64,000 nucleotides of DNA from Candidatus Staskawiczbacteria bacterium RIFCSPHIGHO2_01_FULL_39_25 (GTDB taxonomy: Bacteria > Patescibacteriota > Minisyncoccia > Minisyncoccales > Staskawiczbacteraceae), in NCBI GenBank assembly GCA_001820095.1, contig MHOO01000004.1, positions 1,749 through 65,748 on the forward strand, written 5' to 3'. This document shows, piece by piece, positions 1 through 64,000 of this stretch (positions within the stretch are counted from its first letter, which is position 1; every line of letters begins with the position of its first letter). The position numbers were made by a program, and so were the translations under genes. The notes under the pieces are model-generated. The model was not told where the DNA came from. It worked only from the letters and a program-made list of their open reading frames with translations, and ran no database searches.

Positions 1-1277
1 TATGTCCAAACTGTAAAAAAGCATTCAAAATTGACGAGGCGGGTTTTGCTGACATTGTTAAGCAGGTACGCGATCATGAGTTTGAAGAAGAGTTAAGTAA
101 GCGAGATGCGCTACTGAAGGCAGATAAAGAAAGCGCTATCAAACTTGCCGAGGAACGAACCAAGAATGCATTGAAAGATGACCTGACCAAAAAAGAAACT
201 GAAATCGCTAAACTCAAGGTAGAGAAAGAAAGTGCACTAGCTGTGCTCAAATCTCAAAAAGATGCTGAATTAGCTGAGTTAAAGGCTAAGGTTCAATCTG
301 CCGAAACTGAAAAAACGCTTGCTGTTACTGAGGCTGTGACGAAAGTTGAGAAAGAACGCACTAAACTTGCAACCGAAATAATAATTAAGGATAGTGAAAA
401 ACAGCAACTTGAATCGTCCTTGAAAGAAAAGTATGCCAATGAACTAAAGATAAAAGACGGCGAGATAAAAGCAAAAGACGAAATAATCGAGCGTTTCAAA
501 GACATGAAGGCCAGGCTTTCTACTAAAATGCTTGGTGAAACTTTGGAGCAACATTGTGAAATCGAGTTTAATAAAATTCGTGCTACTGGTTTTCAGAATG
601 CGTATTTTGAAAAGGATACTGATGTTAAGGCCGGTAGTAAGGGCGACTACATTTATCGAGAAACCAATACTTCTGGCAACGAAATTATATCAATCATGTT
701 CGAGATGAAAAATGAACAGGACGAAACTGCCACCAAGAAAAAAAATGAGGACTTTCTAAAAGAGCTCGATAAAGATCGGACTGAGAAAAAATGTGAGTAT
801 GCTGTTCTTGTATCGCTATTAGAAGCTGATAATGAGCTCTATAATAATGGCATTATTGACGTATCACACCGCTTCCCTAAGATGTATGTTATTCGCCCCC
901 AATTCTTCATCCCGATAATAACGTTATTACGGAATGCTGCTATGAAGTCCTTGGAATACAAAGCAGAACTCGCTATTATAAAAAGTCAAAACATTGATGT
1001 TACTAAATTTGAGGATCATTTAAACGATTTTCGCGAAGGATTTCGCCGTAACTTCAATCTTGCATCTGAAAAGTTTAAAACTGCCATAGAAAATATAGAT
1101 AAATCTATTGCACAACTTCAAAAAACTAAAGATGCCTTACTATTTTCCGAGAATAATTTACGTTTAGCTAATGATAAAGCCGAGGATTTAACCATTAAGA
1201 AGTTGACGCGGGGGAATCCGACAATGACAGCAAAATTTACTGAACTGAAAATTGATGAAAATAAATCAAAAACTTGA
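1..1277 (+). CDS. DUF2130-like protein, N-terminus off-window (CxxC zinc ribbon, long coiled coil, globular C-terminal domain)
   Basis: The frame of ORF 171..1277 stays open back to base 3 ([19 protein letters not shown]...). It has an E/K-rich coil and a C-terminal [15 protein letters not shown] block. The family call is from memory. Confidence 0.6.
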
Positions 1278-1379
1278 TATTGCATTAACTTTCTTTAGTA
1301 GAGGAATCGTGCTTGCTGATTGAGCCACAGAGATATTTTCCCAGAACCACGTTTGGATCACATCCCACTTCTCGCGCAT
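1266..1379 (-). CDS. short ORF family 1, copy A (37 aa, [23 protein letters not shown]...)
   Basis: The paralogous copy at 8839..9090 differs mainly at synonymous third positions. The ATG (1379..1377) lies exactly at the junction with element M. No clear promoter or SD of its own. Confidence 0.35.
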
Positions 1380-1517
1380 ATGGAAAAAGACTGTCTTGTA
1401 GACAGTCTTTTTCCATATATTCGATTGGGATTTGAAGGGCGCCGAGTTTCCTTGTTGACTTTGTGTGAGGCGCCTAGGCCGCGAGTCGGAGCGAGCGGAA
1501 ATCCCTTCGCTCGCGCA
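1379..1517. mobile_element. 139-nt hairpin-rich insertion element M, copy 1, bounded by TCGCGCA (1372..1378 and 1511..1517)
   Basis: Close paralog of identical length at 11640..11778. The uninterrupted junction TCGCGCA|TTCTTTC is seen at 11078..11091. It has three internal hairpins, including a 19-bp-arm palindrome at 1378..1418. Confidence 0.6.
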
Positions 1518-1523
1518 TTCTTT

Positions 1524-1576
1524 CAAAATCACCTTTTTAAGGTGATTTTGGTTATTTTGAAATTCTGTGTTATAAT
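1524..1576 (+). promoter_or_regulatory. module R1 copy 1: 12-bp-stem hairpin (1524..1550) plus extended -10 promoter TGtTATAAT (1568..1576)
   Basis: CAAAATCACCTT-ttt-AAGGTGATTTTG is a perfect palindrome. The TGn+TATAAT follows. The same module recurs at 11091..11155. Confidence 0.45.
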
Positions 1577-1582
1577 AAAACT

Positions 1583-1710
1583 GCAAAGGAAAATCCTCTG
1601 GCATATGATTTATCGGTAAAAATAAGGCGATTAAACAAAAAAAGCGATTGGGAGATTTCACCCGCCAAGAGGAACAATCCTTTGAGGTGCAAATCCCAGT
1701 CGCTTTTTGT
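1583..1710 (+). ncRNA. candidate short transcript or 5' leader ending in a terminator-like hairpin
   Basis: It lies downstream of the R1 -10 box. A 12-bp stem (1642..1653 / 1694..1705) encloses about 40 nt and is followed by a T-run. No credible ORF. It sits 50 nt upstream of the kinase gene. Confidence 0.3.
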
Positions 1711-1760
1711 TTGAAAGGTTGAAGTTGCCTTCATAATTATTCATTTAAGTTACAAAAATT

Positions 1761-2648
1761 ATGGAAGAAAAAGTAGGCAATAAAGAAGGCGACCAACCTA
1801 AGGTTTTGAATTTTACTGGAGAGGAATATTTGGAAGTCGGAGAGATTGCCAAACCATTTTGGGAAAAAGGAGTTTCCGAAAATTTGCCAAAGTTTGTTAT
1901 TTATATGGGAGGGGTCGGTTCTGGAAAAACAACTATGCGGAGGCATCATCAGTCAAGCGGCTATGTGCATTTTGATTTTGGAGAAATTTGCATAGCAATG
2001 GAAAAAGGATTTGGTAAAGATAATCCAAAGTTACCGAATTATGAACTCTTGGCTGGCTCTATGATTTTACAAGAAAGCGTAGAAGCCAAAAAGAACATCG
2101 TGATTGAAATTATTGGTGACGATGAAAAACTATTCATTCCTGTCATAAAAAAAATGAAGGAGATTGGGTATGAAACCTCTCTCCAATTTATTGCGTGTAA
2201 ACCCGAAGACGCATATGGGCGTCACTTAAAGGCTGTAGAAGAAGATAAAGATTATATCTCTTCTTTTTATACGCAAGAAGCTACCTTATCGTTCTTTTAC
2301 GAACAACTTCAATTAGGGAAAATGCCCGAAGCCGTAGAAAAGGATAAAAAATACTTAGTAAAAGTTGATGATAACTTTCACCCTATGGATACAGGTGAAG
2401 CATATGACGACAAGACCTATTCATCATTGGAAGAAGCAGTTAAGAGATGTAAAGAAATAACCATTGACAGCCTTATGCATTCCTATAAGAAGGGGATAAA
2501 TGCAAGTGAACTGTTAGAACAATGGATGGCATTCGGAGATGACCCGTTTGTTTATACTGGAGAAGGAGATTTGCCATTCTCTGCAAGAGATTTTGTTACA
2601 GAAGAATTATGCCTCTACATCATCAAAGAAATGGAAAATATAGAATAA
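1761..2648 (+). CDS. P-loop kinase-like protein (zeta-toxin/AAA-type N-domain) with an unknown C-terminal domain
   Basis: Walker A GGVGSGKTT near residue 50, and a hhhhD-type Walker B (IVIEIIGDD). AAATTATG start context. C-terminal 100 aa unassigned. Confidence 0.5.
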   Translation: MEEKVGNKEGDQPKVLNFTGEEYLEVGEIAKPFWEKGVSENLPKFVIYMGGVGSGKTTMRRHHQSSGYVHFDFGEICIAMEKGFGKDNPKLPNYELLAGSMILQESVEAKKNIVIEIIGDDEKLFIPVIKKMKEIGYETSLQFIACKPEDAYGRHLKAVEEDKDYISSFYTQEATLSFFYEQLQLGKMPEAVEKDKKYLVKVDDNFHPMDTGEAYDDKTYSSLEEAVKRCKEITIDSLMHSYKKGINASELLEQWMAFGDDPFVYTGEGDLPFSARDFVTEELCLYIIKEMENIE

Positions 2649-2650
2649 TT

Positions 2651-2873
2651 TGCTATACTCTACTTGGAATAGCCAGAGTTGATATTTTTGGGCATTCGGC
2701 TCAAAACATTGCTGTGTAATAAGTCCGTCATCCGCCTTTGTGCGGTGGATTTGCAAAGTTTGCAAAAGGTGCGGTTAAAAGTGGCGGTGGCTTACGGGTC
2801 TATCAAGAGTGCTACTCCAAAAAAGATTTTATTTTAGAAAAATATTAAAGGCCTTCCATTGGCCTTTTTTTGT
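2651..2873 (+). ncRNA. candidate ORF-less transcript: extended -10 TGcTATACT (2651..2659) to terminator (2848..2873)
   Basis: I found no ATG between about 2666 and 2850. There are internal CCGC..GCGG and TTTGCAAA palindromes. The terminator is AAAGGCC-ttccatt-GGCCTTT plus a T-run. Confidence 0.3.
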
Positions 2874-3051
2874 TTGGAATATGCGAAAATGCGTCTCGGG
2901 CGCGAGAGCGCAACGGAGATACCGCGGAAGGCCAAGGAAATGTATTTGGAAATAGAAATTACAATGAGATAAATAGGTTGAAATTTATGTCAAAAAGGAG
3001 TAAATTAAAGTAATTTCCCATCAAAATCTCCGCTAAAAGTAGGGAATAGTG

Positions 3052-3077
3052 AATACGCAAGACGCCTTGCGTATTCA
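3052..3077. repeat. 26-nt hairpin repeat AATACGCAAGACGCCTTGCGTATTCA, left copy
   Basis: Identical copy at 8816..8841. 10-bp stem with a 4-nt loop. The two copies bracket the R-M gene block. Confidence 0.8.
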
Positions 3078-3147
3078 AAGAGATGAATGGGGGGGTTGGG
3101 TGGTGCGTGGTCGGAGTAAAATCGTCAAAAAATGGTAAAATAGGAAT

Positions 3148-4905
3148 ATGAAAATAAAAGATTTGCCAAAAATTGATCGGCCAAGGGAAAAATTCCTTGA
3201 GAAGGGTTCAGATGCATTGACCAATAGCGAACTTTTGGCTATTTTGCTTGGCAGTGGAATAAAAGGAACGAATGTAAAAGTATTGTCCCAAAAGATCATC
3301 AAGAAATTTGGAGATAACCTGGTAAATGTTTCGGTTGAGGATTTAATGAAAATCTCAGGAATTGGAGAAGCCAAAGCTTTGCAAATCGCGTCCACTATGG
3401 CTTTAGCTAAAAGAATTTTTGATAAACAAAACTCGTTAGATAATTTAATTTTATCCGCGCAGGATGCGATAGATCTTGTATCGGATTTAAGAGATAAAAA
3501 GCAGGAACACCTAATTTGCCTTTATTTAAATGCTCGTAACGCTTTAATAAAAAAAGAGATCATTTCAGTTGGCATATTAGATAAAAGTATTTTTCATCCT
3601 AGGGAAGTTTTTGCTCCAGGACTAGAAATGCGCGCCGCAGGCGTTATCCTTGTTCATAATCATCCTTCTGGCGATCCAAATCCAAGCCAGCAAGACAAAG
3701 AGGTGGCTAAAAGAACCGTTGAGGCTGGAAAATTAATGGGCATCAATGTTATTGATTTTCTCATCATCGCAAAAAATGGCTCGCACAGCTTGCTTGGTGA
3801 TATTAAAAATATCCAATTAATAGATACTGGGTATGTCGCCGAAGGGTTCCAGGCCTCTTTGTTTGATTTGCTTACGGATGCGGACAACTCTCCTTCTGGC
3901 GTGAAAAATTTAGACAAAAATAAAAAGAGCGTGAGCACTTTGCGATTTATGGATTTTTGTGCGGGGATTGGCGGTGGTCGTCTCGGTCTTGAGAATTTAG
4001 GCTTAGAATGTGTCGGATTTTCAGAGATAGATAAGCATTCTGAAAGAACTTATAGAGAATTCTTTGGAGATAGAGAAAAAAATTATGGAGATTTGATGAA
4101 AATCAATCCAGGTGATTTACCCAATTTTGAAGTGATGATCGCCGGCTTTCCGTGCCAAACTTTTTCTGTTATGGGTCAGAGGAAGGGCATGAAGGATGAT
4201 AGGGGGCAGGTTATTTATGGTTTAATTAAAATAATGAAAGGTAAAGATCTGCCCTACTTTATATTAGAAAATGTAAAAGGATTAGTGAATCATAATAATG
4301 GCAACTCATTTAGAGTGATTTTAGATGAGCTAGATAAAGCCGGATATAAAGTTTATCCCAAGGTTTTGAGTAGTTTGAATCATGGCGTGCCGCAAATGAG
4401 AGAAAGAATTTATTTTGTGGGTGTCAGAAAAGACCTTGTTAAAAAAGGCAGAGAATTCAGGTGGCCAGATCCCGTCAAAACTCCTAAGGTGGCAGAGTAT
4501 TTAATTGATACCAGCAAGCTAGAATTTAACGAAAGAAAAAGATCATACGAAACATTTATAAAATTTATAGATAATAAATATAACAAAGGATTATTTAAGG
4601 TGGATGATTTACTAAAGCAAGAATATTTAATACTAGATACTAGGCAGTCAGACTTAAGATTATACAACGATAAAGTGCCAACACTTAGAACGGGCCGACA
4701 TGGTATTTTGTATGTTAAAAATGGTAAATTTAGGAGTTTATCAGGTTTTGAGGCGTTGCTTTTGCAGGGCTTTCCTAAGAGATTAGCAGAGAAGACGAAA
4801 AATAAAATTAATGATATTTATTTATTAAGCCAGGCTGGAAACGCCATGACAGTTAGTACGATTGAGTCTATAGGAAAAAACTTGCTAAATTATATACAAA
4901 GCTAA
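3148..4905 (+). CDS. fusion protein: N-terminal RadC/JAB (JAMM) domain + C-terminal C5-cytosine DNA methyltransferase
   Basis: RadC-like N-terminus with HNHPSGDPNPSQQD. This is followed by the m5C motifs FCAGIGG (I), FPCQTFS (IV), ENVKGL (VI), QMRERIYFVG (VIII) and GNAMTV (X), all in one uninterrupted ORF. Confidence 0.85.
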   Translation: MKIKDLPKIDRPREKFLEKGSDALTNSELLAILLGSGIKGTNVKVLSQKIIKKFGDNLVNVSVEDLMKISGIGEAKALQIASTMALAKRIFDKQNSLDNLILSAQDAIDLVSDLRDKKQEHLICLYLNARNALIKKEIISVGILDKSIFHPREVFAPGLEMRAAGVILVHNHPSGDPNPSQQDKEVAKRTVEAGKLMGINVIDFLIIAKNGSHSLLGDIKNIQLIDTGYVAEGFQASLFDLLTDADNSPSGVKNLDKNKKSVSTLRFMDFCAGIGGGRLGLENLGLECVGFSEIDKHSERTYREFFGDREKNYGDLMKINPGDLPNFEVMIAGFPCQTFSVMGQRKGMKDDRGQVIYGLIKIMKGKDLPYFILENVKGLVNHNNGNSFRVILDELDKAGYKVYPKVLSSLNHGVPQMRERIYFVGVRKDLVKKGREFRWPDPVKTPKVAEYLIDTSKLEFNERKRSYETFIKFIDNKYNKGLFKVDDLLKQEYLILDTRQSDLRLYNDKVPTLRTGRHGILYVKNGKFRSLSGFEALLLQGFPKRLAEKTKNKINDIYLLSQAGNAMTVSTIESIGKNLLNYIQS

Positions 4906-4906
4906 T

Positions 4907-5686
4907 ATGAAACAAATGAAAAAGAAAAATATTCTCGAAATGATTGCTCGCGGTTCTAAAACCGCGAAAGGTGGATTTAAGAATGAAAAGGATGTTATTA
5001 AAAAGTTTAATAATTGGGAAAAAGACGCTATCGCACAAAAATGGCTTGAAATGATGAACTATGATTTAAAGGATATTGAATATGTAAAAGCAACTAAGAT
5101 ACGCGGCCACTATAAGGCTGATATTCAAGTTAGGATTCAAATAGTAATTAAATTAAAATCTCAGTCAGATATACAAAATCTACAAGTAAAATTAGTTAGC
5201 AACCCTCAGGGATTTAATCAGATAGATAAAAGATGGGTTGATAAATACGCAGAAATGTGGAGCATCCCCGTAGATATAGTGAAACTGCTAAAACTTTTTA
5301 CTGGGGAGGCAAAACCAATAAGCAGTAAAATAAAAGATTCAAGAAGAATGCTTTTAACTGAACTTAAAATAGTAGATCAGCAAAAGGTTATTGATTTCTT
5401 CGACCATAATAAAATTCTGGTTATTTCAGATTTATTAAAAGGAAGGGGTGAATTTTCCGCTGATTGGGTTTTAGTGATCTTGAAATTGAAAAAGGAAAGT
5501 AGGTGGGTTTTAAGATCAATTAATGAAGCGATGAATGTTTTTGGAGGTGGCGACGTCAGAATAACGTCGCAGGGAGGTTTGAAAATCGGTAAGATTGGAA
5601 TGCAAAGAAAGGGTGGAGATAATGGGAGAGACAGCGCTAAAATGCTTCAATTTAAAATTAATCCAATTGAGCTCTTCAAGAATTAA
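4907..5686 (+). CDS. putative type II restriction endonuclease partnered with the adjacent m5C methyltransferase
   Basis: It starts 2 nt after the MTase stop and is followed by vsr. K-A-D-I-Q-V block. The C-terminal tail ..AKMLQFK resembles my recollection of the MspI-type tail, which is weak evidence. Confidence 0.5.
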   Translation: MKQMKKKNILEMIARGSKTAKGGFKNEKDVIKKFNNWEKDAIAQKWLEMMNYDLKDIEYVKATKIRGHYKADIQVRIQIVIKLKSQSDIQNLQVKLVSNPQGFNQIDKRWVDKYAEMWSIPVDIVKLLKLFTGEAKPISSKIKDSRRMLLTELKIVDQQKVIDFFDHNKILVISDLLKGRGEFSADWVLVILKLKKESRWVLRSINEAMNVFGGGDVRITSQGGLKIGKIGMQRKGGDNGRDSAKMLQFKINPIELFKN

Positions 5687-5691
5687 GTTTC

Positions 5692-6102
5692 ATGACCGAC
5701 ACTGTTTCCAAAAAGAAACGCAGTGAAATAATGTCCCGCGTTAAAAACAGAGACAGTAAAATAGAGATTCTTTTGAGAAAAAGATTATGGAAAGAGGGCA
5801 TAAGGTATAGAAAGAATGCAAATAAATATTTTGGTAAACCCGATATTGTCCTAAAAAGATATAAGGCAGTTATTTTTGTGGATTCTTGTTTTTGGCATGG
5901 ATGTAAAAAGCATTGTCGCATTCCTTCTATTCGTAAAAAGTATTGGGTAAACAAGATTTCTAGGAATAAAATTAGAGATAAAGAAGTGGGTAAATACTAC
6001 AAAAAAGTCGATTGGAGAATTTTAAGAGTATGGGAGCATGATATTGAGAAAAGTTTTGAAAAATCATTTTTTGAAGTGTTGGAGTTTCTAAAAGGAAAGT
6101 AG
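5692..6102 (+). CDS. vsr: very short patch repair endonuclease
   Basis: RSEIMSRVKNRDSKIE, GKPDIVL, FVDSCFWHGC and N..RD motifs typical of Vsr. It sits in an m5C MTase context. Confidence 0.9.
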   Translation: MTDTVSKKKRSEIMSRVKNRDSKIEILLRKRLWKEGIRYRKNANKYFGKPDIVLKRYKAVIFVDSCFWHGCKKHCRIPSIRKKYWVNKISRNKIRDKEVGKYYKKVDWRILRVWEHDIEKSFEKSFFEVLEFLKGK

Positions 6103-6106
6103 ATTT

Positions 6107-8263
6107 ATGAAAAAGCTGAAAGTAAAGCTAGAGAATTGCTATGGGATTAAAAAGCTAGGGCACAGCTTTGATTTTTCCAAACACAAAACATATTCAATTT
6201 ACGCTTCCAATGGCGTGATGAAAACATCTTTTACAAAGACCTTCTTGAGGCTAAGCGAAGGTAAAATGCCAGAAGAGTTAATTCATGGCTATCCGTCTGA
6301 ATATGAAGTAAAAATCGATGGGCAAACCATAGAGAAAGAGGCAATATTTGTAATTAAATCCTATATCAAAAGTTATCAATCGGGGAATATACATACCTTG
6401 CTAGTTGACGGGAAAAGTCAAAAAGAATACTACGATATCTACTCTGCCATATTGGAAGAAAAGAATAAATTACTGCCTAGGATAAATAAATTATCGGGCG
6501 TCAAGAAGGACGAAATAGAGCCGAAAGTTATTAGAGATTTTCAGAAAGAAAACTTTTTTGATATTTTAAAGGGATTAGAGGTAGATTCTATTAAGGAAGA
6601 TTTTTCAGGTATAAAATACGATGTCATTTTTAATGATGATAGTATTAAATTTCTTGAAAGTCCGGAAGTTTTAAAAAATATAAAAGAATACATAAAGATA
6701 TCTGACAAAATAATAAGCAATTCTAAGTTTTTTAAAAAAGGCACTTTTACTTCAATGAATGCTGACAATGTTGCAACCGCATTAAAAAAGGAAAACTTTT
6801 TTTCGGCAAAGCATGCTGTGAAGATAGATGGTCAGGCTGAGCTAATAGAAAGCGATAAAGATCTTGCTGCAAGGATAGCGACTGAAAGAAAGGAGATATT
6901 AACAAGCCCAGAATTGAAGAAGATAGAGGATGCTATTACCGCGAAGGCGGCAAACAGGTCTTTCAAGATTTTCCTAGAAGAGAATCCTGGTATTTTAAGT
7001 TATCTTGAGGCAGATAGATTGGGAGAACTTAGAAAAAACTTATGGAAGTCTTATTTCAAAAAAGAAAAAGCTTTATATATGGAGTTGATGGATAAATACA
7101 CTAAAGGTAAAAAAAAGTTAAATGAAATAGAGGAAAAAGCAGTTCAGCAAATGTCTATCTGGGACGAGGTGGTTAAAAAGTTTAAAAAAAGATTTTTTGT
7201 TCCATTCAATATAAGTATTGAAAATAGGAGAAGTGCAATAATAGGGAGAGAGTTGCCGAATATTTCTTTTCACTTTGATGATGGGAACTCAAAGCCAAGA
7301 AGTCTTAAAAGAAATGAGTTAGATAGCCTTGAGGCTTTGAGTCACGGAGAAGAAAAAGCTTTATATATTCTAAATATAATTTTTGAAATAGAGTCTAGGA
7401 AACGGGCAGGGCAAAAAACATTACTTGTGATTGATGATATTGCAGACTCATTTGATTATAAAAATAAATACGCCATCGTTGAATACCTTAAAGAAAACTC
7501 AAAGGAAAAAGACTTTTTCCAGATAATTTTGACTCACAATTTTGACTTTTTTAGAACTCTCAGGAGTCGCATTGATGGAGAGTGGGAAAACTATTTAATA
7601 GCACACAAGACTAGTACGGGAATTCTTTTAGAAAGCATTGTGGGTAAAAATATTATAGATCCCTTTGCGGCATGGAAGCTAAAATTAAAAGGTAACGGCA
7701 AAGAATTTATCGCTTCGGTGCCCTTTATTAGGAATTTAATTGAATATCTAGGTGAAGGCAGTGGTGAAAATCGTTACGAAAAATTAACGTCTCTTCTGCA
7801 TATTAAGAAAGGTATACCTGATATTGAAGTACAGGAATTGCATGATATTTTTAACAACACCCTAAATCCCAAAGTACAATTTCAAAAGATAGGAAGACAG
7901 CCAGTAAAGAAGTTAATTTATGATTTAGCTGACAGCATAGAAAAAGATAATTCAGAAACAATAAACTTGGAAAACAAGATTATCTTATCTATTGCCATTA
8001 GATTAGTAGCAGAGGAATTCATGTGGGCCAAAGTAACTGATTCCACTCCAATTAATGGCTCTCAAACAGGCTTATTGTTCGATAGGTTTTTAAAAGATTT
8101 TGAAACCAAAAAAGAAGAGAAGGGTAATATAGAAGTTTTGAGTAAGGTTGTGTTGATTACGCCTGAAAATATACACCTCAACTCTTTTATGTACGAGCCA
8201 ATTTTGGACATGTCTGATTTTGAACTGAAACAGCTATATAGTGAAGTAAAAATTTTAAAATAA
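6107..8263 (+). CDS. ABC/SMC-type (AAA_13-like) ATPase with a degenerate Walker A and an unassigned C-terminal domain
   Basis: IYASNGVMKTSF occupies the place of GxNGSGKT. Signature-like LSHGEEKALYIL, Walker B LLVIDDIADSFD and a central coiled region. The architecture recalls PrrC/RloC-type proteins. Confidence 0.6.
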   Translation: MKKLKVKLENCYGIKKLGHSFDFSKHKTYSIYASNGVMKTSFTKTFLRLSEGKMPEELIHGYPSEYEVKIDGQTIEKEAIFVIKSYIKSYQSGNIHTLLVDGKSQKEYYDIYSAILEEKNKLLPRINKLSGVKKDEIEPKVIRDFQKENFFDILKGLEVDSIKEDFSGIKYDVIFNDDSIKFLESPEVLKNIKEYIKISDKIISNSKFFKKGTFTSMNADNVATALKKENFFSAKHAVKIDGQAELIESDKDLAARIATERKEILTSPELKKIEDAITAKAANRSFKIFLEENPGILSYLEADRLGELRKNLWKSYFKKEKALYMELMDKYTKGKKKLNEIEEKAVQQMSIWDEVVKKFKKRFFVPFNISIENRRSAIIGRELPNISFHFDDGNSKPRSLKRNELDSLEALSHGEEKALYILNIIFEIESRKRAGQKTLLVIDDIADSFDYKNKYAIVEYLKENSKEKDFFQIILTHNFDFFRTLRSRIDGEWENYLIAHKTSTGILLESIVGKNIIDPFAAWKLKLKGNGKEFIASVPFIRNLIEYLGEGSGENRYEKLTSLLHIKKGIPDIEVQELHDIFNNTLNPKVQFQKIGRQPVKKLIYDLADSIEKDNSETINLENKIILSIAIRLVAEEFMWAKVTDSTPINGSQTGLLFDRFLKDFETKKEEKGNIEVLSKVVLITPENIHLNSFMYEPILDMSDFELKQLYSEVKILK

Positions 8264-8270
8264 GAAAACT

Positions 8271-8393
8271 ATGATTCAGCTAATTCTAATTTTCATTATC
8301 GGAGCTATGGTTGGATTTTTGGTGGCGTCGTGGGTTTGGTTTATGAGAAAATGGGGACAGCCACCATTTATTCGGAATGGTAAAGAAAGTTAA
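8271..8393 (+). CDS. small membrane protein (40 aa)
   Basis: MIQLILIFIIGAMVGFLVASWVWFMRKWGQPPF.. forms one TM helix. AAACTATG start context like the core genes. Too short for the ORF track. Confidence 0.35.
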   Translation: MIQLILIFIIGAMVGFLVASWVWFMRKWGQPPFIRNGKES

Positions 8394-8416
8394 GCGCGTT
8401 ATTTGCAAAAAATAAA

Positions 8417-8476
8417 TTTATTAAACTACTTGTGGTGAGTTTATTAAACTACTTGTAGTGAGTTTATTGAACTATG
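8417..8476. repeat. 23-nt tandem direct repeat, about 2.6 copies (TTTATTAAACTACTTGTGGTGAG)
   Basis: Copies at 8417..8439 and 8440..8462 differ by 1 nt. A partial third copy (8463..8476) contains the ATG of the downstream gene. Confidence 0.8.
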
Positions 8477-8812
8477 ACCTATTTATTAATTTTAATCCTT
8501 GGCGTGGTGGTGGCGGTTGCGTTTCTTTTTTGGATTGCTAAAAGGGAATCTAAACAATACGGGACCGGTACTGGCGAAGAGCTGGTGGGTATTTGTGTTT
8601 CGGCCATTGAAACCGCTTCACAAAAAGAGGGGCGCAAGCAAAGGGTGCTGGTCATGCTTCAGGAAAAAAACGGGCTTTCCAATGCTTATATCCGGAAAGT
8701 GTTGGGCGTATCCAGCCGTTCCGTTGTAAACTATATGGACGAACTTGAAAAAGAGGGGAAAGTTGAGCAGATTGGAAAAGTTGGCCAATCCGTAACCTAT
8801 CGGGCAAAATAG
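8474..8812 (+). CDS. membrane-anchored winged-helix (MarR/ArsR-like) DNA-binding protein
   Basis: N-terminal TM helix (LLILILGVVVAVAFLFWI) followed by a wHTH-like segment, LSNAYIRKVLGVSSRSVVNYMDELEKEGKV. Confidence 0.5.
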   Translation: MTYLLILILGVVVAVAFLFWIAKRESKQYGTGTGEELVGICVSAIETASQKEGRKQRVLVMLQEKNGLSNAYIRKVLGVSSRSVVNYMDELEKEGKVEQIGKVGQSVTYRAK

Positions 8813-8815
8813 CCC

Positions 8816-8841
8816 AATACGCAAGACGCCTTGCGTATTCA
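8816..8841. repeat. 26-nt hairpin repeat, right copy
   Basis: Identical to 3052..3077. It starts 4 nt after the stop of the wHTH gene, and its last 3 nt form the minus-strand stop of short ORF family 1 copy B. Confidence 0.8.
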
Positions 8842-9090
8842 TAGGTAGGGGAATCCCGCGCTGGCTGATTGTGCGATTGAGATGTTTTCCCAGAACTATA
8901 GACCTCTTGCAAAATAAGTTTTGACTGCAAATTGTATATTTCGGCCACAAATTCGCTATAATTTTTTACCGTATCCAGAGGATACGCTAAAAAATTCTAT
9001 CAAATTTGCATCTCAAAATCTTCAATTTTCGTTACAAAACTTATTTTGCAAGATGTCTTATGTTTGGACTACATCCCACTTCTCGCGCAA
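8839..9090 (-). pseudogene. short ORF family 1, copy B, split by a MITE-like insertion and carrying TTG instead of ATG
   Basis: LREKWDVVQT | MITE | FWENISIAQSAS.. aligns codon for codon with copy A. Six changes are synonymous and three are conservative. Confidence 0.45.
8897..9060. mobile_element. MITE-like palindromic element, variant TIR (CTTGCAAAATAAGTTTTG), copy M1
   Basis: Absent from the paralogous sequence at 1346..1351. It shares the core AAATTCGCTATAATTTT-hairpin-AAAATTCTATCAAATTT with the copy at 46142..46317. Confidence 0.6.
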
Positions 9091-9185
9091 ACTATTTACA
9101 CTCTATCATAATTATGGTAGAGTGTTTTTAGTTCCCAGACAACTAATCCTCGTAGGCAGCTATGCCTTAAATAGCAGGAGAGAAA

Positions 9186-9650
9186 ATGAACATGAATATG
9201 TCCGATCTTTGTCTTGCGTTTGCTCGCGAGACGAATCAGGATCTCCCAGAAGCCACAGAACAACTTACTAAACTTGTCCAAAGGATCCTTTTCAGTGAGC
9301 CAGATGATGGCCAGCCTTATACAAGAGATGACCTGGAACTTGCAGAATCCTATCGTCGTCTCGTTGCCGTCAGTGAGGCTTTAACCAAGATGGCGACTGA
9401 AGAAGGCGTTAAGGGTGAAGCAAGTAAATTAGTTTTCGAACTTGGGGTGCCCCATGGTGATTGCAGCGTTTCTGGTCTCGCTCGCACCGCGATTAGTATG
9501 GGTAGCCGAATTATCATGGATAGTCCCTGGATTCGCCTAGGTCAAATTGCTGATGATCTAGAGATCGAGGAGCGTCTAGATGTTCCAGCTGAACTTGTCA
9601 AAAGATATTTTCGATCAGGAGAAAATCTTTCATCTAGGGAAACAAAGTAG
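9186..9650 (+). CDS. hypothetical protein (154 aa), higher-GC orphan
   Basis: SD AGGAGA lies 6 nt upstream. GC is visibly higher than in the core genes. A terminator follows. No recognisable motif. Confidence 0.6.
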   Translation: MNMNMSDLCLAFARETNQDLPEATEQLTKLVQRILFSEPDDGQPYTRDDLELAESYRRLVAVSEALTKMATEEGVKGEASKLVFELGVPHGDCSVSGLARTAISMGSRIIMDSPWIRLGQIADDLEIEERLDVPAELVKRYFRSGENLSSRETK

Positions 9651-9664
9651 GATTCTACTTATTC

Positions 9665-9697
9665 GCCAGTTGCGTCGAGCAGCTGGCTCTTTTTTTA
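9665..9697 (+). terminator. intrinsic terminator
   Basis: CCAGTTG-cgtcgag-CAGCTGG followed by a T-run. Confidence 0.6.
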
Positions 9698-9772
9698 TTT
9701 TTCTAAATCTGGAATATAAATATACTCTTTTTCTTCTTGAATTATGGTTCTAACGTTGTTCACGACGTCGCG
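9695..9772 (-). pseudogene. short ORF family 2, copy C1 (RDVVNNVRTIIQEEKEYIYIPDLEK), start codon replaced by TAG
   Basis: It aligns with copies at 10990..11085 and 11542..11640, with many synonymous differences. The codon preceding CGC is TAG. An internal GTG is a possible start. Confidence 0.4.
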
Positions 9773-9775
9773 CTA

Positions 9776-9803
9776 TTGACTTTTTTAGTAAATATAATAT
9801 AGT
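9776..9803 (+). promoter_or_regulatory. candidate promoter TTGACT-16-TATAGT (module R3)
   Basis: -35 at 9776..9781 and -10 at 9798..9803, immediately right of the TCGCGC core and upstream of 9863..10639. Confidence 0.35.
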
Positions 9804-9862
9804 ATAAGTTGAGTAGGCCCTTTGACAGTTAAATTCACTTTTACCAGAGAAAGGATGTGTGT

Positions 9863-10639
9863 ATGCCAGCACCAGAAAAGGTTTATTTCTTCAATTCAAG
9901 CGAACGAGGCTTGTTTGTTGAAATTTACTTTCCTAAAAGGGCGGCTTACTACGGAGCAATCTTTAATGCTCTACGCAAAGGACATGACGAAAATTTGGTC
10001 AAGGAATACTTGAGAACAAGGGTAAAAGACTTAATCAATGAATTTCAGGCTTTTCCCGATTTGTTCAAGCCAAGCCGCTACATTTCACCCAAGTTTAGCC
10101 GCACCCTGCCCTCCATGGACGAAGCTCTTGGAAGGATTGAAATGTATAAATCTCCTTTCACGGGTTGGTCAACCTACTCCGTTGACGGCGTATGGTTTGA
10201 CGAAAGTAAAACCCCAGTAGAACTCATAGAAGAAGCGACCCAAGTGGTTCGTGTGATGTTTCGCTTTGATAATTCGTTTGCCAAACAAGCAGTTGACGAA
10301 GATTGCTCTGATGTTTTGCGGGCTATTCTCTTCTGGATTATTTCTCAGCATGGTCGTCTCTATGACCATAAGGTATGGGGCAAAGAGGAGCAAGCCCAGT
10401 TTATGGCAAGGCACAAGCCTTGGCCGAAAAAGAAAGAACTCTTTGCTAAAAAACACTACGCTGACATTGCAGTTGAAACGGGCAAATGGTTAGACAATCG
10501 GGAAATATTCATCTTTTGCTACCTTGTCAGGAATTTCTGGAAAAGGGTAGTGAGAGAGGAGATGCGGGAAGATGAAATCTGGGTTACGAGCTTGTTCGAC
10601 TTGGTGTTGAACGTGGTCAAGCCCACCAAACCCGTTTAA
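9863..10639 (+). CDS. hypothetical protein (258 aa), higher-GC orphan
   Basis: SD AAAGGA lies 8 nt upstream of the ATG at 9863; the ORF track starts at 9857. Protein-like composition with no recognisable domain. Confidence 0.6.
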   Translation: MPAPEKVYFFNSSERGLFVEIYFPKRAAYYGAIFNALRKGHDENLVKEYLRTRVKDLINEFQAFPDLFKPSRYISPKFSRTLPSMDEALGRIEMYKSPFTGWSTYSVDGVWFDESKTPVELIEEATQVVRVMFRFDNSFAKQAVDEDCSDVLRAILFWIISQHGRLYDHKVWGKEEQAQFMARHKPWPKKKELFAKKHYADIAVETGKWLDNREIFIFCYLVRNFWKRVVREEMREDEIWVTSLFDLVLNVVKPTKPV

Positions 10640-10674
10640 TTGGGTTTCTAACCCTCTCTGAAAGGAGAAAAACT

Positions 10675-10899
10675 ATGCTTTCCAAAGCAACGACTCAACT
10701 AACTGAGGAAGTGTTTGGGTATTTTGGCGAGGAAGATAAGCAAAAGGCAAAAAAAGAACCTGAAGCTCTTCTAATTTCTCTGCTCTTGGTTCTCAAGAGA
10801 GAGTTGCCCGATGTCTCCTCCATGTTAAGTGATGTTGAAGAAGCTCTCTACGAAGATAATCTCAAAAAAGCACGAGAGAGGCTTGTGCAGAGCAAATAA
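10675..10899 (+). CDS. hypothetical small acidic protein (74 aa)
   Basis: SD AAAGGAG upstream. It follows 9863..10639 after 35 nt, and a terminator follows. Confidence 0.55.
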   Translation: MLSKATTQLTEEVFGYFGEEDKQKAKKEPEALLISLLLVLKRELPDVSSMLSDVEEALYEDNLKKARERLVQSK

Positions 10900-10927
10900 A
10901 AACCCTAAAAAGGGTAAAAAAACAACA

Positions 10928-10964
10928 GACCCCAGTCGTCCTTTGGACTTCTGGGGCTTTTTTA
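10928..10964 (+). terminator. intrinsic terminator
   Basis: CCCCAG-15 nt-CTGGGG followed by CTTTTTTATTT. Confidence 0.65.
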
Positions 10965-10989
10965 TTTGCAAGCGGGAAAATTAGATAAA

Positions 10990-11085
10990 TTATACATTTG
11001 TCTTTTCTGGTATCAAATCTGGGATATAAATATATTCATTTTGGCATTCAATTGCAGTTCTAACATTGTTCACGACGTCGCGCAT
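10990..11085 (-). CDS. short ORF family 2, copy C2 (31 aa, MRDVVNNVRTAIECQNEYIYIPDL...)
   Basis: ATG at 11085..11083 inside the TCGCGCAT core. An AAGGTGA SD-like sequence lies within the R1 hairpin 10 nt upstream. Synonymous pattern against C1 and C3. Confidence 0.4.
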   Translation of the reverse strand: MRDVVNNVRTAIECQNEYIYIPDLIPEKTNV

Positions 11086-11090
11086 TCTTT

Positions 11091-11155
11091 CAAAATCACC
11101 TTTTTAAGGTGGTTTTTGTCGGCCAATTGGCGGATTATTTTTAAAGGGGTATAAT
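11091..11155 (+). promoter_or_regulatory. module R1 copy 2: hairpin (11091..11117) plus TATAAT (11150..11155)
   Basis: Homologous to 1524..1576. It lies upstream of the cupin gene. Confidence 0.45.
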
Positions 11156-11210
11156 AAAAATGCAGATTAGAAAGTCGATAGTTAAAATTAAACTCAAAAA
11201 GTGAAAAATA

Positions 11211-11549
11211 ATGGCAAAATTAGAAAGTAAAAAATTTGATTCTCCAGATGAAACTGTGAACATAGGAAGAGGTAAGGTTGAGGTTATTAGTCTAGGCGGT
11301 TTTAAGGTGAGAAAACTTACTTTGCAACCTGGTTGGAGATGGTCGGAAGATGTAAAACCGATGGCTAAGACTGAAAGTTGCAAAATACCACATCTTAATA
11401 TTCACATTTCTGGTAAACTGGGTGTAAAAATGGATGATGGTACCGAACAAGAATTTGGCTCAGGGGACGTTGCATTATTACCACCAGGCCACGATGGGTG
11501 GGTTGTTGGGAATGAACCAGCGATAATAATAGAACAAACCCCTACATAA
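11211..11549 (+). CDS. cupin domain protein
   Basis: Small beta-barrel pattern with G..W..H and GDVALLPPGHDGWVVGNEP, typical of single-domain cupins. Confidence 0.7.
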   Translation: MAKLESKKFDSPDETVNIGRGKVEVISLGGFKVRKLTLQPGWRWSEDVKPMAKTESCKIPHLNIHISGKLGVKMDDGTEQEFGSGDVALLPPGHDGWVVGNEPAIIIEQTPT

Positions 11550-11640
11550 AATTCAAAATCCCGAAAGTTAAATCTGGCATATAAATACACTCATTCTGTT
11601 GGTGTATAATATTTCTAACGTTGTTGACGACGTCGCGCAT
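11542..11640 (-). CDS. short ORF family 2, copy C3 (32 aa, MRDVVNNVRNIIHQQNECIYMPDL...)
   Basis: ATG at 11640..11638 at the junction with element M copy 2. It overlaps the cupin 3' end by 8 nt. Confidence 0.35.
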   Translation of the reverse strand: MRDVVNNVRNIIHQQNECIYMPDLTFGILNFM

Positions 11641-11778
11641 ATGGAAAAAGACTGTCTACAAGACAGTCTTTTTTCATATATCTGATTGGGATTTGAAGGG
11701 CGCCGAGTTCCTTTGTTGACATTGTGTGAGGCGCCCAGGCCGCGAGTCGAAGCGAGCGGAAATCCCCTCGCTCGCGCA
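11640..11778. mobile_element. 139-nt element M, copy 2, bounded by TCGCGCA (11633..11639 and 11772..11778)
   Basis: Same length as 1379..1517. The central 5 nt of the first hairpin are reverse-complemented (TACAA here, TTGTA in copy 1). Confidence 0.6.
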
Positions 11779-11788
11779 CAATAGTACG

Positions 11789-11852
11789 AACAGATCCTTC
11801 GGGGTCTGTTTTGTTTTGTAAATCTGGCATTTTGCTCTGAATTTGCTATAAT
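11789..11852 (+). promoter_or_regulatory. module R2: terminator hairpin (11789..11815), 12-nt partial L2 repeat (11819..11830), extended -10 TGcTATAAT (11844..11852)
   Basis: CAGATCC-ttcg-GGGTCTG plus a T-run. TAAATCTGGCAT repeats 11569..11580. The TGn+TATAAT lies upstream of 11990..12550. Confidence 0.4.
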
Positions 11853-11989
11853 AAAGCCGACCGAACGGCCTTAGCTGGAAATTGCCCAAGATCCCCAAAT
11901 TTGTTCCTGAAATCTTGATCTGGACCGAAGAGGTGCGTTGGTTGCACTTTTTATCCTGAACTTTAACAAACTTTATGTGAGGGACGCCC

Positions 11990-12550
11990 ATGATTTATGC
12001 CTTAACCCATGGATTTCGCGCTTCTGGCTATAATCCATCCCATACGAACGACGGGTTCGCGCAAATTTCCTACCTGCAAGACATTATTTTTACCCTTGAT
12101 GCTTTTATGGAATCGGTAAATATCAGGATGATTGTAACCGGAGAGGCAGACAAATGCATGGAAATTTCTCATATGCTCAAACCCCGCTTTCGCCATGTCA
12201 GTATAGTGTGCGACCCATTATTGGGGCCGATAGAATCAATTAGTTCCGAAGATGGAAAAGGAGTAGTAGTGACAAGGACAGGACAATTGCTTCCTCGCAG
12301 TCACTACAAAACGCTGTCTGAACATAAGGGGGCGCAGCGTTTTGCCTGGCAGATCGTCAAACAGTACTATGGTGATGAACCAAGGGGCGATAAAATCTTC
12401 TGCACCGGCAAACAGTTTATGGTTGCCCTAGGGTTTAAAGCATTCAAAATGGCTTCTATTTATAAGTTGAATCCGTATGCAAAGACCATAGAAACTATCT
12501 TAGAGGCGCATGTATTGCTGGCCGTACCCAAGATCTACCATGCTAAATGA
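11990..12550 (+). CDS. hypothetical protein (186 aa), higher-GC orphan
   Basis: SD GAGGGA lies 7 nt upstream and a terminator follows. No confident domain; an N-terminal LTHG is only faintly reminiscent of histidine phosphatases. Confidence 0.55.
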   Translation: MIYALTHGFRASGYNPSHTNDGFAQISYLQDIIFTLDAFMESVNIRMIVTGEADKCMEISHMLKPRFRHVSIVCDPLLGPIESISSEDGKGVVVTRTGQLLPRSHYKTLSEHKGAQRFAWQIVKQYYGDEPRGDKIFCTGKQFMVALGFKAFKMASIYKLNPYAKTIETILEAHVLLAVPKIYHAK

Positions 12551-12578
12551 AGCTCGGCGATTCCACCGGGCTTTTTTA
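12551..12578 (+). terminator. intrinsic terminator
   Basis: GCTCGG-cgattcca-CCGGGC followed by TTTTTTATTTT. Confidence 0.6.
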
Positions 12579-12585
12579 TTTTCCC

Positions 12586-12870
12586 AGCACTCATCCCTGA
12601 GGACGAGAGCTCCTGCTTTGCAGGAAGCTCTTCGCGTCCCAACCGCTTGCGGCAGGGATGATTGCTGTCCGTAGCCCCGACTACGGTCGGGGCGAAGGAG
12701 AAAACATAAGTCCATCAATCTTGCGAAAGCTACGTTAAATCTTTCGCAAGATTGATACGGTACTCCGACGAAGTCGGAGTATCCCGCGGCTTTGCCGCGG
12801 GGACTTCTATTGTAAGTATTCTCTTTGCGCAACGTCCGAAATAACATCATGGAGTAGCTTTGTGTAAACT
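12586..12870. other. GC-rich hairpin-dense noncoding segment (candidate structured RNA or REP-like cluster)
   Basis: An 8-bp closing helix CATCCCTG/CAGGGATG is followed by four consecutive perfect hairpins with stems of 7, 16, 9 and 8 bp. Two of them share CCGAC..GTCGG. No credible ORF. Confidence 0.4.
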
Positions 12871-12902
12871 AAAAGCCGCTTTTCTTCGGAAAAGCGGCTT
12901 TT
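12871..12902. terminator. bidirectional terminator-like hairpin
   Basis: AAAAGCCGCTTTTC-ttcg-GAAAAGCGGCTTTT has A-runs and T-runs on both sides. Confidence 0.6.
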
Positions 12903-12943
12903 GAAAACCAGCTATCCATATGTCTATATATTACCGCAGGGTC

Positions 12944-12971
12944 TTGACAAGATTTTATGATATGCTATAAT
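12944..12971 (+). promoter_or_regulatory. near-consensus sigma70-type promoter TTGACA-16-TGcTATAAT
   Basis: -35 at 12944..12949 and -10 at 12966..12971 with a TG at -15/-14. It precedes a leader of about 240 nt before the ATG at 13213. Confidence 0.6.
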
Positions 12972-13212
12972 TAAGATATAGAGTTAAAAGTGGCAAAACA
13001 GAGCTAAATAGGCTCAAAAGTACCTTTCTTTCAAATCATTACCATGAGATTTAACCGATTTTCAGGATTACGATAGTATTCCAGATTCAAGATTCAAAAT
13101 TCTAAATTCATAGCATAGTGATTTGAAAGAAGGGTATGTTGCCCTTTCATTTTAACTCCGAGATTTTCGCGCTTGCCATGGCAGGAGATCTCAAGGAAAA
13201 AGGAGAAATAAC

Positions 13213-13458
13213 ATGGCTACGACAATGGTTCGGTCGAGTTGGACGGGCACCAGGGGCATTGTGGATCTCGCTTTGCCCGATGACTGGGACGAAGCCTTCA
13301 TGGAAGTCAAGGAGAAGTCCTTGGATTCCCACGAGGAATTCTCGTCTCGGTTCGTGGCGACCGTCTGGGACTGGGCGAAGGAGCCGGACAATCTTGGCAG
13401 TGATGCCAAGAAGATGAACATTGTCGAATTGGCCGAGTACTGGTATGAATTCGGCTAA
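13213..13458 (+). CDS. hypothetical acidic protein (81 aa), high-GC orphan
   Basis: SD AAGGAG upstream and protein-like sequence, chosen over the R/S/P-rich overlapping frames. Terminator at 13529..13558. Confidence 0.55.
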   Translation: MATTMVRSSWTGTRGIVDLALPDDWDEAFMEVKEKSLDSHEEFSSRFVATVWDWAKEPDNLGSDAKKMNIVELAEYWYEFG

Positions 13459-13528
13459 TCGGTAAGAAACAACGCAGTTCAAAAACTCATACTGCGCATC
13501 CTGCTTACGGGCAGGCAAAAAATGAGAT

Positions 13529-13558
13529 AAGGAGAGGTGTTGCAACCTCTCCTTTTTA
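13529..13558 (+). terminator. intrinsic terminator
   Basis: AAGGAGAGGT-gttgca-ACCTCTCCTT followed by TTTT. Confidence 0.7.
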
Positions 13559-13630
13559 CTTATACAATTTATACAATGTAAGTAATTTTTTTTGAGATCG
13601 TCTTAAATAATATGTAAAAAAACAAAAATT

Positions 13631-13930
13631 ATGCAAAAACCAAATATTTTAACTGAAGAGGAAATACTAGAAAAATTGGGGGAGCTTGACGGCTGGTCTT
13701 ATAAAGACAACAAGATATCCAAACAGTTCCAGTTTAGTGATTTTATGGATTCTTTGGATTTTATCAATAAATTGGCGCCGTACTGCGAATCAATTGACCA
13801 TCATCCCGATGCGCATATATTTTATAATAAAGTTTTGTTTGAACTGCAGCGTTTTGACGTAGGCGGGAAAGTAACGGATAAGGATTTTATGGTAGCCCAT
13901 GAAATAGAAAAGTTATATGCAGAACGGTAA
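13631..13930 (+). CDS. pterin-4-alpha-carbinolamine dehydratase (PCD/DCoH family)
   Basis: About 100 aa with GW....I.K.F.F.DF and the DHHPD..I.YN.V motifs of the family. Confidence 0.8.
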   Translation: MQKPNILTEEEILEKLGELDGWSYKDNKISKQFQFSDFMDSLDFINKLAPYCESIDHHPDAHIFYNKVLFELQRFDVGGKVTDKDFMVAHEIEKLYAER

Positions 13931-13989
13931 TGCTTTATTTGAATTTGAAAAAAATTGGGGTGTCACACATCCCAATTTTTTTCTAGGAA

Positions 13990-14097
13990 TCAGGTTACGG
14001 TGGGAGGCATTTGAATGATAAAAAGCAACTGGAGGCCTACTTCGGTAACGAACATCAATAAGCCTGCCGTAAATATTTTTTTAGCTAGTGTTTTCAT
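13990..14097 (-). CDS. candidate hydrophobic micro-protein (35 aa)
   Basis: MKTLAKKIFTAGLLMFVTEVGLQLLFIIQMPPTVT has a K-rich N-terminus plus one TM helix. No SD, as in the core genes. Speculative. Confidence 0.2.
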   Translation of the reverse strand: MKTLAKKIFTAGLLMFVTEVGLQLLFIIQMPPTVT

Positions 14098-14248
14098 GTT
14101 TCAATATATTAAGACGGGCAAGATATTTATTTCTTACTTCGCTTATGCAAAAGCCCTGCATATTAGAAGTCTGTAATAATTTACTTTTCGGAACGTCCTA
14201 AACATTACGGGTCGACAGCCATCAATTATTTAAATTAATTTAAATAAT

Positions 14249-14320
14249 TAGACCTGCTGATTAAAGATTTTCCTACTACTATTTAAATCTCATAACGGAA
14301 ACCTTTAATCAGCAGGTCTA
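14249..14320. repeat. 18-bp-stem hairpin TAGACCTGCTGATTAAAG / CTTTAATCAGCAGGTCTA with a 36-nt loop
   Basis: The arms at 14249..14266 and 14303..14320 are perfectly complementary. It is preceded by the AT palindrome ATTATTTAAATTAATTTAAATAAT. Confidence 0.7.
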
Positions 14321-14330
14321 GCCTAAAAAC

Positions 14331-14411
14331 ATGCCAAAAAGAATGTGTCCAGCATGCGGCCACGAGCATGAATCAGGAGAAAAATGCGCAAAGTGCGATT
14401 GCGCTGAATAG
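14331..14411 (+). CDS. candidate zinc-ribbon micro-protein (26 aa)
   Basis: MPKRMCPACGHEHESGEKCAKCDCAE contains two CxxC pairs. Very short and unsupported otherwise. Confidence 0.2.
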   Translation: MPKRMCPACGHEHESGEKCAKCDCAE

Positions 14412-14437
14412 TGTATACTAATAATTGATTGTGGCCA

Positions 14438-14711
14438 TAGGAGTGCGGGATTTGAACACAATCAAGTTTAGAAGCCAAAAAATGAAATAATTTCAAGGCT
14501 TGCCGAAGGAGGCGTAGCCCATGCGCTACGCCGAGGAGGTATAACGCAGAAATTATTCATTTTTTGGCTTCCCGTAGGGCGGGCGAATTAAGCCAAGTTT
14601 CTTCGTTGCTCGTCGAGAACGTACCGCAGAGGGTACGTTCTCTTCCTCACGCCTTGAATCTTGGCTTAATTCGCTCCGCTAAATTGATTGTATTCGAATC
14701 CCGCACTCCTA
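14438..14711. repeat. nested palindromic element: 28-bp outer stem enclosing three further long hairpins
   Basis: Outer arms 14438..14465 / 14684..14711. Inner stems 14472..14494 / 14549..14570, 14585..14597 / 14660..14672 and 14615..14625 / 14632..14642. Confidence 0.7.
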
Positions 14712-14765
14712 GGGGTGTGGGACGTGAACAGAATCAAGCTGGTTCGTGTTCGACCCCCACACCCC
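14712..14765. repeat. 54-nt 'empty' hairpin paralogous to the outer stem of 14438..14711
   Basis: GGGACGTGAACAGAATCAAG here matches GGGATTTGAACACAATCAAG (14446..14465). Closing helix GGGGTGTGGG / CCCACACCCC. Confidence 0.6.
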
Positions 14766-14823
14766 TTAACTTCGCCCATCGGCAAGAGGTCTAATAGTTT
14801 CGGTGGGTGAAGTTTATCGTACC

Positions 14824-15093
14824 ATGACTATTTTAGAAGCATCACAAATCATTTTTAACCTTACCGTTTCGTTTGCGGTAATTTTTGCAGGCATTTTACT
14901 GGGCGTATTGGCATTAGAAATGATTATCATTATCAAGGCCATGAGAATTCTTTTGAAAGAAGCAAGAATTCTTTTGAACGATTTTAAAAAAGAATCAACC
15001 CAATTATACGAAAAGTTACAGCATTTTCTAGAAAGCGTATCGTTATTGCCATTGATTAAAAAAGTTTTTAAAAGTAAAAAGAAAAATCAATAA
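14824..15093 (+). CDS. small membrane protein
   Basis: One or two TM helices (IIFNLTVSFAVIFAGILLGVLALEMIIII) and a charged C-terminus. I prefer the ATG at 14824 to the GTG at 14803. Confidence 0.5.
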   Translation: MTILEASQIIFNLTVSFAVIFAGILLGVLALEMIIIIKAMRILLKEARILLNDFKKESTQLYEKLQHFLESVSLLPLIKKVFKSKKKNQ

Positions 15094-15097
15094 TATT

Positions 15098-15406
15098 ATG
15101 CCAAAAGGCGATACATTAAAATTTTTGGAAGGGGCAGTTGCTGGTTTGGCGCTTGGCATTGCAGCCAGCATGTTTTTATCTTCAAAAACCGGCAAGGCGT
15201 TAAAGAAAGAGGTGAAAGATACTGCCGCGGATTTTTATGAATATATCGCACCCAAGTTAAAGAAGATAAAAAAAATGAGCGAGGCCGAGTATAAGGAATT
15301 CATGAGAATTTCAGCTCAAAAATACGGGGAACTGAAAAAACTTTCAGAAGATAAAATCAGTGAATTGGTACAAGAAGCCCAAAAATCGTGGCACCACTTT
15401 TTTTAG
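15098..15406 (+). CDS. YtxH-like general stress protein
   Basis: N-terminal G/A-rich TM segment (GAVAGLALGIAASMFL) followed by a K/E-rich helical tail, as in YtxH-domain proteins. Confidence 0.6.
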   Translation: MPKGDTLKFLEGAVAGLALGIAASMFLSSKTGKALKKEVKDTAADFYEYIAPKLKKIKKMSEAEYKEFMRISAQKYGELKKLSEDKISELVQEAQKSWHHFF

Positions 15407-15547
15407 AAATTTTTGTATAATACGTGCTTCTTATAGAGAAGTTGTTTTTTGTTTATGCTATAATAAGGCAATTATTACTATATAACTATCTAAGCAAAGG
15501 TATGTACTTGTTACCTGCTTTGCAGAAGTAATTATATTTTCAATAGC

Positions 15548-15979
15548 ATGGCATCAGTAGATGTAAATTACATGGCCGTAGTAGTTTCCGCTCTAGCTAA
15601 TATGGGCTTGGGTTCTTTATGGTATGGCCCGCTTTTTGGAAAACAGTGGATGGCATTGATGGGCATTACCCATGAAAGCATTAATGCCCAGAAGGTCAAA
15701 AACGAGATGTGGAAAGCATATGCCCTTGCCTTTGTAGGGTCGTTAGCTATGGCCTATGTATTGCATCATGTCATGGTATTGGCAAGTTCTTACTTTGGCA
15801 CTAACGGTATTCAAACGGGGCTCTCGTCTGCTTTCTGGAGCTGGCTTGGTTTTGTAGCTCCGGTAACCCTGGGGTCAGTTCTCTGGGAAGGCAAGCCATG
15901 GAAATTATGGTGGTTAATGAATAGTTATTATTTGCTGGCCCTTCTTATTATGGGAAGCATCATAGGGGCATGGATGTAG
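15548..15979 (+). CDS. DUF1761-like integral membrane protein
   Basis: Four TM helices and an N-terminal NMGLGSLWYGPLFGKQWM motif typical of that family, recalled from memory. Confidence 0.55.
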   Translation: MASVDVNYMAVVVSALANMGLGSLWYGPLFGKQWMALMGITHESINAQKVKNEMWKAYALAFVGSLAMAYVLHHVMVLASSYFGTNGIQTGLSSAFWSWLGFVAPVTLGSVLWEGKPWKLWWLMNSYYLLALLIMGSIIGAWM

Positions 15980-16004
15980 TTTAAAAAAACATTCAGCATT
16001 TTTG

Positions 16005-16031
16005 ACCCGAGGTTATCCCTCGGGTTTTTTG
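16005..16031 (+). terminator. intrinsic terminator
   Basis: ACCCGAGG-ttat-CCCTCGGGT followed by TTTTTT. Confidence 0.7.
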
Positions 16032-16065
16032 TTGACTTGCCTCGCAGAATTTATTAATCTTTAAT

Positions 16066-16240
16066 TACCTTGAATTACGAAATGCACTATTAAAAAACAG
16101 TTTTCGGGTCTTTTTCCCAAATTCGGGTCGAAAATCCGCAATAATTCCAAAACGTAGCTTGCTACGTTTTGGAATTCTATCACATTTTCGCCTTCCAAAT
16201 TTAGAAAAAATACCGCGAAAGCATTTCGTAATCCAAGGTA
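16066..16240. mobile_element. MITE-like palindromic element, copy M2 (175 bp)
   Basis: 20-bp TIRs TACCTTGAATTACGAAATGC / GCATTTCGTAATCCAAGGTA. The internal second-order palindrome carries the central hairpin CCAAAACGTAGC..GCTACGTTTTGG. Confidence 0.7.
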
Positions 16241-16279
16241 AATAGTTCCTTTTTGTACCTTAACAAATGGAGTTGTAGT

Positions 16280-16969
16280 ATGAATGAAACGGATATTTTA
16301 GTCATATCGGACATCCATTTGGGGTCTGACATCTGCAATGCAAAGATGTTATTAGAAACTCTGCAGAGCTACGAGTACCGGAAACTAATTATTGTGGGGG
16401 ATTTATTCCAAGACGGAGGGGTTCTGAACGATGAGCATTTTGAGGTAATTAAGTATCTGCGCGCCTATCGGGAAAAGATAAAATGCATTGACGGGAACCA
16501 CGATCCGGTGGAAGAAAGCTTGGTGAATGGAGTTATTGGCATCCACGTGGTTAAAAAATACCATTGGGAAATGAATGGCAAAAAACTCTGCGCCATGCAC
16601 GGCCACCAATTTGACAAATGGTGCTTTATTTTCAGCGAGCCTTTCATAGATCGTTTTTTCCTGAATTTTATGTGGCTTTTGAAAATGGTAACTATTAAGG
16701 GCTGGAGCTTGGCAAGCTGGTTTGAAAGCTTCCACAACGAATTTTCCCGGCGCCTTGCCGACCGGGCGATAAAATATGCCCGGAAAAAGAACATAGATAT
16801 GATAATCTGCGGCCACACCCATCAGCCGGTGCATGTGAAGTTTCGCGGCAAGAAATCAGAGGTTGATTACTTTAATTGCGGCGCTTGGGTGGAAAACATG
16901 TGTTCGTTTATTACCATAGATAAGGATTGCAATATCCAACTTCATTTAGTCAGCTGCTCCGCATCTTAA
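16280..16969 (+). CDS. calcineurin-like metallophosphoesterase (LpxH-like fold)
   Basis: SDIHLG, GDLFQD, GNHD, HGHQFD and GHTH motifs occur in the canonical order. ATG at 16280 preferred. Confidence 0.75.
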   Translation: MNETDILVISDIHLGSDICNAKMLLETLQSYEYRKLIIVGDLFQDGGVLNDEHFEVIKYLRAYREKIKCIDGNHDPVEESLVNGVIGIHVVKKYHWEMNGKKLCAMHGHQFDKWCFIFSEPFIDRFFLNFMWLLKMVTIKGWSLASWFESFHNEFSRRLADRAIKYARKKNIDMIICGHTHQPVHVKFRGKKSEVDYFNCGAWVENMCSFITIDKDCNIQLHLVSCSAS

Positions 16970-17119
16970 TCCACTAATGGTAACGAATCAAAAACGAATG
17001 GCAACGAAAATATTCGTTGGTATTTGTAGGATAAGAGTCTGCAACTTCGGTTACAGACTTTTTTGTTTTATCTAGGAAAGCATGTATAATGATGTAACTT
17101 ATATGATGATCTAATTTAT

Positions 17120-18985
17120 ATGCAAAAAAATATTATATACCCAAAAGTAACTATTTTTGATGTATTCAAGGCTTTTTGGAAAGGGATGAGGCCCCAAGCT
17201 GGATGGGTGTATTTTTTAATATTTTCTATTATTGCCGCTAATGTCGCTTCGGTCATTGTGCCCATTTTTTATAAGCGGTTTTTTGATGTTATCGTCCAAA
17301 GCGGCAGCAAAGATCTCGTTGCGCGGCAGTTACTGCTTATTATTTTCTCCATTGCTTTTTTCAATTTCCTCAACTGGCTTTTTTACCGTTTTGCTACGCT
17401 GGCAAATATCAAGTACCAGATGAGCACCATTGCCAGGCTCAAGCAGCAGGCCTATGAATACGTCCTGGGGCATTCATATTCTTTTTTTACGAATAATTTT
17501 GTTGGTTCTTTGGTCCAGAAGGTAAACCGTTTCGCAAGGGCATTTGAAAGGTTATCTGATAACGTAGTCTGGAACGTGCTTCCTTTAGCGGTCAAGCTCA
17601 CTACCATATTTATCGTGGTATGGTTCATTAACGCTGCCATGGCCATGGTTATTATGGTATGGGCATGCGTATTTCTAATTTTCAATATAGTATTCTCAAA
17701 CTGGAAATTAAAGTACGATATCCGGGTTGCCCGCGTAGACTCAAAAGCAACGGGGTATTTGGCTGATACGCTTACCAATCAAAACACCATTTCACTATTT
17801 AATAAATCATCGTACGAATCAGAGGGCTTTAAGAGCGTTACCAACGAACAGGCTAAATTGACGAGGTTTACCTGGGGCTTGGATGCCTTCATAGAAGGAG
17901 GGCAGCATTTTCTGGGGGCAGCCATAGAGCTCGCGCTGTTTTTATTTGCCTTAAGCTATTGGCAAAAGGGCGTCATATCGGTGGGTGTTTTCGTTTTGCT
18001 TTCAGCGTATATCGTAGACTTAATCCACCAGCTGTGGGGCTTTACCAGAATGGTGCGGGATACCTATCAAAGCTATGCTGATGCCAAAGAAATGGTGGAA
18101 ATAATGAAATTGCCCCATGAAATTGTTGACGTTCCCAATGCAGGTGAACTTAAGGTAGGCAAGGGCGAAATTGAATTTAGGGAATTGCATTTTAGTTTTA
18201 ACGAAACCAGAAAAGTATTGGAAAATGTGCAGGTAGCCATCAAACCGGGGGAACGGGTGGCGCTCATTGGCCCTTCCGGGGCAGGTAAAACCACGTTTGT
18301 CCGGCTTCTCTTAAGATTGTATGCGCCCACATCCGGCAAAATTTTAATTGACGGCCAGGATATTGCCAAAGTAACCCAGAGCAGTTTGCGCAATAATATT
18401 TCCATGGTGCCCCAAGACCCCGTTTTATTCCACCGCACCTTGGCCCAGAATATTGCGTATGGCAAACCTCGGGCATCAAAAAGTGAAATTGAAAAAGCCG
18501 CAAAGCTCGCCCACTGCGATGAGTTTATTAAAACACTTCCTTATGGGCTGGAAACTTTGGTAGGCGAGCGGGGCATTAAGCTTTCAGGAGGAGAACGTCA
18601 GCGGGTTGCCATTGCCCGGGCAATTTTAAAAAACGCGCCGATTTTAGTGCTAGATGAAGCAACGAGCAGTTTGGACTCTCACTCTGAAATGTTAATTCAG
18701 GATGCTTTAAATACCTTAATGGCTGGAAAAACTACGCTGGTTATTGCTCATCGGCTGTCCACTATCCAGAAAATGGATAGGATTATCGTTATAGATAACG
18801 GCAAGATCGTTGAAGAAGGTAGCCATAGCGCCTTACTGCAAAAAGAAAATAGCTTGTATCGCAAGCTTTGGACCTTGCAGGCAGGCGGGTTTTTGGCTAA
18901 TGACGAAGTTAGCCAAGAAGCAATTGAAGATACTGGAGAGGAATTGCCGGGCGAGAATAATGCAACGCCAAAAGAAATGGAATGA
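17120..18985 (+). CDS. ABC exporter, fused permease/ATPase (MsbA/ABCB-type)
   Basis: Six-TM N-domain, Walker A GPSGAGKTT, signature LSGGERQR and Walker B ILVLDEATSSLD. Confidence 0.9.
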   Translation: MQKNIIYPKVTIFDVFKAFWKGMRPQAGWVYFLIFSIIAANVASVIVPIFYKRFFDVIVQSGSKDLVARQLLLIIFSIAFFNFLNWLFYRFATLANIKYQMSTIARLKQQAYEYVLGHSYSFFTNNFVGSLVQKVNRFARAFERLSDNVVWNVLPLAVKLTTIFIVVWFINAAMAMVIMVWACVFLIFNIVFSNWKLKYDIRVARVDSKATGYLADTLTNQNTISLFNKSSYESEGFKSVTNEQAKLTRFTWGLDAFIEGGQHFLGAAIELALFLFALSYWQKGVISVGVFVLLSAYIVDLIHQLWGFTRMVRDTYQSYADAKEMVEIMKLPHEIVDVPNAGELKVGKGEIEFRELHFSFNETRKVLENVQVAIKPGERVALIGPSGAGKTTFVRLLLRLYAPTSGKILIDGQDIAKVTQSSLRNNISMVPQDPVLFHRTLAQNIAYGKPRASKSEIEKAAKLAHCDEFIKTLPYGLETLVGERGIKLSGGERQRVAIARAILKNAPILVLDEATSSLDSHSEMLIQDALNTLMAGKTTLVIAHRLSTIQKMDRIIVIDNGKIVEEGSHSALLQKENSLYRKLWTLQAGGFLANDEVSQEAIEDTGEELPGENNATPKEME

Positions 18986-19095
18986 AACGATGTAACTGCC
19001 GGAACGTTTTGACGTCATCTATAGTATATAGGATAGAAATATGAAAGGTTTAAAAGGTCGTTTTAATGTTAATTAATATTTAATGAAATAAAACT

Positions 19096-19785
19096 ATGAC
19101 TACAAATTTAAAAAGATATATCATTAGCGCGGGCGTCGTTGTATCTCTGGCAAGCGGAACATTGTTCTTGGGATTAGCCCAGGCAAATGATCAGCAAAAT
19201 CAAAATAACCAACCAAGCAATACACACCCAAAGCCCATGATTGTACAAATTGGCCCGGAAGGCAAAACACTATTGCGAGGAACGGTTAGCGCGGTTGCGG
19301 CTAGTTCCATTATCGTAAAAACGTGGGGCGGAGACTGGACGGTGAATATTGGATCTTCCACCCAATTAACGCCGGGAGGCTCAATGTCTCAGTTTAAGGT
19401 TGGGGACTTTGTAGGGGTCCAGGGTATGGCAAGCACAAGCGGTACCTTCCTTATTGATGCTACTCTCGTAAGAAATTGGACGGCTAAAGAAACCGAACAG
19501 AACAACAAGCAGGAAATAAATAAATTGATGAAAGAAGTAAGCCCAAGGAACTGGGAAGGAACGGCAAGCAATACGAATGCGGCTGGCACATCGTTTACGT
19601 TGACCATCGACGGAGTTGCCTATACGATTAATGTGGCTGCCAATGCAAAAGTGGTCAACAGAAGCTATTTTACCATTGGATTGGGAGATATTAAGAACGG
19701 GGACACCGTCAGGGTATGGGGGCCTTCTTCCAACAATACGATAACGGCGTATGTGGTCAGAGATGTATCAATTGCTCCTCAATAG
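19096..19785 (+). CDS. secreted protein with two repeated beta-rich modules (DUF5666-like)
   Basis: Signal/TM (IISAGVVVSLASGTLFLGLAQA), a Q/N-rich linker, and twice the pattern G.V.......I.V......V.....T. The family call is tentative. Confidence 0.45.
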   Translation: MTTNLKRYIISAGVVVSLASGTLFLGLAQANDQQNQNNQPSNTHPKPMIVQIGPEGKTLLRGTVSAVAASSIIVKTWGGDWTVNIGSSTQLTPGGSMSQFKVGDFVGVQGMASTSGTFLIDATLVRNWTAKETEQNNKQEINKLMKEVSPRNWEGTASNTNAAGTSFTLTIDGVAYTINVAANAKVVNRSYFTIGLGDIKNGDTVRVWGPSSNNTITAYVVRDVSIAPQ

Positions 19786-19801
19786 AGCAGATACCAGATA
19801 T

Positions 19802-19838
19802 AGCAAAAAAACAGGGGTTTGTCCCTGTTTTTTTTGCT
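19802..19838. terminator. bidirectional terminator hairpin
   Basis: AGCAAAAAAACAGGGG-tttg-TCCCTGTTTTTTTGCT. Confidence 0.7.
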
Positions 19839-19883
19839 ATATGGCAGGTTGATTTTATAGGTAAATTACGGTAAAATAGAAGA

Positions 19884-23281
<3,398 letters not shown>

Positions 23282-23299
23282 AAATCCATTCTATGGCCG

Positions 23300-23328
23300 T
23301 TGACAGATCGGTTGCCTTCAGCTATTAT
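23300..23328 (+). promoter_or_regulatory. candidate promoter TTGACA-17-TATTAT upstream of secE
   Basis: -35 at 23300..23305 and -10 at 23323..23328. The hairpin AAACGGCC-gaaa-GGCCGTTT (23343..23362) lies between it and the ATG. Confidence 0.45.
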
Positions 23329-23377
23329 ACAGATAGATACATAAACGGCCGAAAGGCCGTTTTAAAAAACTTAAATT

Positions 23378-23572
23378 ATGTTAACCATAGGAAAAGTAAA
23401 TATATTTTTTAAAGAGGTTTATGTGGAACTGAAAAAAACAAGCTGGCTTTCCCGCAATGAGGTTTTACGGTATACGTTGATTGTATTAGCGGCCACCTTG
23501 ATTGTGGCAGCAGTTTTAGGAGGATTAGACTTTTTATTCTCTGAAGCGTTAAGGTCATTTATCTTAAAGTGA
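23378..23572 (+). CDS. secE: preprotein translocase subunit SecE
   Basis: 64 aa with a single C-terminal TM helix. KEVYVELKKTSW motif. It sits immediately upstream of nusG. Confidence 0.85.
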   Translation: MLTIGKVNIFFKEVYVELKKTSWLSRNEVLRYTLIVLAATLIVAAVLGGLDFLFSEALRSFILK

Positions 23573-23671
23573 ACTAACGAATTCCCACGAATTGACAACG
23601 AATCCCCGCGAATCACGAATTCGCGATTCGTGAAAATTCGTTGAGGTATTCGTGGTAATTCGTCACATAAA
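23573..23671. repeat. word-type spacer: five CGAAT then five ATTCG, an imperfect inverted array
   Basis: CGAAT at 23578, 23588, 23599, 23609 and 23616. ATTCG at 23619, 23626, 23636, 23648 and 23658. The outer spacings are 10-12 nt. Confidence 0.75.
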
Positions 23672-24217
23672 ATGCCAAAACAAGTCATAGAACAAGAAAA
23701 AAATTGGTACGTAATCCATACCTATTCAGGCTATGAAGACGCTGTTGCAAAAAACCTTAAGCAGAGAATTGAGAGCTTGGGCATGGAAGGCAAGATTTTC
23801 AACGTGATCGTTCCAAAGGAGAAGAAAATCAAGATTAAAAATGGAAAAAGAAAAACTGTAGAGGAAAAGATTTATCCAGGATATGTGCTGGTGGAAATGA
23901 TCGTAGATGACGAATCGTGGTATGTGGTAAGAAATACTCCGCGGGTAACAGGATTCTTAGGGGCGGGAACTACGCCAATTCCGGTTTCGCAGAAAGATAT
24001 GGAGGATTTAATGAAAAGGATGGAAATGGGCGAGCCCGAATTCCAGATTGATTTTGAGATCGGTTCAGCGGTAAAAATAACCGATGGCCCATTTAAGGGT
24101 TTTGAGGGCAAAGTTTCTGAAGTTGATAAAGAACGGGGAAAAATCAAAGTGCTGGTCAATATGTTTGGCAGGGACACTCCCGTGGAATTGGATTCATTGC
24201 AAATTAAGAAAGTGTAA
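23672..24217 (+). CDS. nusG: transcription termination/antitermination factor NusG
   Basis: NGN start NWYVIHTYSGYE and a C-terminal KOW, ITDGPFKGFEGKVSEVD. Confidence 0.95.
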   Translation: MPKQVIEQEKNWYVIHTYSGYEDAVAKNLKQRIESLGMEGKIFNVIVPKEKKIKIKNGKRKTVEEKIYPGYVLVEMIVDDESWYVVRNTPRVTGFLGAGTTPIPVSQKDMEDLMKRMEMGEPEFQIDFEIGSAVKITDGPFKGFEGKVSEVDKERGKIKVLVNMFGRDTPVELDSLQIKKV

Positions 24218-24370
24218 TTTAAAAACCCAAATTCAAAATTTCAAATTAGAATCTAGAATCTGGTATCTTGAATCTAGAATAGAATAAAAGAATATTGAAT
24301 GCAAAACTTCACATTCTAAACTCAACATTCAATTCAAGCTACTAGATACTAAATTCAAAATTCATCGTTT
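24218..24370. repeat. word-type spacer built from AAATTCAAAAT / GAATCTAGAAT words
   Basis: Low-complexity, roughly inverted arrangement. Similar word sets occur at 13081..13120 and 31059..31200. Confidence 0.6.
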
Positions 24371-24796
24371 ATGGCTAAAGAAATAAAAGCAGTGGTAAAA
24401 ATTCAAATTCAGGCAGGCAAAGCAAATCCGGCGCCTCCCGTAGGGCCGGCGTTGGCCCAGCATGGCTTGAATATTGCCGAATTCTGCCAAAAATTCAACG
24501 AGGCGACCAAGGATAAAATCGGCTTTGTTATTCCGGCAGAGGTGACTATTTATAAAGATAGAAGTTACACATTCAAACTAAAAACTCCGTTGGCTTCAGA
24601 ATTATTGAAAAAAGCCGCGGGCATTGAAAAGGGTTCAGGCGAGCCGAATAAAAAAACCGTAGGAAAAGTTACCAAAACCCAGTTAAAAGAAATTGCAGAA
24701 AAGAAAATGGCGGATTTAAATACGACGGATGTTGAACAAGCCATGAAAATCATCGCCGGAACAGCAAAAAATATGGGCATCGAAGTAAAAAACTAG
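24371..24796 (+). CDS. rplK: 50S ribosomal protein L11
   Basis: [35 protein letters not shown] is canonical L11. Confidence 0.97.
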
Positions 24797-24814
24797 GTTT
24801 AAGCCTAGTTTTTT
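24787..24814 (+). terminator. terminator overlapping the rplK stop
   Basis: AAAAACTAGG-tttaag-CCTAGTTTTT followed by T. Confidence 0.6.
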
Positions 24815-24829
24815 ATTATGCCCATATTT

Positions 24830-25006
24830 TTTACAAAGGGGGTCGGGGAAATTGGGTATTTCCCCGTGAAGGAAACTACGAGCGAAGCGAGCATCAGAAA
24901 CCGTGGGTTTCTGAGGAGCGAAGCGACAAAAATTTCGGGGATAGAAATAAAAAACTAATATCAAGAAAGCCGCCAGGCACAATACTGCGCCTGGCGGCTT
25001 TTGTTT
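24830..25006 (+). ncRNA. candidate small structured transcript between two terminators
   Basis: Hairpins CGGGGAAAT-tgggt-ATTTCCCCG and TCAGAAACC-gtg-GGTTTCTGA, the second flanked by the direct repeat GAGCGAAGCGA. It ends in the strong terminator 24966..25006. Confidence 0.3.
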
Positions 25007-25055
25007 GCAATTTATTTTTAAACAAGTAAAATAGATGAATTAAATAGAAAAAAAT

Positions 25056-25664
25056 ATGTCAAAAGATGATGAAAAAGTACTGGTAGTTTCTGCAGATATT
25101 ATTTTTAAAGAAGGAAGATGGCAGGGACTGAAACAGGATAATTTAGATCATTATTTAGATCTTATACAAAATAATTATCAATTTAAAAGAAGGGGAGATG
25201 TTGAACAAGACCCCTCCTGGCAGCAGATCATTCCTTATATTGTTTTTAATTACCAAGATAAATACTTTCTTTATAAATACCTGCCAAAAGCAGGCGAACA
25301 GCGGTTGGTGGATACCTATCAGATTGGGGTAGGTGGTCATATTAATGAGATTGATACGAATGGTGCAAGCAATGTGTTGGAAGAAGGAATGATGCGCGAA
25401 TGGTCTGAAGAAGTTGAATATAAAGGGAATGTTTTAGAAAAAAAATTCATTGGCTTGTTGAATGACGATTCACGGCCAGTGGAAGCAGTACACTTGGGGT
25501 TAGTGTATAATTTTGTTGGCGACAGCCCAGAAATCTCCATAAAAGAAACGGAAAAAATGCAAGGCGAGCTAGTACTATTACAGGATATTGGTGAAAAAAT
25601 TAAAAAGAATGATGGAATTTGGATTAAATTAGTGCATAGAGACTATTTAAGCCGATTAAAATGA
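25056..25664 (+). CDS. hypothetical protein with a degenerate Nudix-box-like motif, first gene of the dTMP operon
   Basis: GGHI..(17)..REWSEEVEY resembles REUxEE. A 4-nt ATGA overlap joins it to tmk. Confidence 0.35.
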   Translation: MSKDDEKVLVVSADIIFKEGRWQGLKQDNLDHYLDLIQNNYQFKRRGDVEQDPSWQQIIPYIVFNYQDKYFLYKYLPKAGEQRLVDTYQIGVGGHINEIDTNGASNVLEEGMMREWSEEVEYKGNVLEKKFIGLLNDDSRPVEAVHLGLVYNFVGDSPEISIKETEKMQGELVLLQDIGEKIKKNDGIWIKLVHRDYLSRLK

Positions 25665-26272
25665 TCAAGAATGAATACCCGGGAAAATTTATCGTGGTTG
25701 AAGGATTAGACGGCTCGGGAAAGAGCTCGCAGGTTGATTTATTAGTAAATTTTTTAAAAGACAACGGAAAAGACGTAATTTTAACTAAAGAGCCGACCAC
25801 AGATTCCGATGCAGGCAGAACAATAAAGCAAGCGTTAAAAGGGGAAATAAAAATTGATCCATTAGAACTTCAAAAATTATATGTCCAGGATAGAAAAGAA
25901 CATTTAGATAATAAAGTTCTTCCGGCGTTACAACAGGGAAAGTTTGTAGTTTCCAGCCGGTATGCTTTTTCAACGTTTGCGTATGGATCTGCAGATGGAT
26001 TAGATATTAATGAATTGATAAAAATGAACGAAGATTTTTTATTGCCAGATGCAACCATCATCGTTGATGTATTGCCCGAGCACTGTATACAACGGATTGA
26101 AAGTAGGGGAGAACCAAAAGAATTATTTGAACAGGAGCAGAAACTTGCAAAAGTTAGCGAGGTTTATAAAAGACTTCCAGAAATGTTTAAGAATGTTTCA
26201 ATAGTAAACGGCGAAAAATCCATACCAGAAGTTTTTGAAGAAATTAAAAAATTAATTGAAAAAATAAAATGA
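25661..26272 (+). CDS. tmk: thymidylate kinase
   Basis: FIVVEGLDGSGKSSQ P-loop, a DRY-like SRYAFS segment and a typical length. Confidence 0.9.
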   Translation: MIKNEYPGKFIVVEGLDGSGKSSQVDLLVNFLKDNGKDVILTKEPTTDSDAGRTIKQALKGEIKIDPLELQKLYVQDRKEHLDNKVLPALQQGKFVVSSRYAFSTFAYGSADGLDINELIKMNEDFLLPDATIIVDVLPEHCIQRIESRGEPKELFEQEQKLAKVSEVYKRLPEMFKNVSIVNGEKSIPEVFEEIKKLIEKIK

Positions 26273-27093
26273 AGCAATATTTAGACGTATTAAAGAAAAT
26301 TATGGATGAGGGAACTGACCGGCCGGATAGAACTGGTGTCGGTTCTCGCGCGGTATTCGGTGTTCCTATGCGTTTTAAAATGTCTGGCGGCTTTCCGGCC
26401 ATGACCACCAAAAAACTTGCTTTTGAAGCAGTGAAAGCTGAATTGCTTTGGTTTTTATCGGGTTCAAGCGATGTTAAGGAGCTGCAAAAATTGGGATGTA
26501 AAATTTGGGATGGAAATGCGTATTCAGATTATTGGAAGCCAAAAGCAAAATTTGAGGGGGATTTAGGCAGGGTATATGGCGTACAATGGAGAAGTTGGAA
26601 GTCACCTTATAACGATACTCCTATTGATCAAATTACCAATGTGATTAAAAAATTAAAAGAGAATCCGCATGATAGGAGAATTATTGTTTCAGCGTGGAAT
26701 CCGGCGGAAATAGACATGATGGCGCTTCCGCCGTGCCATTTGCTGTTTCAATTTTTCTGCGTCAACAACAAATTATCTTTGATGATGTATCAAAGATCCT
26801 GCGATACCTTTTTAGGGGTGCCCTTTAATATTGCTTCCTATTCATTGCTATTGCACATGGTGGCGCAGGTGACAGGATTAGAAGCTAATGAATGCATTAT
26901 TATTTTGGCTGATGCACATATTTACTTAAACCATTTTGACCAGGTAAAAGAGCAAATGGCGCGAGAGCCATTTGGCTTGCCAAAGTTATGGCTGAACCCT
27001 GAAATAACCGATATCAACAACTTTAAAATGGAAGATATAAAACTGATTGATTATAAGTATCATCCTTCTATTAAGGCCCCAATGGCAGTATGA
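26269..27093 (+). CDS. thyA: thymidylate synthase (ThyA type)
   Basis: DRTGVGSRAVFG, LPPCHLLFQFF (catalytic Cys) and YQRSCDTFLGVPFNIASY. Confidence 0.97.
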   Translation: MKQYLDVLKKIMDEGTDRPDRTGVGSRAVFGVPMRFKMSGGFPAMTTKKLAFEAVKAELLWFLSGSSDVKELQKLGCKIWDGNAYSDYWKPKAKFEGDLGRVYGVQWRSWKSPYNDTPIDQITNVIKKLKENPHDRRIIVSAWNPAEIDMMALPPCHLLFQFFCVNNKLSLMMYQRSCDTFLGVPFNIASYSLLLHMVAQVTGLEANECIIILADAHIYLNHFDQVKEQMAREPFGLPKLWLNPEITDINNFKMEDIKLIDYKYHPSIKAPMAV

Positions 27094-27581
27094 TAATCTC
27101 CATGATATCTGCGATAGCAGAAAATAGGGTTATTGGAAATAAGAACAGCTTACCATGGCATTTGCCTGCGGATTTTAAGTATTTCAAAGCGCAAACATTA
27201 AATAAGCCAATTGTAATGGGCTTAAAAACTTTTGAATCTATCGGAAGCAAACCATTGCCGAATCGGAAAAATATTATTTTGAATAATAATCCAAATTATA
27301 AAATTCCAGAAAATTGTTTTTTAGCAAGGTCAATTGAAGAGGCATTAGAAATGACAAAAAATGAAGATGAAGTTATGATTTGCGGCGGGGCTTCTGTATA
27401 TAGGCAATTCTTGCCATTAGCAGATAGGTTATATTTAACTTACATCCACCAGAATTTTGAGGGTGATACTTTATTCCCAGAATTTAATATCAATGAATGG
27501 AAAGAAATAAGCAGGGAAGACCACGAACCAGACGAAAAAAATAAATATTCCTATTCATTTGTAGTGCTTGAAAGGAAGTAA
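27090..27581 (+). CDS. folA: dihydrofolate reductase
   Basis: IGNKNSLPWHLPADFKYFK, LPNR.NI.L and GGASVY motifs. Confidence 0.93.
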   Translation: MIISMISAIAENRVIGNKNSLPWHLPADFKYFKAQTLNKPIVMGLKTFESIGSKPLPNRKNIILNNNPNYKIPENCFLARSIEEALEMTKNEDEVMICGGASVYRQFLPLADRLYLTYIHQNFEGDTLFPEFNINEWKEISREDHEPDEKNKYSYSFVVLERK

Positions 27582-27583
27582 CA

Positions 27584-27612
27584 AAACTGGTAAAGTAAAG
27601 CCAGTTTTTTTT
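27584..27612 (+). terminator. intrinsic terminator after folA
   Basis: AAAACTGG-taaagtaaag-CCAGTTTT followed by TTTT. Confidence 0.7.
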
Positions 27613-27643
27613 CGCCTGCACCTTAACAACAAGGAGATAACCT

Positions 27644-28633
27644 ATGGCCGAAGATTTTTTCCTAATGCAATATGAGGAAATTCCTTGCTGGTATGAACTT
27701 TCGTTTGATACGAATATTCCTGCGGTAGTGGTAAAAATCCACCAAGCTTACTTGAAATGCTTACCCGAGCGGTGGAAAGAAGGCCATTTGATTGCTAAAT
27801 TCCTAAAAGAATTCAAATTTTCCGAATTCAAAGGCAATTTGGAGGCAGGTGATTTTGGTTTTGATGCATCGTTTAAGCGGATGGGAGAAGAGGGTGATTT
27901 CTTATTTTTTTCTGTGCCAATGCCGGTACTAGAACACGTGCGAAAAAAGCCATGCGACTACTGCCAGGGAAACAAACAAGATGTTTTATTTGGCGGGGAT
28001 TGCGTGCTGTGCGGCGGCACTGGCATTCAAGATAAAATGATAGTATGCAACTTTTGCGACGGCGCAAAGAACGATTATTGGGGCGATGAATGCCGCCATT
28101 GCAAGGGGAAGGGCCAAGTGCTGGATTCATATATGGACTGGCAGCCTTTCTACGCTATTTCTGCCACATTTACCATATTCTGCGATCTCATGTACTGGGG
28201 AACTTCTAAAGAAAAGCTTACTTCTTGCAAGTTTCCCCAATTATTGACTGTCCAAACATCCATTGCTAAAGGCATGTCCGGAGCGCCTCTAGACGGAGTT
28301 TATGGCATTTCTTTAGCCAATTGGCTGGCGCGCATTCCGGCAGAGACGCATGTGCCTGCCATAGAAAACGCCATGATGCGCACATGGCAAAAAATCCATG
28401 GGGAATTAAACAGTATTGATAAGATGAATACCTTTGCTACCGTGGGCAGCCAGGGGAATATTTACATTAGTTGTCCGGGCGATAGGACAGCTTTGCACCG
28501 GAGCTCGGGTTACTCAAGAGTCGAGAAAGGGTATGAGTTTACATGCCATAATGTAGATACGCCCGCCCAGCAACTAACACTATTAGCAGGCCTTGGCGCA
28601 TTGTGCGACAGGGCAAGAAAAGAAATAAAATAA
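27644..28633 (+). CDS. hypothetical protein with a DnaJ-type CxxCxGxG zinc-finger cluster, higher-GC orphan
   Basis: SD AAGGAG. CDYCQGN..CVLCGGTG..CNFCDGA..CRHCKGKG. It is bracketed by terminators at 27584..27612 and 28639..28667. Confidence 0.6.
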   Translation: MAEDFFLMQYEEIPCWYELSFDTNIPAVVVKIHQAYLKCLPERWKEGHLIAKFLKEFKFSEFKGNLEAGDFGFDASFKRMGEEGDFLFFSVPMPVLEHVRKKPCDYCQGNKQDVLFGGDCVLCGGTGIQDKMIVCNFCDGAKNDYWGDECRHCKGKGQVLDSYMDWQPFYAISATFTIFCDLMYWGTSKEKLTSCKFPQLLTVQTSIAKGMSGAPLDGVYGISLANWLARIPAETHVPAIENAMMRTWQKIHGELNSIDKMNTFATVGSQGNIYISCPGDRTALHRSSGYSRVEKGYEFTCHNVDTPAQQLTLLAGLGALCDRARKEIK

Positions 28634-28638
28634 TGAAG

Positions 28639-28667
28639 TACCAGCGCCCAAAACGCTGGTTTTTTTT
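28639..28667 (+). terminator. intrinsic terminator
   Basis: ACCAGCG-cccaaaa-CGCTGGT followed by TTTTTTT. Confidence 0.75.
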
Positions 28668-28686
28668 GCCATTTTTGATATAATTT

Positions 28687-30141
28687 TTGAATATGCCATA
28701 TCAACCAACTATTGGGCTGGAAATCCATGCTGAATTAAATACAGCAAGCAAAATGTTTTGTTCATGCAAAAATGATCCGGATGAGAAACGTCCTAATTAC
28801 CTTATTTGTCCAACTTGCGCGGGACACCCAGGAACCTTGCCCGTTGCTAATGAAGAGGCGATAAAAAAAGTCATCAAAACCGGTTTGGCTTTGAATTGCA
28901 AAATTGCAGAAGATTCAAAGTTTGACCGAAAGAATTATTTTTATCCGGACTTGCCCAAAGGGTATCAGATTTCACAGTACGACCAGCCATTGTGTGAAAA
29001 AGGCTATTTAGAAATAGATGGAAGAAAAATTGGCATCACTCGCATTCATCTTGAAGAAGATACTGGCAGCCTTTTACATCCCGAGGGGGCTGATTATTCT
29101 TTAGTAAATTTAAACCGGGCCGGGGTTCCCTTAATGGAACTAGTTACCGAACCTGATATTACTTCGGGAAGTGAAGCAAAAAAATTTGCCGAACAATTGC
29201 AGTTGATATTTAGGTATTTAGGGGTTTCTGACGCCGATATGGAAAAAGGTCTTATGCGGGTTGAGGTAAATATTAGCGTAAGCCGAGGGAAAACGCTGGG
29301 CACTAAAGTTGAAATTAAAAATCTTAATTCATTCCGTGTAGTGCAAAAAGCTATTGATTTTGAAATTTCCCGCCAAACGGAGTTGTTAGAAAATGGGGGA
29401 AAAGTGGTACAAGAAACCCGTGGCTGGCATGATAAAAAAGAAATTACCTTTAGCCAACGGGAAAAAGAATCAGCGCATGATTATCGATATTTTCCCGAAC
29501 CTGATTTGCCCGCACTGCACTTTACCAAAGAATTTATTAAAGCGGTAAAAGCAGAAATTCCAGAATTACCGGAAGAAAAAAGCAGAAGGTTTTCCAAAGA
29601 GTATGGGCTAGATGAGACGTCAATTACGGTTTTTATTATGCAAAAGGATTTAAGCGAGTATTTTGAAAAAGTTGTTTCTGAATTTGATGAGTGGCTAAGT
29701 GTTGAACGGGCTCAACACAACAAGCAGCTATACAGGTTAGTTGCAAACTACCTTATTTCAGATGTGAATGGCCTTTTGGCTGGCAAAGAGTTTATTGAAA
29801 AAGATTTTAAGATTACTCCGGAAAATTTCGCTGAATTTATAAAAATGATTTATAAGCAAGAGATTTCCAGCAAGGTAGCAAAAATGGTGCTGGCTGAAAT
29901 GTACAATACCGGAGTTGACCCTTCAAGTATTGTTGATGAAAATAAATGGGGGCAGATGTCAGACAGCGGAGAACTGGAAAAAATCATCCAAGAAGTCATT
30001 GTAAAAAACCAAAAAGCGGTGGCAGATTATAAATCAGGCAACAAGAATGCCATCCAGTTTTTGTCAGGCCAAGTGATGGCAGCCACCCGTGGAACCGCTA
30101 ATCCCCAAAGTGTACAAGAGGTATTAAAGAAATTACTTTAA
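28687..30141 (+). CDS. gatB: Asp-tRNA(Asn)/Glu-tRNA(Gln) amidotransferase subunit B
   Basis: IGLEIHAELNT.SKMFC, RIHLEEDTG, NRAGVPLMELVTEPD and a C-terminal YqeY-like tail. Confidence 0.95.
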   Translation: MNMPYQPTIGLEIHAELNTASKMFCSCKNDPDEKRPNYLICPTCAGHPGTLPVANEEAIKKVIKTGLALNCKIAEDSKFDRKNYFYPDLPKGYQISQYDQPLCEKGYLEIDGRKIGITRIHLEEDTGSLLHPEGADYSLVNLNRAGVPLMELVTEPDITSGSEAKKFAEQLQLIFRYLGVSDADMEKGLMRVEVNISVSRGKTLGTKVEIKNLNSFRVVQKAIDFEISRQTELLENGGKVVQETRGWHDKKEITFSQREKESAHDYRYFPEPDLPALHFTKEFIKAVKAEIPELPEEKSRRFSKEYGLDETSITVFIMQKDLSEYFEKVVSEFDEWLSVERAQHNKQLYRLVANYLISDVNGLLAGKEFIEKDFKITPENFAEFIKMIYKQEISSKVAKMVLAEMYNTGVDPSSIVDENKWGQMSDSGELEKIIQEVIVKNQKAVADYKSGNKNAIQFLSGQVMAATRGTANPQSVQEVLKKLL

Positions 30142-31029
30142 GAATTTCTTGATTAATTTTTCTGCCTCACTTTTATTTCTAACCCAGTGAATTCTCTTAT
30201 CTCGCTTAAACCAGGTCATCTGGCGCCTGGCAAACTGTTCTATTTCTTTTTGTAACCTATCAATCATTTCTTGATAAGTTATTTTATCTTGCAGGTATTG
30301 CGCGACAAAACGGTATTCTAAACCCAGTTCTTCTAATCGTTTCCATGATAATCCGTTTTGATGGAGCTTTTTAACTTCGATAATCATTCCTTTTAGTCTT
30401 TTTTGTAATCTTTGATGGATCAACTTTTTTAGTTCTTCTGGTGATTTTTTTATACCTATTTGCAATATATTAAAATCGGGCAACGTCGGACGTTGCCCGA
30501 TTTTTGGAACGGGTTTATTAGTTGATAGTACAATTTCGATGGCTCTGATTAACCGGTGTGGATTTTTAGGGTCAATATTTTTAGCCCGTCTTGGATCTAG
30601 TTTTTTAAGCATTAAAAATAGTTCTTTAACGCTTTTCTTATCTAACTTTTTTCTTAGTTTCCAATTGGGCTTCACTTCAGGAATGGCAATGCCATCAACA
30701 ACAGATTGAATATAAAAACCAGTCCCTCCCACCAAAAAAGGAATTTTACCTTTATTTTGGATTTCTTGTATTTTTTTTAATGCCAGCGTTTGAAATTGAG
30801 CTACGGTAAATTTCCGTTTTGGATTTGCTACATCCAGAAGGTGATGGGGGATGCCCTTCATTTCTTTTTTTGTAATTTTCCCAGAACCGATATTCAACCC
30901 CTTATAGACTTGGCGTGAATCAGTCGAAATAATTTCTCCGTTAAACCTTTTGGCTAATGTAATAGATAGAGCAGTTTTCCCCGAAGCCGTAGGGCCAAGT
31001 ATGACTATAATTTTATTATTCTTTCTCAT
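30133..31029 (-). CDS. miaA: tRNA dimethylallyltransferase
   Basis: ILGPTASGKT P-loop, ISTDSRQVYKGLNIGSGK and VGGTGFY. Confidence 0.93.
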   Translation of the reverse strand: MRKNNKIIVILGPTASGKTALSITLAKRFNGEIISTDSRQVYKGLNIGSGKITKKEMKGIPHHLLDVANPKRKFTVAQFQTLALKKIQEIQNKGKIPFLVGGTGFYIQSVVDGIAIPEVKPNWKLRKKLDKKSVKELFLMLKKLDPRRAKNIDPKNPHRLIRAIEIVLSTNKPVPKIGQRPTLPDFNILQIGIKKSPEELKKLIHQRLQKRLKGMIIEVKKLHQNGLSWKRLEELGLEYRFVAQYLQDKITYQEMIDRLQKEIEQFARRQMTWFKRDKRIHWVRNKSEAEKLIKKFLK

Positions 31030-31201
31030 ATGTTTTATAAAAAAATCATCTAGGCTTATCAGATGATTATGAATCTTGTATCTTGAAGCTTGAATCTTGA
31101 ATTGAATGGTGCCTCGCCCGTAGGGTTACGGCTGAGGGAATTTGGAATTCTGGATTCCGTATTATATTCCAGATTCAAGATACGAGATTCTAGATTCTCG
31201 T
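31030..31201. repeat. word-type spacer: GAATCTTG / CAAGATTC arms around a GC-rich centre
   Basis: 5' arm GAATCTTGTATCTTGAAGCTTGAATCTTGAAT against 3' arm ATTCCAGATTCAAGATACGAGATTCTAGATTC. The centre is GGTGCCTCGCCCGTAGGG. Confidence 0.6.
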
Positions 31202-32818
31202 TTATCGTAGCTCTTCTTTCTTCTCCTTTATAAAATACCTCCACCGTTCCAGGAATTCTATAAACGAGGAAAATGGCATATCAATCAAGGCGTTAAAGAA
31301 TGCCGTAATGGCATTATATTGCTTCCAGGTATTAGAAAGCCAGCGGCCGGCTCCCGCAATTGGCAATACCAATATATCGGATATAAATCCAAAAAACCCG
31401 CCTTTTTCTTCTTCTATGGTAAGTTCTTGGGATCTCGTTCTTACGGCCATTCCGGTAAATAAAATTAATGCTATAAAAATAAGGTTAATGATAATTGAGG
31501 TTACCGGGAAAGCAAAATAAACAAAGACCCAAATGATAAATCCGAATGAAATGCCAGCTCCTATTAAGTAAATAAGCGATAGTATTAACCTTGTCATTAA
31601 ACTTCTCTTTCTGGCAATTTTTATTTCGTAGGTATCTTTTTTCTCTTTTTTATATACTATTTTTATTGTTTCCATTACTACCAGGCTTAAGTTCTTCTTT
31701 GAAGGAGGCTTTATGGTTATTACCAGAAAAGACATTAACAAGGTAGGTATTGCGACATCTGCAAATAACAAAAGGGTATTTAAATAGCCGCTGAATATTT
31801 TAGCCAAAATAATTTCTAATACTACTAATGATAGTATCTTGGTGATAAAAATTGAAGCGGTAGAATATATTGCTGCTCTGGCAATTTTTGTTTTTAAATC
31901 TGCGAGCCTTTTAAGGTATACGTTCCGGGTATATTCTTCTAAAAGGGCAGGTTCTTGAATTTCTGTTGCTATCTTTTCTATGTTGCCCTTAGATAATATA
32001 TCTCCTAATAGCAAGTATGGGGTATCGTATTTTTCGCAGATGGCATAAAATTTTTTGCCAAGCGGGTGCGCTATATTATATTCAATACCATTCAGCATCT
32101 TATACATATTTTGGGAAATATGAGAAAGCTCTTGGTCTGAAGGATTATCCCATTCAGGATGCTTATACTTTATAAGGTTATAACTTATAATCGGCACATC
32201 AAGCTTAAAAAGCGCTTGTTGCACGGCGATATAAATTTGAATATCTTTTTCTTCTTTTTTTAATACGCCTCTCGTATACACATTTTCATTAACTTTAATG
32301 CGTTCTTGCATTTGCAAAAACATGTAATCAATAAGGGCCATTTCTTTTATGGAAGGGGCTAAGGTTTCTTCAATTTCACAGGCAGCAATTTCCAAAAGAC
32401 GGTTGTAAAAGTTTAATCCGGCTTTGCCGCTTATATTTTCCGGGCTGTTTTTTAATATAACAATGTACTTAGAAAGTATTTTTTGGACATCGGTGATTTT
32501 TGACTCTTCTATTTTATCATTGGGGAAATACCCTCCCCGGATACACTCTAAAACCAACGGTTCAGCCATATTTTCTATTGAAACATTATTGATCTCTAAA
32601 TCTAAGAATCTTCTTTTCAGTTTTCGTATAATTGCCGCTCTGCGCATTAAGTGCTCTTCTTTCCAGTCAATGATGGTTCTTATTTGTTCATAAAAAGCCG
32701 CAACTTTTGAAGCGACTTCATCTACGTGTATCGTTGATACACCTTCTTGTAGCTTTAGAGAATCTTGCCACAGGTTAAATTTTGATATTAAGTTTTTTGT
32801 TTCCTGTGATAATTCCAT
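31202..32818 (-). CDS. hypothetical membrane protein (soluble N-domain of about 300 aa plus 5-6 C-terminal TM helices)
   Basis: Long intact ORF with hydrophobic helices from about residue 310. No recognisable motif. Confidence 0.6.
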   Translation of the reverse strand: MELSQETKNLISKFNLWQDSLKLQEGVSTIHVDEVASKVAAFYEQIRTIIDWKEEHLMRRAAIIRKLKRRFLDLEINNVSIENMAEPLVLECIRGGYFPNDKIEESKITDVQKILSKYIVILKNSPENISGKAGLNFYNRLLEIAACEIEETLAPSIKEMALIDYMFLQMQERIKVNENVYTRGVLKKEEKDIQIYIAVQQALFKLDVPIISYNLIKYKHPEWDNPSDQELSHISQNMYKMLNGIEYNIAHPLGKKFYAICEKYDTPYLLLGDILSKGNIEKIATEIQEPALLEEYTRNVYLKRLADLKTKIARAAIYSTASIFITKILSLVVLEIILAKIFSGYLNTLLLFADVAIPTLLMSFLVITIKPPSKKNLSLVVMETIKIVYKKEKKDTYEIKIARKRSLMTRLILSLIYLIGAGISFGFIIWVFVYFAFPVTSIIINLIFIALILFTGMAVRTRSQELTIEEEKGGFFGFISDILVLPIAGAGRWLSNTWKQYNAITAFFNALIDMPFSSFIEFLERWRYFIKEKKEELR

Positions 32819-32820
32819 AG

Positions 32821-34557
32821 CTATGATTTTGACTGGATTTCTTTTTTAACTTTTTCCAAAAAATTAGATAATGGCATTTGGCCCAGGTCTCCCTTTCCTC
32901 GCTGCCTTACACTTACGGCATTGGCCGCAATTTCTTTGTCACCCATAATTAACAGATAGGGTATTTTTTGCATTTCGGCCTCCCTGATTTTCTTACTCAG
33001 TGTTTCATTCTGATCATACATCATAAATCTTACATCATAAATATGAAATTGCTTTGCAATTTCATTTGCATATTCTAAATGCTTTTCTGAAATGGGAATT
33101 ACGGCAACCTGGATAGGGGACAGCCATACTGGAAAGTTTCCCGCATATTTTTCGATTAAAAATGCCATGATTCTTTCTATGGCCCCAATTGATGAGCGAT
33201 GTATTACAACGGCTTCTTCTTTTTCTCCTTTACTATTTGTAAAATGTAACTCAAATCTTTTTGGGCCGACAAAATCATATTGTACCGTAAAAGCAGTGTC
33301 TTCTTTTCCGGAAAAATTTTTCATTTGTATATCAATTTTTGGCCCATAAAATGCCGCTTCTTTTTCTGCCTCGTAAAATGAAGCTTTTCTTTCTTTGAGG
33401 ACTTTTCTTAAGATGTTTTCTGCATAATTCCATGCTTTATCATCTTTGTAGTATTTTTTTGAATCTTTTCTGTTTCCCAAAGATAATCTATATCGGTAAT
33501 CCGTATTTTGTTTTAGCCCAAAAATATTTGCCATATATTCAATCAAATCTAACACTTTATTTATTTCACTTTCTACGTTTTCTTTTTGACAAATAATATG
33601 TGAATCAGCTAGACAAAAGCTTCTTACCCGTATAAGGCCAGTTAACTCGCCTGATTTTTCATAGCGGAACTGTTTTGCTAATTCGGCAATTCTAAATGGC
33701 AATTCTTTGTATGACCTTGGTCGTGATAAATAAAGTTGGTAGTGATGAGGACAGGTCATCGGCCTTAAAATTAGTTCCTCTTCATCAATTTTCATTACCG
33801 GATACATGGATTCTTTATAATATGGATAGTGGCCGGATTTTTTATATAAATCCACCTTTGCCAATTCCGGAGTGTATACGTGCTTATATCCTCGTTTTAT
33901 TTCTTCATCAACTACTAGTCTTTCTAAAATTCTTCGTATGGTGGATCCTTTCTCGGTGAATAGTGGCAATCCTTTTCCTACCAAGTCCGAAAAGACAAAT
34001 AAATCTAGTTTTTCGCCTAATAGCCGATGGTCTCGTTTTTCAGCTTCCTGTTGCATGGTTAGATAATCTTGCAGTTCTTTGGCGGTTTCAAAAGCCACGC
34101 CATAAATACGGGTCAGCATCTTATTTTTTTCACTGCCTTTCCAGTAAGCTCCCGCGATTTTGGTGAGTTTGAAAGAATTAGGGTCAATTTCGCTGGTGTT
34201 GCCTACATGGCCTCCTTTGCACAAATCCAAAAACTTGCCGTTTTGGTAGGTTCCTACCGTTTTGCCCGGCAGATCTTTAATAAGTTCCAATTTATAGGGT
34301 TGGCTCTTAAATAATTTTTTAGCGGTAATTTTTGACGCTTTTTTGCCTACAAATTTCTGGTTTTCTTTGATGAGTTCTTTCATCCTGCCTTCAATTTTTT
34401 GCAAGTCTTCCGGTTTTAAGTCCTTTAATTCAATGTCGTAATAAAACCCATTTTCAATAGCGGGGCCAATCCCCAGTTTTGCCTTCGGCCAAAATTCCAT
34501 CACGGCTGAGGCCAGCAAATGGGCGAGCGAATGTCGTATTTTCTCAATATTTTCCAT
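32821..34557 (-). CDS. thrS: threonine--tRNA ligase (starts at the editing domain; no TGS domain)
   Basis: RHSLAHLLA (editing HxxxH), class II motifs (FRYEKSGELTGLIRVR; GPKID) and an anticodon-binding C-terminus. Confidence 0.93.
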   Translation of the reverse strand: MENIEKIRHSLAHLLASAVMEFWPKAKLGIGPAIENGFYYDIELKDLKPEDLQKIEGRMKELIKENQKFVGKKASKITAKKLFKSQPYKLELIKDLPGKTVGTYQNGKFLDLCKGGHVGNTSEIDPNSFKLTKIAGAYWKGSEKNKMLTRIYGVAFETAKELQDYLTMQQEAEKRDHRLLGEKLDLFVFSDLVGKGLPLFTEKGSTIRRILERLVVDEEIKRGYKHVYTPELAKVDLYKKSGHYPYYKESMYPVMKIDEEELILRPMTCPHHYQLYLSRPRSYKELPFRIAELAKQFRYEKSGELTGLIRVRSFCLADSHIICQKENVESEINKVLDLIEYMANIFGLKQNTDYRYRLSLGNRKDSKKYYKDDKAWNYAENILRKVLKERKASFYEAEKEAAFYGPKIDIQMKNFSGKEDTAFTVQYDFVGPKRFELHFTNSKGEKEEAVVIHRSSIGAIERIMAFLIEKYAGNFPVWLSPIQVAVIPISEKHLEYANEIAKQFHIYDVRFMMYDQNETLSKKIREAEMQKIPYLLIMGDKEIAANAVSVRQRGKGDLGQMPLSNFLEKVKKEIQSKS

Positions 34558-34710
34558 GTAAATTTGAGTTTAATTTGTATTAAAATAGCTTACCATTTTG
34601 ATAAGCCAGCGTAAACTATTGACAAAGTATAAATATCAATGCTTTTTTATTGACTTGATTTTATTCGTGATTAGTGGAAATTCGTTTAGCAATTCGTGAA
34701 AATTCGTTTT
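34558..34710. repeat. word-type spacer with ATTCGT words
   Basis: TTATTCGTGATTAGTGGAAATTCGTTTAGCAATTCGTGAAAATTCGTTTTT. Same vocabulary as 23573..23671 and 37893..37945. Confidence 0.6.
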
Positions 34711-37700
34711 TCATGACTCCTGCACCATAATCTCCTGCACATCATCGGCAATTATTTTAATTTCTCCATTCCTATCATCAACACGGCCGGCAACAAATAC
34801 AATTTTATTTTCCTGCAAGGCATTGGGGTTGCGTTCCAACAGGTTGGGGAATACCACGACTTCTGTTTTTGAGGTTAGGTCTTCTAATTTCATAAATATC
34901 ATGGGTTTTCCCGTTTTGGTAATAATTTTTTTGACGTTATTAATAAGCCCTCCCAGAATGACTTTTTTATTCACCCAGGCTTTATCAATTTTAATAATTG
35001 CGGTGGTTTTTGTTTCAAAAAGTTTTTTGAAGCTGTTTAACGGGTGGCTACTTACATATAACCCAAGCAGCTCTTTTTCCCAAGTTAGTTTTTCAAGGAG
35101 TTTGGCGGCAATGGCCGGCTCCATTTTTATTTCAGCGGTTTTGAAGGCCGCCGGAGCCGCGGCAAACAGCCCAATTTGATTATTATTTTTATTTTTCTGG
35201 TTTTCGCGGGCGATTTCCAAAAGCTTTTCCAAATTCTGCAGAAGCTGGTTTCGTTCGGCAAAAGCGTCAAACGCTCCGGCTTTTATCAATGCTTCCATTG
35301 ATTTTTTATTCAAATCTTTTGAGTGGATGCGGCCGATAAAGTCGCTAATGGATGCAAAAGGCCCTGCGGTTTTTCTTTCTTCCACTACGGCGTCAATAAT
35401 ATTGGTTCCCACGTTTTTAATTGCCAATAATCCAAACCTAATTTTTTGCTGGCCGGGCACCACCGTAAAGTTTTTCAAGCTTTCATTAATATTGGGCGGC
35501 AGTACCTCAATTTCCATTTTCTTGCACTCTTCTATTAATAAGGCAATCCTTTCTACGTCTGCTTTTTCAGACGTTAATACTGACGCCATAAACTCCACCG
35601 GGTAGTGGGCTTTTAAATAAGCAGTTTGGTAGGCAATGGTGCCGTAAGCCACCGAGTGTGATTTATTAAATCCATAAGCGGCAAAGGGCAAGATCCACTG
35701 CCACAGTTCTTCAGCAATTTTTTTGCTGATGCCATTTTTTACCGCGCCATTGATGAATTTTGTTTCTTGCTCTTCCAGTAGTTTTTTAATTTTCTTGCCA
35801 ACTGCTTTTCTTAATACATCGGCTTCTCCCAAGGTAAAACCGGCAAGTTCTTGGGCAACTTTCATCAACTGCTCTTGGTAAATCATAATGCCCTGGGTAT
35901 TTTGCAAAATGGGCTCAAGCTTTGGGTGGATATAGGTAATTTCTTGTTTGCCATGCTTTCGTTCAATATAATCAGGAATAAATTGCATGGGGCCTGGCCG
36001 GTAAAGCGCCACCATGGCAACAATGTCTTCAAACTCGGTGGATTTTAAATCTTTTAAATAGCGTTTCATACCATCACTTTCAAGTTGAAAGATTGATGTT
36101 GTCAGGGCATCCCGTAGAAGCTTGTATGTTTTTTTGTCATCAAACGGGATAGTGTCTATATCAATTTTTTCATTCCGTATCACAAAAATTCGTGCCAGGG
36201 TGTCTTCAATAATAGTTAAGTTTTTCAACCCCAAAAAGTCCATTTTCAAAAGCCCTAAGTCTTCAATGGCGTGCATTTCATACTGGGTTACAATAGTTTC
36301 TTCTTCCTGGGAAGGCTTTTGCAATGGTACGGAATCGGTGAGCGGTTTTGCAGAAATAACTACGCCGCATGCGTGGGTTGAAGCATGCCGGGCAACGCCT
36401 TCCAGTTTCCGCGCTAGGTCAATAAGTTTTTTGGCCTGGGGGTCGTTTTTATACAACTCTTTAAATTCACTTACCTTTTCAAAGGTTTCACTCAAGTCCA
36501 TGCCAAAGGGGATCATTTTTGCCATGGTGTCGCAATAGCTGTAAGCGTACTGAAGCGCCCGGCCTACATCCCGCACCACAGCTCGCGCAGCCATTGTTCC
36601 AAACGTGATGATCTGGGCAACGTGGTCGTGGCCGTATTTTTCTGCAACGTACTTGATGACTTCGTCTCTTCTGCGGTCGGTAAAATCCATATCAATATCG
36701 GGCATGGATATTCTTTCGGGGTTTAAAAATCTTTCAAAAAGCAGGTCGTGTTGTAAGGGATCCACATTAGTAATATTGGTTATGTAACATACTAAAGAGC
36801 CTCCGGCAGAGCCTCTGCCCGGTCCTACCACAATTCGGTTGTTCTTCGCCCAGTTTACAAAGTCTTGGACGATTAATATATATGAAGCAAACCCGGTTTT
36901 GTTAATAACAGATAATTCATAATCCATCCGCTTTTTCATTTCCGGAGTAATATTTTTTCCAAATCTTTTTTCCAGGCCGATTTCGCAAAGCTCTGTTAAA
37001 TAGGCTTCGGGCGTTTTACCGCCGGGAACCTCAAAATGGGGAAGCTGGACTTTTCCCAGTTCAAACTCAAAACTGCAGGACTCGGCAATTTTTTGGGTAT
37101 TTTCAATGGCTTCTGGCGTGTCTTTAAATATTTCAGCCATTTTTTCGGGAGCAATCATGGAAAAGTCATCGGTATTCAAGCTTAGGCGCTCTGGATCATT
37201 GGGGTCGGCTCCGGTATTTATCAGCATGAGAATGTCTTGGGCTTCGGCATCTTCGGGTTTTAAGTAGTGGATATCGTTGGTGGCTACCAAGGGAATGCCG
37301 GTTTTCTTTGAAAGGTCAATGAGTTTTTTATTTAACGTCTGCTGTTCAGGCAGATTTTTATGGTACTGCAATTCCAAATAAAAATTCCCCTTGCCAAACC
37401 AGCTTTCATACTTTTTTACCAAAGCTTCCGCTTCATCCAGTTTGTTTGATAAGAGCATTTTGGGGATTTTTCCATTCAAACAGGCGGAGGTTCCAATTAA
37501 ACCTTCAGCGTGTTTCTCCAGCAGTTCCTCGTCAATTCTTGGCTTGTAGTAGTATCCTTCCAAGTGCGCGGAAGTAACCAGTTTGACCAAATTTTGGTAG
37601 CCCTGCATGTTTCTTGCCAGCAGAATCATGTGGTACATTTTATTATCAATGTTGGGGCGCTTATCCAGCCTGCTTTCAAATGCAACATACACCTCGCATC

Positions 37701-37890
37701 CAATAATCGGCTTTATTCCTCTGGCTTTTGCTTCTTTATAGAATTCAACGGCGCCGTACATGACACCGTGATCAGTTAAAGCAACGGAATCCATGCCCAA
37801 TTCTTTCACGCAATCTAAAAGCTCCGGAATTTTTGGCAAACCATCCAATAAAGAATAATGGCTATGGGTATGTAAATGAGTAAACTTCAT
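34711..37890 (-). CDS. dnaE: DNA polymerase III alpha subunit
   Basis: PHP domain start FTHLHTHSHYSLLDG, catalytic GPGRGSAGGSLV and PDIDMDF, and a C-terminal OB fold. Confidence 0.97.
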   Translation of the reverse strand: MKFTHLHTHSHYSLLDGLPKIPELLDCVKELGMDSVALTDHGVMYGAVEFYKEAKARGIKPIIGCEVYVAFESRLDKRPNIDNKMYHMILLARNMQGYQNLVKLVTSAHLEGYYYKPRIDEELLEKHAEGLIGTSACLNGKIPKMLLSNKLDEAEALVKKYESWFGKGNFYLELQYHKNLPEQQTLNKKLIDLSKKTGIPLVATNDIHYLKPEDAEAQDILMLINTGADPNDPERLSLNTDDFSMIAPEKMAEIFKDTPEAIENTQKIAESCSFEFELGKVQLPHFEVPGGKTPEAYLTELCEIGLEKRFGKNITPEMKKRMDYELSVINKTGFASYILIVQDFVNWAKNNRIVVGPGRGSAGGSLVCYITNITNVDPLQHDLLFERFLNPERISMPDIDMDFTDRRRDEVIKYVAEKYGHDHVAQIITFGTMAARAVVRDVGRALQYAYSYCDTMAKMIPFGMDLSETFEKVSEFKELYKNDPQAKKLIDLARKLEGVARHASTHACGVVISAKPLTDSVPLQKPSQEEETIVTQYEMHAIEDLGLLKMDFLGLKNLTIIEDTLARIFVIRNEKIDIDTIPFDDKKTYKLLRDALTTSIFQLESDGMKRYLKDLKSTEFEDIVAMVALYRPGPMQFIPDYIERKHGKQEITYIHPKLEPILQNTQGIMIYQEQLMKVAQELAGFTLGEADVLRKAVGKKIKKLLEEQETKFINGAVKNGISKKIAEELWQWILPFAAYGFNKSHSVAYGTIAYQTAYLKAHYPVEFMASVLTSEKADVERIALLIEECKKMEIEVLPPNINESLKNFTVVPGQQKIRFGLLAIKNVGTNIIDAVVEERKTAGPFASISDFIGRIHSKDLNKKSMEALIKAGAFDAFAERNQLLQNLEKLLEIARENQKNKNNNQIGLFAAAPAAFKTAEIKMEPAIAAKLLEKLTWEKELLGLYVSSHPLNSFKKLFETKTTAIIKIDKAWVNKKVILGGLINNVKKIITKTGKPMIFMKLEDLTSKTEVVVFPNLLERNPNALQENKIVFVAGRVDDRNGEIKIIADDVQEIMVQES

Positions 37891-38017
37891 AAATTATCCT
37901 ATGAATTACGAATCTTAGCGAATTACGAATACGTTTTAAAATTTTGTACTTTCATTTTATAGGTTAATGAAAATCAAAACAAGTGTTGCTAAAATTTGTG
38001 AGTATGATATTGTTTAG

Positions 38018-38097
38018 TTACCTTGAATTACGAAATGCTTTCATGGGAAAAGACCCGAAACTCGTTTTTTCAAGGTGCATTTCGTAATTCAAAGTAA
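38018..38097. mobile_element. MITE-like element, short copy M3 (80 bp)
   Basis: TIRs TTACCTTGAATTACGAAATGC / GCATTTCGTAATTCAAAGTAA. Internal GAAAAGACCCGAAA is the reverse complement of TTTCGGGTCTTTTC in the long copies. Flanks are TTTAG|..|TTAG. Confidence 0.7.
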
Positions 38098-38120
38098 TTA
38101 GTTCTTTTAGGAGGCAAGCT

Positions 38121-38360
38121 ATGTTCTTGTATGTTGCACTTGCTATCGTTGGAGTGATGATACTTTTTTCTGTTGTTTTGCCACTTCTATTTTTCGTTTT
38201 ACAAGAAGAATTTACAAAAAGAGAAAATGAAAGGGCTCGCGAATCTCAAAAGCGACACGAAGAGTGGAGAGAGGAAATGGATATAGCCGAGAAGGAGAGG
38301 GGTAAAAGAGTTTACCGCGAATACCAAGAATGGAAAGAAGCAAGAAATGGACAAAAATAA
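38121..38360 (+). CDS. small membrane protein with a charged E/R/K tail
   Basis: SD-like AGGAGG upstream, one TM helix, and a terminator at 38366..38402. Confidence 0.5.
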   Translation: MFLYVALAIVGVMILFSVVLPLLFFVLQEEFTKRENERARESQKRHEEWREEMDIAEKERGKRVYREYQEWKEARNGQK

Positions 38361-38430
38361 TCTTCATCATCAAAGTCTCGCTATCAATGCGAGCTTTTTT
38401 ATTGCAAAAATTTTATGTTAGAATAATGGA

Positions 38431-39132
38431 ATGAATTACCCGAATTTTAGTGAAGAAAAAAAATTATGGCGCAAGGGATATGAGTTTGTTATTGGGCTTG
38501 ATGAAGCGGGGCGTGGGCCTTTAGCTGGTCCCGTGGTTGCCGCAGGAGTTATTGTTTCACAATTTCAAATTTCTAATTTCAAATTTCAAATTAATGACTC
38601 GAAAAAATTAAATGCCAGAAAACGTGAGGAAACATACGATCTTCTTACTAATCACCCTAACATTCAATATGGGGTTGGTGTGGTTTCTGAAAAAATCATT
38701 GACCAGATAAATATTCTAGAAGCCACGAAATTAGCCATGCAAAAGGCTATTAGCAACTTGTCTTACAAATCTCACGGTCGTGAGATTTGTAAGACTGTAG
38801 ATTTTTTGCTGATTGACGGGAATTTTAGCATCCAAATAGCGCAAAGTTTGCCTTCGGCAAACATTATCCGAATGCGCCCATCCGAATTTGAAAATATTCC
38901 TTATAAATCCATCGTTAAGGGCGACCAAAAAGTATTTTCCATTTCAGCAGCCAGCATTATTGCCAAGGTAACAAGGGATAGGATTATGAAACAAATGCAT
39001 GAGACATACCCGAAGTATGGTTTTAACCAGCATAAGGGATATGCTACCCGCATGCACGTAGAAAATTTAAAAAATTTTGGGCCCTGCAAAATCCACCGAA
39101 AAACCTTTTTCCTTGTGAGTGTATATAAATGA
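38431..39132 (+). CDS. rnhB: ribonuclease HII
   Basis: GLDEAGRGPLAGPVVAA, DSKKL, LLIDG and SAASIIAKVTRD. It contains a low-complexity coding stretch, QFQISNFKFQIN. Confidence 0.92.
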   Translation: MNYPNFSEEKKLWRKGYEFVIGLDEAGRGPLAGPVVAAGVIVSQFQISNFKFQINDSKKLNARKREETYDLLTNHPNIQYGVGVVSEKIIDQINILEATKLAMQKAISNLSYKSHGREICKTVDFLLIDGNFSIQIAQSLPSANIIRMRPSEFENIPYKSIVKGDQKVFSISAASIIAKVTRDRIMKQMHETYPKYGFNQHKGYATRMHVENLKNFGPCKIHRKTFFLVSVYK

Positions 39133-39201
39133 TAATTTCATCAAAAGTTATTCACATAATATATTGTTTTTTTTGAAAGTTAAAAATGTTAAAATAAAGG
39201 A

Positions 39202-42200
39202 ATGCTAAACTCTCCGTTTAAAAAATTCCTTTTCGTAAGCATTATAAGCGTACTGGCATTTTTTAATGCTGATTTAGCGTATGCGGCTTGTACAGCGGTG
39301 CCGACCATCACCAGTATTTCTCCATCGTCTAAAAATGCCGGAGATGCAACCTTTACCTTAACGGTCAACGGCACTAATTTTCTCAATAGCTCAAAAGTAA
39401 GGTTCAACGGCTCTGACAAGACCACTACCTATGTGTCTGCCACCCAACTGACTGCCGCTATTCCTTCATCAGATGTTTCCAGCGGGGGATCATATTCTGT
39501 TTCGGTGTTTAATCAGCCATCTTGTCGGGTTGTTACCGACAAGGAACCGTGGTCAATTATCATCTCACAAGACAGCAATTATCTTTATGTAGTTAATAAT
39601 GGCGATAATACCCTGCAAAAATTTAATACGTCTGATCTAAACCAAACAGTACCCCATGTTACTACAGATAACTATCCTCAATCGGTAGCTGTTTCGCATG
39701 ACGGTAAATATATCTATATAGTTAATGAAACCAATGAAACTCTTCAGAAATTTGATGCTGCCAATTTAAATTTATTGGCAAGCGCCACAACAGGTAAAAG
39801 TCCTCGATCTGTCGCTATTGCTCCTGATGGCAATTATGTATATGTTGCCAATTATACCAATAAAAAGGTCCAACAATTTTATACCCCGAATCTTAGCCTT
39901 TCAGAAAGTATTAATGCCGACGGCAATCCTACCGCGATAACTATTTCTCCCGACGGCAATTATTTATATATTGCTAGTTCTAATAAAAATAATATCCAAA
40001 AATTCAGTATTCCTAATTTGAATTTATTGCAGACTACGGCGCTTCTTGATGACTATGTACGGTCTCTTGTAGTTGCCCCCGACGGAAATTATGTATATGC
40101 GGTTGATTATTTCAACTTGAAAAAATTCAATGCCACAAACCTTAGTTTAGTAAAGAGTTCTAGCGGGGGAAGCCAATCGGATCCCGGCTATTCCATATCA
40201 GTATCTCCCGACGGCAATTATCTATATACTATTAACCCTATTACACCATCTATCAACAAATTTAGCGTTTCTGATTTAGGCTTAATTCTTAGTAATAATT
40301 TAGCCAGTCCTTATATATCGCCTCATTCAATTGCTATTTCTGCTGACGGAAATTTTATTTACGTTCTTTTTCTTAGCAAGGGAGTTACTAATAATCATCT
40401 TTTAATAAAAATTGATACTTCTACGTTAGCTTTTGAATCTGATGGAGGGAGTTCTAATGCCCAAACATTCACGGTTAATAATCCTCTCCCAACTACCACC
40501 TCAATCTCTCCAACCTCAAAAACTGCCGGAGAGCCGGATTTTACTCTCACCTTAAACGGCACTAATTTTATTTCAACATCAGTTATTTACCTTGGCAGCC
40601 TTGGATTAACGACTACGTATGTATCTGCCACCCAGCTAACTGCATCACTGCCAGTGCCTCAAGAAGGAACATATTCCATTACGGTGGTTAATCCAACCCC
40701 CGGCGGAGGCACCTCAAATGGACAAACGTTTACGGTAAATGCAGCTGACAATCCTGCGCCAACCACTACGAGCATTTCACCTGTGTCAAAGAACGTCGGA
40801 GACACGGCATTTACCCTCACCGTCAATGGCACTAATTTTATAGATGCCTCTGTAATAAAATTCAACGATTCAAACAGAACTACCACCTATATTAATTCTA
40901 CCAAAATAAGAACTACCATACCTGTCTCCGACCTTGCCACCGCAGGAACCTTTACTATCACGGTATTCAACCCAACCCCCGGCGGGGGAACCTCCAATGG
41001 GCAGACGCTTACGGTTAATAACCCGGTTCCTACTACCACAAGCATTTCACCATCATCAAAAATTATAGGGGATCCAGGATTTACTTTAACCGTAAATGGC
41101 ACTAAATTTGTTTCAACGTCCACTATTTATTTTGATAGCCTAGGGCTGGCTACTACGTATGTCTCTGCGACGCAATTAACTGCTGATATATCAACCCTGC
41201 CAGCTTTGGGAACCTATTCTATTACCGTGGTAAATCCCGCGCCGGGAGGAGGCACTTCAAATGCCCAAACATTCACGGTCAACAACCCTTTGCCGACTAC
41301 CACCTCAATCTCGCCTACATCAAAAAATGCAGGCGACACAAGCTTTACCCTCACCGTCAATGGCACTAATTTTATTTCAACATCTAAAGTAAGGTTTAGC
41401 GGCTCTGATAGAACTACTACCTATGTGTCTGCCACCCAGCTTACCGCTACCATTCCTGCTTCAGACCTTGCGACCGGTGGCACATTCAATATCACCGTTT
41501 TTAACCCCACTCCCGGCGGGGGAACCTCCAATGGGCAGACGTTTACGGTTAATAACCCAGTTCCAACTACTACAAGTATTTCACCGAATTCGGCAACGCA
41601 AAACGACCCCAGTTTTACCCTCACCGTCAATGGCACTAATTTTGTTGCTGCATCTAAGGTAAGGTTCAACGGTTCTGACCGAACTACTACCTATATCTCT
41701 GCAACCCAGCTTACCGCTACCATTCCTGCTTCAGATCTTACGAGCGCAGGAACTTTCACCATCACGGTATTCAACTTAACCCCCGGGGGAGGGACTTCCA
41801 ATGGACAGACATTCACGGTTGTTGAAGCAAACCCAACGGCGCCAACTACTACCAGTATTTCTCCGACATCAAAAACAACCGGAAGCCCGGCTTTCACGCT
41901 TACCGTCAATGGTACTGGTTTTATCCCTTCATCCAAAGTTCAGTTTAATCTTTCAGATAGAACAACAACGTTTGTTTCCCCGGTTCAATTGACAGCCGCT
42001 ATACCTGCATCAGATTTGACGACGGGAGGAATATATAGGATTACCGTGGATAATGGAATCGGAGGATTATCAAACGCCCAGTCATTCTTTGTTAATAATC
42101 CGGTGCCGGTAACTATAAATATTTTGCCAAGTTCGGCGTTTGTAAACGGTCCAAGTTTTGTCTTAACGGTCAACGGTTCTAATTTTGTATCTTCTTCCAA

Positions 42201-43359
42201 GGTCAGGTTTAACGAATCAGATAGGACTACCACATTTGTCTCTGCCAGCCAGCTTACTGCTTCTATTCCGTCATCCGACCTTGAAACTGCAGGAACGTAT
42301 CCTATTACGGTATTTAATCCAACTCCTGCCGGAGGAATATCTAATTCCCAAAACTTCACGGTTGTTCCGGGGGCAAATCCGCTGCCCACTACCATCAGCA
42401 TTTCTCCAAATTCGGCAACCGTAGGCGATCCTGGTTTTACCCTTACGGTCAATGGCACTAATTTTATATCTACGTCTACCATTTACTTTGAAAGTCTAGG
42501 GCTGGCAACCACCTATATTTCTTCAACCCAGTTAACCACATTCATATCATCAACCCCCGGCGCGGGAACTTATTCTGTAACCGTGGTAAACCCCGCGCCC
42601 GGCGGAGGCACCTCTAATGCCCAAACATTTACCGTCAACGATGCTGATACCGAAGGCCCGACGATAAGCGATTTAGCGGTGTCCAGCGATTATTGCCCCA
42701 TTGTGCCCGCTACGGGAATTGCTTACATATCTTGGACGTATAATAATAGCAATGGCAGATACGAAAATCAATTCCAAATGCAAATAGATGATGATCCTGA
42801 TTTCAGTTCTCCTGAAGTCAATAGAACATTTTCTAATCTTTCCAATCCTCCGGGGAGCGTAAACCAGCAATCGGTTTTTATTGTTACGGGGTTTGAACCA
42901 GATTCCTTAGTTTATGGTTACACCTATTACGGGCGCGCAAAGGTATGGGAAACTGATCCTGATACCGGAGGCCCCGGCGCCGATTCTGGTTGGGTATATA
43001 ATACCGGATCTGCTCCGGGCTCGCCCTATGCTACGCCGCCGCATCCTGGCCCATATGCTTCATTTACTTTCTCTCCAAGCAATCCGGCTCCGGGCAATGC
43101 CGTATCATTTGATAATAATTCCACGTGCTATGATTTTAGCGATCCTGTTGATTGCCAATCATATCTTTGGGATTTTGGTGATGGCGGTTCAAGTACTCAA
43201 GAAAATCCTACTCACGTCTATAATACCAATGGATCGTTTAATGTGGATTTAACCGCTTCTGATGAATTGGGGAGCTGCCAAACCAATAAAACGGTTCCGG
43301 TAAGCGCTTCAAGCAATAAGAAATTGCCTCAATTCAAAGAAGTGTCTCCATTGGAATAG
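39202..43359 (+). CDS. giant secreted/surface protein: signal peptide, 9 IPT/TIG-like repeats, YVTN-type beta-propeller, C-terminal PKD-like domain
   Basis: FTLTVNGTNF...TTTYVSATQLTA...NPTPGGGTSN.QTFTV occurs nine times. (S/A)PDGNY(V/L)Y(V/I) blades span 39540..40440. WDFGDGGSS..HVY..G.F.V lies near the C-terminus. Confidence 0.85.
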   Translation: MLNSPFKKFLFVSIISVLAFFNADLAYAACTAVPTITSISPSSKNAGDATFTLTVNGTNFLNSSKVRFNGSDKTTTYVSATQLTAAIPSSDVSSGGSYSVSVFNQPSCRVVTDKEPWSIIISQDSNYLYVVNNGDNTLQKFNTSDLNQTVPHVTTDNYPQSVAVSHDGKYIYIVNETNETLQKFDAANLNLLASATTGKSPRSVAIAPDGNYVYVANYTNKKVQQFYTPNLSLSESINADGNPTAITISPDGNYLYIASSNKNNIQKFSIPNLNLLQTTALLDDYVRSLVVAPDGNYVYAVDYFNLKKFNATNLSLVKSSSGGSQSDPGYSISVSPDGNYLYTINPITPSINKFSVSDLGLILSNNLASPYISPHSIAISADGNFIYVLFLSKGVTNNHLLIKIDTSTLAFESDGGSSNAQTFTVNNPLPTTTSISPTSKTAGEPDFTLTLNGTNFISTSVIYLGSLGLTTTYVSATQLTASLPVPQEGTYSITVVNPTPGGGTSNGQTFTVNAADNPAPTTTSISPVSKNVGDTAFTLTVNGTNFIDASVIKFNDSNRTTTYINSTKIRTTIPVSDLATAGTFTITVFNPTPGGGTSNGQTLTVNNPVPTTTSISPSSKIIGDPGFTLTVNGTKFVSTSTIYFDSLGLATTYVSATQLTADISTLPALGTYSITVVNPAPGGGTSNAQTFTVNNPLPTTTSISPTSKNAGDTSFTLTVNGTNFISTSKVRFSGSDRTTTYVSATQLTATIPASDLATGGTFNITVFNPTPGGGTSNGQTFTVNNPVPTTTSISPNSATQNDPSFTLTVNGTNFVAASKVRFNGSDRTTTYISATQLTATIPASDLTSAGTFTITVFNLTPGGGTSNGQTFTVVEANPTAPTTTSISPTSKTTGSPAFTLTVNGTGFIPSSKVQFNLSDRTTTFVSPVQLTAAIPASDLTTGGIYRITVDNGIGGLSNAQSFFVNNPVPVTINILPSSAFVNGPSFVLTVNGSNFVSSSKVRFNESDRTTTFVSASQLTASIPSSDLETAGTYPITVFNPTPAGGISNSQNFTVVPGANPLPTTISISPNSATVGDPGFTLTVNGTNFISTSTIYFESLGLATTYISSTQLTTFISSTPGAGTYSVTVVNPAPGGGTSNAQTFTVNDADTEGPTISDLAVSSDYCPIVPATGIAYISWTYNNSNGRYENQFQMQIDDDPDFSSPEVNRTFSNLSNPPGSVNQQSVFIVTGFEPDSLVYGYTYYGRAKVWETDPDTGGPGADSGWVYNTGSAPGSPYATPPHPGPYASFTFSPSNPAPGNAVSFDNNSTCYDFSDPVDCQSYLWDFGDGGSSTQENPTHVYNTNGSFNVDLTASDELGSCQTNKTVPVSASSNKKLPQFKEVSPLE

Positions 43360-43472
43360 TTAAATAAAAAATCACCGATAAATCTCTGGAAGCGGTGATT
43401 TTTTGTGCTTTGCTTGTCAAATATGTATTTATCTGTTAAGCTTAAAAAGTATATTTGATACACTATGCGCAA

Positions 43473-43543
43473 CAATTGACCGTTGACTATTGACAATGGA
43501 TTTTTAAGTCAAATGTCAAATGTCGCATGTCAAATGTCAGATA
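43473..43543. repeat. word-type spacer: CAATTGAC words then the GTCAAAT heptamer tandem
   Basis: GTCAAAT GTCAAAT GTCGCAT GTCAAAT GTCAGAT at 43506..43540. Confidence 0.7.
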
Positions 43544-43828
43544 ATGGCAGTTCCAAGACATAAACACACAAGGTCAAGCGTAGGACAGCGCAGGATGCAT
43601 ATTTTTATCAAGCCGGCTTCTTTAACCGTCTGCAAAAAATGCAATAGGGCAGTCAGGCCTCACACGGTATGCCGCAACTGCGGATATTATAAAGGCCAGG
43701 AATTTATCAATGTGCTAGGCAAGCTTACAAAAAAGGAGAAAAAGCTAAGGGAAAAAGAGATGCAAAAGGCGGAAAAAGAGCAGAAAAAAACTGCGCCAGC
43801 AACCATGGAAGAACTCTCTAAAAAATAA
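43544..43828 (+). CDS. rpmF: 50S ribosomal protein L32 with a K/E-rich C-terminal extension
   Basis: MAVPRHKHTRSSVGQRR and C..C....PH..C..CG. ATG at 43544 preferred. Confidence 0.9.
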   Translation: MAVPRHKHTRSSVGQRRMHIFIKPASLTVCKKCNRAVRPHTVCRNCGYYKGQEFINVLGKLTKKEKKLREKEMQKAEKEQKKTAPATMEELSKK

Positions 43829-43909
43829 CAATTGACAATTAACCATTGACAATTGACAACGATATCGTTTTTTGTCAAATGTCAAATGTCAATGGTCAAA
43901 TGTTGAAGC
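43829..43909. repeat. word-type spacer forming an imperfect long hairpin with a terminator centre
   Basis: ATTGACA-type words, then AACGATATCGTT plus a T-run, then GTCAAAT heptamers. The same design recurs at 50337..50418. Confidence 0.7.
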
Positions 43910-44335
43910 ATGGCTTCACGGCACTTATCACGTTCAATCGTCATGCAATCGCTTTATGAGTGGGACTTTTACGGCAAGAAAGAAAACTCTTTACAGGCAA
44001 TTACTGAAAGGAATATTAGGGATTTCGGCCCTGGACTAGAGGATGTAAAATTTGTCTATGAACTAATTGAGGGCATTGTAAAGCATTTAAAAGAGATTGA
44101 TAATATCATTGAAAAGGCGGCTCCCGAATGGCCAATTTCCCAGATTCCCTTGATTGATAGAAATGTGTTGCGGATAGGCCTGTACGAACTTTTATATAGC
44201 AACAAAGAAGAAGTTCCGCCCAAGGTTGCCATCAATGAAGCAATTGAGTTGGCAAAAAATTTTTCAGGGCAAACTTCTGGAAAATTTGTGAATGGAGTGC
44301 TGGGAACCGTGTTTAAACAACTAGAAAACAAATAG
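43910..44335 (+). CDS. nusB: transcription antitermination factor NusB
   Basis: [29 protein letters not shown] and NEAIELAK. Confidence 0.9.
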
Positions 44336-44415
44336 CGACACTAATTACTAATCGCATACTAATGTACGAATATTCGTAAATTCGTGTGCCATTCGTAGAT
44401 TGGAGTCGCATTATA

Positions 44416-45108
44416 ATGAAGGATTTTGATCTATTTGAAAAAAAATTAGGCTTGCAATTTAAGAATAAAGATCTTTTAATCCAGGCATTTGTCCATCGGT
44501 CTTACTTAAATGAAAACCCGGAATTTGGCTTAGAGCAAAACGAGCGGTTGGAGTTTTTAGGAGATGCCGTATTAGAATTAATAATTACCGAGTATCTTTA
44601 CAAAGAACATCCCCAAAAAGCAGAAGGTGAATTAACTAATTGGAGGGCGGCATTAGTAAATGCCAAAATGTTGACTTCGGTTGCGGAAGAATTAGGCTTT
44701 AACGACTTTTTGCTATTGTCCCGCGGAGAAACAAAAGAACTAGGGAAGGCGCGCCAATATATTCTGGCAAATACTTTTGAAGCGTTCGTAGGTTCGCTGT
44801 ATCTTGATTCAGGATACCAGGCGGCAGATCAGTTTATTAAAAAATACGTACTGGTAAAACTTTCCGATATCATCCAGAATAAGCTGTATAAAGATGCTAA
44901 ATCCCATTTTCAAGAACAAGCCCAAGATAAAATGGGAATTACTCCGGCATATAACGTGATGAAAGAGTGGGGGCCGGACCATAAAAAAAAATTTACGGTA
45001 GGAGTGTTTTTGGATGAAGACCTTATTGCAGAAGGAGAAGGATATTCAAAGCAGGAAGCAGAGGAGGAGGCAGCAAAAAAAGCTCTTAGTGTAAAAGGAT
45101 GGAATTAA
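44416..45108 (+). CDS. rnc: ribonuclease III
   Basis: AFVHRSY..NERLEFLGDAVLELIITEYLY signature and a C-terminal dsRBD. ATG at 44416 preferred to GTG at 44386. Confidence 0.93.
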   Translation: MKDFDLFEKKLGLQFKNKDLLIQAFVHRSYLNENPEFGLEQNERLEFLGDAVLELIITEYLYKEHPQKAEGELTNWRAALVNAKMLTSVAEELGFNDFLLLSRGETKELGKARQYILANTFEAFVGSLYLDSGYQAADQFIKKYVLVKLSDIIQNKLYKDAKSHFQEQAQDKMGITPAYNVMKEWGPDHKKKFTVGVFLDEDLIAEGEGYSKQEAEEEAAKKALSVKGWN

Positions 45109-45234
45109 CCTAATTATACTAATTAACCTAATCAAATCCCAATGCTAAAATACCTAAATTTCAAAACGTTGCTTGAGGTTTGGACATTAGGTATTATTTA
45201 GAGTAATTAGAATAATTAGAATAATTTTTAAAAA

Positions 45235-45603
45235 ATGTTAACTATTAGGCTTACTCGCAAGGGCAAAAAAAACCAGCCATTTTTCAAAGTGGTGGTTATT
45301 GATAAAAAGAGATCTGCAAAAGGGGGAAGGGCAGTGGAAGTTTTAGGATATGTTGACCCTTTAACAAAAAGGAAATCTTTGAAAAAAGAACGGATTTTGC
45401 ATTGGATAAAAAATGGAGCACAGCCATCAGCCACGATTCATAATTTATTAATCAATGAAAAGATTATTGAGGGCAAAAAAATCCATGTAGCTAAGGCAAA
45501 GAAAAGCAAAGAAGTCCAACCTACATCCGCTGCATCAGCGCCCGCAGCTCAACCTGCTGAAAAACCAGCAGAAAAGGCAGTTGAGCCGCCGATTCTTCCT
45601 TAA
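45235..45603 (+). CDS. rpsP: 30S ribosomal protein S16 with an A/P-rich C-terminal extension
   Basis: MLTIRLTRKGKKNQPFFKVVV.D.....GR..E.LGY.DP. Confidence 0.93.
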   Translation: MLTIRLTRKGKKNQPFFKVVVIDKKRSAKGGRAVEVLGYVDPLTKRKSLKKERILHWIKNGAQPSATIHNLLINEKIIEGKKIHVAKAKKSKEVQPTSAASAPAAQPAEKPAEKAVEPPILP

Positions 45604-45634
45604 CAAGAACTGCTTAGAGGTAAATTTTTGCATA

Positions 45635-45664
45635 TTGACAAAGGCTATGCTTTTTTGATAAGAT
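45635..45664 (+). promoter_or_regulatory. promoter TTGACA-18-TGaTAAGAT
   Basis: -35 at 45635..45640, and an extended -10 with TG at 45656..45657 and TAAGAT at 45659..45664. Confidence 0.5.
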
Positions 45665-45670
45665 ACGGTT

Positions 45671-46090
45671 AGATAGCTCATTTAATTAAGAGACAGAAAA
45701 AAGTAGCTCTGTTAATTGATCTCCAGAAAATTGTTCATCTCTAAGGTGGACAGTTTTCTGGAGACAGTTAATAGAGTACCTTGGCGCGGCATATGACCTC
45801 GTGCCAGGGTGCGCAAGATACTCTCTTGTGCTGTATAGGGGACGTTCCTCCTCTTTGACGGAAGGATCGTCTTAAAGAGAAGCGCGCGCTTAAGGTGTCC
45901 TCTCCTGTGAGGAGCTTTAGAGGCAAGCTAGCTTCTAAGGATTCGGATATCCTTCAAAGCCGCCTTGGCGACTCTTGTCGCATCCCCCTAAAATCTCTAT
46001 TACTGTCTCCTTTGTTCTTCTTCATTTCTCCGCTCCGGCGGGCTTTATTCATAGGCTGCAACTACTCTGTTGTGGCCTATATTTTTATAT
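45671..46090 (+). ncRNA. candidate structured ncRNA of about 420 nt, family unknown
   Basis: It runs from the promoter to the terminator (GGCTGCAAC-tactct-GTTGTGGCC plus TATATTTTT, 46054..46090). At least 8 hairpins. Visibly GC-richer than the flanks. Only junk-like ORFs. Confidence 0.5.
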
Positions 46091-46141
46091 TAAGGACATG
46101 CAAACAGATCTATTGATTATGCATAATTTGTGTTATATAAT

Positions 46142-46317
46142 ATCTTTGAATTACGAAATGCCCATTTAAAACGTTTTTTCGGGTCTTTTCCCAGAATTTG
46201 GGCTATAAATTCGCTATAATTTTCAGGCGGACGCGTTGCGTAAGCCTGAAAATTCTATCAAATTTCTATCTCCAAATTCTGGAAAAATACCGCGAAAGCA
46301 TTTCGTAAATCAAAGAT
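46142..46317. mobile_element. MITE-like palindromic element, copy M4 (176 bp)
   Basis: TIRs ATCTTTGAATTACGAAATGC / GCATTTCGTAAATCAAAGAT. Core AAATTCGCTATAATTTT-CAGGCGGACGCGTTGCGTAAGCCTG-AAAATTCTATCAAATTT. Confidence 0.7.
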
Positions 46318-46421
46318 ATTTATTTGATTTTAAGAACAAGTGAATTGGGCCCCCACACCATAAATTCAAAAAATTTTGGTGTAGGGGTGAAGTAGAACGC
46401 TGGAGTGTACATAACTTTGGT

Positions 46422-46632
46422 GGGCTCATAGTTCAGTGGTAGAACGCTGTCTTGCACAGCTTTTATGGGGGGCCCGTAGTTCAGTGGTAGAACGCTGTCC
46501 TGATAAGACAGAGGTCAAAGGTCCGATTCCTTTCGGGCCCACCATAAAAGCTGGAAAATTAACATTTAGAAAAATAAACAGAAAATTTTCCTAAGACAGA
46601 GGTCGAAGGTCCGATTCCTTCTGAGCCCACCA
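46422..46632 (+). tRNA. interrupted tRNA: 5' half 46422..46456 and 3' half 46593..46629 plus CCA, with a 136-nt intervening sequence in the anticodon loop (anticodon GCA/Cys most parsimonious, ambiguous)
   Basis: Acceptor GGGCTCA/TGAGCCC is 7/7 paired. The D arm and anticodon stem CTGTC/GACAG match the inner tRNA. T arm GAAGG-TCCGATT-CCTTC. The leader/trailer helix CATAACTTTGGT/ACCAAAGTTATG is 12 bp. Confidence 0.55.
46470..46544 (+). tRNA. tRNA-Ile(GAU)-like, 72 nt plus encoded CCA, nested inside the interrupted tRNA
   Basis: GGGCCCG-TA-GTTC-AGTGGTA-GAAC-G-CTGTC-CTGATAA-GACAG-AGGTC-AAAGG-TCCGATT-CCTTT-CGGGCCC-A-CCA. The T loop is atypical (C at position 55). Confidence 0.7.
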
Positions 46633-46670
46633 AAGTTATGAGCTTTATATAAAAGTAAATTTTAAAAAAT

Positions 46671-47030
46671 ATGTTTGCAAAAATTAATAAAAGAGTATTA
46701 ATTATTGGCGCAATATCCTTAGTCGCGTTCTTAGCTATTGGATTAGCTTTTTATCTGTATTTATTTTCAGCAAAACCAGAAGCGGAAGATACTAATATCG
46801 GTCACGTAGAAATCCCATCAGAAGATGAAGATTCAAATGCATCGCCTTCAGAAAGCGGGATAGAAATTATTGAAAAAGAGGGTTCTCCCAAGGGAGGTTT
46901 AACTATTTGCGCTGATAAGTGCGGAAATGGAATCTGTGAAAATAAAGAAGAGGATTTAAAATGCAAGGACGGCAGCCCAAATTGCGTATGTCCTGAAAGC
47001 CTTCAAGTGTGTCCGCAAGACTGTAAATAG
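46671..47030 (+). CDS. membrane-anchored Cys-rich small protein
   Basis: N-terminal TM (VLIIGAISLVAFLAIGLAFYLYLF), an acidic linker and a C-terminal cluster of 10 Cys. Terminator at 47045..47085. Confidence 0.55.
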   Translation: MFAKINKRVLIIGAISLVAFLAIGLAFYLYLFSAKPEAEDTNIGHVEIPSEDEDSNASPSESGIEIIEKEGSPKGGLTICADKCGNGICENKEEDLKCKDGSPNCVCPESLQVCPQDCK

Positions 47031-47110
47031 GATCTTTGGATGTCTTAATACAAAACCACTAATAATTATTAATGGTTTTTTTTGCATAAATTTTGATGTA
47101 TAATGATTAA

Positions 47111-48235
47111 ATGGCAGAGAATTTTTTTAAACATTACATTTATCCTATTGCTACATTGTCGGGCAATATTATTGGAGTTGGATTTTTAGCGTTACCCTAT
47201 ATTGCATTGCAGGTTGGTATTTGGCCAATGCTTTTTTATTTTATTGCATTGACTTCTTTGGTGATATTTGTGCATGTCATTTTTGGAAGAATTTGCTTGA
47301 AAACTCCGGATTTTAAGCGTTGGCCGGGCTTTGTCGGCTTTTATTTAGGCAGATGGACTAAGATGCTCGTGTTGCCCTTAATGATTTCAGGATCTGTAGG
47401 CATTTTATTGGTTTACTTGATTATCGGAGGCCAATTTTTATCGGAACTGCTGCTCCCCATTTTTGGAGGAGTTCAAATTAATTATGTGCTGCTTTATTTT
47501 GCGGCGGCAAGTATCTTTGTCTATTTTGGAGTAACGCTAATTTCTAAAATTGATGTACTTGCCTTGCTCGTCCTTTGCGCTATTTTGCTGATTATATTTT
47601 TCAAAGGTTCTCCTTATATACATTTAGACAATATTTTTACTTCAAGTTCCAACTTTCAGTTTTCACGTTTTTTCCTGCCGTATGGAGCTATTCTATTTTC
47701 ACTATGGGGAACCGGCTTAATCCCGGAAGTGGAAGAAATGCTTAGGGGTAATAAAAAATCATTGAGCAAAGTTATTATTGCCTCCATTTTAATTCCGGCA
47801 TTGATATATTTTGTATTTATCTTTTTAATACTGGGAATTACAGGGCCTGCGACAACCAGTTCGGCATTATTGGGTCTTAAGAATGTATTAGGCGATGGCA
47901 TAGTATCAGTAGCTCTTTTCATGGGCGTTATTACCACCTTCATCGCTTTTATCGCCCAAGGATTGCTTTTAAAAAAGGTATTTATGTATGATGTTGGAGT
48001 AAAAGAATTTCCTGCATGGATTTTTGCCTGCTTTACTCCCCTCATATTATTTTTATTAGGGCTTAATTCATTTATTAACCTGATTTCTTTTGTGGGCGGC
48101 TTCTTGCTTGGCATTGAAGGCATATTAATCATGTTGATTTACAAAAAAATCGGCGGCAAACCAATTGTTGTATATCCCCTGATGCTGGTATTTATTCTAG
48201 GAATTGTATATTCGTTAGTATATTTTATAAGTTAG
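47111..48235 (+). CDS. amino-acid-permease-like transporter (about 11 TM)
   Basis: N-terminal GNIIGVGFLALPY motif typical of amino acid/aromatic amino acid permease families. Polytopic throughout. Confidence 0.55.
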   Translation: MAENFFKHYIYPIATLSGNIIGVGFLALPYIALQVGIWPMLFYFIALTSLVIFVHVIFGRICLKTPDFKRWPGFVGFYLGRWTKMLVLPLMISGSVGILLVYLIIGGQFLSELLLPIFGGVQINYVLLYFAAASIFVYFGVTLISKIDVLALLVLCAILLIIFFKGSPYIHLDNIFTSSSNFQFSRFFLPYGAILFSLWGTGLIPEVEEMLRGNKKSLSKVIIASILIPALIYFVFIFLILGITGPATTSSALLGLKNVLGDGIVSVALFMGVITTFIAFIAQGLLLKKVFMYDVGVKEFPAWIFACFTPLILFLLGLNSFINLISFVGGFLLGIEGILIMLIYKKIGGKPIVVYPLMLVFILGIVYSLVYFIS

Positions 48236-48339
48236 GTCATAAATTTCTAATGTATCAATTTCTAAACCCGACGGATTTGAAAATTAACTTATTTGATAAT
48301 TTATTGAAAATTGATAATTGATAATTGAAAATTCGCAAT
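48236..48339. repeat. word-type spacer (TTGATAATT / TTGAAAATT words)
   Basis: TTATTTGATAATTTATTGAAAATTGATAATTGATAATTGAAAATT. Confidence 0.6.
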
Positions 48340-49311
48340 ATGTCCTGGTATAGTATTGCATTCTTATTTATATTTTTCTGTTTTCTCTTATCTTGGTTAA
48401 GCTCTCATCTTATTAAGTCATTGGTTCAAATAACCAAGTATTTGCGCTGGAGAGAATTTATCATTGCTTTTTTCGTCATTGCGTTTGCCGGGTCTCTGCC
48501 AAACTTATTTGTTGATCTGAATGCTGCTTTGCAGAATAAGCCCCAGCTCGCCTTGGGGGATATTATCGGGGGAAACTTAGTTGATTTAACGTTTGTTTTG
48601 GCAATAGCGGTATTTTTCAGCAAAAAGGGCCTTTCTGCTGAAAGTGAAATGGTGCAAAAAAGTGCCCTCTTTACTGCAATTATTGCAATAGTACCCCTCT
48701 TTTTATTATTAGATGGCAGGCTAGACAGGTTGGACGGACTTGTTTTAATTTCAGGGTTTATTTTTTATTCCAGCTGGCTTTTTTTAAAGAAAGAAAGGTT
48801 TAAAAAAATATATAAGAGCAATGGGGAAAATCCCATCGGAGATTTCAAAAGTTTCTTAATGAATTTAGCAAAAGTAGTTATCCTTTTGCTGCTGCTCCTG
48901 GCAGTTTCCCAAGCAGTTATTTTTTCTGCCCAATTCTTTTCTCAAAAACTTTCTATTTCTCTTTCGTTGGTGGGAATACTGATTATTGGATTAGGCAACT
49001 CATTCCCTGAAATTTATTTTTCTATCATTTCTGCAAGAAAAGAAGAGAATTGGATGGTCTTAGGGAACCTCATGGGGTCGGTGATTATTTGCTCTACGCT
49101 GGTGTTGGGTGCAATAGCCCTTATTGCGCCATTTGAAGTTAAGGATTTTTCACCCTTTTTAATTGCCAGGATATTCTTAATAGTGGCAGCGTTGCTCTCA
49201 ATCATATTTATTAGGACTGGCAGAAAAATTACTAAAAAAGAAGGGTTTATCATGCTTTTTGTGTATATTCTTTTCCTTTTAGTTGAAATTTTTACCCAAC
49301 AGTTATTATGA
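48340..49311 (+). CDS. Na+/Ca2+ exchanger family (CaCA, YrbG-like) membrane protein
   Basis: Two alpha-repeat motifs, GDIIGGNLVDLTFVLAI and GNSFPEIYFSI...GNLMGSVIICSTLVLG. ATG at 48340 preferred. Confidence 0.75.
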   Translation: MSWYSIAFLFIFFCFLLSWLSSHLIKSLVQITKYLRWREFIIAFFVIAFAGSLPNLFVDLNAALQNKPQLALGDIIGGNLVDLTFVLAIAVFFSKKGLSAESEMVQKSALFTAIIAIVPLFLLLDGRLDRLDGLVLISGFIFYSSWLFLKKERFKKIYKSNGENPIGDFKSFLMNLAKVVILLLLLLAVSQAVIFSAQFFSQKLSISLSLVGILIIGLGNSFPEIYFSIISARKEENWMVLGNLMGSVIICSTLVLGAIALIAPFEVKDFSPFLIARIFLIVAALLSIIFIRTGRKITKKEGFIMLFVYILFLLVEIFTQQLL

Positions 49312-49316
49312 AGGTA

Positions 49317-49399
49317 GCAAAGCCAACGCCATTTCCCCGCAAAAGAGCAAGGGGTTCGCTAGGGAAATGCACTTTTGGAGGAAACGGCGTTGGCTTTGC
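49317..49399. repeat. 20-bp-stem GC-rich hairpin directly after the exchanger gene
   Basis: GCAAAGCCAACGCCATTTCC / GGAAACGGCGTTGGCTTTGC with one G-U pair and a 43-nt loop. No T-run follows. Confidence 0.7.
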
Positions 49400-49502
49400 G
49401 AACAGTGTCAATGATTGTTTACATAACGTAAGAATAACGATAGAATGAGGTATAAAAATTAACGGATTGTTGATATACCACAGGATATTAGCGGGCATTA
49501 AG

Positions 49503-50336
49503 ATGAATATTTATACAAAAAAACAAAATTTTTTGCTGCTCAAAACCATAATAGTAATTATTGTTTTTTTGACTCTTGCGGGATCCTTCCATCTATTTGA
49601 AGACCAAATTAAAAATTACTCGTATCGTGCAACTTCTCCGATCGCTAAAGTATTTTGGAGGGCCGGTGATAGTCTTTCAATGCTTTCAAAATCTTTTGCC
49701 GGGGGAAGGTGGATAACGGAAGAAAATAATAACCTAAAAGAGGAAAATCAGAAGCTGTTGTCAGAAATTTCTTCTTTGAAGGAAAAATTACAAGAAAACC
49801 AAGCCATAGGGGAATTTTTGCAAAATACCCAAAACGATCATTTTGAGACTCTGTTGGCAAGCGTAGTGGGTGTAGATTATGCCAATGATGTAATCTTGAT
49901 TGACAAGGGTTCAGATGATGGCATTGAAGAGAATATGCCAGTTATTTCCAGCCAAAAAGTAATCTACGGAAAAGTTCTTAAGGTATATAAGAATTTTTCT
50001 AATGTCATGATGGTTTCAAATAAAAATAGCGTGCTTGATGTGAAAATCCAAGACGGCGACGTTACCAAGCCCCCAATCTACGGGGCAATAAAGGGCAATG
50101 GAAATTTATCTTTTTACTTGGATCTGGTTTCCTTGGATGCCCAAATAAAAGAAGGGGATACCTTGGTAAGCTCGGCGCTTGAAGGCATTTTCCCAAAAGA
50201 CTTATTAGTAGGAAAGGTGCTTTCCATTAATAAGGATGATTTAAAACCCTTTCAAACAGCCCGCGTCCAGCCATTTTTTGACATCAAAAATATAGATAGT
50301 CTGTTTGTGATAACCGACTATAAAAAAGAGAAGTGA
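49503..50336 (+). CDS. mreC: rod shape-determining protein MreC
   Basis: N-terminal TM, a coiled coil (ENNNLKEENQKLLSEISSLKEKLQENQ) and beta-rich C-domains. It is followed by mreD and mrdA. Confidence 0.8.
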   Translation: MNIYTKKQNFLLLKTIIVIIVFLTLAGSFHLFEDQIKNYSYRATSPIAKVFWRAGDSLSMLSKSFAGGRWITEENNNLKEENQKLLSEISSLKEKLQENQAIGEFLQNTQNDHFETLLASVVGVDYANDVILIDKGSDDGIEENMPVISSQKVIYGKVLKVYKNFSNVMMVSNKNSVLDVKIQDGDVTKPPIYGAIKGNGNLSFYLDLVSLDAQIKEGDTLVSSALEGIFPKDLLVGKVLSINKDDLKPFQTARVQPFFDIKNIDSLFVITDYKKEK

Positions 50337-50418
50337 CATTTTACAATTAACAATTGACAATTAACCGTACGTCAAATAGGTCAAATGTTAAAGGTCAAAT
50401 GTCAAATGTTGCATAGTT
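50337..50418. repeat. word-type spacer: CAATTGACAATT words then GTCAAAT heptamers
   Basis: TTACAATTAACAATTGACAATTAACC ... GTCAAATAGGTCAAATGTTAAAGGTCAAATGTCAAATG. Confidence 0.7.
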
Positions 50419-50976
50419 ATGTGGTTAAGGTATATTATTATAACTTTACTTTTTTTTATTGCGGCGCTTATGCAAGCAAGCTTCGTGCCTTACTTTGGCA
50501 TTAAGGGGATAATGCCAAATGTTGTCTTTGCCCTCTTTTTTCTTTTGATTTTTTTGAAGAAACCATATGCATATTATTATCAGCAGAGTAATTATTTGCT
50601 CTATAATAGCCTGCTAAGCTATGAGGGGCTTTTCATAGTCATAGTAGCCGGATTTTTTTTAGATATTTTCTCCTCTTCTTACTTTGGGTTATCGTTGCTT
50701 TCATTATTAATGGTATATTTTATCGTCAAAACACTAGTATATTTTCTAAGAGAGCAGCAAAACCGGTATATGGTTTTCTATTTTCTACTGATATTTCCAT
50801 GCGCTTTTTTTGTCCATACTATTTTTTTGCAATCGTTTTCCGGTCCGATTACCTTCAACAGTATTCTTTTGTTTGAATTTTTGTACACCCTCGTAGTTGC
50901 CTGCACAGTTTTTTATGGGTATAAAGGGTACATTGAGTTAATCAAACAAGATAGGCAGCTTAGACTATTTGATTAA
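50419..50976 (+). CDS. mreD: MreD-like polytopic membrane protein
   Basis: Five TM helices, positioned between mreC and the PBP2 gene. Sequence itself uninformative. Confidence 0.55.
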   Translation: MWLRYIIITLLFFIAALMQASFVPYFGIKGIMPNVVFALFFLLIFLKKPYAYYYQQSNYLLYNSLLSYEGLFIVIVAGFFLDIFSSSYFGLSLLSLLMVYFIVKTLVYFLREQQNRYMVFYFLLIFPCAFFVHTIFLQSFSGPITFNSILLFEFLYTLVVACTVFYGYKGYIELIKQDRQLRLFD

Positions 50977-50986
50977 TATTCACTAT

Positions 50987-52921
50987 ATGGTATTTCGTAA
51001 AAAATATAATATTAAGGAATCATTGGGTAATATTGAGACCCACGAGGTTTTTTTGGATACTTTAGCCCGGGCCAAAGAAGAGGAATTAGGCATTTCAGAA
51101 AAAAAGTTTGAAGTTGAAATTAAAGAAAAAATAATTTATTTCATTTTTGGATTATTTTTTCTGTTGGCTCTTACTCTTTTTTTTAAAACTTTTTACTGGC
51201 AGGTTATTGAAGGTAAAAGACTCTATACGCTTAGCCAGAACAATAAAGGAAAAATTAATCTGATAACCCCTGAACGGGGAATCATCTATGATAAAAATCT
51301 AAAAAAACTAGTATTGAATTCTGCGGCCTATGACCTCGTATGCGATAAGCGCAATTTTTCTGAATCAAACCCTGAATCGGTTAAGGAAATTACCCAAATT
51401 GCCCAAGTCTTAGGAAAAAATGTATTTGAGCTGGAAGATATTATAGGAAAGTCAGAAGAATCAGAAGTATTAATTGCTGAAAACGTCAATCAGGAAACGT
51501 TATTGGTATTGGAAGCCAGGATGAATGAATTTCCTGATTGCCAGATAGAAAAAAGCACGTTAAGGAATTATGTATTAGGGCCGATTTTTTCGCATGTCTT
51601 GGGGTATACCAGTAAAATAGGCAGAGAAGAGCTGAAAAATACTGGAAACTATACTGCCAGTGATTATATTGGAAAAGTTGGCTTGGAAAAATCTTACGAA
51701 AGCTTTCTGCGGGGTATTCCTGGAAGGGTTGAAATTATAAAAAATGCGGTTGGTGTGGCAAAGGGCGATAAAATCTTGTCTTCGCCGACCTCAGGCTATA
51801 ACTTGGTTTTAAATATTGACGCTGGTTTGCAAAAAAAGGTATATGACGCATTAGAAAAAAGCATTAAAAATATCGGGTCTAAAAAAGGAGCGGCCGTGGC
51901 ATTAGATCCAAGAACGGGAGCCGTACTGGCGCTGGTATCATATCCTGCCTATGATGATAATATCTTTGCTAAAGGAATTTCCCAGCAGGATTTTGACAAG
52001 CTGCAAAATGATCCTTCGCAGCCATTTTTCAACCGGGCTATTGCGGCTCAGTATCCGACGGGTTCTACGATAAAACCCTTTCTGGCATCTGCGGCGTTAC
52101 AGGAACATCTTATTTCTCCTGATAAAATTATCAATGACCCAGGATATATTGTAGTCCATAGCCAGTATGACCCCAGTGTAACTTATAAGTTTGCCGGCGT
52201 GGTTCCTCATGGGCTGGTTGATATGCGGGAAGCCATTGCCGTTTCTTCAAACATTTATTTTTATACGGTGGGCGGGGGATACGGAGACCAGAAAGGATTA
52301 GGGCCCTCAAGAATCAAGCAGTACCTTGGCCTTTTCGGCTGGGATCAAAAAACCGGCATTGATATTCCTGGAGAATATAAAGGGTTTGTGCCAAGCCCGG
52401 AATGGAAAAAACAGGTAAAAAAAGAAGACTGGTGGGATGGCGATACCTACAACCTTTCCATTGGTCAATCTGATTTGCAGGTTACCCCTTTGCAGGTGGC
52501 GGTGGCCTATTCAGCTATTGCCAATGGGGGAACATTATATAAACCGCAGATTGTGCAGAAAATAACCGATTCTTCCGGCGGGTCGTCAAGAATTATCCAG
52601 GAGTTCAAACCAGAAATGGTAAGCCAAAACTTCATCAATCCAGAATATCTGCAAATTGTGCGCGAGGGCATGCGCGATGGCGTTAGAAAACCCTACGGCT
52701 CTTCATTTATGTTGAATAATTTGCCGGTGGCGGTGGCAGGAAAAACGGGAACGGCTGAAATCGGCAGGGCGGGGGTATATAACACATGGTCATCAAATTT
52801 TGCGCCTTATGAAAATCCTGAAATCGTATTTGTGGCAACTATTGAAGGTGTAGAAGGTTTGCGATCTGCCACGCTGCCGGTGGCGCATGAAGTACTCCAA
52901 TACTACTTCTCTAAGAAGTAG
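50987..52921 (+). CDS. mrdA: penicillin-binding protein 2 (elongasome transpeptidase)
   Basis: TM anchor, a dimerisation domain, and the transpeptidase motifs STIKP, SSN and KTGTA. Confidence 0.9.
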   Translation: MVFRKKYNIKESLGNIETHEVFLDTLARAKEEELGISEKKFEVEIKEKIIYFIFGLFFLLALTLFFKTFYWQVIEGKRLYTLSQNNKGKINLITPERGIIYDKNLKKLVLNSAAYDLVCDKRNFSESNPESVKEITQIAQVLGKNVFELEDIIGKSEESEVLIAENVNQETLLVLEARMNEFPDCQIEKSTLRNYVLGPIFSHVLGYTSKIGREELKNTGNYTASDYIGKVGLEKSYESFLRGIPGRVEIIKNAVGVAKGDKILSSPTSGYNLVLNIDAGLQKKVYDALEKSIKNIGSKKGAAVALDPRTGAVLALVSYPAYDDNIFAKGISQQDFDKLQNDPSQPFFNRAIAAQYPTGSTIKPFLASAALQEHLISPDKIINDPGYIVVHSQYDPSVTYKFAGVVPHGLVDMREAIAVSSNIYFYTVGGGYGDQKGLGPSRIKQYLGLFGWDQKTGIDIPGEYKGFVPSPEWKKQVKKEDWWDGDTYNLSIGQSDLQVTPLQVAVAYSAIANGGTLYKPQIVQKITDSSGGSSRIIQEFKPEMVSQNFINPEYLQIVREGMRDGVRKPYGSSFMLNNLPVAVAGKTGTAEIGRAGVYNTWSSNFAPYENPEIVFVATIEGVEGLRSATLPVAHEVLQYYFSKK

Positions 52922-52990
52922 TATTAAATTTTCAATTTTCAATTTACAATTTTCAATCAATTTCTAAATATCTAAATTTTCAAATAAAAA
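52922..52990. repeat. word-type spacer (TTTTCAATTT words)
   Basis: AAATTTTCAATTTTCAATTTACAATTTTCAATCAATTTCTAAATATCTAAATTTTCAAAT. Confidence 0.6.
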
Positions 52991-53035
52991 AAGAGAGCGG
53001 ATGGGTCTCCGCTCTTATTGGGATTTTACGCTCGG

Positions 53036-53245
53036 TTAGTCCTGCATTTGCAGGTAGTTGTTAAAGAACTTGTTTTTCTTCAAGGAATTCCTTCTGCATC
53101 GCTTGAACCTCTTGAGGTGCAAGTTTTCGGTAGGCAGACCGTAATACTCTAGAAACCATTTGGCTTTCATGCGTGCTTGCCGGACATCTCTGCCCTGCGA
53201 AAGAAAAGGCACTCCGCTTCCTTCAATGTAGCATTCAAACAGCAT
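53036..53245 (-). CDS. hypothetical small protein (69 aa), higher-GC orphan
   Basis: Strong SD AAAGGAGG 7 nt upstream of ATG 53245. A minus-strand terminator lies at about 52990..53025. Candidate promoter TTGACA-17-TGaTATCCT upstream. Confidence 0.5.
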   Translation of the reverse strand: MLFECYIEGSGVPFLSQGRDVRQARMKAKWFLEYYGLPTENLHLKRFKRCRRNSLKKNKFFNNYLQMQD

Positions 53246-53360
53246 GGTAGTCCTCCTTTTGAAAATGTCGTGAAACACTAAGTAGAGGATATCACTTATT
53301 TTAGGTTATGTCAATGATTGTGAGATTAGGCTAATTTTGATATTATTACGCAATACTCGT

Positions 53361-54821
53361 ATGAGCAGTATTGAAGAAATAAAAAAAGTAAGAATGGAGA
53401 AATTAAAATCCCTGCAGGATGCAGGGCTTTTGGCGTACCCAGCGAAAACAAAAAGGACACATTCTATTATAGAGGCGTTGAAGAGTTTCAATAAATTGGC
53501 GAAGTCAGGCGCAGAATTGTGTCTGGCTGGCAGGATTATGGCACTACGCGGGCATGGAGGCGCTACGTTTTTAGATGTTGATGATGGTTCAGGAAAAATA
53601 CAAGGCCTTATCAAAGAGGACAAAGTGGGGGAAAAGGGCTACCAGTTTTTTATAAATCATTTTGATATCGGTGATTTTATTGAAATTAAAGGAGTGTTGC
53701 TAAAAACCAAACGGGGAGAGCAGACGGTTGAAGCAACCGATTATGCTATGCTTGCAAAATCATTACTACCGTTGCCAGAAAAATGGCACGGCCTTCAAGA
53801 TGAAGAAGAAAAGTTACGCAAGCGCTACTTGGATATTTTGTTTAACCCGGAAGTAAAAGAAACCATAAAAAAGAGGGCGGTTTTTTGGAACAGCATGCGC
53901 GAGTTTTTAATAGAAAGGGGATTCTTGGAGGTGGAAACTCCGGTATTGGAAGTGACTACCGGCGGGGCTGATGCCAGGCCGTTCATTACCCATCACAATG
54001 CTCTGGATTTGGATGTGTACTTGAGAATTTCTATTGGAGAGTTGTGGCAGAAAAGGCTCATGGTTGCCGGCTTTGAAAAAACGTTTGAAATAGGCCGGGT
54101 TTTTAGGAATGAAGGCATGGATGCCGAACACCTGCAAGATTACACTGCCATGGAATTTTACTGGGCTTATGCTGATTATGAAAAGGGTATGGAATTTGTG
54201 GAAGAAATGTATAAATATGTCATTAAGAAAACCTTTGGAACCTTAAAATTCAAAATAAAAGGCTTTGATGTTGATTTTGGCAAAAAATGGGAAAAGTATG
54301 ATTATTGCTCAACGATCAGCAAATATACTAAAGTAAATATTCTTGAAGCCAGCCTGCCTGAAATGGAAAAAGTGCTAAATAAACTGGGTGTTATCTATGA
54401 CAAAAAGGGGTTTAATATCACCCGCGCCATTGATAATCTCTGGAAGTATTGCAGGAAAAATATTGGAGGCCCCGGATTTTTAATTAATGTACCCGTATTT
54501 ATGGAACCATTGGCAAAACGCATGGAAAAGAATCCAAAACTGGTGCAGCGTTTTCAGGTGATTATCGGCGGATCTGAAAATGGCAAAGGATTTAGCGAAC
54601 TTAATGATCCCATTGACCAGGCTGAACGGTTTGCCGAACAGCAGAAACTGCGGGAAACAGGGGACCAGGAAGCCCAGATGTTTGACCACGATTTTGTGGA
54701 AGCTTTAGAATACGGCATGCCGCCAACCTGCGGTTTTGGCGTTTCAGAAAGGTTATTCAGCTTTCTCATGGATAAACCGGCTCGGGAGACCCAGATTTTT
54801 CCACTGATGAAACCGAAGTAA
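53361..54821 (+). CDS. lysS: lysine--tRNA ligase (class II)
   Basis: OB-fold N-domain and class II motifs (FLEVETPVL; FEIGRVFRNEG; GFGVSERL). Confidence 0.95.
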   Translation: MSSIEEIKKVRMEKLKSLQDAGLLAYPAKTKRTHSIIEALKSFNKLAKSGAELCLAGRIMALRGHGGATFLDVDDGSGKIQGLIKEDKVGEKGYQFFINHFDIGDFIEIKGVLLKTKRGEQTVEATDYAMLAKSLLPLPEKWHGLQDEEEKLRKRYLDILFNPEVKETIKKRAVFWNSMREFLIERGFLEVETPVLEVTTGGADARPFITHHNALDLDVYLRISIGELWQKRLMVAGFEKTFEIGRVFRNEGMDAEHLQDYTAMEFYWAYADYEKGMEFVEEMYKYVIKKTFGTLKFKIKGFDVDFGKKWEKYDYCSTISKYTKVNILEASLPEMEKVLNKLGVIYDKKGFNITRAIDNLWKYCRKNIGGPGFLINVPVFMEPLAKRMEKNPKLVQRFQVIIGGSENGKGFSELNDPIDQAERFAEQQKLRETGDQEAQMFDHDFVEALEYGMPPTCGFGVSERLFSFLMDKPARETQIFPLMKPK

Positions 54822-55047
54822 TCCACGAATGTCAACAAATTTTAAAACGAATGGCAACGAATCCGTCGAAAGGCGGATTTTTACTTTAATAAAAATGTAG
54901 TATCATTTTAAAAGCTTTTAAAAAGACGCTATATAATATTTTAGTAAATTTTATCACTGACGGATTTTTTGATTGCTCTGAGTTTGCTGAAGAGTAAAAG
55001 AAAAGCCCCTTGATATAATCTCAGGGCGACCCATCGAGAACTAACTC

Positions 55048-55485
55048 TCAATGGCCATGGTTTAGCGGCAGGGTGAATTCAACGCTAACGAGCGCTTGAG
55101 CAATCTCCTCGATTTTCTCGGGAGAAGTCCAATACATCCTGGAGTTTTTTCTCCCAAACTCCACCACCTGGGAGATGCCGAAGCTCCTTCGCACACACTC
55201 ACGAACGAAGTCTAGGGATCGAACTCCCTTGTTGAGACATGTCTGTTCTCGCTCAAAGAGTTCACAGAACTTTTGAGCGGTACAAAGACGCTCATCGGCC
55301 ATCTCCGATTCTTGCATGGCCCAGTTGAAAATGGAAACTGCAGCAAACCTTCGATGGTCGTTTGCAGCCCACCCTCTTACCGATGCCTTTGCCTGAAGTT
55401 GGCTAAGATAATCTCCGTAGTCATCCCGAAACTCTTCGGGAATAACCGACGGATCAAAGAATTGGCTGATTTGGTTCTCATTCAT
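55048..55485 (-). CDS. hypothetical protein (145 aa), high-GC orphan
   Basis: SD AAGGAGG upstream, a consensus promoter at 55593..55621, and a terminator after the stop. No recognisable domain. Confidence 0.6.
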   Translation of the reverse strand: MNENQISQFFDPSVIPEEFRDDYGDYLSQLQAKASVRGWAANDHRRFAAVSIFNWAMQESEMADERLCTAQKFCELFEREQTCLNKGVRSLDFVRECVRRSFGISQVVEFGRKNSRMYWTSPEKIEEIAQALVSVEFTLPLNHGH

Positions 55486-55592
55486 GGGAACCTCCTTTTA
55501 TCGGAATTACGGCTTCCGAGTGGCCGCTAGGGAAATCCTTAAGTGAAAAGTGCTGTTTGGGGTAAGACCCGTTGTTTTACCCCTATTTCTTA

Positions 55593-55621
55593 ATTATACA
55601 CCTATCATGACTTCTTGTCAA
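55593..55621 (-). promoter_or_regulatory. perfect consensus sigma70-type promoter TTGACA-17-TATAAT (minus strand)
   Basis: The reverse complement reads TTGACAAGAAGTCATGATAGGTGTATAAT. It drives 55048..55485. Confidence 0.65.
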
Positions 55622-55662
55622 TAGTTGTTGAATTTTGTCAAGTTTGGTACAATTATTAAATT

Positions 55663-56121
55663 ATGCAAAAGAATCCCACTTCGCCAAGGCTTCGCGGGAC
55701 AAGAGTATTAGTTTTCGGTACATTTGACGGCTTGCATGAAGGGCATTTGAACTTCTTTAAGCAAGCTAAAGAACACGGAGATTATTTGATTGTCGTAGTG
55801 GGAAGGGATTCTACGGTAGAAAAACTAAAGGGCAACCCCCCAAAATTTTATGAACAAGAGCGCTTGAAGGCTGTACAAGACTCTGGATTAGTGGATGAGG
55901 CAAGATTAGGAAATCAAGCTCCAGCAGGCCAAAAATTAGACCCTTATAAGGTGGTAGAAGAAGTTCATCCTGATGTTATTTGTTTAGGATATGACCAAAC
56001 TTTTTTTGCCGATAAATTAGCAGAGGAATTACCAAAAAGGGGATTAAGCCATATCAAAATTGAAAGATTAAACGCTTTTGAGCCGGAAAAATATCATTCT
56101 TCAATCATTAACAATAAATAG
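55663..56121 (+). CDS. cytidylyltransferase-like nucleotidyltransferase (RibL/TagD-type HxGH family)
   Basis: VLVFGTFDGLHEGH motif followed by YLIVVVGRD. Confidence 0.7.
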   Translation: MQKNPTSPRLRGTRVLVFGTFDGLHEGHLNFFKQAKEHGDYLIVVVGRDSTVEKLKGNPPKFYEQERLKAVQDSGLVDEARLGNQAPAGQKLDPYKVVEEVHPDVICLGYDQTFFADKLAEELPKRGLSHIKIERLNAFEPEKYHSSIINNK

Positions 56122-56137
56122 GTATATTAATTGGCTA

Positions 56138-56158
56138 ATTCGCGCGAATAGGTAAATA
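56138..56158. promoter_or_regulatory. operator-like site 1: ATTCGCGCGAATAGGTAAATA upstream of the ArsR-family gene
   Basis: Palindromic core ATTCGCGCGAAT. The right half is identical to the 28-bp palindrome at 56451..56478. Confidence 0.45.
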
Positions 56159-56167
56159 AAAATAACT

Positions 56168-56434
56168 ATGAGTATAGAAAGAGAGAAGCTGGTTAAAATT
56201 TTTAAGGCGCTAGGAAACGAAAGGAGATTTTTAATTATCAAGCATCTTTCCGGTAAAAAAGAATTAACCGTTAATCAAATCAGTGAATTGATCCACCTGT
56301 CATTTAAAAGTGTTTCAAAGCATCTGCTTATCTTGAAAAATGCAGGACTGGTAGACTACAAGGCATCAAACTTAAATAAAATTTACTTCCTTAGGAAAAA
56401 AGATGCGGCAAAAGAATTTGTAAGATTTTTTTAA
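56168..56434 (+). CDS. ArsR/SmtB-family HTH transcriptional regulator
   Basis: FKALGNERRFLIIKHL...LTVNQISELIHLSFKSVSKHLLILKNAGLV. Confidence 0.85.
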   Translation: MSIEREKLVKIFKALGNERRFLIIKHLSGKKELTVNQISELIHLSFKSVSKHLLILKNAGLVDYKASNLNKIYFLRKKDAAKEFVRFF

Positions 56435-56450
56435 AATTAATAAGATATCT

Positions 56451-56478
56451 ATTTACCTATTCGCGCGAATAGGTAAAT
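56451..56478. promoter_or_regulatory. operator-like site 2: perfect 28-bp palindrome ATTTACCTATTCGCGCGAATAGGTAAAT
   Basis: It lies between the arsR-like stop and the serS ATG, 13 nt upstream of the ATG. No T-run, so it is unlikely to be a simple terminator. Confidence 0.45.
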
Positions 56479-56490
56479 ATAAATAAAATT

Positions 56491-57741
56491 ATGTTGGATA
56501 TCAATCAGATTCGGAATCATAAAGAAGAAGTTAAAAAATCTCTCTTGAAAAGGTTAAAAGAGGATGATTTTAATTTGGATGAAATTATTGCTTTAGACGA
56601 TAAAAGAAAAAATCTTTTAACACAGGTTGAACAATTAAAGGCAGAAAGAAATAAAAATTCTAAGACAAAGCCAACGCCGGAAATTATTGAGCAAATGAAG
56701 AAGGTAGGGGAGAAAATAAAGGAACTTGATTTTATTGTGCGACAGACTGAAGAGCAGTTGAAAGAAAAACTGTCAGAATTACCCAACATAGTAGCTGACG
56801 ATGTGGTAGCAGGCGGAAAAGAAAATAATAAGATACTGCGGCAATTTGGCAAAAAACCGAGTTTTAAGTTCCAGCCAAAAGACCATGTCCAGCTGGCGAC
56901 TGAATTAGAATTAATTGATTATGAGCGGGGGGCAAAAATGTCGGGATCCGGTTTTTGGGTGTATAAGGGCGATGGAGCAGTATTAGAATGGGCTCTGCTG
57001 AATTATTTTATTGATTTTCATAGAAAAAATAAATATACATTTTTACTGCCTCCATTTTTGCTTACCGAAGCGTCAGCCTATACTTCAGGCCATTTGCCTA
57101 AATTCAGAGATGACCTGTATTGGACACAAGACAAATTATGCCTGAATGCAACTTCCGAAATGATGGTGGGAAATTACCACCGGGACGAAGTATTAAACGA
57201 AAAAGACCTGCCACTAAAATATTTTTCTTATTCAGCCTGTTTCAGACGCGAGGCGGGAAGCTATAGAACCGAAGAGCGGGGAATGGTGCGCGGGCATCAA
57301 TTCAATAAAGTTGAGATGTTCCAGTTTACCTTGCCCTCAAAGTCCTGGGATGCGTTTGAGGAAATGCTGGGAAACGCCGAAAAATTAACCAAGGGACTGG
57401 GTTTGCATTTCCAATCATCATTATTGGCAGCGGGAGACGCAAGCGCGGCGATGGCAAAAACAGTTGATATTGAGGTTTGGATTCCCAGTATGAATATTTA
57501 CAAAGAAGTGAGCAGCGCCTCAAATGGGTTAGATTATCAGGCCAGGCGCGGGAGTATAAAATACCGCGATGGTAAAAATAAGAAAAATGAATTTGTTCAC
57601 ATGTTGAATGCTTCGGGATTGGCAACGAGCCGGTTAATTCCGGCAATACTGGAACAATTCCAGCAGAAAGATGGCAGTGTAAAAATTCCAAAAGTTTTGC
57701 AGAAATATGCAGGATTTAAAGTCATTAAGGCAAAAAGATAA
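56491..57741 (+). CDS. serS: serine--tRNA ligase
   Basis: N-terminal coiled-coil arm and class II motifs (FRREAGS; GHQFNKVEMF; NASGLATSR). Confidence 0.95.
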   Translation: MLDINQIRNHKEEVKKSLLKRLKEDDFNLDEIIALDDKRKNLLTQVEQLKAERNKNSKTKPTPEIIEQMKKVGEKIKELDFIVRQTEEQLKEKLSELPNIVADDVVAGGKENNKILRQFGKKPSFKFQPKDHVQLATELELIDYERGAKMSGSGFWVYKGDGAVLEWALLNYFIDFHRKNKYTFLLPPFLLTEASAYTSGHLPKFRDDLYWTQDKLCLNATSEMMVGNYHRDEVLNEKDLPLKYFSYSACFRREAGSYRTEERGMVRGHQFNKVEMFQFTLPSKSWDAFEEMLGNAEKLTKGLGLHFQSSLLAAGDASAAMAKTVDIEVWIPSMNIYKEVSSASNGLDYQARRGSIKYRDGKNKKNEFVHMLNASGLATSRLIPAILEQFQQKDGSVKIPKVLQKYAGFKVIKAKR

Positions 57742-58502
57742 TGGAAGAAAAGAAAGTCCTTATAAAAAATCTTCAAGCAAATTATAAAGTATTTGGCGAA
57801 GGCAGGCCAGTTTTAATTTTGCATGGCTGGCCTTCAAGTTCCGAACCGTGGATTAACACATCAGAATTGCTGGCAGAGAAGGGAATGCAGGTGATTATCC
57901 CTGACCTGCCGGGATTTGGTAAAAGCCAAGAACCCCAAAAGTCATGGAGTTTAGATGATTATGTGGAATGGGTAAAAGAATTTTCAGAAAAAATACCGGG
58001 GCTTGATGTGCCATTTTGCGTTGTGGGGCATTCTTTCGGCGGGGCATTAGCGGCAAAATTTTCTATAAAATATGTCCAGAACGTGAAAAAGTTATTTTTA
58101 GTCGCTGCTGCCTGTGTAAGGAAAAGGACATGGTATAAAAAAATGTTATACCGGCTTTCACAAATTATTAAAGTATTCAGTTTTTTGCCCTACTATGCGG
58201 TATTCAGGAAAGCCTTTTATAAATTTGTCATTAGGAAAAGCGACTACCCTTATGCTTCGGGCGTCATGAAAGAAACCCTTTTGAAAATAATTTCTGATGA
58301 CCTTTCCCATAAAGTGGGATTCTTAAAGATTCCCACGGTTCTTATTTGGGGGGATAAAGATACCTCAACTCCTATGGAACAAGGTGAATTTATACATAAA
58401 AAAATTCCCTATTCAAAATTAATAACAATATCCGGGGCAAATCATGCGTTAGAAATAGAGGTGCCGGCAATACTAGCTCAAAAAATATTAGAGAATATTT
58501 AG
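57741..58502 (+). CDS. alpha/beta hydrolase
   Basis: HGWPSS and the nucleophile elbow GHSFGG. C-terminal His region GANHALEIE. Confidence 0.8.
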   Translation: MEEKKVLIKNLQANYKVFGEGRPVLILHGWPSSSEPWINTSELLAEKGMQVIIPDLPGFGKSQEPQKSWSLDDYVEWVKEFSEKIPGLDVPFCVVGHSFGGALAAKFSIKYVQNVKKLFLVAAACVRKRTWYKKMLYRLSQIIKVFSFLPYYAVFRKAFYKFVIRKSDYPYASGVMKETLLKIISDDLSHKVGFLKIPTVLIWGDKDTSTPMEQGEFIHKKIPYSKLITISGANHALEIEVPAILAQKILENI

Positions 58503-58516
58503 AAAATATATAGACC

Positions 58517-60133
58517 ATGCTTTCTATCATAAGCTTTATCAGTTTTTTTTGGTTCATACGAACCGTAAAAGCAGTATTCTTCTGGATTTATCTTTGGCAA
58601 CTTAAGGAATATCATGTAGGCCGGTTTTTGGATCATTTTAGGACTTACAAGGGCAAAAAGCTGATTTTCAACGCATTATTGGCAGCTAAACTAGTTTTAC
58701 TGGGTCTTCTATTGTTAAGCAACGGGCTACTATTGTTAGTTTCAGATATATTATTATTGCTGTATGGCGCAGAAGCCTTTATTTTTATTGCAGCATTTTT
58801 AAGAGGAAAGTTTAAAAAACCGGTAGCAACATTTAAAACTATTTTTTTAACCATAGTATCTTTTTTGGGGGTAATGGGATATTTGTCTTTGGCGGACAAG
58901 CATAGGCCATCAGATGCTTGGTTTATTTTTGCCATATTACTTTTTGATATTGGCGCTCCCATATTGATTTCTTTAGCAGTATTATTATTCCAACCGTTGT
59001 TTGTCATCGGCCGCAACGGTATTTTAAAAAAAGCCAAAAGTAAAATAGCAAAATATCCCAACTTAATTATCATTGGCATTACAGGTTCTTATGGCAAGAC
59101 TTCCACCAAGGAATTTTTAGCTACGATACTTTCTAAAAAATACCAGGTGCTGAAAACTCCAGCCCACCAAAATTCAGAAATAGGCATAGCCACCTGTATT
59201 TTAAAAGAATTGAATGAAAAACATCAGGTGTTTATTGTGGAAATGGGCTCGTACAAAAAGGGCGGCATTAGTTTATTATGCGACATGGTAAAACCTAAGA
59301 TTGGGTTGGTAGCCGGCGTCAATGACCAGCACTTGGCGCTTTTCGGCTCTTTAGATAACTTGCTTTCAGCTGAAGGCGGAAGGGAATTGCTAAACCATTT
59401 GCCAGCAGATGGGACGTTAGTGGTAAACGGAGATAATAAATACTGTGTGGATTTGTATAAAAAGACCCAGATCAAGAAAAAAATTTATACCATTACCAAT
59501 GACAAAATAGATTCTGATATTTGGACAGAAGATATTACCCTACAAGAAGATTCCATATCTTTTATTGTAAAATCCAGAGAGAAAGAAATGGTGCCGTTTA
59601 CGGTAAATGTATTGGGCAAGCAAAATGTGCAGAATCTATTAGGTGCCAGCCTGGTAGCGCGAGAGCTAGGCATGAGTCTGGAAGAAATATCATTAGTTTG
59701 CAAGGATATTGTACAAGCGCAAGCAAGCATTACGTTGCATAAAAATAAATATGGCATTACGGTGATAGATTCTTCCTATTCTTCTAACCCAAACGGCGTG
59801 ATAGCGGACCTAGATTACCTAAATATATTTTCTGGAAAAAAAGTTATTATCATGCCTTGCTTGATTGAGTTGGGGGACCGGTCAGGGGAAATTCACCGCC
59901 AGATAGGGAAAAAGATAGCCCAGGTCTGCGATACGGCTATTATTACCACTAAAGACCAATTTGACCAGATAAAAGCGGGAGCCATGGAAAATGGCATGCC
60001 TTCTGCCAATATTATGTTTTCTGAAAATCCAGAGAGTATTTTTAATACTATAACCACGTTATGCAAGTCAGGAGACGCGGTGTTTCTAGAAGGAAGGGTT
60101 CCAGAAGCTCTTATAAGGGCATTAATGCAATGA
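58517..60133 (+). CDS. murF: Mur ligase (MurF-like) with an N-terminal multi-TM extension of about 170 aa
   Basis: ITGSYGKTSTKEF P-loop and Mur ligase middle and C-domains. The first 170 residues form 4-5 hydrophobic helices. Confidence 0.75.
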   Translation: MLSIISFISFFWFIRTVKAVFFWIYLWQLKEYHVGRFLDHFRTYKGKKLIFNALLAAKLVLLGLLLLSNGLLLLVSDILLLLYGAEAFIFIAAFLRGKFKKPVATFKTIFLTIVSFLGVMGYLSLADKHRPSDAWFIFAILLFDIGAPILISLAVLLFQPLFVIGRNGILKKAKSKIAKYPNLIIIGITGSYGKTSTKEFLATILSKKYQVLKTPAHQNSEIGIATCILKELNEKHQVFIVEMGSYKKGGISLLCDMVKPKIGLVAGVNDQHLALFGSLDNLLSAEGGRELLNHLPADGTLVVNGDNKYCVDLYKKTQIKKKIYTITNDKIDSDIWTEDITLQEDSISFIVKSREKEMVPFTVNVLGKQNVQNLLGASLVARELGMSLEEISLVCKDIVQAQASITLHKNKYGITVIDSSYSSNPNGVIADLDYLNIFSGKKVIIMPCLIELGDRSGEIHRQIGKKIAQVCDTAIITTKDQFDQIKAGAMENGMPSANIMFSENPESIFNTITTLCKSGDAVFLEGRVPEALIRALMQ

Positions 60134-61371
60134 ATACATTTAAGCCAATTTCTATTTCTTTGTCTCCTAATGTCCAGAAAGATGATGTATTTTTAGCATT
60201 AAGACTGCTGTTTCAACCTTGGAAATGGAAGCGCGGCTTGGCGGTTAAAAACTTAGAGGATGAATTTAAGCAATACCTAGGCGTGAAATACGCCTTCTCT
60301 TTTAATAGCGGGAGATCAAGTCTTTTTGCCATTTTGAAATCGCTGAATTTACCTGAACAGAGCAAGGTTTTACTGCAGGCGTTTACTTGCAATGCGGTGC
60401 CAAATCCTATTTTGTGGGCAAACATGAATCCGACCTATGTTGATTGTAGCAATGATTTCAATATTAATGTTGGGGATTTGCAAAAAAAGATTGCTGCCGA
60501 TACAAAAATTTTAGTGCTTCAGCATACGTTCGGCTTGCCGGCAAATATAGACGAGGTAAATCTTATTATGCGACAGAATGGCGGGATAGTAGTTGAAGAT
60601 TGCGCCCATGCATTGGGGGCAGAGTACAAAGGCCATAAGCTAGGGACCTATGGCGCAGCCGGATTTTTCAGCTTTTCAAGAGATAAGGTTATATCTTCGG
60701 TATATGGCGGAATGGCAGTTACCAATGATGATCTGCTGGGCAAAAAACTGGAAAAACTGCAGAAAGAATTTGGCTGCCCATCATATTTTTGGATATTCCA
60801 GCAGATATTACACCCAGTATTTTTGCATTTTTTTATTTTACCGCTTTATAATTTTCTTGATTTGGGAAAATTATTTTTAATCCTTTCTCAATGGGCGCAT
60901 CTTCTATCTAAAGCAGTAAGCTGGAAAGAAAAAAGGGGATTAAAGCCAGATTATTTTCCAAAAGTTTTTCCAAACGCTTTGGCTATGATGGCTCAGAACC
61001 AATTTAAGAAGTTAGAGAAGTTTAATGAGCACCGCAAAGAAATAGCAGAATTTTATTATCAAGAATTAAAAGATACGCAATTTATTTTGCCGAAGAGAGA
61101 AAATAACATTTTTTTGCGGTTTGCCATACGGCATCCAAAAGCCCATGACATTATCTATGATGCCTGGCATAAGGAAAATATATTGCTAGGGGACTGGTAC
61201 ACAACGCCCATTGCGCCCGACGACACCAAGTTACCAGAAATGAAATATACGCCAGGGAGCTGCAAAAACGCGGAATTGTTAACAAAAGAAACATTAAATC
61301 TGCCAACGCATATTAATATTTCATTAGAAGACGCAAAAAGAATTGTTGATTTTTTAAAAAGATGGAAGTAA
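60130..61371 (+). CDS. DegT/DnrJ/EryC1/StrS-family aminotransferase-like protein
   Basis: FNSGRSSLFAIL, DCAHALGAEYKG and FSFSRDKVIS (Lys region). ATG at 60130 overlaps the murF stop. Confidence 0.7.
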   Translation: MNTFKPISISLSPNVQKDDVFLALRLLFQPWKWKRGLAVKNLEDEFKQYLGVKYAFSFNSGRSSLFAILKSLNLPEQSKVLLQAFTCNAVPNPILWANMNPTYVDCSNDFNINVGDLQKKIAADTKILVLQHTFGLPANIDEVNLIMRQNGGIVVEDCAHALGAEYKGHKLGTYGAAGFFSFSRDKVISSVYGGMAVTNDDLLGKKLEKLQKEFGCPSYFWIFQQILHPVFLHFFILPLYNFLDLGKLFLILSQWAHLLSKAVSWKEKRGLKPDYFPKVFPNALAMMAQNQFKKLEKFNEHRKEIAEFYYQELKDTQFILPKRENNIFLRFAIRHPKAHDIIYDAWHKENILLGDWYTTPIAPDDTKLPEMKYTPGSCKNAELLTKETLNLPTHINISLEDAKRIVDFLKRWK

Positions 61372-62393
61372 GAGAAATTGGCGATAAAAAAATATGGGAG
61401 GATTTTCTTTTGCCGTGCACGCAGAAAACATTTCTCCAATCCTGGAATTGGGGCAATTTTCATATTTCACTGGGAAACAAGATATGGAGGTTGGGAATTT
61501 ATGAAAATAACTCTTTGATTGCGGTGGCGCTGGTGATCAAAATTTTTGCCAAAAGGGGATCTTTTTTGCTGGTTCCGCATGGCCCGGTTGTCATGGAACA
61601 TGGAATATGGAACATGGAACAAATCCTAAAGACCTTGCTAAATTCATTACAAGAATTAGCGAAACAAGAAAAAGTGGATTTTATAAGGATAAGCCCTATT
61701 TGGGAAAGAACTCCAGAAAACATCGTTTGTTTTAAACGACTGGGGTTTAGGACAGCTCCCTTGCACTACCATCCCGAGTCCAGCTGGAAGCTGAATATTG
61801 GAGCTGAAGAAAATGTGCTGTTTGACCAAATGAGAAAAACTACCAGATATTTGCTGCGGCAAGCCCAAAAAGATGCAAATGTTGAGATAGTTAAAAGCAC
61901 GAGCATAGAAGACATGAAAATTTTCTATGATATACACCAAGAGGTGGTAAAGGTGCAAAAGTTTGTGCCATTTTCATTAGACTACCTAACTAAAGAATTA
62001 TTAGCTTTTTTGCCTGATGCCCAAATTGCTATTTTCTTTGCCAAATATAATGGAGAAATTATTGCGGGAGCCTACGAAATTTTTTGGTCAGGTATCGGAT
62101 TTTACCACCATGCCGCTCTTTTGCCCAAGTATAAAAAAATTCCCGTGTCGTATTTGTTGCAGTGGGAGGCTATAAAAGAAGCTAAAAAAAGAGGGTGCAT
62201 CCTGTATGACTTTTGGGGGTACGCCGATCCGGTTAAAAACCCAACGCATCCATACGCCGGGCCGACGTTATTTAAAATGGGGTTTGGGGGCTATAAGGCA
62301 GAATACGTGAAAACCCAGGATTTGGTGATTTCTCAAAAATATTGGATAAATTATACTATAGAAACAATCAGGAAAATTAAAAGGGGCTTGTAA
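61362..62393 (+). CDS. FemAB-family peptidyltransferase (peptidoglycan interpeptide bridge formation)
   Basis: FLQSWNWGNF N-terminus and a GNAT-like duplicated fold, with a length and motifs typical of FemX/FemAB. Confidence 0.75.
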   Translation: MEVREIGDKKIWEDFLLPCTQKTFLQSWNWGNFHISLGNKIWRLGIYENNSLIAVALVIKIFAKRGSFLLVPHGPVVMEHGIWNMEQILKTLLNSLQELAKQEKVDFIRISPIWERTPENIVCFKRLGFRTAPLHYHPESSWKLNIGAEENVLFDQMRKTTRYLLRQAQKDANVEIVKSTSIEDMKIFYDIHQEVVKVQKFVPFSLDYLTKELLAFLPDAQIAIFFAKYNGEIIAGAYEIFWSGIGFYHHAALLPKYKKIPVSYLLQWEAIKEAKKRGCILYDFWGYADPVKNPTHPYAGPTLFKMGFGGYKAEYVKTQDLVISQKYWINYTIETIRKIKRGL

Positions 62394-62452
62394 ACTTTGA
62401 ATTACAAAATGCTTTCATGGTATTTTTATTGGGCATTTCGTAATTCAAAGTT
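62393..62452. mobile_element. MITE-like element, minimal copy M5 (60 bp)
   Basis: TIRs AACTTTGAATTACAAAATGC / GCATTTCGTAATTCAAAGTT. Flanks are GTAA|..|GTAA. Confidence 0.65.
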
Positions 62453-62484
62453 GTAAGATCTTATTGCAAGCCTTGTCATATACT

Positions 62485-63303
62485 ATGTCATATCGGAGCC
62501 GGCATATAAAGCCAAAAATTAAAGGCTTATTCCGAAAAAAGTTTTTTCAAAGAAAGCTATTTTGGGTGTTTCTGCTAGCTTTCATGCTTATTGCCGCGAC
62601 TGCTTATTTTATATTATTTTTTTCAAAAATCCAGGTGGAAAATATTGAAGTTTCAGGCAGTGAAAAAATTGCAAGCAGTGAAATTGAAAGCATCGCATGG
62701 CATAGGGTAAATAGAAGACTATTTAATACGGGAATAGTCAATATTTTATCTAAGAGTATCTTTTTAGTTAACAAAGAAGATGTCATGCAGGATATTTTAA
62801 AGAGGTTTCCAGCAATAAAAGCTGTTGCCGTGGAGAAAAAGTTTCCAAATGGCATGGTGGTTAAAGTAACCGAAAGGAAGCCATTTGCCGTTTTTTGCCG
62901 GGGGACTGAATTTGGTGAGTGTTACGTTATAGATGATAGCGGGGTTATTTTTGAAGCCATGAAAGGTCCTATAGAAGATGCGATGATAATAAGGGAATTA
63001 GCGCATGATAAGGAAATTTTTGTGGGGGAAGATATTATTGATGCAAATATTATGGACATGATTGCCAAGGTTGAAAAGAGTTTAAAAAATAATTTTCAAA
63101 TAGAAGTGAAGGAGGCATTTGTTTCTAATCCATTAATATTTAGAACTTCAGAACAGTGGAAAATTTACTTTGATTTAGAGTCCGACATTGATATGCAAAT
63201 TATAAAAATGAATGCCATCTTACGAGATGAAATTCCTGCAAGCACCAGAAAGAACCTCCAATATATTTACTTGCAGTATAAAGACCGGGCGTATTATAAG
63301 TAA
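62485..63303 (+). CDS. ftsQ: cell division protein FtsQ/DivIB-like (POTRA)
   Basis: Basic N-terminus, one TM helix, a POTRA-like segment (IENIEVSGSEKIASSEI) and a cell-wall gene context. Confidence 0.65.
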   Translation: MSYRSRHIKPKIKGLFRKKFFQRKLFWVFLLAFMLIAATAYFILFFSKIQVENIEVSGSEKIASSEIESIAWHRVNRRLFNTGIVNILSKSIFLVNKEDVMQDILKRFPAIKAVAVEKKFPNGMVVKVTERKPFAVFCRGTEFGECYVIDDSGVIFEAMKGPIEDAMIIRELAHDKEIFVGEDIIDANIMDMIAKVEKSLKNNFQIEVKEAFVSNPLIFRTSEQWKIYFDLESDIDMQIIKMNAILRDEIPASTRKNLQYIYLQYKDRAYYK

Positions 63304-63368
63304 GGGTAAACTTCTGACAAGGGTTATGAGTGCTTGACAAATTATGTAATTAATGTATAATGAACCCT

Positions 63369-64000
63369 ATGAATAAAAAGCAGAAAGAATTTACCCAAAT
63401 ATTCACATTTCTCTTTCTGGCAAGTTTTGTGATTATCAACTGGAATGATGTTTCCTGGCTTTTTAATTATAGGGCAATTTCAGGATTAACGTACGATTTT
63501 TTTAACCCTTACCAAAATAAGGGTATCTTAGCAAATGCAAGCAATGAACCAACGCTACCTTCGGTAAATCCCAAGACAGAAATTAAAAATTTTTATGCTT
63601 ATTCTGATAAGCAAAATTCGTTGGAAATACCGAGCATTGGCATTGCGACTCCTTTAGTTATCGGAACGAGCACTGACCAAGGAATTCTAGGAAAAGATTT
63701 AAATAATGGGGCAGTATATTATCCGGGTTCGGTAACGCCAGGCGAGAAAGGACAAGGGGTGATTTTAGGGCATTCGGCTCCTCCAAATTGGCCTCGCATA
63801 AAGTATGATTGGATTTTCACGAATATTAATAATTTAAACTATAACGATAAAGTAATACTTTACTTCAATAATAGGGAATATATTTATAGGGTTAGGGGAA
63901 AAGATATTATTGAGGCAGGACAAGAGGTTGGTGCGAATGATTTAGTGGCAAAGAATAATGTATTGACGCTTATCAGTTGCTGGCCGCCAGGGAAAGATTA
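63369..64000 (+). CDS. sortase family transpeptidase (3' end off-window)
   Basis: Not in the ORF track because there is no stop in the window. TM anchor, GHSAPP (catalytic His region) and LTLISCWP (TLxTC Cys motif). Confidence 0.8.
   Translation, partial: MNKKQKEFTQIFTFLFLASFVIINWNDVSWLFNYRAISGLTYDFFNPYQNKGILANASNEPTLPSVNPKTEIKNFYAYSDKQNSLEIPSIGIATPLVIGTSTDQGILGKDLNNGAVYYPGSVTPGEKGQGVILGHSAPPNWPRIKYDWIFTNINNLNYNDKVILYFNNREYIYRVRGKDIIEAGQEVGANDLVAKNNVLTLISCWPPGKD

What the first reader, a model, noticed from the sequence alone, without database searches (positions are those of the whole stretch)
46410..46640. A complete tRNA gene nested in the anticodon loop of a paralogous tRNA, each clamped by its own 12-bp leader/trailer helix
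- **Inner gene:** 46470..46541 folds as a canonical 72-nt tRNA (anticodon loop CTGATAA, so GAU; encoded CCA).
- **Outer gene:** the inner tRNA lies between two halves of a second tRNA, 46422..46451 and 46595..46629 plus CCA.
- **Evidence for folding:** the D arm, anticodon stem, variable loop and T loop are identical in both. The acceptor and T stems differ only by compensatory pairs (GGGCTCA/TGAGCCC against GGGCCCG/CGGGCCC; GAAGG/CCTTC against AAAGG/CCTTT). This argues that both are maintained as folded tRNAs.
- **Intervening sequence (136 nt):** it consists of the helix CAGCTTTTATGG/CCATAAAAGCTG clamping the inner tRNA, plus an AT-rich hairpin GGAAAATT..AATTTTCC.
- **Outer clamp:** the outer tRNA is clamped the same way by CATAACTTTGGT/ACCAAAGTTATG, which pairs across the CCA.
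- **What it is not:** the insert is too short and lacks the paired elements of a group I intron, and no bulge-helix-bulge is evident.
- **Other details:** both tRNAs share the unusual T loop TCCGATT. A further tRNA fragment (AGTAGAACGCTGG, 46391..46403) sits just upstream.
- **Possible readings:** a tRNA-carrying intron, a split tRNA released by RNase P/Z, or a tRNA-derived mobile insertion that killed the outer gene.
Basis: partly seen in the sequence, partly recalled or inferred. Interest (0 to 1): 0.9.

Follow-up and report, generated by a model that had tools for sequence, protein, structure and literature searches.

The report
Nested replacement copies of one tRNA gene
A groundwater bacterium's isoleucine tRNA gene was cut open in its anticodon loop by a small insert that carries a working copy of the same tRNA, and this self-repairing "Russian doll" arrangement, not described before, recurs in many related bacteria.

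Summary
A complete tRNA-Ile(GAU) with encoded CCA (46470-46544) lies between the two halves of a second tRNA (46422-46451 and 46592-46629). Each layer is closed by its own 12-bp leader/trailer helix. The 331 bp are identical in 10 independent assemblies, so this is not a mis-join.

The outer gene is also tRNA-Ile(GAU). Its 68 exon bases match exactly an intact, un-nested tRNA-Ile at the orthologous locus of relatives. In the window, loop bases CTGA have become TTGC, so no excision can restore GAU. Only the inner gene can work. An upstream 11-mer marks a third, older layer.

The same nesting occurs in at least 15 of 120 sampled Patescibacteria species, and once in tRNA-Ala. Inner genes are always perfect, while most outer genes are damaged. 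tRNA alleles swap inner and outer roles between species. The clamp helices occur only in nests. Three relatives carry a GIY-YIG nuclease gene at the locus.

It is not a group I intron, a BHB intron, a classical integrase site or a repeated MITE.

Best reading: serial gene replacement by a self-complementing tRNA cassette, with the outer gene as a relic. How the cassette inserts is inferred, not shown.

The parts
46392..46411 (+). Relic of an outermost (oldest) tRNA-Ile copy. It is a D-arm/anticodon-stem fragment, GTAGAACGCTGGAGTGTACA.
   Evidence: The 11-mer GTAGAACGCTG occurs 3 times in the window against 0.03 expected. The 20-nt stretch is 80% identical to the equivalent stretch of the outer gene, junction included, with a spacing of 47/48 nt (family D3).
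46410..46421 (+). Left arm of the outer clamp (CATAACTTTGGT). It pairs with A73, CCA and the trailer.
   Evidence: pair I1: 19 nt, 100% complementary, continuous with the acceptor stem. The arm is unique in the window.
46422..46455 (+). Outer tRNA-Ile 5' exon: positions 1-31 (46422-46451) plus the mutated loop remnant TTGC (46452-46455).
   Evidence: The 30 exon bases match intact tRNA-Ile(GAU) in L131-L134 exactly, but there the loop reads CTGA.
46456..46591 (+). Inserted cassette of 136 nt: left arm, complete tRNA-Ile with CCA, right arm, A-rich spacer.
   Evidence: Boundaries come from comparison with the intact orthologous genes. The same cassette layout and the same junction are found in L017.
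46457..46468 (+). Left arm of the inner clamp (CAGCTTTTATGG).
   Evidence: pair I2. The arm is unique in the window.
46470..46544 (+). Inner tRNA-Ile(GAU) with encoded CCA. This is the only functional gene of the locus.
   Evidence: ARAGORN. Rfam tRNA, 72.7 bits. All 21 stem pairs are Watson-Crick and the loop is CTGATAA. It is 75/75 identical to the inner gene of L017.
46542..46553 (+). Right arm of the inner clamp (CCATAAAAGCTG). It overlaps the CCA.
   Evidence: pair I2, and the fold.
46554..46591 (+). A-rich spacer with a local hairpin (GGAAAATT/AATTTTCC), ending in ..TCC just before the outer 3' exon.
   Evidence: It is partly alignable with the spacers of L017 and L134, which end ..GCTCC|TAAGACAG. 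The hairpin itself is not conserved.
46592..46632 (+). Outer tRNA-Ile 3' exon: positions 36-73 (TAAGACAG...TGAGCCCA) plus CCA.
   Evidence: 38/38 identical to the intact genes of L131-L134. It is 90% identical to the inner 3' half (family D1).
46629..46640 (+). Right arm of the outer clamp (ACCAAAGTTATG).
   Evidence: pair I1.

Best explanation
The locus is a three-layer nest of tRNA-Ile(GAU) genes, built by successive gene replacement. Only the innermost copy (46470-46544) is a working gene.

**Shown**
- The outer tRNA is the former resident tRNA-Ile(GAU) gene of this lineage. Relatives have it intact at the same locus.
- It was split at anticodon positions 34-36 by a 136-nt cassette. The cassette holds an inverted-repeat arm, a complete tRNA-Ile(GAU) with CCA, the second arm, and an A-rich spacer.
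- The split gene has lost its anticodon and cannot be restored by any excision.
- The outer gene has the same arm-tRNA-CCA-arm architecture, and a fragment of a still older copy lies just upstream. The process has therefore happened at least twice here.
- The same nesting recurs in many Patescibacteria. There, inner genes are perfect and outer genes are eroded.

**Inferred**
- The cassette spreads by recombination into resident tRNA-Ile genes. Because it carries a full replacement gene, disrupting an essential gene costs the host nothing.
- The highly conserved tRNA core probably serves as the homology arms.
- In some lineages a GIY-YIG nuclease probably supplies the double-strand break, as in intronless homing.
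- At the RNA level the whole nest is read through from an upstream promoter.
- Each clamp helix, flush with its acceptor stem, makes its layer close on itself. The inner pre-tRNA can then fold apart from the near-identical outer halves and be released by RNase P plus 3' processing, perhaps after RNase III cuts the 19-20 bp helices.
- The outer halves are by-products.
For: 1. **Real sequence.** The 331 bp are identical in 10 independent assemblies.
2. **Identity of the outer gene.**
   - Its exons are 68/68 identical to intact, un-nested tRNA-Ile(GAU) in L132 and L133.
   - That gene is followed by the ortholog of the window's 119-aa gene (33% identity, E = 5e-15).
   - L134 shows the same.
3. 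**Lost anticodon.** The window reads CTGTC-TTGC[136 nt]TAA-GACAG where the intact gene reads CTGTC-CTGA-TAA-GACAG. The only loops obtainable by excision are TTGCTAA, TTCCTAA or TTGCACA.
4. **Third layer.**
5. **Recurrence.**
   - 39 of 117 tRNA-Ile(GAU) genes have partial self-copies in their flanks.
   - At least 15 of 120 species show two-sided nests.
   - tRNA-Ala is nested the same way in L078.
6. **Inner against outer.**
   - All 11 inner genes checked have 21/21 Watson-Crick stem pairs and the loop CTGATAA.
   - After removal of inserts, only 3 of 13 relatives' outer genes keep every stem pair and a GAU loop.
   - Many carry extra hairpin inserts.
7. **No interrupted gene without a rescuer.** Every locus with an interrupted gene also holds an intact one, except L115.
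8. **Movement of alleles.**
   - Alleles GGGCACA and GGGTGTG swap inner and outer roles between L056 and L094.
   - The window's outer allele is the inner gene in L131 and the sole gene in L132.
9. **Collapse products.** Those expected from recombination between the direct repeats exist in L134 and L115.
10. **Clamps are specific to nests.**
    - Leader/trailer duplex energy averages -17.6 kcal/mol in nests (9 of 9 at or below -10).
    - It averages -5.6 in un-nested genes, the same as shuffled controls.
    - In silico, shuffling the inner clamp arms lowers the probability of the inner acceptor stem from 0.98 to 0.58.
11. **Nuclease genes.** GIY-YIG ORFs lie inside or next to rearranged tRNA-Ile loci in L036, L023 and L129. 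A tRNA-gene-targeting GIY-YIG homing enzyme is known, T4 SegB (PMC2330249).
Against: - No nuclease, integrase, transposase or reverse transcriptase lies in the 64-kb window. Mobility is therefore inferred only from comparison.
- The clamp arms of the window and L017 are unrelated in sequence although the nest seems to share one origin. A simple 'cassette with fixed ends' does not explain this.
- The window's outer exons show no point substitutions, while the spacers shared with L017 have diverged strongly. This is unexpected for an old neutral relic.
- A homing nuclease that cuts intact tRNA-Ile DNA should also cut the inner copy.
- Outer acceptor stems are mostly still paired (at least 6 of 7 pairs in 11 of 14 aligned outer genes). 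That could mean some constraint acts on them.
- There are no RNA data.
Confidence: 0.62

Rival explanations
1. Co-opted scaffold. The nest arose by insertion, but the outer halves are now kept by selection. Their pairing (acceptor stem plus clamp, 19 bp) forms a processing or stability platform for the precursor of the essential inner tRNA, comparable to an rRNA processing stalk cut by RNase III.
For: - The window's outer exons are 68/68 identical to functional alleles, while the spacers shared with L017 are barely alignable.
- Outer acceptor stems keep at least 6 of 7 pairs in 11 of 14 aligned outer genes.
- The closing helix of the class-i inserts covaries strongly: 98.6% paired, 6 of 6 pairs with double changes, 0 of 500 shuffles as high.
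- The clamps give 19-20 bp helices.
- The nested fold has z = -8.5.
Against: - Most relatives have plain tRNA-Ile genes with no outer halves and no clamp (76 of 113 genes classified).
- Outer D arms, T arms and anticodon stems are often broken or carry inserts.
- L017's outer acceptor stem is down to 3 Watson-Crick and 2 G-U pairs.
- The oldest layer in the window has decayed to about 20 nt.
- rnc lies upstream of this tRNA only in the window, not in L017, L132 or L134.
Confidence: 0.15
2. Purely local rearrangement. Partial tandem duplication, replication slippage or unequal crossing-over between neighbouring tRNA-Ile copies produced the nest. No mobile cassette or foreign DNA was involved.
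For: - Three 5' portions follow each other at a regular 47/48-nt spacing (family D3).
- Inner and outer acceptor stems are identical in several relatives: L025, L031 and L065.
- Recombination products between the repeats clearly occur in L134 and L115.
Against: - Tandem duplication gives head-to-tail copies, not a copy inside a copy with inverted-repeat flanks.
- In the window, inner and outer are different alleles with three compensatory acceptor pairs and one T-stem pair changed. Each is found on its own in other genomes: the outer in L132-L134, the inner in L017.
- Alleles swap roles between L056 and L094.
- The same insertion point (35/36 or 36/37) recurs in distant species.
Confidence: 0.12
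3. Functional tRNA-bearing intron or split tRNA. The 136-143 nt are removed, or the halves are joined after release of the inner tRNA. One transcript would then yield two working tRNAs.
For: - The outer stems are perfect (21 of 21 pairs).
- In L021, L025 and L094, removing the inserts would give a perfect tRNA-Ile(GAU).
- L115 has no intact tRNA-Ile at the locus unless 51 nt are removed.
- Group I introns at positions 33/34 to 36/37 are common in Patescibacteria tRNAs (PMC13011429).
Against: - In the window and in L017, A35 and the CTGA are gone, so no junction restores GAU.
- Possible anticodons would be GCU, CCU or GCA on an Ile-type body with A73 and a short variable loop.
- There is no group I signal and no BHB geometry.
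- ARAGORN in intron mode finds no outer gene.
- No RtcB or EndA gene is in the window.
- In 120 species, an interrupted tRNA-Ile always comes with an intact one inside it. That would be unnecessary if splicing worked.
Confidence: 0.04
4. Assembly artefact: a mis-join of two tandem tRNA genes.
For: The locus contains repeats of 21-41 nt.
Against: - The sequence is identical in 10 assemblies from different samples, assemblers and centres, including k=141 megahit contigs.
- A homologous nest is present in an unrelated MAG, L017.
Confidence: 0.01

Closest known systems
Group I introns in the anticodon loops of Patescibacteria tRNA genes (Nakagawa et al. 2026, PMC13011429)
   Same: - Same phylum.
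- Same target region, positions 33/34 to 36/37 of the anticodon loop.
- The interrupted gene is missed by standard tRNA finders.
   Different: - There is no ribozyme core: no Intron_gpI hit. Only about 60 nt of the insert are not tRNA.
- The exons cannot be rejoined into a valid anticodon.
- Function is rescued by a whole tRNA gene carried inside the insert, not by splicing.
Archaeal and algal disrupted tRNA genes: split, multi-intron and permuted genes with BHB motifs (PMC4390854, PMC3978253)
   Same: - tRNA halves are separated by intervening sequence.
- Complementary leader and trailer helices bring the ends together.
- In relatives, inserts sit at several positions of the gene.
   Different: - The host is a bacterium.
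- No bulge-helix-bulge forms.
- No splicing endonuclease or ligase gene was seen.
- The separated halves are relics, not the functional gene.
Integrative elements that target tRNA genes and carry a replacement 3' segment in attP (my own knowledge: Williams 2002, Nucleic Acids Res)
   Same: - The insertion lands in a tRNA gene, often the anticodon loop, and is made harmless because the element brings tRNA sequence with it.
- Direct repeats of the 3' part result (family D1; L134).
   Different: - The element carries a complete tRNA rather than a 3' segment, so the 5' half is duplicated as well.
- The insert is 136 nt with no integrase.
- The flanks are inverted repeats flush with the acceptor stem.
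Free-standing GIY-YIG homing endonuclease SegB in the phage T4 tRNA gene cluster (PMC2330249)
   Same: - A GIY-YIG nuclease is tied to tRNA genes and drives preferential inheritance of neighbouring tRNA genes through double-strand-break repair.
- GIY-YIG ORFs sit at nested tRNA-Ile loci in L036, L023 and L129.
   Different: - No such ORF lies in this window.
- No cleavage has been shown.
- SegB homing does not leave a gene inside its homolog.
Palindromic selfish inserts inside genes, for example Rickettsia palindromic elements and MITEs (my own knowledge)
   Same: - These are short inserts without an ORF, bounded by inverted repeats and tolerated inside genes.
- GC-rich palindromic hairpins also populate the outer genes of relatives.
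   Different: - The arms here are unique in the window and differ between the two layers and between species.
- There is no target-site duplication.
- The cargo is the very gene that is disrupted.

Membership tests
Group I intron in a tRNA | Catalytic core (P3-P9) detectable by the Rfam Intron_gpI covariance model | tested here: not met
   There is no hit at gathering threshold or at E <= 10 in 45500-46750. There is none in the nested inserts of 8 relatives, although the model did find an intron in the 16S rRNA of L031.
Group I intron in a tRNA | Insertion in the anticodon loop | tested here: met
   The insert replaces or follows positions 34-35.
Group I intron in a tRNA | Exon ligation restores a valid tRNA with the correct anticodon | tested here: not met
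   CTGA has become TTGC. The possible loops are TTGCTAA, TTCCTAA or TTGCACA, never CTGATAA.
BHB (archaeal-type) tRNA intron or split tRNA | Two 3-nt bulges separated by a 4-bp helix at the exon-intron junctions | tested here: not met
   In the minimum-free-energy and centroid folds, an 8-bp extended anticodon stem is followed by a three-way junction whose only unpaired linker is CAC.
BHB (archaeal-type) tRNA intron or split tRNA | Splicing endonuclease (EndA) and RNA ligase (RtcB) encoded by the organism | tested here: inconclusive
   Neither is found among the window's ORFs of at least 180 aa or the Pfam-annotated neighbours. The rest of the genome could not be read.
Integrase-type integration at a tRNA gene | Direct repeat of the tRNA 3' portion (attL/attR) flanking the element | tested here: met
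   A 41-nt direct repeat at 90% identity, 46504-46544 against 46592-46632 (family D1).
Integrase-type integration at a tRNA gene | Only the 3' part is duplicated, and an integrase gene lies in or next to the element | tested here: not met
   The 5' half is duplicated too (family D2). There is no integrase in the window.
MITE or palindromic repeat element | Terminal inverted repeats shared by many copies in the genome | tested here: not met
   Inverted repeats are present, but each arm occurs only at this locus in 64 kb. The two layers have different arms.
Intronless homing cassette (free-standing homing endonuclease) | Homing endonuclease gene adjacent to the transferred segment | tested here: not met
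   tblastn with the GIY-YIG ORF of L036 finds nothing in the window. The feature is met in relatives L036, L023 and L129.
Intronless homing cassette (free-standing homing endonuclease) | Cleavage of the cassette-free allele and conversion by double-strand-break repair | not testable with these tools
   This needs enzyme assays or crosses. The only support is comparative: an empty allele in L132 and filled alleles in the window and L017.
Bacterial tRNA-Ile(GAU) gene (inner copy) | Cloverleaf with GAU anticodon, A37, A38 and A73, and a high tRNA model score | tested here: met
   72.7 bits. ARAGORN calls Ile(gat). All 21 stem pairs are Watson-Crick.

The most novel reading that the evidence does not exclude
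Patescibacteria harbour a previously unrecognised class of selfish element. It is a small structured cassette that carries a complete tRNA gene and homes into the anticodon loop of the resident gene for the same isoacceptor, so the element replaces the essential gene it destroys. Repeated invasion builds nested genes. The invasions may be driven by tRNA-gene-cutting GIY-YIG nucleases. The flanking helices are RNA or single-stranded-DNA structures needed for insertion or for release of the cargo tRNA. One subclass has a sequence-conserved internal loop that matches no known RNA family.
Probability: 0.35. Interest if true: 0.85.

Novelty: new variant of a known kind. Interest (0 to 1): 0.75.

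Why it matters
- **A third way to make an insertion harmless.** Until now, an insertion in an essential tRNA gene was known to be neutralised in two ways. Introns splice themselves out, and integrative elements bring a replacement 3' segment. Bringing a complete spare gene would be a third way.
- **A natural series for how tRNA genes become disrupted.** In bacteria it provides empty, filled, doubly filled, collapsed and decaying loci. This bears on the long-running debate over the origin of split and intron-containing tRNA genes.
- **Annotation.** Outer halves and multi-layer relics are invisible to tRNA finders. They can be mistaken for introns or for missing tRNAs in reduced genomes.
- **Testable leads.** The relatives yield two:
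  - small GIY-YIG nucleases at tRNA loci;
  - two unknown conserved RNA or DNA motifs.

Tried and rejected
**Hypotheses tested and rejected**
- *Assembly artefact:* rejected by 10 identical assemblies.
- *Group I intron:* no covariance-model hit in the window or in 8 relatives' inserts.
- *Any other Rfam family in 45500-46750:* only chance microRNA-like hairpin hits.
- *BHB intron:* the fold lacks the motif.
- *ARAGORN in intron mode:* it does not call the outer gene.
- *Outer gene as tRNA-Arg(CCU), tRNA-Cys(GCA) or tRNA-Ser(GCU):* considered from the loop remnants. Dropped once the intact allele showed CTGATAA.
- *Clamp as a general pre-tRNA trait of these bacteria:* rejected, because un-nested genes match shuffled controls.
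- *Clamp arms as a repeated MITE family:* the arms are unique in the window.
- *Genes for integrase, transposase, reverse transcriptase, RtcB, EndA or GIY-YIG in the window:* none found.

**Searches that led nowhere**
- *Synteny through the 119-aa protein:* no homologs beyond the protein itself.
- *Synteny through the transporter:* only L134 was informative. The other hits have different synteny, with tRNA-Glu upstream.
- *Viral contig scans* for the shared 21-mer, the inner allele and the T-loop element core: nothing relevant.
- *Literature searches* for nested or disrupted tRNA genes in Patescibacteria: only the group I intron papers turned up.
Full report
**1. The observation**

ARAGORN and Rfam find one tRNA in the whole 64-kb window: tRNA-Ile(GAU) at 46470-46541, with encoded CCA to 46544, scoring 72.7 bits.

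Around it lie the two halves of a second tRNA, each layer with its own inverted-repeat arms:
- GGGCTCA...CTGTC at 46422-46451, and TAAGACAG...TGAGCCCA-CCA at 46592-46632.
- Outer arm plus acceptor stem, 46410-46428 against 46622-46640: 19 nt, 100% complementary.
- Inner arm plus acceptor stem, 46457-46476 against 46534-46553: 20 nt, 95% complementary.

The 241-nt stretch folds into the nested double cloverleaf at -101.5 kcal/mol. The z-score is -8.5, and none of 200 shuffles is as stable.

**2. Not an artefact**

The window comes from a Candidatus Staskawiczbacteria MAG (Patescibacteria; GCA_001822005.1, contig MHPD01000033.1). The 331 bp at 46330-46660 are 100% identical in ten contigs. These come from NCBI, several ENA megahit assemblies and two JGI metagenomes.

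**3. What the outer gene is**

I scanned metagenomes for the outer 5' half, using a pattern that excludes the window's own junction. Three loci came back.
- **L132 and L133** carry an intact, un-nested tRNA whose sequence is exactly the two outer exons joined through CTGA. That is a 68/68 match, with loop CTGATAA. The gene is followed by the ortholog of the window's 119-aa cysteine-rich membrane protein (33% identity, E = 5e-15).
- **L134**, reached through the neighbouring transporter (70% identity), has the same tRNA upstream of the same small protein.

The outer gene is therefore the resident tRNA-Ile(GAU) of this lineage, not a different isoacceptor. Each allele functions on its own elsewhere.

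**4. The outer gene is disabled**

The intact gene reads CTGTC-CTGA-TAA-GACAG. The window reads CTGTC-TTGC-[136 nt]-TAA-GACAG.
- No choice of junction gives CTGATAA. The obtainable loops are TTGCTAA, TTCCTAA or TTGCACA.
- These would sit on an Ile-type body with A73 and a short variable loop.
- The closest relative with the same nest, L017, also lacks A35.
- ARAGORN in intron mode does not recognise an outer gene.

**5. A third layer**

GTAGAACGCTG occurs three times in the window, all at this locus, against 0.03 expected by chance.
- The first copy (46392-46411) is 80% identical over 20 nt to the outer gene's copy, including the non-tRNA junction TG(T/C)ACA.
- The three copies are spaced 47 and 48 nt apart.
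- The outer gene itself has the cassette architecture of arm, tRNA, CCA and arm. The intact orthologs in L132 and L134 have no such clamp.

I read this as follows. The outer gene was once the inner gene of a still older copy, of which about 20 nt remain.

**6. The arrangement is a family**

A 21-mer shared by both layers turned out to be the conserved 5' core of Patescibacteria tRNA-Ile(GAU).
- Self-comparison of each tRNA with its own flanks found partial self-copies for 39 of 117 tRNA-Ile genes.
- By BLAST criteria, 9 are two-sided nests. Reading the sequences shows at least 15: L017, L021, L025, L031, L042, L050, L056, L064, L065, L094, L096, L100, L113, L125 and L128, with L058, L070 and L035 likely.
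- The insertion point is 35/36 or 36/37 in nearly all. In L131 it lies in the D loop.
- tRNA-Ala(UGC) is nested the same way in L078, at 34/35.

**7. Inner against outer**

- All 11 inner genes examined have 21 of 21 Watson-Crick stem pairs and the loop CTGATAA.
- I removed obvious inserts from the outer genes of 13 relatives. Only L021, L025 and L094 then keep every stem pair and a GAU loop.
- The remaining outer genes have broken stems, deleted bases or destroyed T arms. Many carry extra GC-rich palindromic hairpins.
- Among loci not cut by a contig end, only L115 lacks an intact tRNA-Ile.
- An interrupted tRNA-Ile is therefore always accompanied by a complete one inside it. That is what one expects if the interruption is not spliced out.

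**8. Signs of movement**

- Alleles GGGCACA and GGGTGTG are outer and inner in L056, and inner and outer in L094.
- The window's outer allele is the inner gene of a different outer gene in L131, and the only gene in L132.
- The window's inner allele is 75/75 identical in L017, in a different genomic neighbourhood.
- Collapse products expected from recombination between the direct repeats exist:
  - a tRNA followed by a downstream 3' half in L134;
  - an upstream 5' half followed by a hybrid tRNA in L115.
- Small ORFs with a GIY-YIG domain (E = 6e-16 and 7e-13) lie inside the nest in L036, 4 nt after the tRNA in L023, and 75 nt before it in L129.
- Phage T4 SegB shows that a free-standing GIY-YIG enzyme can target tRNA genes and drive their inheritance (PMC2330249).
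- The window itself has no such ORF.

**9. The clamps**

- Leader/trailer duplex energy averages -17.6 kcal/mol for nested inner genes; all 9 are at or below -10.
- For 76 un-nested genes it averages -5.6, the same as shuffled leaders. The clamp is therefore a property of nests, not of pre-tRNAs in these bacteria.
- In a thermodynamic model, shuffling the inner arms lowers the probability of the inner acceptor stem from 0.98 to a mean of 0.58.
- In a second class of insert, found in at least 10 species, the closing helix covaries strongly. It is 98.6% paired, all 6 pairs have changes on both sides, and 0 of 500 shuffles reach this. It encloses a sequence-conserved internal loop, TTCGYTCG opposite CTCRCTG. 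I chose the register of that alignment by hand.
- The window's insert lacks this loop motif.

**10. Comparison with known systems**

- *Group I intron:* no model hit, too little non-tRNA sequence, and the exons cannot be restored.
- *BHB intron or split tRNA:* no bulge-helix-bulge, and no EndA or RtcB in the window.
- *Integrase-type integration:* the 3' direct repeat is present, but the 5' half is duplicated as well and no integrase is nearby.
- *MITE:* the arms are unique in the window and differ between layers.
- *Literature:* full-text searches found the recent work on group I introns in Patescibacteria tRNAs (PMC13011429). They found nothing on a tRNA nested in its own homolog.

**11. Most likely mechanism**

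- *Shown:* insertion of a complete tRNA-Ile cassette into the resident tRNA-Ile gene, loss of the outer anticodon, repetition of the process, and recurrence across species.
- *Inferred:*
  - The cassette spreads by recombination, using the conserved tRNA core as homology.
  - It is harmless because it replaces the gene it breaks.
  - In some lineages a GIY-YIG nuclease makes the break.
  - In the transcript, each clamp makes its layer close on itself, so the inner pre-tRNA folds and is released by RNase P and 3' processing.
  - The 19-20 bp helices could be RNase III sites.
- The rnc gene 1.3 kb upstream of the nest is probably a coincidence, because that synteny is absent in L017, L132 and L134.

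**12. What remains unexplained**

- The window's outer exons carry no point substitutions, although the nest seems to predate the split from L017, whose spacers and arms are almost unalignable.
- The arms of the two species are unrelated in sequence, yet both pair.
- A nuclease that cuts intact tRNA-Ile DNA should also cut the inner copy.

These points keep two alternatives alive: a co-opted scaffold role for the outer halves (0.15) and a purely local rearrangement (0.12). A spliced, functional outer tRNA is very unlikely here (0.04).

Noticed in passing
L030, L045, L070, L078, L129, L130, L034 (downstream of tRNA-Ile, Leu, Val and Ala genes): A second recurrent small element of about 110-170 nt follows the tRNA. 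It ends in an exact 18-20 nt copy of the tRNA 3' end, starting in the T loop. It has a conserved core (GGAGCATGYGCGAG...GGTGGTTAGCCCGARGAGCGCGACGGCGCGAYGAGAGGCRAGAC) and, near its start, a stretch complementary to the T arm. It matches no Rfam family.
   Followed up: partly
L078, tRNA-Ala(UGC) at 2077-2150 and its flanks: tRNA-Ala is nested in an outer tRNA-Ala at anticodon position 34/35, with a 14-bp clamp (CGATGGCTACTGGC/GCCAGTAGCCATCG). A GC-rich hairpin insert lies in the outer 3' half.
   Followed up: partly
L036 (minus strand, 3700-3939), L023 5277-5540, L129 464-655: ORFs of 80-88 aa with a GIY-YIG domain lie inside or directly beside rearranged tRNA-Ile loci. Three of the five such ORFs found in 0.87 Mb lie right beside the tRNA-Ile or inside its nest.
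   Followed up: partly
L021, L056, L058, L064, L065, L096, L113, L125, L128, L134 (outer tRNA-Ile halves): GC-rich palindromic hairpins (CCCGCC...GGCGGG, CCCCGACG...CGTCGGGG) are inserted at recurring positions of the outer genes: 21/22, 43/44, 53/54 and the D loop. None was seen in an intact tRNA.
   Followed up: no
L115 164-290: This is the only locus without an intact tRNA-Ile. It reads outer 5' half, CCCCAGTAGTAAAATTT, a second 5' half with a non-matching acceptor strand, then a 3' half that matches the first 5' half. Only removal of 51 nt would give a valid tRNA.
   Followed up: no
116 tRNA-Ile(GAU) genes in L011-L134: Position 55 of the T loop is C instead of the near-universal U (TCCGATT) in 60 of 116 genes. 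CCA is encoded in 25 of 116. T4 SegB recognises the DNA motif GGTTCRANTCC, and this variant breaks that motif.
   Followed up: no
window 45604-46410: About 800 nt of non-coding DNA lie between rpsP and the nest, which is unusual for a compact genome. It holds long hairpins (about 45702-45810 and 46151-46310) and a GC hairpin at 46343-46388. A 51-nt patch is 90% identical to sequence upstream of the nest in L131.
   Followed up: partly
L031 2180-2293 and 2494-2620 (minus strand), next to the 16S rRNA: A group II intron domain D1-D4 model scores above its gathering score (48 bits against 35) in a Parcubacteria MAG. A group I intron lies inside the 16S gene. The 2026 survey reported no group II introns in complete Patescibacteria genomes.
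   Followed up: no
window 1761-5686: A Zeta-toxin-like ORF is followed by a fusion of a RadC/JAB domain to a C5 cytosine methylase, and then by an R.HinP1I-type restriction endonuclease.
   Followed up: no
window 39202-43359: A 1385-aa protein carries many TIG/IPT repeats together with beta-propeller (lactonase-like) and PKD domains. It is probably a surface protein.
   Followed up: no
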